Below, piece after piece: positions 1 through 39,233 of a stretch of DNA of 39,233 nucleotides. The translations under genes were made by a program, and so were the position numbers. Numbering within the stretch: the stretch's first letter is position 1; every line of letters starts with the position of its first letter. The stretch covers positions 101,566,678 to 101,605,910 of the forward strand of contig NC_068987.1 of assembly GCF_001194135.2 (NCBI RefSeq), in the 5' to 3' direction. Source of the DNA: Octopus bimaculoides (lineage: Eukaryota). The notes beneath the pieces are model-generated. The model did not search any database, was not told the DNA's origin, and saw only the letters and a program-made list of their open reading frames with translations.

Positions 1-72
1 TGTGTGTGTGTGAAAAGTGCCATGCATGAAGTCAGTCCCTGAAGCATTGTGTGTGTGTGTGAGTGTGTGTGT

Positions 73-114
<42 letters not shown>

Positions 115-149
115 ATAACTACACACTTGTTATAAATGTATGTCTGTGC

Positions 150-200
<51 letters not shown>

Positions 201-263
201 CTGACAAATAGATAGATAGATAGATAGATGCATGCATGCATATGTGTGTGTGTGTGTGTGTGT
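1..263. repeat. (TG)n and (GATA)n microsatellites
   Basis: Direct inspection: (TG)n 1-112, (GATA)n 151-229, (TG)n 243-263. Confidence 0.95.
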
Positions 264-664
264 ACACCAACAGAGAGAAAAATGTGAGACGTACTTGATA
301 AGAATGAAAAAAAAAAAGTAGGAGAGGTAAATTTAAAAACAGAAAAAGAAAGAAAAAAAAGGGACTGGAAATGAAGACAAAATAATAACAAAAAATATCT
401 AGATATAAAAACAAAAAACATTGTAAAAAAAAACAATTAGAGAAAAAGTCTAAGTAAAACCCAAACGTTAAGATGCTGTCTACGGCGGTAGTGAATGTCG
501 GCTATCCAATGAAATGATCGATGTGTAGTCACGTGAGTGGCTGGCTGCTGGCGGGCCGATATAGATGATGGCATAGTGAGACCAACCGGCAGAGAAGAAC
601 TGTTAGATCTGGCTGAGTGTTTGTTGCGCAGGTAGTGAGTGCCATATAGATTCCAGGTTGTGTC

Positions 665-671
665 CTCTCTA

Positions 672-714
<43 letters not shown>

Positions 715-818
715 NNNNNNNNNNNNNNNNNNNNNNNNNNNNNNNNNNNNNNNNNNNNNNNNNNNNNNNNNNNNNNNNNNNNNNNNNNNNNNNNNNNNNN
801 NNNNNNNNNNNNNNNNNT

Positions 819-863
<45 letters not shown>
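665..863. repeat. (CT)n and (AT)n microsatellites flanking N-gap 715-817
   Basis: Direct inspection. Confidence 0.95.
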
Positions 864-867
<4 letters not shown>

Positions 868-2134
868 TCTTTCTGTATAACTTTTTTCCGCTCTCTGTCA
901 ACCTTACTTTCAACCACTCTTGTCTAATACTGTGATTTTTTCTTTTTCTCTGTCAACTCTCTCCTTTTCTCTTTCTCACACATGTAGCGTGTGTACGCGT
1001 GTATATATTTATGTGTGTCCATGATTGCGTGAGTGCGTATACCTATCTTTGTCCGTTTGTCTGTCTGATTTTCTATCAACCTACTTGTCTCTCTACAGGT
1101 GTATTTCTGTCTTCTTTCCTTTTCTCTCTCTCCCTCTCTTTTCTTTCTCCGTCTCCCTCTTCTATTTCTCTCTCTCTTTCTCTCGCGACTCGTACACATA
1201 CACTCACACACTCATATAATGTTCTATCGCTTCATATGCTTCTTAACAGCTTAAATTGCCCCAGAGTTTGTCAGAAACGTTAACACGTAGAAAGCAACAA
1301 GCCACACACACACACTGACACACACACATATACACACTTATATATAATCGCCACTTCCTCCACCTCTACATTCAATCACGCCCGTCTTCTCTCAGCCTCA
1401 CTATTTTCTATCGCAACTTAACTAACTGATCAACATTCATTTTTAACAAATGACAACACTAGAAACAACGGCAAGAAGAAAAGAAGCCTCTACAATAAAG
1501 TGACATCAGAGATAGTAAATACAACTCTAACAGCAGTGGCAACAACAATTACAAACAACAACACCAACAATAAACAACAGCAACGTATTAGCAGTGTAGC
1601 TAGCTAACGAACAAACAACTTCCAACCACGCACTTGCTGTTTGAAACACAGATCTTAACGTCCCGTGTAACAACAAACTGTATATATAAAATATATCACA
1701 CTACCACACAACACATAATTGTGTATACACACGCAAATATAAATACATGTACACACAAACACTCACTCATTTATACGCATTCGTATACGTTCATATACTT
1801 ACATATATATATATATATATTTATATATTCATTTGTATTTATCGTTACACGTAATGTTTACCGCATGGACTTTATTATCGAAACCGATTGAGTTGTGTTG
1901 AAAATAACATATATACATATATACATAATCACGCACACAAACAATAAGAAGGCCCGCGCACCCCCACCCCCACCTATATACACATGTATACAAACAGGCA
2001 CGCATATACACACCCACACACATATATACAGGCATGTATACATGGACAAACATTATGATGCACTGTCCCATACTGCTACGAATATGTATACTAAATAAAT
2101 GAACGAAGTATTTTCTACACACAACTGCACGCAC

Positions 2135-2139
2135 TCACT

Positions 2140-2174
<35 letters not shown>

Positions 2175-2184
2175 TCACATATAT

Positions 2185-2215
<31 letters not shown>

Positions 2216-2373
2216 CAACTAGAGAGAGAAAGAAAAAGAGAGAGACGGACAGAGAAAGAATGTGTGTGAAATTTATTAAATAAATATTTCTACTCCGATA
2301 TATGTTTATTTGTTTACGTAGTTAAATATATGTATATCTAAACATATACACAAACACAACATATACATACATA

Positions 2374-2444
<71 letters not shown>

Positions 2445-2445
2445 G
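2135..2445. repeat. (CA)n/(AT)n/(GA)n microsatellite cluster
   Basis: Direct inspection. Confidence 0.9.
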
Positions 2446-3340
2446 ATATGCAGAAGGGTTTTATAATTTTTTCGTGCATGGAGCAACACTAAAACAACAA
2501 GTGGATAACCTTTATATTTTTTCCTCTCTGATTAATATATATATCCGGATTTACGGACACATCATCCAGTTATACACCCAGAAAATATGACTATATTTTA
2601 ATTATATATATTATGATATATAAATATATACATAATATTCCTGTCTAAAATGATCTGCTCCTGGCCACGCTATAAATCCACCCGGAACTATCGATCTGTC
2701 GCCTGACAATATACCCGGATTAACTTATACATTTCTACATTATTATACCCCGGACCTATTGATCTGACGTATCGGCACCCAAGCTTAATGTTCTGGCCAC
2801 CCGTATACATATATATATATATATATAAATATATGTATATATACATACTACTGATCTAATCTCCTTGTAATATATCTCGTTCTGATCACTTTTTTTTTTT
2901 GCTGCCTCACCTCTCTCTTTCTGGCCTCATACACACACGCACACACACACACACACACACACCCACTTCCACGTATATCAACTGAGGCATCAATGTACCT
3001 GTAGCATATCAGTGATTATAGCTCTCTTTCTACACATACACACACACACTTATATATTCGTACGTCCAAACATATATACATGCATACATACATACATATT
3101 CCAAATAAAAAAAAACACGTCAAAGACCCTAAACTTTTTAGCCTATCCGTCGTCATCATTGTTGTTAATATCATCACCATACCCGTCAATCATTGATATT
3201 TAGAGACATCCGTAAAGTTACTATGATTCCATCCTGCAGTTTACAATAGTTCACATATAGTCATTTCTTTAGGAGGTACACTCCTCCAGGTGAGGCGATA
3301 CTGTTATACATATATACATACTATCTAATTATATATACAT

Positions 3341-3397
3341 ATCTATCTATCTATCTATCTATCCATCTATCCATCTATCTATCTATCTATCTATCTA

Positions 3398-3445
<48 letters not shown>
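3341..3445. repeat. (TATC)n-(TA)n compound microsatellite
   Basis: Direct inspection. Confidence 0.95.
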
Positions 3446-3448
<3 letters not shown>

Positions 3449-4364
3449 TGTAACATTTTATATATATATATATAATTGTAACATTTATATATCTGTATAT
3501 ATATAATGTTACGATTATTTGTTAAATTACTATTTCACACGTACTCCGCCTCCGATTGCAACTAAATACCATCCCGACATCTAATACTACACATACCTTC
3601 ACTAAAATATAGAACAGTTTTAGTTTAAATACGAAATGAATACTAATAACTTATTTTTGTCATCTTTATTTATTTGAGTTGAAATTACCATTTCTTTTGT
3701 TTATATAATTATTGATTTTTTTCTTTTCTTCTTCTTTCAATCAATTTTCAGAAACTTTCTTATCTGCAGTTCTCAGCGGAATCAATTCTTACAGAAGAAG
3801 AAATACTTCACCAAGTTTGCAATATATCTTCCAATATTCGGATTTTTTATATATATATATAACCAGTATCTTAAAAAATTCCTGTTTTCTAAGCAAGCAC
3901 ATATAACACATGTGTGTATGAGTAACAAACAAAAATATATCAAGCAAATTATATACACATATTATTTAACAGTTGGGTATTTTAAAAATTACATACTCTA
4001 AATTCATTTCCATATACATTTACATAAATTAATCATTATATATATATATATATATATATATAGATTTAATTATATCTGTACATAGGTTATACTTTATCAT
4101 ATTAAAATTTTATTATTATTATTAATACCATTATTATCAAGGCTATTTTAGTTAAGTACTAATCTTGTAATTTCTAAATCTGACTGAATCATTCTTCTCG
4201 AAACTCAACAGCTGTAACAACTACAAGTTTCTAATACATTTTTATACATTTTGTTAGTCTATCGCTCAGTTTATCTATCTTTCTATCTCTCTGTCTCTCA
4301 ATCTGTCTATCTATTTGTTTATCTATGCGTCTGTGTGTATTTCTCTGACACACACACATTCACA

Positions 4365-4369
<5 letters not shown>

Positions 4370-4414
<45 letters not shown>

Positions 4415-4547
4415 GTATACATATATACGTATCCAAACGTAGAAGTTATATTCCACTCTTTCATTTTATTTCATATATCCAAAATAGGCAATATATTTAT
4501 TTAACCTAAATTCATTAAAAAAAGAAGACATAGACAAGTATACTTAC

Positions 4548-4600
<53 letters not shown>
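4370..4600. repeat. (CT)n and (AT)n microsatellites
   Basis: Direct inspection: 4370-4410 and 4552-4593. Confidence 0.9.
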
Positions 4601-4601
<1 letters not shown>

Positions 4602-6530
4602 TATATACATACAAGGATATATACATAAAATATACATACATATCTATGTCTGTAACAACCCATTACTAAACTAGAAATGATGTTTTGGGAAATATCTTAA
4701 AATCTTGCGAAAGTAATGAAGACAAATGAATGCAAGCGAGATTTTAAATAATAATCAAAGAAGAAAAACGAAAAGATAATGAAAGAATATATAATTAAAT
4801 ATATTCGTTCCTTGCTCTAAACACACAAATCTATACGACCATGCACGCACACTTTCCAAACATACAGACACACACACATACATATAACAGAACACACAAA
4901 CACAGTTTCTGTTATTGATCTATAATCTCGCATACAGACACACGAACACACAGCCACAGACGCATACATTTCATACATACATATTTAATTATCGATCCAT
5001 CCATACGCACACTCACTCCCAACACACATACGTACAGACACCGTCACACACTCACGCACTCACACACACACACACATACACACGCGCGCACACACAGACA
5101 TACACTCGCATGAACACAACCAAACGCACATGTACATATTTGTTCTGAGTGTGCGCATGGTATCTACGTATATTAAACAATATATTTAAACAGAAAACAG
5201 CTGATATACACTTGCAGGCTGAAAAATTGAAAAAAAAAAAAAAGGCACACACACGCGCGTACATATACACACACACATAATACATATATATAATNNNNNN
5301 NNNNGTACATATACACACACACATAATACATATATATAATACATACGTAAATATATATATATATATATTATTTTTCAACTGATTTCTTTTTTATCTTATT
5401 CTCAATTTATTTATTTATATTTGACCATGGATATTATTTCAAGCTTAATTTTCTGTCAAACTTCGTCCAGAGATTACGGATTAACAGACACATTTTCGTC
5501 GAAAGGATTACCATCGAAATATTTCGAACTGCAACAACAACAACAACAACAACAACGACATCAACAACAACCAATACAACGACAAACAAAATATCAACAG
5601 CTTAAATATTACCAACAACTGCATTGATAACAACAACAATTAGAACCGTTATCGTCATTACTTTTGAGTTTTTCCACGTTATTATTATTGTTGTAACGAC
5701 AAAAGGATATTAACAGCTACAAATTTGAAATACCAAAAAACAGAAAATTCTATTGAAAAAGTTGAAAACAAAGTGCGCGCGCACACACACACGCAATAAA
5801 TACACCACAAAAATTATATAGAGATTGGTAGAATTTAAAATTAAAATTCACAACATAAGTATTTACAATAACAATTACAAAACTATCAGTAACAATTAAA
5901 TTTTATATATACATATATGATAAATAAATATCCTTATTATTTTAATCATATAAATTATATATACTTCCTTTCTGATAAATAGATTATTTCTGACTTTTTC
6001 CTCCATTTATCTGAGTATTTATTATATTTTGTGAAAATTTTCGTTTCATATTTTACGTTAAGGGAATACCTACACGCTCAGTCACACACATATACACACG
6101 CACGAACACACACACACACACACAAATATATTTTACATTCATCCTCACTTCCACATGTAATATATATATATATATACAAAATTAAATATACGTTATTAAT
6201 GTGAAAAGACTTAAAACACTTGCGAAAGGATTTAGGAATGATATCTTGACACTGTTTAATTCCTCTTAGATCTATTTCAAATCCATCCATAGACGTTTAG
6301 TATAAACTTTTAAGAGATACAAATACGCGCACGCGCATACACGCACGCGCGCACACACATACACAGACAACCATATGCAAACATACGACGGTGACTGACA
6401 GCACGCCTATACATCCATGCGAGCAACAGATATATATTTTGCTGTCTGCCTATCAGACTACATTTGGGAGTCCGACGAATTGTTGAAAGAAGTTGTCCAG
6501 TGCAACAGTCGATGGCTATGTAAGCACTGA

Positions 6531-8534
<2,004 letters not shown>

Positions 8535-9239
8535 TAGGTGCAGAAATTTCATCATATTTGTGTGTGTGTGTGAGAGAGAGAGAGAAATTTTGTTTTATTA
8601 CATTTTATGTTTCCGAGAGCATTAAAATGGCGAAGTGTTAGAAATGGGAGAGCGCCGAACTAAATGACTTTCTGTATTTTGTTACATCCAATTACGTCCA
8701 CAAAACTCAAAACTGGCCATCAGAATCGTCTTTCATTGATTTTCACACCTCTGAGATCTATAAAATAAACACCAATGAACTATAACATTATCGTATAAAT
8801 TTGTTGCTTTGTGTTTCCATTAGAAATCAATAACTTGTCTGTTTATCTAAGTGCTATGTATATGTGACTATATGTGACTGTGTGCGTTTGGATGTGTATG
8901 TGTTTGTGTGAATATGTGTATGTAAGTAGTATCTGTTGCGCGTGTGAGTGTGTATGTGCGTGTGGGAGTCGTAAAACAGTGATAATCTTTAGGAAGAACT
9001 ATAATTGTAGGACAGCTTCTCGATTCCTATGTGTGAGTTGAACTCGAGACCTGAAAGCTTAAGTAGTAGTGAAGCATTTTAGTTCAGTTTGGTTTCGTTG
9101 CTTCCATTATTCTGCAAATACAAATAACCACTTGGAGTGTTGATAAGTCTGTAAACTAACGTTTTCAATGCGTGTTTCTGACTTAGGTACAAGAACCGCA
9201 GTTTTTGAAAGGAAGATTTAGAAAACATCATCAATCCAG

Positions 9240-9345
9240 AAATTAGCTGGTTCTTTATTTTATCGGCAGGATTTGAACTCAAAACAAAATGAGTCGAAAG
9301 AAATTCTGCAAAGTATTCCTCACCGATGCTCTCATAGCTAACATT
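9240..9345 (-). mobile_element. SINE family A, old fragment
   Basis: TTATTTTATCGGCAGGATTTGAACTCAAAAC followed by degenerate head sequence. Confidence 0.45.
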
Positions 9346-10219
9346 GCAAATCACGGAAATCTTATTAGAATTCGGTTACGGTACGGTTTCAACGGTGACA
9401 GATTTTATTATTACTATTATTATTATTACGTTTTTTTCTTTGCTTTTTATCGGCTCTAGTCGTAATTGAATTATATTGTGACAAGGTTTAATTTGTTACA
9501 GAGCCTTCTCGTAAGACGATATTAGTTATGACCGGTGTTCGTTGCAGTATGTTTCTAGTTGGGACAGAATTGGTTGTATGTGTTTTGGTTTCGACCATGT
9601 TTTCATTATATCGGGGATTCTAATAACGATAATATTTTTAGTTACGACTACGCTTAGGTTATGGCGACTTTAGTATGGTTATGATGGTCTTTTTAGTTAT
9701 GACTGCGTTTGGTTATGATGGTCTTTTGCTATGACTGTTTTTAGTTATAACTATGCCTTGTGTTTTAGCTATGACTGCATTTCGATTATGACTAAGTTAT
9801 GACTATCTTCACGTTATGGTGACTATTTTGTTAATAAATGCATTTTAGTTTTGTTTATGTTTTGGTTATAACTAAGGCTTGGTTGTGATAATAAATTTGT
9901 GACCAGATCTTAGGTGTAACTCGTTTACCATTTCAGATTTAAGATATTTCGCTTTATTTATATGTTGCAAAACCTTTTAAACGTCAAAACTTAGTTTTCT
10001 TCCCTTCCACTTCTAAATGTAAGGCACTCAACATGTTGCACGTCAGGTTTATTCTGCCGTTGTATATATAGATGGTTTTCTGTTATTAAATATTATTGCT
10101 AATCTAGTTTGTAAGGAGCATGCTGCAGTAGGCCTTTCTCGTGAACACTTTCAAACGTTATTGTCTGCGGGAAAGCATGCCCAGAAGATGAAAATGCTAA
10201 TAATGGAATCTCTATAAAC

Positions 10220-10435
10220 AGGTAACATGTAGAGGCAGGCAGAGCTATGCTATAAATAGCAGCCAAATCTCTCACTAATTATACTCTACTTTCGGTAAAA
10301 AGAGGTAGGACACTTATGATGTCATTCTAGATATGATATTTCCGACTAAGAGATGGGGTAGTTATCGCTAGAGTGTCTTTAACCATATCTCTGTTAAATC
10401 ATACCCAACTCGCTGCTAGACAACAAGAACAATAA
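10220..10435 (+). repeat. Dispersed repeat family E copy (GCTAGAAATAGCAGCCAAATCTC motif)
   Basis: The motif recurs at ~14951, 15320, 23542, 24001, 25050, 25840 and 38028 (+) and ~17250-17280 (-). Confidence 0.6.
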
Positions 10436-11145
10436 CGAGAATGGGGAAGCTTCAATAAGGTTTGAATTCAGATGGAGGAAGAAGTAGGTTTGGGGTTCGT
10501 CACAGAGCCTTCACGGTGTCACAAAACATAAGTGGTTATACAGTTGTCTAGTTTAGTAGATCAGTTAGTAAAAAGTAGTTAAAGCTGAAAGAATAAAAAT
10601 ACAGAACAGCGGTGCAACAAGTGATTGTCGTGTGATGAGGAGTTTGATAAAGAAAGGCGGAACTTAATACAAACTTGTTCTAGAGAGGCTGTGTATATAG
10701 CAGCAGTAAAACTAAAGACATATAGGTAATATGTAGAGGCAGGTATAGCTATGTTCTTAAAAAATTCATTTCGCAACTACGTGATTTCAGGTTCAAACTC
10801 TGACAACAATGCTGTATTATCGTTAAGTGTCGGCTTCCGAAACCACAGGTTGTGCAATACCTTTCACACAGAGGGACTGTATGACAACGCGTCACGCACA
10901 CCGCGATTTTATATGTGTTGTATATAAGTTCTATGTATGTGTGATTACACATATATAAACTGCTTGTGCATATATAACAAAAACTATGTCTAGAGAAAAT
11001 TACATCTTTATTAAAGAACTCACCTTATAAAGCCGACAATTGTTTTTGTATGTGCGTGTGTGTAAAATATATGTGTACGTATCTATCAATTTATCTGTCT
11101 ATATATATGTTATGTATATGTAATTTGCATACATGTAGTATGCAA

Positions 11146-11147
<2 letters not shown>

Positions 11148-11184
<37 letters not shown>

Positions 11185-11335
11185 NNNNNNNNNNNNNNNN
11201 NNNNNNNNNNNNNNNNNNNNNNNNNNNNNNNNNNNNNNNNNNNNNNNNNNNNNNNNNNNNNNNNNNNNNNNNNNNNNNNNNNNNNNNNNNNNNNNNNNNN
11301 NNNNNNNNNNNNNNNNNNNNNNNNNNNNNNNNNNN

Positions 11336-11378
<43 letters not shown>
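11148..11378. repeat. (AT)n microsatellite with N-gap 11185-11335
   Basis: Direct inspection. Confidence 0.95.
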
Positions 11379-11382
<4 letters not shown>

Positions 11383-13234
11383 ATGTGCATCAGAAAGAAT
11401 ATGCTCATATAAAAATTCATATGGAATGCGTATGTTGATATATATTTAATATACGTGTGTGTGTGTTACTTATAAAGGTTATGTATGTATATACATAGGT
11501 GTGTGTGCGTATGTATCGTTGACTCAGTCAATAAAGCGATGATTTCGAACAAGAGCACCACGTGGTATTCCACACCGGTTACGAAGGTGATTCGCTGGTG
11601 CACTCTGCATTTGAAATGCAACTAACCGGTTATTGGCTTATTGGAAACTTGTTCATGGTAGTGCTGGTCTGTACCTCTCCCACCGTCTCATCTCTGGGCC
11701 TATGACAAAAGGTATCTTCCTACTATGCCCACCTTCGTCCTTGTCTCTCTCTCTCTCTCTTCTTTTATTAATATCTAGTATTATATTATCCAGTGCATCC
11801 TTCAGTGTACGAGGTTTTAGGTATGTAACTTAAAGGAGATTTAGCGACAGATCGATCAACCACGCAGAGAGGACTTAGTTTGGAAATTCATAAACAATGG
11901 TTCTAATTTGTTCACAATAGATGGTGTAAACCTTGATAAGATAATGATGGTGATTTAACGTGGGCCGCCCTGGTGTTTTGCCGAGGGTCAGCAACCGGTT
12001 TAAAACTAATTTTATTTCCTGCTAAGAGGTTAAAGTTCTCGGAAAGCAAAATTGGCTCACACTGTTTCGTTCCACTTTGAAAACCACTTCACATCACTTA
12101 AGCTGTTGCTACTGCCCTCAAGAGAAATGGGAATGTCACACTCTGCATTTCTTCCTCACTGCTTTAAAGTAAATAGTTAGATCCTTCATGAGAAATGATT
12201 AAGATGCTAATGTGACAGCTAAAACGTGTATACTATAAGAATGCTCTCAAGTTCAATTCTTAATAATGTCAACTTAATTTCCTTTTTTATAACTGACCAT
12301 TTGGAAAGTAAAAAATTACTCGAGCTCTCTACTTACATTATAATTTCATTTAAAAGCAAAATACTCCTTATTCCAAAGACCATAATTGGATTCAGTTATC
12401 AGTAAAACACACTTATATATTACTGTGGTACTTACTTATCTAAAACGTATTGGAGATTTTTCACGTTCAAATAGTGACATGGATCTCTTTTCTTTTTTCA
12501 TATATTTTGTTATTGGACAAGCGAGAAGACCACAAACGAAGGGTTAAACTCTTTACAATCAAGTTTACTAACGATAAACTATAATCATTATGACGTACTC
12601 TTTCCATAATGCTTGAGATAAGATGTACTCTATTCAGTAATCCTTGAAATAAGATAGGATCTTAACGATAGATTATATTCTTTACAATAAACATTAAGAT
12701 AAAATACAATCACTTACAGGGCGCTTACCGTAAGCTATATTTCTACCAAAAGATTTACTTCTCAACGCGGCATGCAATAAACTACACTTTTTGCAAATGA
12801 AGAATAATAAAACGTTTTTCCTTATGCTTTTTTTATTATCGTAATTCTTCTCCTTTATGTATTAACATATAATGTTAATGCCTAAAAAATCTTCATAATT
12901 TTCTGAACTTTTTGCTATATTTTGTTTTATTTTTTGTTTTTCCTTTCTTAAGTTATTTCTCTACTTTAAATACCTTTCACTCATCCACCTCCTCCAATAA
13001 ATAAATAAATAAATAAAAGAAATAACAATTTTTTTGTGAAATTCTTTTCAAAAACTTTTTCTCGAAGGTTTTCAACACTCCTTTTAATTAATTAAATAAT
13101 GAATTAATTAATTAACTAAAATTAATGAATCGAATTATCACTGGGAACGGTTTTATTTGATTCAAATAATAGGGTCTAAATGCCAGCAAGTCAATTCCAA
13201 TAGAACGGGTGTGAATTGGTTAATATTGATTTCT

Positions 13235-13350
13235 GACTTTGGCATCAGGTTCAAAATTTCGGGTGGAAAAGGCAGTCGATTAACTGCTAATTAATTTATC
13301 GACCCTCATTAAGGATGAAAAGCTAACTTGACAAGGAAGAGGATTTAAAT
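13235..13350 (-). mobile_element. SINE family A, old fragment
   Basis: AAAATTTCGGG...GGCAGTCGATTAA...AATTTATCGACCC...AAGGATGAAAAG. Confidence 0.5.
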
Positions 13351-13472
13351 GCTTCTACGTATGAAGATGTGACAAAATAGCAAAGAAAATTTTGGCTAAT
13401 ATTTTAATGCTTTTGCTATTCATGGGCCTTGTCAAAATACAAATTTATGAGATAACGAGAAAGTTTTTCGGT

Positions 13473-13652
13473 TAACGGTTTTTCAAACTGGTGCCGGAGC
13501 ACCCATGAGAATCCATGATAGTAGTTCCAGAGGTCTGTGAGCTGAGTTCAAAATGTATTAAGTAGCTATTACTTTTATAAGTGTGGAGTCTGAGAAAAAA
13601 ATTGATTTAAATGAAAAAGAGTCCTTGGTAGTGAAAAGATTAGAAATCACTG
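13473..13652. mobile_element. hAT-like MITE, highly degenerate
   Basis: Left end TAACGGTTTTTCAAACTGG and right end AAAAGATTAGAAATCACTG resemble CAGTGGTTTTCAAAC-type TIRs. Confidence 0.4.
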
Positions 13653-14413
13653 CTCGAACTAGTAGCAATATCTACCTGAATTAACTGGCAATTCGGTGAA
13701 GGAGAGTACCAATCAAGATTTTTTCCGTAGATATAATCGATTGTCTCCTTGCTCAAAATTTGAGGCCTGGTGCCTATATAAAAAATCGATATTACAAGCA
13801 CGTCTTCTACAGCTTTATTTCAGTTCCGTGCTATCGTTATATACCAGTCCGCTCTTGGACATTTCTAATACCATATCAGTTTTTACGACAAGATACCACT
13901 AACACCTCGCTCAACCTTCTTCCTGTGATTGGTCTCTGACGATCCTTTTGACAGCCAAATGCAAACGATTCCAAGCGAGAGGACTGACCACTCCATTTTG
14001 CTAGTTCTTTCGTCGCTCACGGAAGAATGAACAGTAAAGTGCATCTCAACGGGATTTGAACTCAGAACATTGAGAGCAGGAACAAATATACAATGCATTC
14101 TGTTCCTGACCTTTGTTGTTCAGATTTGAACTATGTATTTGTATCTGTATGCGCAGACCTGGGACAGGCCCGTTTTCTTTTCGTGTGAAAGACTGGCGGA
14201 TGCCCATGCATAAAAAAACCTCTCTTTCCCATGTCACCAATATTGTCAACGGAAAGACCGCTACTTTAAGGTCTTCGAGTTGCTACAGCTTGACACCAGT
14301 ATTGTCGTAGGTGTTGCTGTTATAACGCAATGAGTGGGAACACATTCTGCAAGGTATGCCGTCTGATGCTCTAATACGTCTTGCCAATGCGCAGTTTGGG
14401 ATTGCTACTTCTA

Positions 14414-14545
14414 CTTATTTTATCGGGCCTAAAAGACAGAAGGCAAAAGATGATCACAGCAGGATTTGAACGCCGAGTGCAGATAACTAGAACAAAACAC
14501 CGAGACATGCTAGCCAGCGCTCTAACGACTTTGCTAACTCACCGA
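14414..14545 (-). mobile_element. SINE family A, old fragment
   Basis: TTTTATCGGGCC.AAAAGACAGAAGGCAAAAG...GGATTTGAAC...CTAACGACTTTGCTAACTCACCG. Confidence 0.55.
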
Positions 14546-15717
14546 ATGATTATAGCCCTTCCTCTTCCCATATCTAATTCCACTTAACAAGGTTAGAAAT
14601 TATTATTAGTGCTTACTTTGTAAGAATAGTCTGTATTTTATTCTACGTACAAAACCGAATCATCCAACGCCCGTTTTGCTTTTTTGGTAGTAATATCCCC
14701 AGGAATAATAATGATAAAGAAATGGATGCAAACGCCACAACTCATGATTTTTGTAAGGGTCTTGCGCTCTGCGAACTGAGTTAACCCGGTGGGATTTAAG
14801 GGATATTTAGAGGTCGTTTTTAGATGGCCTAGCATCTACATAAGGGGCTCGAGTTTGTATGCTTGTGTATATAATGTGACTGCGTGTGTTTTTAGAATAT
14901 AACAGAAGCAGCTGACTGTATTGAAGGATTCACAATATGGCCCCTTATCTTGCTAGAAATAACAGCCAAATCTATTGAATAAAATCTTACCGTCTTACAT
15001 ATATACATAGCGCAAATACACACACACACACACACGCAGAGGACATGGAAGATTACGTAATCGATGATAAGCTATGGAAAGAAAATGACGGGATGGTCTC
15101 TGCTGACTCAGTTCAATCACGATTGATCCAGACAGAAACTGTTTTCAACTATGACCATGGTTTGGCCTGTGTGGGTCACAGTTTCAAGTTTCGTTCTTCA
15201 TTCTGATTTCAAATCTTGACCGTTGTCAATATTACCTTTTATTCTAGTAAGATATACGTACTACTTAACAAAAGGAGGTTGAACAAATGACAGGGCTTTT
15301 AGGTGATCATTTGGTATACCGAAAAGAGCAATCAAATCTCATCTAAATCATTTCCTACTGTTTAAAAATATGGAGAGAGAGACTTAGTGCTATATCTTAG
15401 AGACAGACAGATAGGAAGGTCATGACTAGGACGTCTTTCGATTAAAGAACTGTCCTGGAGAAAATTAAAAACTACTTGTCAAAGAATATAGAGTGTACGT
15501 TATTAATATAATATGTCAGTTATTATACCACACCTTAATTAAGGCTAAAGTGGCTTTCAGATTGAACGTATTCAGTACCGGAACAGTGACGTATGGAAAC
15601 CGCTTGATAGCGGGAAACAATCACCTGATGAATCGATTCTGCGACCAGGCTTCGATTCTTTATAGCTTTCAGTTAATTCCATTTGCTACAAAACGGTAAG
15701 CACGTCACAACGCTTTA

Positions 15718-15758
<41 letters not shown>

Positions 15759-15760
<2 letters not shown>

Positions 15761-15960
15761 GGCGGCGAGCTTGGCAGAATCGTTAGCATGCTGGACGAAA
15801 AACTTAGCGGTATATACTGAGTTCAAATTTCGCCGAGGTCGACTTTACCTTTCATCCTTTCGGGGTCGATAAATTAAGTACCAGCTGAATACTATGGTCG
15901 ATTTAATCGACTAGCCCTCTTCCCTACAATTTCAGGCCTTCTGTCTATAGTAGAAAGGAT
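15759..15960 (+). mobile_element. SINE family A copy (AAGGCGGCGAGCTGGCAGAATCGTTAG... head)
   Basis: Homologous to many copies in the window; B-box-like GAGTTCAAATT; (ATT)n tail. Confidence 0.85.
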
Positions 15961-15985
15961 TATTATTATTATTGCTATTAGTTTG

Positions 15986-16202
15986 AAGGCGGTATGTTGG
16001 CAGAATCGTTAGTACGCCGGACAAAATGCTTAGCAGCATTTCATCTGTTGTTACGTTCTCAGTTCAAATTCCGCCGAGGTTGACTTTACCATTCATTCTT
16101 TCGGATTCGATAAAATATGAACCAGTTAAGTCATTAGGGCCGATCTAAGTGGCTTGCATATTACCCAGAAATTTTAGACCTTGTTTATATAGCATAAAGA
16201 AA

Positions 16203-16205
<3 letters not shown>
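15986..16205 (+). mobile_element. SINE family A copy, tandem to the previous one
   Basis: Same head, GTTCAAATTCCGCCGAGGTTGACTTT body and (ATT)n tail to 16231. Confidence 0.85.
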
Positions 16206-16233
<28 letters not shown>

Positions 16234-17139
16234 TTGATAGTCATGGCCTTTGTGTTCATCATTTTGCCAAAAGACATCCTTCTTAAAATCTCTAAGGGAA
16301 GAGTAATAAATTTTTAAATGTTTACGAAGTTTTGATTCACAGATGTTACCCTTTCGACACACCACACATGTCATTTAATATATTATCCGAAAAAAATATT
16401 AATATGACATCAACATAATTCTTCCCTTTGTATGTCTTGCGTCATTTTTTGTTTTGTTTTTGTTTTTAATGTTTTTTCATTCTCCACTGACTATGAGAAT
16501 ACGATAAATGAACTGAGTGACATGGTTTCAAATCCTGATCGTGGCCATTTATTTATGCGATTAATGTTATTTAGAAAAAAATATAAATGTCATAGACTTC
16601 AGCTTTCCTTAATGTAATAGCGTCAGGTTTTACTGTTATATAATAAACGTCTATGACATTTCCTATCTCTGTTTGTGTGTAGGGCTTACACACACGTGGT
16701 CGCGCGCGCACACATACAAAATATATACGTGTGCATCGTAGAGTTTATATGTGCGCGCTTGTGTTTGTGCAGGCGCGCGGCATTTTATGTATGAATATTT
16801 GTGTATAAGTTGAATACATGGCGCAGACATGACCGGGTTTTAAAGAAGTTCACGTCGTATTCATATGGTCTCGAGTTCGATTCCATTATGTGGTGCTTTG
16901 AGTGTCTTTTAAAAGCAACGATAATAAAGAACTTATTGCATACAGTAAAAAGATAGCCAAAAGAACATGAATAGTACATAGAATGCGTCATTTAAAAGAA
17001 ATGGAGGGTGGGGATAGCCTTGGTTCAGTCCAAACTGGGAATGTGAAATTTTTGAATTATTTCTGTTAATTAGCTAATTACGACCACTATTCGCTGAAAT
17101 AAAAAGTGGGACACCAGGTCTCAAAAGATAGTTGCTGGT

Positions 17140-17290
17140 TAGTCCCAGGCACAACCATGCTACCGAAAGCATTCTAGTTGTCTTTTACTATCTGTGGGGG
17201 ACATTTCACTACATTATCCATTGTTATTTTCTAAGGCAGTAGGGTGCGTTTTGAAGGTAAATTTGTCTGCAATTTCTAACAAATGAAATG
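17140..17290 (-). repeat. Dispersed repeat family E copy
   Basis: TTAGTCCCAGG...AAAGCATTCTAG...ACTACATTATCCA...GGCAGTAGGGTG...AAATTTGTCTGCAATTTCTAAC is the reverse complement of family E. Confidence 0.55.
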
Positions 17291-17765
17291 ACCACATATA
17301 GGTTCCCTACATCGTTGTCTTGTTACATAGTTATCCGTTGTGATAAGCGGGTGCTGAAGGTGAATCGATAAGTTACCGCCGTGGTTTCAAACCATAGTTG
17401 TATCCCAGCCAATTCACTTAATTTGCAACCAGTAATGAGCCAAAAAAATTCATCATAAAATCACATTGCTTCTCTCTAAAATTTGAAACACATTTTTTTC
17501 ATCTAGTGAAATGTATAAAAAATATATATTGCTCATATTTTTTGAGTTCTGTTTTGACCGCGTTAATTCTACCCATTTGCCACTTTCCTAGAACACAACG
17601 ATAGGGTACCGTCTGTCATGAGTATCTGTTGAATATAATTGATTATAACAGGAGTCACCAAACTCTTTAAAAAGCGGGTTAGCATTTTAAATATATTTAT
17701 GCGTTGCGAATAAAGGTGAATAAAATAAAACTATGATCATGGTAAAATTATATAAAACGAAAGTT

Positions 17766-17906
17766 GTGTAGTAAGAAGTTTAGTAGCCATCCACATAGTT
17801 CCGGGTTCAGTTCTATAGTGTGATACCTTGGGCAAATGTCTTCTACTATAGCCTTGGGTCGACCAAAACCTTGTGAGTGGATTTGGTAGGCGGAAACTGA
17901 AAGGAG

Positions 17907-17937
<31 letters not shown>

Positions 17938-18120
17938 CTGTGTCACCACTGCAGTGTTGGTGCGTTTACGTATCCGTAAACTAGCGGTTCAGTAAAAGAA
18001 CTGATAGAATGAGTAGCAGGCTTTAAAAAATTAAAGCTTATTATTGGGGTTGACTCGTTCGATAAAAATCCTTCAAGGCAGTGCTCCAGCATGGCCGTAG
18101 TCTGAGTGAAACGAAAAGAA
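17766..18120 (+). mobile_element. SINE family B copy (tRNA-like head, internal (TG)n)
   Basis: GTAAGAAGTT...GTTCCGGGTTCAGT...CCTTGGGCAAATGTCTTCTACTATAGCC...GGAAACTGAAAG, then (TG)n, then ...GTGCTCCAGCATGGCC; homologous to the 29636 and 31980 copies. Confidence 0.85.
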
Positions 18121-18218
18121 TATTTTTCAGACGAAGGTGAAGAAAATGAAACCATGATTACAGTAAAACTAAAAGAAAAAGAAAAAAAAGAGAAATTTGA
18201 AGTTTGTATTTAAAATAT

Positions 18219-18325
18219 TTTTAAAATGTCACCTGTTGAAATGAAAGAATAGCTTCACATTTAATGAGATAAAGAAAATCGTTAGGAGTGATGGATGCCG
18301 CAGCATGTAGTGAAGAGTTAACATA
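18219..18325 (-). repeat. Unclassified repeat end (…AAGAGTTAA), inverted partner of 22477-22585
   Basis: AAATGTCACCTGTTG...GAAAGAAT...TTTAATGAG...GCATGTAGTGAAGAGTTAACAT. Confidence 0.75.
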
Positions 18326-19694
18326 CTTTTATTTGAGCTGAAAGAGTGCCTGCCAAATTAACTGCTGTCCTCAACGGACAAGTAAACATTTTTTTGTCAT
18401 TCCTTCCTTTCTTAAAATCGATGATTCATGTAAACTCTATCGCGACAACGGATGTGTTGCTGTTTGTTTCTGTCGCTGCATTCATTTAGAAAGGAGAAAA
18501 CATTTACTGTATGAAACATCGTAGTTTATAGAAACTTTCGTTTTTTTTTTTCTGCAAGTGAAGGAATCTTACTTGTTACACGCTGTGTCACGTTGACTTT
18601 AGGAATTACCGTTGTCTGAGAGAATAAAAGACGCATGAGCATATTAGCCGCACCACAATCTTAGCAGCGCATCTCTTCATGTGTTACATGCATTATTAAA
18701 TCACGTAATATTCAAGGCTAGGTAGCATTACATCACAAAACAATACAAAAGTACCTTAGTTGTGGTAGAAAACATTATGGTGACATGAGTCAGGCTAGGA
18801 AAAAGAGATAATTTGAATTAAAACTATATTATAGCAGTGAGCGTCAGGGGATAAAATTAACTTGAGTGGCTCAACGTCGCATACGGCTGCATGCCGTCAA
18901 ATATGGCACGTAAGTCTACTGTGAATTGTTTAGCTACTTTGATATAATTCAATAAGAAAACAGTTTAAAGTTGTTCGCGGAACTGGAATCCTCAGTTTCG
19001 AAACCGATGGGGGTTCAATTTACAATGCATTTACTATTATACAAATGTATATATGTTAATATGCAAATGTGCGAATTTGTTGCACATAAATTCAAGAATG
19101 CTTAAAGGTTCACACCCATTTTACAACGTAAATTGTCGTATAGTTTTACGGCTAGTTACATCTCAGTCAAGTCTCTCAACCTCACCAGTGGCGTAGGGAG
19201 TGTGCCACCCAGGACAAATCTTTAATTTGCTTCCTCTGCCCATCCCCTACGCAGACATACAGCAAACCCAAAAACTGCAGCCTCCATAAAAGCGTCATCC
19301 AAGGTGGGTCACCATCATCTTTCCCTCCTAGTTACGCTAATGCTACACGTATATCACTGACTTCTCACATCATTACAAATTATAGTTGATTAACTCTTCA
19401 AGATATTACTGTTAGTCATTTGAGCCTCTAACCGCCACTCAACCAGCTTACGAGGTAACAGAGAGGCCCGATCGTTGCCACTCGACCAGCTAACATTAGC
19501 ATCTAAAACTCTATCGAATCTTCTTTATTTCTGTTCCGTGCTCCATTGCAGATCTGTACACTATAAGACAGGTTCAATAACATAACCGTTTTTCTATGAG
19601 AAGCGGCAGGAAATTGATAGGGTCCTACGCTCTCCGCTCTGTCTTCAAAACCCGCCAAGTTTCACTTCTGCCTACATCCTTTCGGTTTCAATAA

Positions 19695-19919
19695 TACGAG
19701 GGGGTGCTGAAAAGTTCCTGATTTTAGATAAAAGAAAATACAGGATGATCAGTTAATTATGACTTTGTTCAACATATTCTCCTCTTAGATTCACACACTT
19801 ATTGCAGTGGTCCTTCAGTTTTTCTAAGCCCCGTAAAAGAACTCTGGAAGCTGGGTCTCCCTCCAGCCAGGCCTTTCGCGATACTCTTAAAGCCAAGAAC
19901 TTTTCAGCACCCACTTGTA
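19695..19919 (-). mobile_element. Mariner (Tc1/mariner) derived MITE / internally deleted element
   Basis: TA-flanked TIRs: TACGAGGGGGTGCTGAAAAGTTCCTG at 19695 and AAGAACTTTTCAGCACCCACTTGTA ending at 19919. Minus-strand 19839-19753 translates LLRGLEKLKDHCNKCVNLRGEYVEQSHN*, resembling a mariner transposase C-terminus (GI..L..RW.KCV...GEYVE). Confidence 0.85.
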
Positions 19920-20155
19920 AGAAGAAAAAATTGAACGGTGGATTGGCAGAACTTTTAGAGAGTCGGACAAAAGCCTTGCGGTAACTATTCCGATTCTTGG
20001 CGTAAGAACAGCACGGCCTGCAACGATATATTTTCCAAGCAGCATGGTCGCAAGTTGGCCGCCTATCCCTTGTAAGATGTCCAATGCATGCATGACAACT
20101 AGTTTTCTACAGTATTTACATTTGACGGATATTTGTGCTCATCTTGTTTGTTGTT

Positions 20156-20201
20156 ATCACACCGTTTCAGCTGATATACCTTCCAGCCTTCATCAGGTGT
20201 C
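20156..20201 (-). ncRNA. Minimal type I hammerhead ribozyme motif (Penelope-like), probably inactive copy
   Basis: Minus strand reads GACAC CUGAUGA A GGCUG(gaaggtatat)CAGCU GAA ACGG U GUGAU. The core is intact, but ACGU is changed to ACGG in stem III. Confidence 0.7.
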
Positions 20202-20253
20202 TTGGTGAAATTTCGAATCTAGGTTCTCATTCCTAAGGTATATTTCGATGTTG

Positions 20254-20291
<38 letters not shown>

Positions 20292-20446
20292 TTCACTGCC
20301 TCGAATCGAAGTCGGAATCTTAGGTTTAAGAACGTGGGCTACTAACCCCAGGATTCCGACTTCGATTCGAGGCAGTGACCTTTATAATAATAATAACATC
20401 GAAAAAATACCTTAGGAATGAGAACACAGGTTCGAAATTTCCCCAA

Positions 20447-20492
20447 GACACCTGAAGAAGGCTGGAGGGTATATCAGCCGAAACGTGGTGTT
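20447..20492 (+). ncRNA. Minimal type I hammerhead ribozyme motif (Penelope-like), probably inactive copy
   Basis: GACAC CUGAAGA A GGCUG(gagggtatat)CAGCC GAA ACGU G GUGUU: stem I, core CUGANGA, 5-bp stem II, GAAA, palindromic ACGU stem III, stem I'. The cleavage triplet is GUG, which violates the NUH rule. Confidence 0.75.
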
Positions 20493-20665
20493 AACAACAA
20501 ACCAGATGAGGACAAATATCCGTCAACTGTAAATAATGTACATAATTCCTCATCTCTTAGATATAGAACTGAACTAGTTTTCTGTAAATAAAATCATACC
20601 CACGCTTGTGCATATATATACCGATGCATGGTCAAACTTCACCGACGGAAGCCTTCTGACGATTC

Positions 20666-20785
20666 CAAGTACTCATCTGGTATTCATTTCATCGATCTTG
20701 AAAAGTTGAAAGGTAAGGTCTACCTCAGCGGGATTTGAACTCAGAAAGTAAAGACAGACAAAATACGGTCAGCTCGTCGCCTTTA
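20666..20785 (-). mobile_element. SINE family A, partial copy with internal deletion
   Basis: GAAAGGTAAGGTCTACCTCAGCGGGATTTGAACTCAGAA...CAGCTCGTCGCCTT. Confidence 0.7.
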
Positions 20786-20860
20786 AGAATGTGAAACGTA
20801 TTAGTTCAGCAAAGTAGTCTAAGATAAGCCTGGGATAGTGGAATAGAGTAATACCAAATC

Positions 20861-21063
20861 ATCCTTTATATTATAAGCACAAGGCCTGACATTTTGTGCG
20901 GGGCGGGTGGCTGGTCGATTACATCGACCCAGTGCTCAATTAGTACTTATTTCCATCAACTCCGAATGAATAAAAACGAAGTCGACCTCGGCGGCATTTG
21001 AACGTAAATGCAAACGAAATGCCGGTAAGCATTTAGACCTTGCGTTGCATTTTGACCAGCCTT
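20861..21063 (-). mobile_element. SINE family A, diverged copy
   Basis: GCACAAGGCCTGACATTTT...GTCGATTACATCGACCCAGTG...GTCGACCTCGGCGGCATTTGAAC. Confidence 0.75.
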
Positions 21064-21408
21064 AGAATGATACAAACTAATATAAAATATACATATTAGC
21101 CATACCTTTCGTTATAGGTATGTTCAGTCTGTCAAGGCTTGAGGCTAAGCAAGACGAACAATTGCTACTGTTGTGTTGATGTTACTGAAGCTTGTCGTTT
21201 ACCTGGCTGTTTACAATACAACGTACAATCTACCGGTGTAACTTTATTTGATAAGGTTATGCCGGTAATTGACACGCTCTATTACATAGGGGGCACCAGG
21301 GATATAAACTGCATTAAATAATTCATTTAAAGTCATTAAATATGCTGTAAATAACGGAATAGTAATAATGACATATACTTCGTATTACTATTTTGTTATT
21401 CATATTTA

Positions 21409-21662
21409 TAAAAATGCGCCCCTCTAAAGCCTAGCTAGGCTCATGGGCCGGGTTTCCCGGTTTCAATGGTGTATGTGTTCCCCAGCTGGATGGGACGCCA
21501 GTCCACCGCAGCGTGACTCATTTTTGCCAGCTGAGTGGAGTGGAGCAACGTGAAATGAAGTGTTTTGCTCAAGAACACAACGCGTCGCCCGGTCCAGGAA
21601 TCGAAACCAAAATCTTACGATCCTGATGCTGACACCTAAATCACTAAGCCACGCGCTTCCAC
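21409..21662 (-). mobile_element. tRNA-derived SINE family C, full-length with TSD
   Basis: Minus strand begins GTGGAAGCGCGTGGCTTAGTG (A-box-like) ... GGTTTCGATTCCTGG (B-box-like), then TGTGTTCTTGAGCAAAACACTT and CTGCGGTGGACTGGCGTCCCATCCAG. Flanked by TATTCATATTTA (21397-21408) and TATTCGTATTTA (21663-21674). Confidence 0.85.
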
Positions 21663-21765
21663 TATTCGTATTTAATACACGTTTAAATCTTTGCAGTGTA
21701 GAACTGACAAAACAATAGGGCCCGACCATATTTCAATCCACACACTGACTACTGATTTTAGATCT

Positions 21766-22109
21766 TTCTTTTACGCGCTTCAGTGGCCATACTGGGGCAC
21801 CACCTGGAAAAGTTTTAGTGGGCCTCAGTACTTTTTTTTAAAGTAAGATACTTATTCTATCGGTCTCTTTTGCCGAATCAATAGTGTCGGAAACAAACCG
21901 ACACCGATTATCAAGGTTTGGGATGGGGGCAACCACAAGCAGAAAGACATACTCACTCACACATCCAGGGGTTCCACACAGTTTCCGTCAACTAAATTTA
22001 CGCTTTTATAGCCCAGAGCTGTAGTTGAATATTCTTACCCAAGATGCCATGCAATAGGACTAAACTGGAAACCACGGGGTTGTAAAGCGAGATTTTCAAC
22101 CACATAGCC
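21766..22109 (-). mobile_element. SINE family B copy
   Basis: GGCCATACTGGGGCACC...ATTCTATCGGTCTCTTTTGCCGAA...TTTCCGTC...CCCAAGATGCCA...GGAAACCACGGGGTTG. Confidence 0.75.
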
Positions 22110-22476
22110 CAACCCGAACCTAAAAACTTTTTTTTTGGCTTTCTTTTTTTTTTTTTTGTGTGAAAAACAGAAAGAGCAAAGTCTCACTTTTGCCATGGTT
22201 AAACTAAGAAAAAAAAATAGAAAGAAAAAAGTGAGCTCTTTTCATTTAGTAAGAAATTAAACCTGCCGCAGGTGCGACTTTTTACGCAGTAAATTTTTTT
22301 TTCTTTCCGAAATGTAAAGCACAACAGTGACTAACAATGTCTCATACGCTGTCACTATATTAATACTTTACACGAACAATCGATTTTAAGAAAGGAAGGT
22401 GTGATAAAAAAATTGTTTACTTGTTCTTTGAGGAAAGCAACTAACTTGGCAGGTACCCATTCAGTCTAGCTAAAAA

Positions 22477-22585
22477 CATGTTAACTCTTCACTACATGCC
22501 GTGATATATATCGCTCCTACCGATTTTTACCTCATTAAACGGTTAACGATTCTTTCATTACATACAACAGGTGACATTTAAAAGA
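22477..22585 (+). repeat. Unclassified repeat end (TTAACTCTT…), inverted partner of 18219-18325
   Basis: ATGTTAACTCTTCACTACATGC...CTCATTAAA...ATTCTTTC...CAACAGGTGACATTT. Confidence 0.75.
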
Positions 22586-24082
22586 ATAATTTAAAAGAGA
22601 GAAGTATGTTTCTATAGCCTTATGAGATCGTGGTTTCATTATTTCTTTATTTACTTCGTCCTGCTAGACATAACTCAAGCCGGTCTCGCCTCTCAAAAAG
22701 TTTACCGTCTTCTGTCATAGACTACAGATTCTGTCGCACATAACGGTATATACGCTAAACTGCACTCTATAGTAGCATTTTACGAGAGTGGCATATAGGT
22801 AAAAATATCAAGCCTTAACTACAGATGCGTGCCTACCAATACGATTTAGTTTCTCAATGACTTTCTGAAAAATGTATATATTTTAATGAAAGATATCCAG
22901 AGATACATTCTAGATGGTGTAGAAAAACGGAAAGGAGATTTCTTTCCTGACTTTCTGAAACCCTTTCTGGATACCCTTTTTTAAATAAAATTTTCTAATA
23001 CCTTTCAGAGAGCATAAGCAACGATTATATTATAATTTAATGTAGAAGGAAGATAAATGAGGATGGGGTCGAATAATTCAATCCCGCCCCCTCCCTCAAC
23101 TCCGAGTTTGTTTTTCATACGTGTTGATAAGATGACCGCCTCCAACACCTAATTATTTTTCACATTAATTTCTCATATAATCTATGTCACATAAAACGTA
23201 CTTCTTGAAAATTATATTTAAAAATACCCATTTTTCATAAAGTTATGAAAAAATAAATTCGGTTGCGTGTGGAAGGTATACCTCTTTAGTTATGTTAACT
23301 ATTTATTTGTCATCCTCAGATTTGAACTCGGAATATGGCTAGTATTTTTAAAGGAGCTTAAATTTTAGGGAGAAACACTGTGAGATTATGGGGTCCAGGC
23401 ATTTTCTGCACTCGTTACCTGTCGCAAATTACATGAAATCACAGCAGCAGCTAATCGATTTACCTTCGGCGTTCGTTGATCACGACGTATAACCATGGTA
23501 CAAACTAACGAGGCAGGTAACATCAATGTGGTTATTTGATATGCTAGAAATGGCAACCAAATCGGCTTCAGATCACTCCCTCCTATCTTAGGAGGTGACG
23601 GATTGGATAACGTGGGTCTGGATACTCAAAACTAAGATGAAAGACGGGATAGTCACGGCTGGAACACCACAACCAACAGCAGCAACCATGTGAATAAATT
23701 GTTTAGGTGGATCTAGGTTATCAGTAAGTAGGGACTCAGATGAATCGACTCTACGTATCTTCTCGGAGGAGGGATGAAAAGTAAGAAAGAAAAGCAAAAA
23801 ACTTGATCCCTTCTCAGATTGAACTCATAACGGTGAGAGACAAACACAATCAAACACATGCACGCTTGCATATAGAAGCACTTGCACAAACGCTGCACAC
23901 TCACTTCCATAGACACATATAAATGCAAACTTAAGCATCTACATACACATGCAACATATGATTTATCTTAAAATCAAGAGCTTTTAATTAATCACACGAA
24001 ATGCTAGAAATAGCTGCCAAATCTCTCTCTACTCACACAGTACCGTCTTAAAAAGAGAAAGATGTATTCAACACTGTAGTAT

Positions 24083-24290
24083 TTTACTCATTTTATTTGC
24101 TCCATTCAGTAAACTGCGGCCATGCTGGTGCTCCACGTTATAGGGTTAGTTGAACAGATCGAGTCTAGCACTTACTTTCAAATCTGAAGGTTATTATATT
24201 TTCATTTGCCGAACCACTAATTACGAGGACGTAAACAAAGCAACTCTGGTTGTCAAGCGATGATAGAACAAGCACAAAGCACACACATAG
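24083..24290 (-). mobile_element. SINE family B, 3' half
   Basis: CTGCGGCCATGCTGGTGC...TTTGCCGAACC.CTAATTACGAGGACGTAAAC...GGTTGTCAAGCGATG. Confidence 0.7.
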
Positions 24291-24380
24291 ACATGATTGC
24301 ACCCACACACATATATATGTATACTTTATATATATATATATAATCTATTATTTAAATATGTATGTGTGTGTGTACATATT

Positions 24381-24575
24381 GTGGACGCGCGTGACTTGGT
24401 GATTTCGGTGTTGCATTCAGAACGTAACATAGTGGTTTCGATTTCCGGACCGGACGATGATAAAAAACATTTCATTTTACGTTACACTACTCCACCCACC
24501 CAGCTGATTAATGATTAATCCAGCGACGAACCGGTGTCCCATGCAGGACGGGGAGTGGGATGGATGCATACGCCA
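24381..24575 (+). mobile_element. SINE family C, diverged copy
   Basis: GTGGACGCGCGTGACTTGGTG...GTGGTTTCGATTTCCGGACCGG...CATTTCATTTTACG...CCCAGCTG...GTCCCATGCAG; homologous to 21409-21662. Confidence 0.7.
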
Positions 24576-24734
24576 CGGAATCCAGCTTTATGAGTGTATG
24601 ACTCAGAAGAACTCTTAGTCCTTTTGATTTATATATTACATACGTATACACACACACACACACACACACGTGTATATATATATATTTATATGTCACCGAT
24701 TGTGTGAATAATTCATGGGCTTCTTCGCAGTTTC

Positions 24735-24865
24735 TGTGTACCGAATTCGCTCACAAAGCATTGGTTGCCTCTGGGGATAGAAGACCCTCGCATAAGTTGC
24801 CGGTCAGTGGGTTTGAAAACACGTGGTTGCGGAGCGAAATTCTTATACACAGAGCCATGCCTGAT
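24735..24865 (-). mobile_element. SINE family B, 5' fragment
   Basis: AATTCGCTCACAAAGCATTGGT...GATAGAAGAC...GAAAACACGTGGTTGCGGAGCGAAATTCTT. Confidence 0.55.
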
Positions 24866-26444
24866 TCTGTGAAATCCATGATTTTAAAAACAATGGGATG
24901 TCACGGCTGGGATGCCAAAGATTGTATCTGTCATATGGTTTAGACATACCGTGGGAACTAAATTGTCACGATAGAAAAAATAGAACTAAACAAAGATGTA
25001 CATGTCGTTTCATTTACTCGAACATACGCACACGTGCTCGTCAGACTTTCAGAAAATAACAGTCAAATCGCTTTCTAATCACACGTTCCTATTTTATGAA
25101 GTGTGTGTCTGTGGAAGAGTGGGGGCACTGGTCAGTGTAGTCCAGACATGAGCAAGCTTTTTCGAGAATCGAGCCGCATGAGACATCAGATGGGTCGCAC
25201 TACTAAAAAAAAACAACAACTTCAAAATGACTTTTCGTTGGCATGTATTCAAAATGTCATACGTGCCGCAGTTTCCCTGGGACTGGTAAATAAAAAGTGG
25301 GATGGTCATGATTGAGTTGTCTTCGGTCATAGATTTACACAGTCAGGGTTGACCTGGGACTAATCATCAACAATCTTACATATAAATAAAGACATACAAA
25401 TATATATATACACGCACACATACACATTCATACACAGATACACACACACACACATATATGCATGTGTTGCCGTACAGAAACACACACGCATACAAAATCG
25501 CACGAACACATACACGTCTATGCACGCGTTGAATAAACGAATACACGCATGCGCACATGCATATAGGAGATAAACAGGTGCATGCATAGAGAAAATACAA
25601 GCATGTAATACGCACGGCGAAATATAAACATACGCATGCGCATTTGGAATCTTTGCATAAACAAACACGCATGCGCACATTCACCGAGCGAGCAATTAAC
25701 ATCAGTGTTTTGCTTTTCTAAAAAATGGGAGAGACTATAGTATGGTTCATTGAATCTACCCCCAGTATATTACTGATACTTACTGATCCTAGTCTGTAGC
25801 AGTCATGTAGGAAGGCTGTAAGGAAGTTTCTATCTGGTTCTCTAAAAATAGCAACTAAATGTTTTCTAAATGACTTTACCGATGTAAAATTTGAAAAGAC
25901 AGCTTTATATAATGTAATTATCTTACATACATCTAAAAATAAAAAATAAAGAAAAAACAGGACTGTTATAGCAAGTATTCATTTTATTGAAAGCGAGAGA
26001 AATGAAATACCAAGTATCGACTCTGGTTGAATTTGTAAATGAAACTTTCTGATATAAACTCACAAACAAAATATTTTCATATATGAACGTTGTAAAATAC
26101 GTGATGTTTATTGTTTTTTTAAAGGAGAGAGTGAAAAGTAAAATTTAAACCTTAAAGAATTGAAATATAAAAAGGTCGATCGCAGTGAGGATTGAACTTA
26201 GGACGTATAGATTTGAAACTGCACAAGCACATTAAAGGACAAGCACATTAAAGGACAAGCCATCACCTGCGAACTAGTACATCTAACTGATATGTACAAT
26301 GTTTCGCTAATTGCTTCGGGTACCTCTGAGTCGTGAACATTCGCAGTTATCTTCTCAGCGGCACTTCTAGGATAAAGTAGTTGAAAGGAGAGAGAGCTGC
26401 GCCAGCTCAGATGAGTAAACTTGAGTCACATTAAATAAAGTGTC

Positions 26445-26532
26445 TTCTTCAAAAACACAACGCACCGCCCGGCGCGGGAATTGAACCCAAGACATGATTG
26501 TCAGCCAAGTCCCTTAACCAATACGTCAAACA
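26445..26532 (-). mobile_element. SINE family C-like head fragment
   Basis: CTTCAAAAACACAACGCACCGCCCGGCGCGGGAATTGAACCC resembles the minus-strand head of the 21409 copy. Confidence 0.55.
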
Positions 26533-27080
26533 CCTTCGTAGAAAAAGAAATGATTTATAAGTTAGGTCGAGTGGATTAAATGCACCCCTCACTGTTATAT
26601 GGAAATTTGAAAGATAAAAGCCATTGATGGCCCAGTGGGGTCTGAACACAGAATGTATAGTGCAATATACGCAAAAACAATACTAATTTTTAGAAAAATC
26701 CATTAGACAGAAGAGAGGGTACCGCTCATGATTTTTTTAGGGCCTCTGAAACTGGTTAAGAAATGGGAAGGGAAGAAGGTATTCTGAAACTAGCCTCAAG
26801 CAATTACAACAGAGTGTAGTCCGTTAGAGCTGGGAGAAGCCCTCAAATATATCTCCTCAGGAATATGATGTGATGTTCATAGGGTTTTCAAAATGATTAT
26901 CGCTACAGATCAAGTAAAGGGGCAGGTAGTGATGAGCTATTCAAGCAATTAAACCCAGCTAATTTTTCTTGCTGTTCCTTGTTGCAAAGCATACACATTG
27001 GACTGCTCACACTGGCCATGTTCTGTGGTTAACATGAGCGGATTTTGTAGAATACTAGATATGTTGCTGAACCCCTAGCT

Positions 27081-27359
27081 CAGTGGTTCTCAACAATTTT
27101 TTTTTTTTTTTTTTGTCTATGGACACCGTTGATTCCTATTTCATCTTAAGGGACCCCCGTAGATAATCGAAGTTAAAACAAAAATCCTATCATATTTTTT
27201 TATACTCCAATATTATTAGGAATTGTATACAAAATTTAAATATTCTGTGTGTTGTAGAAGTATAATCACTTTAATGCACATAATTTTTAACTACAAAATC
27301 TTATTTGTCCCCTCCCCCATAATCCCAAGGGTCATGTGGACTTTGGTTAAGAACCACCA
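27081..27359. mobile_element. hAT (Charlie-like) MITE, degenerate
   Basis: Left TIR CAGTGGTTCTCAAC; right end GTTAAGAACCACCA (11/14 match to its reverse complement). Flanking 8-mers CCCTAGCT and CTCTTGAT resemble an NTCTAGAN target. Confidence 0.55.
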
Positions 27360-27697
27360 CTCTTGATTAACATTCTAGTAATTTTTAGTGAAGAGGGAAC
27401 TGTTGGTGTAGTGCCCCAAGATCGTCTCAAAGTGCAGGGTAGCTCGATTCTGAAATACTGAGAGAGATAAAAGAAATCGTTTACAGTACTTAAATGGTAC
27501 TTTATTAACCGAGGAGAGGTAAAAAATAAAGTTGAATATCTAGACTCAGAATGCGCAGGGCATTTTACCTGACGAGCTAATAATTCAGCTAATCGATTGA
27601 CTATTCACCAACATGTCAATCAATCAATCAATCTTGCTATGTATCTGTCTGTCTATCTACCTGTCTGTTTGTCTATCTATCAGTCACCCCGTTTATC

Positions 27698-27743
<46 letters not shown>

Positions 27744-27874
27744 GTCTGTTTGTCTATCTGTGCGTGTGTGCGCGTGTATATATATATATATATACATGCA
27801 GAGAGAGAGAGGAAGTTGAAAGCTCGTGGGTGAGTGAGTGTGTAATTCTCAGGATTTAGCACTTACTGCTTTTG

Positions 27875-28030
27875 TTTTGTATCCACGTAACTTAGAGGTT
27901 CGGCAGAAAGCATTCGATAGTAGAGTACCAGGCACGAAATAAGTTCTGTGGTCGATTTGATCAGCTAACTCACTTCGATGTGATACCCGAGAATGACCAC
28001 AATTTAAACATGTGAAAGAATGAAAAGCAA
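27875..28030 (+). mobile_element. SINE family B, 3' half
   Basis: CGTAACTTAGAGGTTCGGCAGAAAG...CGATAG...AATAAGTTCTGTGGTCGATTTG. Confidence 0.6.
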
Positions 28031-29129
28031 AAAAGAAAAGAAGTTTATTCTAACTATCCAAAATTTTATATCTAAATAATTTGGGGATGATTGATTGCAA
28101 AACTCCATAACACGTCACCCGGCCCAGAAAGAGCAACCACAGCCTTAACCATTAGGCCACACACCTGCACTCTTCACACGCATACACGGATTGCACGCGC
28201 ACACGTATTTGCATGTATGTGTTGCCGAAAACGTTAGTTGTACTTAGCCAATATCATTCAACATTCTGTTTGTAACACATCTCACTACTAGACTCTGGTG
28301 TAGTATCACCATCAGGCTGTTATAGACACACATAAATACATACAGAAACACAACAATAAACGTGCATGCATATATATACATATACAAGCACGCACAGCTC
28401 TGTGTATGTGTGTTTGTCTGTAAATAATATAATATATGTACGTACGTATGTATGTGTAAGTGTGTGCCTAGATTTTTATAGACGAGTGTATGTACTTCTA
28501 TTTGTGATTGCGTGCGTATGTACTTCTTATACGCGCTCACCGGGTTTTGTATATGTATGCATTCGTGGCTATACGTCAGTATAGTTTTGTGAGTACGTAT
28601 GTAGTGTACGTGTTTCTGTATGTACAAATATGCGGGAAATTGTGTTACTGCACGTGTTTCTCTGTGTGTGTGTGTGTGTGTGTGTGTGAGTTACACTTAA
28701 TACACACACACACAAACTAGCACATGCAAAACCACTAATATACTTAAGAACACATAACCTTACGTATAAACGTATTAATACACACATTCACACACACTCT
28801 CACATTGATAAACACTTAAATTTACTCATAGAAAACATCGGTCTCTCTCGCAGTAGCCTGACCTGTTGGAAATAAATACATACACAGCATTTTACGTACG
28901 CGACCGCTCGCATACATAAACAACTACACGACATAACATACACAGTCGCTTACACATTCAACCGCTTACGTACAAACACGGCCTGTACGAAAGTCATAGA
29001 CATAGAAACATACACATTTCTGAAGATAGGAACCCAAGTATAGACAATAAATACACTTTATATACACACACACACACACGTATCTGTATCTAACTCTGTG
29101 TGTGTGTGTGTGTTCTTTTGCCCCTATTT

Positions 29130-29285
29130 TTACTGTTTTCAGATGTTGGACTGTGGCCAAAGAGCACCGCCACGAACAGTATATATTTAGTCGATCATAT
29201 CGACCCAGTGAGTTATTTCATTCAGTCAGGTTGTCGAACCGATAGGTTACTGGACATTATAAAACGAGGCAAGACTATACAAGAC
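29130..29285 (-). mobile_element. SINE family B, 3' fragment
   Basis: GACTGTGGCCA..GAGCACCGCC...TTTAGTCGATCATATCGACCCAGT...GTCGAACCGATAGGTTAC. Confidence 0.55.
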
Positions 29286-29635
29286 CTGGGCACATACACA
29301 CACGCACACACACATACATGAATTGTACATAAGTATGTATGTATGAATGTATGTAAGTATGTATGTGTGTATTTGCATGTATGTTTGAAAGTATATATAT
29401 ATCTGTGTGTATATATGTGTATGCATATATATATATATGCGTGTATATACGTATATGTGTGTGTATATGTATTACGATACTTGTAAATGAATTCTATTTT
29501 CGTTCACCGTTCGCTGTTTTTGTCCACACAGAACACATTATTTTACCTGTTTATATAGTGCTCGTGCACTCTTTCTCTCTCTCTCGCTCTCTCTCTCTTT
29601 CTTTCTTTCTTCCTTTCTTATTTTTTAAGCCCGAA

Positions 29636-29930
29636 CGTGGCTGTGTGGTAAGAACTTTGCGTCCCAACCATTAGGTTCCTTGGGCGAGTGTCTTCTACTA
29701 AAGCCCCGAGCCTACCAAATCTTTCTGAGCGGATTTGGCAAACGGAAACTGAAAGAAGCTCGTCGTATATGTATATATCTGTTGTGTGTGTTTTTGTCTG
29801 TGTTTGTCCACCACCACCTGACAACCGGTGTTGGTGTGTTCACGTCTCTGTGACATAGTGGGGGCGTTTCGTTCGACTAAAATTCAAGGCCGTGCCCCAG
29901 CATGGCCGCAGTAATGGACTGAAACAAAAA
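29636..29930 (+). mobile_element. SINE family B copy
   Basis: GGTAAGAACTTTGC...CCTTGGGCGAGTGTCTTCTACT...GGAAACTGAAAGAAGC...CCAGCATGGCCGCAG...GACTGAAAC. Confidence 0.85.
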
Positions 29931-29948
29931 ATATATAGATGTACATAT

Positions 29949-30012
29949 CTTTTATTTGTTTCGGTCAGTGAAGTGTGGCCCTGCTGGAGCACGGCCTTTT
30001 AGGGTTTAGCAC
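29949..30012 (-). mobile_element. SINE family B, 3' end fragment
   Basis: TTTGTTTCGGTCAGTGAAGTGTGGCCCTGCTGGAGCACGGCCTT is the reverse complement of the family B tail. Confidence 0.7.
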
Positions 30013-30194
30013 ACTAGCGTAGTTATAGTGTGTGCCACCTAGGGGCGGCCCTTCCGTTTGCCGCCCCATGCATGGACTCCACAAAAGAAACATATTGCTT
30101 ACAGCAGACCCAAAAGTTCTACTCTGTTAAAAGTGCCACCCGGAGCGGACTGACCCCCCCCCCCGCTATAGTAGAAGAAATCAACCTCAGTATT

Positions 30195-30448
30195 TCTTAT
30201 CTTAAGTTTGGTGCTCTATTCTATCGGTTGTTTTAATTGAACTGCTAAGTTAGGGTGAGTTTAGCATACCAGCACCGTTTGTCAAGCAGTGAAGGAGTCA
30301 AACACACACACACACAAACGCAAATACGGCGGCTTCCACCGTTTACGGTCCACCAAATTCAATCACTTGTAGGCGGCATTCCGCGAAGTGAGACTTGAAC
30401 TCGAAACCACGTGGTTGAAAATCGAGCTTCTGAACCACAACAGACATG
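30195..30448 (-). mobile_element. SINE family B, diverged copy
   Basis: CTATTCTATCGG...GAACTGCTAAGTTA...CCAGCACCGTTTGTCAAGC...(CA)n...GAACTCGAAACCACGTGGTTG. Confidence 0.7.
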
Positions 30449-31199
30449 ACTTCACAGTATCTATACTCAGCTCTTCGTCCTTTAAAAACAATCACACACA
30501 CACTCACACACACACACTTTCATGTATATATTCGTTTTTCAAATCTATCTCCCTTCGTATGCATGTTTGTGTCTGTGTATCTGTTACTGAACGTCTGCTA
30601 TATTTCTGCTTTGCAGATCTGTGAATGAATTCTTTACTCTCGTTGTCTGTGTGTATGTCTGTGTGTATGTCTGTGTGTGCTTCTAGATTTAGAACTATAA
30701 ATATATATTTAAAAGTATAGGTGTATCTTGCTATGCTTATGTATGTATTCTATGAATGGCTGTGTATATTGTTGTTTCGTTCCTTGCTTAACTCGAGGTT
30801 ACTCCATCCACGATCATCCCGTATTGTTAAGACAGCTGCTATATGTGTGTATGAAGGTATTGTGTACGTGTGTGTGTGCATGTATCTGTCTGTCTGTCTC
30901 TCACTTTCTCACTATAAATATGAACACACACACACATAATGAATGAGTGTATATCTAATATGTGCGTGTGTGTATGTGCGTGAGTGTGCGCGCGTTTATG
31001 TGTGTCTACATGTCTCAATAGATGCAGTCTTGTCTTGTATTTAGATTACACACGCACACACCTGTATGTTATACATACATACCCATGTACATATAGATAT
31101 ATACATAGAGAGAGGGAGAGATACTAAAATAATCTACTTCTCTACCCCTGTATCTTCCCTTCTTTTTTCTGTCTTCCTATTTTAGCTTTTTTTTTTTGC

Positions 31200-31215
31200 A
31201 CCACCACCACCATAA

Positions 31216-31272
<57 letters not shown>

Positions 31273-31286
31273 ACACCACCACTACT
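31200..31286. repeat. (ACT)n/(ACC)n microsatellite
   Basis: Direct inspection. Confidence 0.95.
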
Positions 31287-31689
31287 TTTTCAACTGCTGA
31301 AGCATACGCTCTTCTCTTTCCTTTCTAAATTCATACGCCTCTATGTATATCTGTCTTTCTATCTATGTCTCTATAATAATTCCGTTCATTGTGAGATTTT
31401 TAAACCGTTCGCTTGCGACTCTACTCGTTATTTCAATGTGGTCGTATTATAAGTTGTCGTGATAAGCTGCTTAAGGTTTGTCTCAATACGTGTCTTGTTA
31501 TATTTAACCAGTCGTGTTGTGACTAACTAACATACGACCATAAACACACACATAACACTTTTTATCACCGAGTCTCCAATCGTTTTGAACTTAATACTTC
31601 GTCCAATGTGATATTCGAAAATTAAACCCACACGTTTCAGGTCTGAACGAGTTTTCGAAGATTTATTTTTGATTTTTGTTTTCTCGCTT

Positions 31690-31900
31690 TAGTCATTGGT
31701 TTGCGGTCAGCTGGAGGCATCTCTTTGTAGAGCTTAGCGAGACAAATCGATCCCCAGTATTTGTATATATTTTTTCGGTCTTGTTTACCGAGCCGCTATG
31801 ATATTGGGACATAAACAAATCCATACCGGTGGTCGAAAACGGTGGGAGGGTGGGTGGAAAACAGAGAAAAAGACTCACACACAAACACAAATTTATACAT
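31690..31900 (-). mobile_element. SINE family B, 3' half
   Basis: Reverse-complement match to the 3' half of family B (AGTCATT...GCGGTCAGCTGGAGGCA...CGATCCCCAGTA...CCGAGCCGCTA...ATAAACA). Confidence 0.65.
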
Positions 31901-31979
31901 ACTAAGAAACATGTGCATATATACGTGTGTATGTGTGTGTGTGTGTTTGTATTTATGTATGGTTCTACGTACCTGTTTA

Positions 31980-32095
31980 TATAGCTTGCTTCCCAACCGC
32001 ATGGTTCCGAGTTCAATCTCATTGCGTGGCACCTTCGGCAAGTGCCTACTACTATAGCTTTGGGCCGACCAAAGCCCTGTGAGTGGATTTTGTAG

Positions 32096-32187
<92 letters not shown>

Positions 32188-32405
32188 CAGTCTGTGTTTG
32201 TCGCCCCACGCACTATCGCTTGACAACCGATGTGGTGTGTTTATATCCCCGTAACATAGCGGTTCAACAAAAATGACTGATAAAATAAGTACTAGACTTA
32301 CGAAGAATAAGTACTGGGGTCAATTTCTTAGATTGAAAACCCCTTTAAAAGTGGTGCTCCAGCATGACCACACTCAAATGACTGAAACATGTAAAAGAAC
32401 AAAAT
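31980..32405 (+). mobile_element. SINE family B copy with expanded (TG)n
   Basis: GCTTCCCAACCGCATGGTTCCGAG...GGGCCGACCAAAGCC...(TG)n...CGCTTGACAACCGATG...GTGCTCCAGCATGACC...GACTGAAAC. Confidence 0.85.
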
Positions 32406-32438
32406 AACACATACAGGATATAGTTGTCAGTGATTGGT

Positions 32439-32600
32439 TGAAATTATCGAAATAAGACAATTTTTTACATGAAATACAAAAATTTTTTTCTGTTCTATAA
32501 CACAAAATAGATAAGTATACGAAGTTTGAAAGTCTTTCGGTACAAAAAACACTACGTAAAACATTAATGAAAACTGGTGCCCCCGTTTTGAACTAGATCC
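32439..32600 (+). repeat. ~170-bp direct repeat, copy 1
   Basis: Highly similar to 35205-35376. Confidence 0.9.
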
Positions 32601-32640
32601 CACATACATATATACATGTGTGTGTGTGTGCGCGTGTGTT

Positions 32641-32776
32641 AATAATTAAGGGTGCTACAGGTAGCACCGGTATGCTAAAAATAGCAGCCAGAAGACAACT
32701 AGAACCACGTGGTTGTAGTTGTCTTCTGACGGCTATTTTTAGCGTATCGGTACTACCTGTAGTACCCATAATTATT
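32641..32776. repeat. 136-bp loopless palindrome
   Basis: Two 68-bp arms centred on ACCAC|GTGGT (32708/32709), with 8 mismatches counted by hand. Confidence 0.9.
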
Positions 32777-32786
32777 ATTATCATTA

Positions 32787-32946
32787 TTTTTGGTACTATA
32801 GGCGCAAGGCCCAAATTTCGGGGTGGGGCAGTCGATTAAGTCGACCCAGTACGCAACTGGTACTTGATTTATCGACCCCAAATGGATAAAAGGCAAAGTC
32901 AATCTCGGCGAAATTTGAACTCAGAACGTAAGATAGATGAAATACC
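32787..32946 (-). mobile_element. SINE family A, 5'-truncated copy
   Basis: AGGCCC.AAATTT...GTCGATTA..TCGACCCAGTACGCAACTGGTACTT...AAAGGCAAAGTC...ATTTGAACTCAGAACG. Confidence 0.8.
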
Positions 32947-33066
32947 TACTCTAGGCACAAGGCCCGAAATTTTGGAGGAAGGGGCCAGTCGATTAGATCG
33001 ACCCAGTACGAAGGGGTACTTAATTTATCGAAAGGATAAAAGGCAAAGTCGACTTCTGCGGATTTG
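32947..33066 (-). mobile_element. SINE family A, 5'-truncated copy tandem to the previous one
   Basis: Repeats the same 3' segment (TACTCTAGGCACAAGGCCCGAAATTTT...AAAGGCAAAGTCGAC). Confidence 0.8.
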
Positions 33067-33393
33067 CCACTTGATGCTATAGTAAACAACAATATCATTT
33101 TATATATATATATATATATATATATCATACAAGTGATAGATGAGCATATGCATGTATACATACATGTAGGTACATACCTACATCTACATGTATATATAGA
33201 TGCATATCCGGATACAGGACGTCAAAAAGGAACGGGAACATAAAGCACAAAATACGGACTTTTTTACAGACAACATTACGAACATATAGGAAAACAGACG
33301 AGCCACGTATGGAACTTTACTTCATCAGCTGCCTCTATTCTAAACTAGGCGTTTCGATAAATATACATATATGTATGTATGTATGTATGTATG

Positions 33394-33484
<91 letters not shown>

Positions 33485-33489
33485 CCACT

Positions 33490-33600
33490 GGCTGCAATAC
33501 GGTGTCCGTCTAACAAATTCGACCTCAAGGCATTAGTCGATAAATGGGGACGGAACCTGAAACCAGAGTGAGCGCAAAGCGAGGTTCACATAGCTATGCT
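33490..33600 (-). mobile_element. SINE family B, 5' fragment
   Basis: GTCCGTCTAACAAATTCGACCTCAAGGCATTAGTCGA...GAACCTGAAACC. Confidence 0.5.
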
Positions 33601-34071
33601 TGCACCCATTCAAAAATATAGGCTTGACCGTGTATTATTAGATTTGAAGACAAATCCCAACCTTCATCTAACACATCTTAAAAATGTATGCGCTCCTGAA
33701 ACTACGTGCATACAGATGTAATACAATATATATGGTGAGTGTCTGAATAGCTTTTCTGAAGTAAATCCTCGCGAAAAGGTATTGATCAACCCGGGGCTGT
33801 ACTAGAGGATATATGTACAATGTGTTGCGCAGTGGAGATGAAGCCAGAAGAATCACGTGGGTGTGACGCGAGTTTCTTAATTACAATCCTGCGTCTAAGT
33901 ATAGTCAACAGTCTCTGTACAGGCAAGTTATTTTTGCGCCGAATTAGGCTGAAGACTTAATAACTTTGATCACATATATATCTTTGATCTAAAATGACCT
34001 GGGAGTAAAAAAATAGGAACAACAAAAACACCATACAATGCTTAGCCTTAATTAGGTGGATGTTTGTGTGA

Positions 34072-34115
<44 letters not shown>

Positions 34116-34217
34116 GAAAGATGTAAAGGTATGCATACATGTAAATACACACACACACACATGCATGCGTTCTAAGTGGTTGTGTATGTAAGGTTTCTCT
34201 TACGTATTCATGTGTGT

Positions 34218-34540
34218 GGAGCCGCAATGGTTATAGGATTGCGGTTTCGATTCCCAGACCGGGCGTTATGAGTGTTTATTGAGCGAAAACACCTAAAGCT
34301 CCACGAGGCTCCGGCAGGGGATGGTGGCGAACCACAAATTTGACCACAACTTTCTCTCACTCTTACTTCCTGTTTCTGTTGTACCTGTATTTCGAGGGGG
34401 GTCAGCCTTGTCACACTGTGTGTTCACGCTGAATTTCCTCAGCCACTTGCACGTTAATTTCACGAGCAGGCTGTTCTGTTGATCGGATCGATTGGAACCC
34501 TCGACGTCGTAAGCGACGGAGTGCCAACAACAACAACAAA
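34218..34540 (+). mobile_element. tRNA-derived SINE family D with (CAA)n tail
   Basis: GGAGCCGCAATGG...GCGGTTTCGATTCCCAGACCGGGCG (B-box-like), body, ending GACGGAGTGCCAACAACAACAACAA. Confidence 0.75.
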
Positions 34541-34617
34541 CGTACACATGCGAAGCTTTATGTAAAGCGGAGATGCGCACGCGCATATGTTGTTTAACCA
34601 CAAATCAGCTTCTCTAG

Positions 34618-35204
34618 NNNNNNNNNNNNNNNNNNNNNNNNNNNNNNNNNNNNNNNNNNNNNNNNNNNNNNNNNNNNNNNNNNNNNNNNNNNNNNNNNNN
34701 NNNNNNNNNNNNNNNNNNNNNNNNNNNNNNNNNNNNNNNNNNNNNNNNNNNNNNNNNNNNNNNNNNNNNNNNNNNNNNNNNNNNNNNNNNNNNNNNNNNN
34801 NNNNNNNNNNNNNNNNNNNNNNNNNNNNNNNNNNNNNNNNNNNNNNNNNNNNNNNNNNNNNNNNNNNNNNNNNNNNNNNNNNNNNNNNNNNNNNNNNNNN
34901 NNNNNNNNNNNNNNNNNNNNNNNNNNNNNNNNNNNNNNNNNNNNNNNNNNNNNNNNNNNNNNNNNNNNNNNNNNNNNNNNNNNNNNNNNNNNNNNNNNNN
35001 NNNNNNNNNNNNNNNNNNNNNNNNNNNNNNNNNNNNNNNNNNNNNNNNNNNNNNNNNNNNNNNNNNNNNNNNNNNNNNNNNNNNNNNNNNNNNNNNNNNN
35101 NNNNNNNNNNNNNNNNNNNNNNNNNNNNNNNNNNNNNNNNNNNNNNNNNNNNNNNNNNNNNNNNNNNNNNNNNNNNNNNNNNNNNNNNNNNNNNNNNNNN
35201 NNNN
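34618..35204. other. Assembly gap (N run); other gaps at 715-817, 5295-5304, 11185-11335, 36487-36788, 37358-37457
   Basis: N characters in the sequence. Confidence 0.99.
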
Positions 35205-35376
35205 TGAAATTATCGAAATAAGACAATTTTTTACATGAAATAAATTCGAATACAAAAATATTTTTCTGTTCTATAACACAAAATAGATAAGTATACGAAG
35301 TTTGAAAGTCTTTAGATACCAAAAACACTACGTAAAACATTAATGAAAACTGTGGCCCCCGTTTTGAAATAGATCC
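35205..35376 (+). repeat. ~170-bp direct repeat, copy 2
   Basis: Highly similar to 32439-32600, with a short insertion and a few substitutions; abuts the N-gap. Confidence 0.9.
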
Positions 35377-35381
35377 GGTGA

Positions 35382-35406
35382 TTCTTCTTCTTCTTCTTCT
35401 TCTTCT

Positions 35407-35445
<39 letters not shown>
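35382..35445. repeat. (CTT)n-(CT)n microsatellite
   Basis: Direct inspection. Confidence 0.95.
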
Positions 35446-35448
<3 letters not shown>

Positions 35449-35782
35449 GTATTCGCTTAGAATTAGGTTACATAGCACTGTGAGAGTTGTAAAGGACTAC
35501 GAACAGAGTCCATTTTCTCTAAGAAATACATGAAGATTTACTCATTACTAATTTAAGATTAGATTAGTATTCAGTAAACTCTTATCATCTACAAAATCTG
35601 TCTCAAGAACCCAAACATAACGGGTCTGGACAGACTTCTGTACGCACTCGTCGTGTCCGATTTGACAAATTTGTCCGCGGTGAGAGACTTCAGCTCAGAA
35701 CTTAAACGTCAAGAACCAGACTGCTTCAATTGTTTCTAATGCAGAAACTTAATCAGAAATCTTGTGGGGAGTTTTAGAGATG

Positions 35783-35893
35783 AAAGGTAACGTTGTCTTC
35801 GGTGAGATTTGAACCCAGTACTTAAAAAGACGAAAAACATTAAACAAAACGTTTCTCCCGACCCTCTAACGATTCTACCAGCTTACCACTCCT
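35783..35893 (-). mobile_element. SINE family A, 5' fragment
   Basis: GATTTGAACCCAG...CTAACGATTCTACCAGCTTACCAC. Confidence 0.6.
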
Positions 35894-35964
35894 AAAGAAT
35901 ATAAATATTACTGAAAGCTTTTTCTACTTCACCCTTTCAATTGAATTGGTGACCAGTTAGAATA

Positions 35965-36181
35965 TAAGCGTACTGGGTTCAAATTTAGGGCAAGGCAAGC
36001 GATTTCGTGATTGAGATAAGCAGATTACATTGACCCCAGTACCCAGTTGCTATTTATTTTATCGATCCTAAAAGGATAAAAAGCAAAGTCTTCCCCTACG
36101 GCATTTGAACTCAGAAGTCACAAGAAATGTCGGTCAGTGTTTTGTCTAGCGCGGTAACGATTCTGCTAGACTGCCGCCTTG
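35965..36181 (-). mobile_element. SINE family A, diverged copy
   Basis: GACCCCAGTACCCAGTTG...TTTATCGATCC.AAAAGGATAAAAAGCAAAGTC...ATTTGAACTCAGAA...TAACGATTCTGCTAGACTGCCGCCTT. Confidence 0.75.
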
Positions 36182-36210
36182 TAAGAGATTAAGTATATAT
36201 TATTCGCATT

Positions 36211-36908
36211 CTTTATTCTCTTATTGGTCATTGGATCGTGGCCGTGATGGGATAAAGCCTTGAAGGGTTTAGTCCAAGAGATTGGCACCAGACATATTTT
36301 TTATCAAGTCTGATATTCATTCTGTCAGTTTTTTTATAGTAAAATCACTAAGATACGAAGAACGAAAACAAACCAACACTGGTAGTAAAGCGGTGAGAGA
36401 CCACAAAGTCACCCTTACACACACACACATATATACATACACACACACACACACACACATATATACATACACATAACTCACACACTNNNNNNNNNNNNNN
36501 NNNNNNNNNNNNNNNNNNNNNNNNNNNNNNNNNNNNNNNNNNNNNNNNNNNNNNNNNNNNNNNNNNNNNNNNNNNNNNNNNNNNNNNNNNNNNNNNNNNN
36601 NNNNNNNNNNNNNNNNNNNNNNNNNNNNNNNNNNNNNNNNNNNNNNNNNNNNNNNNNNNNNNNNNNNNNNNNNNNNNNNNNNNNNNNNNNNNNNNNNNNN
36701 NNNNNNNNNNNNNNNNNNNNNNNNNNNNNNNNNNNNNNNNNNNNNNNNNNNNNNNNNNNNNNNNNNNNNNNNNNNNNNNNNNNNNNNNATTCACAAAGCA
36801 TTAGTTCTGCCAGAGGTCATTGCAGGAGACACTTTCTCGAATTGTTGCGTCATGGGACTGAACCCGAAACTTCATGATCGCGAAATCAATTTCTTAACCT
36901 CACTGCAT
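36211..36908 (-). mobile_element. SINE family B copy spanning an N-gap in its internal microsatellite
   Basis: 3' half at 36211-36420, (CA)n plus gap, then the 5' half TCACAAAGCATTAG...GGGACTGAACCCGAAAC at 36789-36908. Confidence 0.6.
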
Positions 36909-37715
36909 CTATCATGATATTTTCATCTGTTAAATATAATAAAAGCAAAACATTATAACCCAAACAATTCAAATATTACTGAAACGTTTTTCGAGATTAA
37001 CTGGTTGTCTAAGAAAGTTTCCTCGCTGTTTTCAACCGATCTAATTGAAACGATGACTAGACACATAAACTATAAGCATCTAAATATATTCTGTTTGTGT
37101 ATGTGTATGAAACGTATGTCTATACATCGTCGGCATTTGTAATAATATTTTCATCTTTCAACAAATGAAACAATAGCTTTTCAAATGTTCACTAAATGAA
37201 ACAAGTATAATAAATACTTAATGCTATCATTTGTTCAATACATATTTCATTACTTTTTACACGGGTATTCTGCATTAGATCTTATATCGCTTTATCTTTC
37301 TACATCTGAAATGAGATGTACGTTTAATGTGTACGCCCGTGTGTGTGTGTGTGTGTGNNNNNNNNNNNNNNNNNNNNNNNNNNNNNNNNNNNNNNNNNNN
37401 NNNNNNNNNNNNNNNNNNNNNNNNNNNNNNNNNNNNNNNNNNNNNNNNNNNNNNNNNCACACACACACATACATACACACACACATTGCTTTATCATTGT
37501 ATCTATGATCTGTATATATTAATTTTGTGTGTGTGTGTGTGTGTGTTTGTGTGTGTGAGTGAATGTGTAGGTGTATTTATTTTCGGGGCAGGAAAATGTA
37601 GATTAAACAAATCGATATCACTGTATTATCGATCGGAGGTGGAAATGAGCTCTCATAACTACAGCAGCAGCACTATCACCACCACCGCCACCATCAACAG
37701 CGACAACAACAACAG

Positions 37716-37936
37716 TATTCTTTTCTACTCTAGGCACGAGGCCCCGAAATTTTGTCGGAGAGGGCCAGTCGATTAGAACGAACCAGTACGTAACTGGTAC
37801 TCAATCTATCGACCACGAAAGGATGAAAGGCAAAGTCGACCTCGCCGGAAGTTGAACTCAGAACATAAAAGACAGACGAAATATCGCTAAGAATTTCGCC
37901 CGGCGTGCTTAACGTTTCTGCCAGCTCGCCGCCTTA
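37716..37936 (-). mobile_element. SINE family A, near full-length copy
   Basis: Reverse complement of the 15759 and 15986 copies, ending in GCCAGCTCGCCGCCTTA. Confidence 0.85.
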
Positions 37937-38004
37937 CAACAAGAACAACAGGAATATTAATGAGAGCAATAGGGAGTGTATCAACAGGAGAAGCAAACCG
38001 AAAG

Positions 38005-38225
38005 AAGCTTTTAGATGATCATACAACTTGCTAGATAGAATAACCAAATCTCTCTCAACATGGAAAATAAAATAAAAATTAAAATGTGGGGACACATGAG
38101 ATAACGTAGTTACTGTAAGGGTTATTAGTATGCCTTAAAATATGATGGGGGATGGTCATGGCGATAACGACTTTCATAATATCTGTTCGATCTTGGCCAA
38201 TTTACGACTAAAAAACAAAAACAAC
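38005..38225 (+). repeat. Dispersed repeat family E copy
   Basis: GCTAGATAGAATAACCAAATCTCTC...GGGACACATGAGATAACGTAGT...GGGGATGGTCATGGC, ending in an A/C-rich tail. Confidence 0.55.
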
Positions 38226-38274
38226 CCTAAACGAAAATAACAGGTGTTCAGAGAATGATTATGTAGTTATTTAT

Positions 38275-38278
38275 CTGT

Positions 38279-38322
<44 letters not shown>

Positions 38323-38502
38323 AAGAGCGTTGAATACCTTGCGGTATTTTGCACATCGGGATGACCTTTGCCTCTTTATCAATCCGTGGTCGATGAATGA
38401 AGTGCCTGTCCAGTAACAGAGTTTCTTCTTCTTCTTCTTCTTCTTCTTCTTCTTCTTCTTCTTCTTCCACTTCTCTATTTGTGCGTGTGTCAATGTATAT
38501 AG

Positions 38503-38533
<31 letters not shown>

Positions 38534-38835
38534 GGCATCTGTGTTGTGTGCTCGTGCGCGTCGTGTGTGTGTATGTGTTTGTGCCTGCGCACGTGTGTCT
38601 CTCTGTATGTGTCTGCGCGCGCACGCATGTGGGTGTTTGGCGTATGGCTGTCTATCTACACACCCATCTCGCTATCGATTCGCACACTCCAATGCATGCA
38701 CGCTCACTTAAACTGCACACCCCACATGCGTTTCTACTAACTGGAGTAGGAGGGAGAGAGAGAGAGAGAGGTAGAGGGAAGAATGAAGAGACAAACAGAC
38801 AGGCAGACACACAAACAGACACACAGACTGACAGA
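38275..38835. repeat. (TG)n, (CTT)n, (GA)n and (GACA)n simple-repeat cluster
   Basis: Direct inspection. Confidence 0.85.
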
Positions 38836-38971
38836 TAATCAGAGAGGTGAGAAGAAAGGCCTTGATACGTAAAAGTTGTGGCACTGCTACACCTAACAGT
38901 AGTTCAACCATCAAATGCGGCGAGGTTTGTCGTGGGGATACCTCAGTCATCAATACTACCTCGAACACCTT

Positions 38972-39112
38972 CACCATCATCATCATTGTCAGCATCATCA
39001 TCATCAGTGTCGTCGTCATCCTTGGCATCATCAACGTCATCATCATGATCATGACCATAATCACCATCACCATCATCATCATCATCATCATCCTGAGAAG
39101 CAGCAGCAGCAG
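38972..39112. repeat. Degenerate (CAT)n/(CAG)n trinucleotide repeat
   Basis: Direct inspection. Confidence 0.9.
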
Positions 39113-39201
39113 TCATTTTAATTGAAGGATATTCCTAATCTAGAGAAAAAAAAGCATTGTTTCGCTGAAGAAAAGTGGACACTTGAACATTATTATTATT
39201 A

Positions 39202-39233
<32 letters not shown>

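What the first reader, a model, noticed from the sequence alone, without database searches (positions are those of the whole stretch)
20156..20492. Two minimal Penelope-type hammerhead ribozyme motifs, one per arm of an inverted dimer
Seen: the + strand at 20447-20492 reads GACAC-CUGAAGA-A-GGCUG/loop/CAGCC-GAA-ACGU-G-GUGUU, and the - strand at 20201-20156 reads GACAC-CUGAUGA-A-GGCUG/loop/CAGCU-GAA-ACGG-U-GUGAU. Established: this layout (short stem I, core with an extra A before stem II, loopless palindromic ACGU stem III) is the minimal type I hammerhead of Penelope-like elements, proposed to act as dimers. Inference: each copy has a different disabling change (GUG triplet versus ACGG), but combining them reconstructs ACGU-U-GUGUU with a cleavable GUU site. 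This suggests an active ancestral family whose local copies have decayed.
Basis: partly seen in the sequence, partly recalled or inferred. Interest (0 to 1): 0.9.

Follow-up and report, generated by a model that had tools for sequence, protein, structure and literature searches.

The report
Decayed hammerhead ribozymes in retroposon scar
An old, dead insertion of a Penelope-type retroposon in an octopus intron carries two mutated copies of that element's small hammerhead ribozyme on opposite strands; the motif is real and its ancestor looks intact, but this kind of relic is already well described in animal genomes.

Summary
Both motifs have the published layout of the minimal hammerhead of Penelope-like elements (PLEs). 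That layout is a short open helix I, CUGANGA, one unpaired base before helix II, GAA, and a loopless palindromic ACGU. A relaxed descriptor matched at most 1 of 1500 simulated windows.

Each copy is disabled. The + copy has G17. The - copy has G16.1, a G.U at 10.1-11.1 and a helix I mismatch.

Six further DNA copies from other loci plus the two here give the consensus GACAC-CUGAUGA-A-GGCUGG-AGGGUAUA-UCAGCC-GAA-ACGU-U/GUGUU. 126 translated copies agree: position 17 is U in 93%.

The "inverted dimer" is a single insertion spanning 20109-20571:
- It is flanked by a 12-bp target duplication.
- It consists of two 5'-truncated copies joined head to head.
- A 32-nt tail sits on one end only, which is the known PLE insertion signature.
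- The same architecture recurs at other loci.

The insertion lies in the first intron of an HS3ST-like gene of an Octopus bimaculoides-like genome. The two motifs are on opposite strands, so they cannot form a ribozyme dimer in one transcript. A transcript spanning both arms folds into a roughly 220-bp hairpin. Cleavage activity was not tested.

Verdict: real, correctly interpreted, but ordinary.

The parts
20097..20108 (.). Left copy of the 12-bp direct repeat AACTAGTTTTCT, the putative target-site duplication.
   Evidence: One search found the exact 12-mer only at 20097 and 20572. A non-simple direct repeat of 12 nt or more at comparable flanks occurs in 41 of 5000 random placements in this window.
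20109..20328 (-). Left arm: an inverted, 5'-truncated copy of the element. Its 3' end faces outward at 20109 and it lacks the 32-nt tail. It contains an internal (TTA)n run at 20257-20288.
   Evidence: inverted repeat with the right arm; microsatellite; sequence at the boundary.
20156..20201 (-). Decayed minimal type I hammerhead, copy L. The core CUGAUGA and GAA are intact. Its defects are G16.1 (triplet GGU), G10.1.U11.1 and an A.A mismatch in helix I. The ancestral cut site would lie between 20161 and 20160.
20329..20342 (.). A 14-nt unique spacer (AGAACGTGGGCTAC) at the head-to-head junction of the two arms.
   Evidence: One search reports 14 nt between the inner arms. One search gives the sequence.
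20343..20539 (+). Right arm: a direct, 5'-truncated copy of the element.
   Evidence: It is homologous to copies in L001, L004, L006, L007 and L008 at 75-80% identity.
20447..20492 (+). Decayed minimal type I hammerhead, copy R. Helix I is 5/5 paired, the core is CUGAAGA (N7=A) and GAA, helix II is 6 bp, and ACGU is palindromic. Its only defect is G17, which pairs with C3 in the predicted fold. The ancestral cut site would lie between 20487 and 20488.
20540..20571 (+). A 32-nt 3' extension ('tail') present only on the right arm. The same sequence is part of other family copies.
   Evidence: Searches show that left-arm end 20109 aligns with right-arm position 20539. The tail sequence recurs in L001 at 974-1010 and L004 at 772-845.
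20572..20583 (.). Right copy of the 12-bp direct repeat AACTAGTTTTCT.

Best explanation
The segment 20109-20571 is a single old retrotransposition scar made by Penelope-like-element (PLE) machinery. It lies in the first intron of an HS3ST-like gene of an Octopus bimaculoides-type genome.

The inserted RNA was the 3' module of a short element. I think it was most likely a non-autonomous, SINE- or retrozyme-like passenger of a PLE. The pseudo-LTR end of an autonomous PLE is the less likely alternative.

Mechanism (inferred from published PLE biochemistry): both cleaved target strands primed reverse transcription. This gave two 5'-truncated cDNA copies joined head to head with their 3' ends outward. 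One copy started at the distal RT start site and so carries the 32-nt tail. The other started at the proximal site and lacks it. A 12-bp target duplication flanks the whole insertion.

Each arm carries the element's minimal type I hammerhead, 52 nt (short end) or 84 nt (long end) upstream of the 3' terminus. The family consensus motif is intact and has a cleavable GUU site. In active elements it is thought to cut multimeric or read-through transcripts after two motifs pair through the palindromic ACGU to build helix III. That step is inferred, and published in-vitro activity is weak.

After insertion the two arms decayed independently, and they are now about 88% identical. The + copy acquired U17->G. 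The - copy acquired U16.1->G, C11.1->U and a helix I mismatch. Both are now dead.

The motifs are on opposite strands, so they could never have cooperated in one transcript. The host pre-mRNA spanning both arms would fold into a roughly 220-bp imperfect hairpin.
For: Motif identity:
- All unselected features of the published min-HHR are present.
- The chance expectation is at most 1 per 1500 windows.
- A homologous module of about 100 nt is found in other loci.
- In register, 79% of cells pair, against 19-48% when partners are slid. Three helix II pairs show changes on both sides, including U-A in octopus copies versus C-G in the related family.

Intact ancestor:
- The consensus of 8 DNA copies equals a cleavable hammerhead.
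- 117 of 126 translated copies encode Cys (UGY) at positions 17-1.2.
- The 15.2-16.1 codon is Arg 75, His 20 and Cys 19, against Gln 1 and Trp 0. This pattern fits CGU and not CGG.

PLE-type integration:
- The 12-bp duplication.
- A tail on one end only in the window, and also in L004 (10-bp duplication) and L009 (8-bp).
- Inverted pairs with different 5' truncation points in L001, L004, L003 and L009.
- 19 of 147 translated copies carry antisense plus sense motifs in one ORF, and in all 19 the antisense part is upstream.
- Literature: inverted 5'-truncated copies and a 30-40 bp tail at one end are PLE hallmarks (PMC8557442). A purified PLE protein cleaves and extends both strands and starts RT at two internal sites that define the tail (PMC11167929).

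Context and fold:
- Intronic position.
- Hairpin of -279 kcal/mol with z = -31.
Against: - No RT or GIY-YIG coding sequence is linked to this family in anything I could fetch, so the PLE connection rests on architecture and motif type.
- No 5'-complete octopus copy was recovered, so autonomous versus non-autonomous is unresolved.
- Rfam gives no hammerhead hit. An intact relative also gives none, so the models appear blind to this loopless form.
- Covariation support is weak. Shuffle controls are not exceeded. The W/R versus Q/R codon pairs in 101 translated copies show no association, which fits neutral CpG decay.
- The duplication has about a 1% chance expectation, not zero.
- Self-cleavage was not tested. 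For a real PLE, HHR cleavage was dispensable in vitro and no RNA ends mapped to the site.
Confidence: 0.8

Rival explanations
1. The conserved module is not a working ribozyme even in master copies. On this reading the hammerhead-like fold plus the downstream roughly 50-85 nt serve as the RNA handle recognised by the PLE reverse transcriptase or endonuclease, and cleavage is incidental or absent.
For: The homology between the octopus family and the unrelated-headed family covers the motif plus about 25 nt upstream and about 40 nt downstream, not the motif alone. Published min-HHRs cleave poorly. For the Anolis PLE, cleavage was not needed for insertion and no RNA ends mapped to the site. Naiad PLEs thrive without hammerheads.
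Against: All 11 core nucleotides, the NUH site, G10.1-C11.1 and the palindromic 15.2-16.2 are kept in the consensus of both families. That specificity is what catalysis requires. A 129-nt tandem array with intact motifs exists in the related family, which is the arrangement that permits dimer cleavage.
Confidence: 0.25
2. The arms are the truncated pseudo-LTR ends of an autonomous PLE rather than of a short non-autonomous element. On this reading the open frame that starts at ATG 20418 and runs through the motif is the start of the PLE protein.
For: In the Anolis Poseidon element the ORF starts inside the hammerhead, and RT starts 111-118 bp into the ORF. Here an ATG lies 29 nt upstream of the motif, and the frame stays open to the 3' end.
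Against: A profile of this peptide searched against 1.84 billion representative proteins returned short ORFs only. None had an RT-bearing protein with this N-terminus. The related family joins the same module to a non-coding, tRNA-like head. Every frame upstream of the ATG is closed in both arms.
Confidence: 0.3
3. A single copy inserted, and a later local rearrangement such as an inverted duplication or fork switch produced the second arm.
For: The arms differ by about 12%, which does not by itself show whether they arose together.
Against: The 12-bp direct repeat flanks the pair, not one arm. Head-to-head pairs recur at independent loci with different junctions. The orientation is 19 of 19 head to head. 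The one-sided tail fits two RT start sites.
Confidence: 0.07
4. The segment is a foldback or MITE-type DNA transposon, or a hairpin RNA gene (miRNA/siRNA precursor), and the hammerhead resemblance is coincidental.
For: It forms a near-perfect long hairpin. Rfam gives sub-threshold hits to miRNA precursor models: MIR2606 at 39 bits against a gathering score of 140, and mir-283 at 36 against 50.
Against: The Rfam hits are far below gathering scores and reflect hairpin shape only. Other loci have unequal arms with constant 3' ends and variable 5' ends, which indicates retroposition. The duplication lengths vary (12, 10 and 8 bp). The motif is far beyond chance.
Confidence: 0.03

Closest known systems
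Minimal type I hammerhead ribozymes (min-HHR) of metazoan Penelope-like elements (Cervera & de la Pena 2014, PMC4209133)
   Same: [quoted passage not shown] These motifs are scattered mostly as single or truncated copies. The paper also reports 'dual min-HHRs ~100-700 bp apart in opposite strands'.
   Different: Helix II here is 6 bp including a closing G.U, against 7-8 bp in the Schistosoma families. Both local copies violate the 16.1/17 requirement. No PLE ORF is linked. This octopus family was not found described in the papers I could search.
PLE insertion architecture (Craig et al. 2021, PMC8557442; Frangieh et al. 2024, PMC11167929)
   Same: Strong 5' truncation, an adjacent inverted 5'-truncated copy forming inverted repeats, a 30-40 bp tail on one end only, and a hammerhead near the 3' end. 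The known two-strand cleavage and extension, with two internal RT start sites, explains the shape.
   Different: Here the whole insertion is only 463 bp, with no full-length or tandem copy attached. The enzyme that made it is unknown.
Metazoan non-LTR retrozymes (Cervera & de la Pena 2020, PMC7229834; Li et al. 2026 preprint, 10.64898/2026.07.22.740005)
   Same: Non-coding elements that carry type I hammerheads and are thought to derive from PLE pseudo-LTRs and to depend on PLEs. The related family seen in L009 forms a head-to-tail array with intact motifs.
   Different: Retrozymes are defined by direct tandem repeats of about 170-400 nt, each with a ribozyme. The window copy is an inverted pair, and the tandem unit in L009 is only 129 nt.
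Schistosoma Sm-alpha SINE-like elements with hammerheads (Ferbeyre et al. 1998, as cited in PMC4209133)
   Same: A short interspersed non-coding retroposon that carries a hammerhead.
   Different: Sm-alpha carries a canonical hammerhead with loops and tertiary contacts, not the loopless minimal form. This comparison rests on the citation and my own knowledge and was not tested here.

Membership tests
Hammerhead ribozyme, PLE-type minimal type I | Core boxes C3-U4-G5-A6-N7-G8-A9 and G12-A13-A14. | tested here: met
   CUGAAGA/GAA in the + copy and CUGAUGA/GAA in the - copy.
Hammerhead ribozyme, PLE-type minimal type I | A15.1-U16.1 pair and a non-G nucleotide at the cleavage position 17 (NUH site). 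| tested here: not met
   The + copy has G17 and the - copy has G16.1. The family consensus does meet it: 16.1 is T in 7 of 8 copies, and 17 is T in 6 of 8 and C in 1. So the local copies are dead relics of a motif that qualifies.
Hammerhead ribozyme, PLE-type minimal type I | Open helix I of 4-5 bp (type I topology). | tested here: met
   GACAC/GUGUU is 5/5 paired in the + copy and GACAC/GUGAU is 4/5 paired in the - copy.
Hammerhead ribozyme, PLE-type minimal type I | One unpaired nucleotide between A9 and 10.1, a G10.1-C11.1 pair, and an extended helix II. | tested here: met
   The bulged A is present in both copies. Helix II is GGCUGG/UCAGCC, 6 bp. G10.1-C11.1 is present in the + copy and G.U in the - copy.
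Hammerhead ribozyme, PLE-type minimal type I | Palindromic 15.2-16.2 with no loop 3, so that helix III forms only between two molecules. | tested here: met
   C15.2-G16.2 is present in both copies. The full ACGU palindrome is intact only in the + copy and in the consensus.
Hammerhead ribozyme, PLE-type minimal type I | Site-specific self-cleavage. | not testable with these tools
Published relatives cleave weakly, and only as dimers or with an extended helix III.
Hammerhead ribozyme (Rfam models) | A match to an Rfam hammerhead covariance model. | tested here: inconclusive
   There is no hit at gathering score or at E<=10. An intact relative in L003 also gives none, so the models do not detect the loopless form.
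Penelope-like element insertion | Variable 5' truncation with constant 3' ends. | tested here: met
   Copies in the window, L001, L004, L006, L007 and L008 share the 3' region and start at different 5' points.
Penelope-like element insertion | An adjacent inverted 5'-truncated copy (head to head). | tested here: met
   Seen in the window and in L001, L004, L003 and L009. The orientation is 19 of 19 head to head in translated copies.
Penelope-like element insertion | A 30-40 bp tail extension present at one end only. | tested here: met
   The 32-nt tail at 20540-20571 is on the right arm only. The same asymmetry is seen in L004 and L009.
Penelope-like element insertion | A linked ORF with a PLE reverse transcriptase and a GIY-YIG endonuclease. 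| tested here: not met
   The 463-bp insertion has no room for one. No such ORF appears among the window ORFs or among proteins matching the module's translation. This is expected for a truncated or non-autonomous copy. It means membership as a PLE proper is not shown, only PLE-type integration.
Non-LTR retrozyme | At least two head-to-tail tandem units, each with a complete type I hammerhead. | tested here: not met
   The window copies are inverted, not tandem. A related family does form a 129-nt x 2.7 tandem with intact motifs in L009.
tRNA-derived SINE | A Pol III tRNA-like head with A and B boxes. | tested here: inconclusive
   The window arms are truncated before any head. The related family has a head with A- and B-box-like strings, but neither ARAGORN nor Rfam recognises a tRNA there.
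microRNA precursor | A score at or above an Rfam family's gathering threshold. | tested here: not met
   The best hits are 39.4 against 139.7 and 35.7 against 50 bits. They span the palindrome centre and reflect hairpin shape only.

The most novel reading that the evidence does not exclude
The hammerhead-plus-tail module of about 100 nt is a portable 3' cassette that lets unrelated non-coding heads hijack PLE reverse transcriptases. The cassette is shared between this octopus family and an abundant family in an unidentified animal assembly. In that assembly it follows a tRNA-like head and also forms 129-nt tandem units with intact ribozymes. If this is right, these would be PLE-dependent SINEs and unusually small retrozymes. 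As a side effect, intronic head-to-head scars like this one would supply long double-stranded RNA in cephalopod pre-mRNAs, which could be substrates for RNA editing or small-RNA pathways.
Probability: 0.35. Interest if true: 0.45.

Novelty: new member of a known kind. Interest (0 to 1): 0.22.

Why it matters
For this window it matters little. The feature is a dead transposon relic in an intron, and it belongs to a class described in 2014 and known to occur in thousands of copies in many animal genomes.

It has three modest uses.
- It is a clean worked example in which family consensus restores an intact ribozyme from two differently broken copies.
- It shows the full PLE integration signature (inverted pair, one-sided tail, target duplication) in under 500 bp. 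This supports the two-strand priming model derived from in-vitro work.
- It points to a conserved hammerhead/tail cassette shared with a tRNA-like-headed element and a 129-nt tandem array elsewhere. That bears on how retrozymes and SINE-like elements borrow PLE machinery.

Tried and rejected
- Rfam at gathering score on the whole window and at E<=10 on 19900-20800 gave no hammerhead hit. I rejected this as evidence against, because an intact relative also scores nothing.
- An exact-pattern scan of viral contigs found nothing.
- I tried to fetch DNA for the two O. bimaculoides proteins that contain translated copies. P0003 is not on record, and the P0004 gene is too long.
- I tried to fetch the orthologous or same locus through the host gene. 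The gene spans 310 kb so no DNA was returned, and the O. vulgaris protein is not on record.
- The covariation test from translated copies (Trp/Arg versus Gln/Arg codons across helix II pair 32-46) showed no association: RR 33, WR 30, WQ 20, RQ 18. This is consistent with neutral CpG decay of dead copies, so I do not claim covariation from it.
- Column-shuffle controls on the 15-copy alignment were not exceeded. Only the register control is informative.
- I tried to identify the organism behind ENA assembly ERZ21867824 through a neighbouring 632-aa ORF. Only unnamed LINE (RT plus AP endonuclease) proteins came back.
- ARAGORN found no tRNA on the tRNA-like head.
- Pfam on short ORFs flanking and inside the insertion gave nothing.
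- The top hit of the representative search, P0010 (2162 aa, 21 stretches), is an unrelated repetitive ORF and was discarded.

Full report
**1. The observation.**
Parsed as a type I hammerhead, both have:
- helix I GACAC
- the box CUGANGA
- one extra A
- helix II GGCUGG / UCAGC(C/U) with an 8-nt loop
- GAA
- then A-C-G-(U/G), one nucleotide, and the 3' strand of helix I.

The + copy is perfect except that position 17 is G. In its predicted fold this G pairs with C3 and lengthens helix I, which is the textbook reason G17 is not tolerated.

I tested chance with a descriptor that leaves 16.1 and 17 free. With a perfect helix I it found 0 hits in 1500 first-order Markov simulations of the window. 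With one helix I mismatch allowed it found 1 in 1500. The real window gives 1 and 2. The motif is not a chance match.

**2. What surrounds it.**
The two motifs sit in a long imperfect palindrome. The outer arms 20103-20245 and 20403-20545 are 88% complementary. The inner arms 20275-20328 and 20343-20396 are 89% complementary, with 14 nt between them. There is no other copy in the 39-kb window, by BLAST or by a covariance model built later from 15 copies.

The pair is bracketed by an exact 12-nt direct repeat, AACTAGTTTTCT, at 20097-20108 and 20572-20583. A flanking repeat of that length is seen in 41 of 5000 random placements in this repeat-rich window.

The left arm ends at 20109, which aligns with right-arm position 20539. 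The right arm continues for a further 32 nt (20540-20571) before the direct repeat.

The window is animal DNA with microsatellites and assembly gaps. The ORF at 6543-8537 is exon 1 of an HS3ST-like gene:
- It is 100% identical to part of O. bimaculoides XP_052825790.1.
- It ends at a GT donor after 8532.
- Exon 2 is not in the window, and the gene spans 310 kb.

The feature is therefore intronic, and the + strand is the gene's sense strand.

**3. Relatives.**
One frame of the arm is open, so I used its translation as a handle.
- A word-indexed search found two O. bimaculoides proteins that contain translated copies.
- A profile search of 1.84 billion representative proteins found 176 hits. These are short ORFs that are translations of hammerhead-bearing repeats.

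From these I fetched DNA for five further loci of the octopus-type family. They are L001/L002, L004/L005, L006, L007 and L008, all Logan contigs of runs SRR11869384/85/91/94 with no species given. They are 75-80% identical to the window arm. I also fetched two 20-kb stretches (L003, L009) of a related, very abundant family from ENA assembly ERZ21867824.

The two families share about 100 nt. This covers the motif, roughly 25 nt upstream and roughly 40 nt downstream.

**4. The family consensus.**
Eight octopus-type DNA copies give GACAC CTGATGA A GGCTGG AGGGTATA TCAGCC GAA ACGT T GTGTT.
- Position 16.1 is T in 7 of 8 copies. The exception is the window's - copy.
- Position 17 is T in 6 of 8. It is G in the window's + copy and C in L004.
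- All seven copies of the related family have ACGT-T.

At the protein level, 126 translated motifs agree.
- The codon spanning 17-1.2 is Cys (UGY) in 117.
- The codon spanning 15.2-16.1 is Arg 75, His 20 and Cys 19, against Gln 1 and Trp 0. That is the pattern expected from CpG decay of CGU and not of CGG.

If both arms were copied from one RNA in one event, each acquired its disabling change after insertion.

**5. Structural support and its limits.**
On the 15-copy alignment, 79% of cells form standard pairs in the hammerhead register, against 19-48% when partners are slid by 1-3 columns. Three helix II pairs change on both sides. The clearest is U-A in the octopus family versus C-G in the related family.

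The column-shuffle controls are not exceeded. In translated copies the two codons that carry that pair vary independently (RR 33, WR 30, WQ 20, RQ 18). The genomic copies therefore look like neutrally decaying relics, mostly through CpG transitions. I do not claim statistical covariation.

Rfam gives no hammerhead match for the window. It also gives none for an intact relative, so that negative result carries no weight.

**6. How the inverted pair arose.**
Every locus where the upstream side is visible shows the same thing:
- Two copies sit head to head with their 3' ends outward.
- Their 5' truncation points differ (L001; L004; L003; L009).
- Among 147 translated copies, 19 carry an antisense and a sense motif in one ORF. 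In all 19 the antisense part is upstream.
- In L004 the tail is on the left arm only, and the pair is flanked by a 10-nt repeat. In L009 the tail is on the right only, with an 8-nt repeat.

These are the published hallmarks of Penelope-like elements. They include heavy 5' truncation, an adjacent inverted 5'-truncated copy, a 30-40-bp tail often at one end only, and hammerheads near the 3' end (PMC8557442; PMC8969392).

The purified Anolis PLE protein cleaves and extends both target strands. It starts reverse transcription at two adjacent internal sites, and the interval between them is the tail (PMC11167929).

My inference is that both target strands primed cDNA synthesis on the element RNA, one from each start site, and the two cDNAs were joined in the middle. 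The founding paper on PLE hammerheads already noted dual min-HHRs 100-700 bp apart on opposite strands.

**7. What the motif does.**
In the published model the loopless palindromic ACGU lets two motifs in a multimeric transcript build helix III between them and cut after H17. In-vitro activity of such motifs is low and dimer-dependent.

That model cannot apply to this locus. Both motifs are mutated at the cleavage site. They also lie on opposite strands, so any one transcript holds one sense and one antisense copy. The 488-nt + strand RNA folds into a hairpin of about 220 bp (-279 kcal/mol, z = -31). This buries the motif.

The sub-threshold Rfam miRNA hits only reflect that hairpin.

Whether the master element's motif truly cleaves, or mainly serves as part of the RT recognition module, is open. 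For the Anolis PLE, cleavage was dispensable in vitro.

**8. Autonomous or not.**
I could not recover a 5'-complete octopus copy. Three observations favour a non-autonomous element:
- The related family joins the same cassette to a non-coding head with A- and B-box-like strings. ARAGORN and Rfam do not call this head a tRNA.
- No RT-bearing protein carries the module's translation.
- All frames upstream of the ATG at 20418 are closed.

One observation favours a PLE pseudo-LTR. The Anolis element's ORF also starts within its hammerhead.

I put about 0.55 on non-autonomous and 0.3 on autonomous.

**9. Novelty and score.**
The kind of feature is well known. I found no description of this particular octopus family in the searchable literature, so I file it as a new member of a known kind. 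Interest: 0.22.

Noticed in passing
L009:10030-10379: A head-to-tail array of a 129-nt unit, 2.7 copies at 98% identity. Each unit carries an apparently intact minimal hammerhead (CUGAAGA ... GAAACGUU|GUGG). The array sits directly next to an inverted full-length copy of the same element. It looks like an unusually small retrozyme-type array. The source organism (ENA ERZ21867824) is not identified.
   Followed up: partly
L003:9700-10010 (-) and L009:9700-10030 (-): The abundant related family has a 5' head of about 100 nt with A-box-like (TGGCGTAACGG) and B-box-like (GGTTCAATTCT) strings. A body follows, and then the same hammerhead/tail cassette. This suggests a SINE-like element with a PLE-type 3' end. 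ARAGORN and Rfam do not recognise a tRNA there.
   Followed up: partly
P0004 (XP_052825882.1, O. bimaculoides 'dystrobrevin beta isoform X1') and P0003 (A0A0L8FV75_OCTBM): Copies of this repeat are annotated as protein. The first roughly 33 residues of the dystrobrevin isoform model (…GEGWRVYQPKCCVNNKQDEDKYPSK) are a translation of the hammerhead module. This is either an exonised repeat or an annotation artefact. P0003 is a 51-aa 'uncharacterized protein' that is nothing but the repeat.
   Followed up: partly
window:6543-8532 (+): Exon 1 of an HS3ST-like (heparan sulfate 3-O-sulfotransferase) gene. It has a long low-complexity N-terminal region and ends at a GTAGGT donor. It matches O. bimaculoides LOC106873887, whose gene spans 310 kb. 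The closest other species hit is Argonauta hians at 52% identity.
   Followed up: yes
window:19695-19919 and 19753-20093 (-): A 32-nt inverted repeat pair (TACGAGGGGGTGCTGAAAAGTTCC...) spaced 161 nt apart lies next to short minus-strand ORFs. From memory these ORFs resemble the C-terminus of mariner-type transposases. The hammerhead-bearing insertion lies immediately to their right. Pfam gave no hit for the short ORFs, so this is unverified.
   Followed up: partly
window:20715-20760 and 20975-21005: Two nearby stretches share a ...CCTC(A/G)GCGG(G/C)ATTTGAAC... string, which resembles a Pol III B-box / SINE core. They may be fragments of another octopus SINE family just downstream of the insertion.
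   Followed up: no
window, e.g. about 715-820, 11185-11335, 34617-35200, 36490-36790, 37360-37460: Runs of N (assembly gaps) lie next to dinucleotide microsatellites, so the window comes from a scaffolded draft-type assembly. Repeat structures near these gaps may be incomplete.
   Followed up: no
L003:4466-6364 (-) and L009:2061-2579 (+): The contigs carrying the related family also hold a highly multiplied LINE with RT plus AP endonuclease. More than 1200 relatives score E<=1e-20, and some clusters have thousands of members. No PLE-type RT was seen next to the hammerhead elements in the 40 kb fetched.
   Followed up: partly
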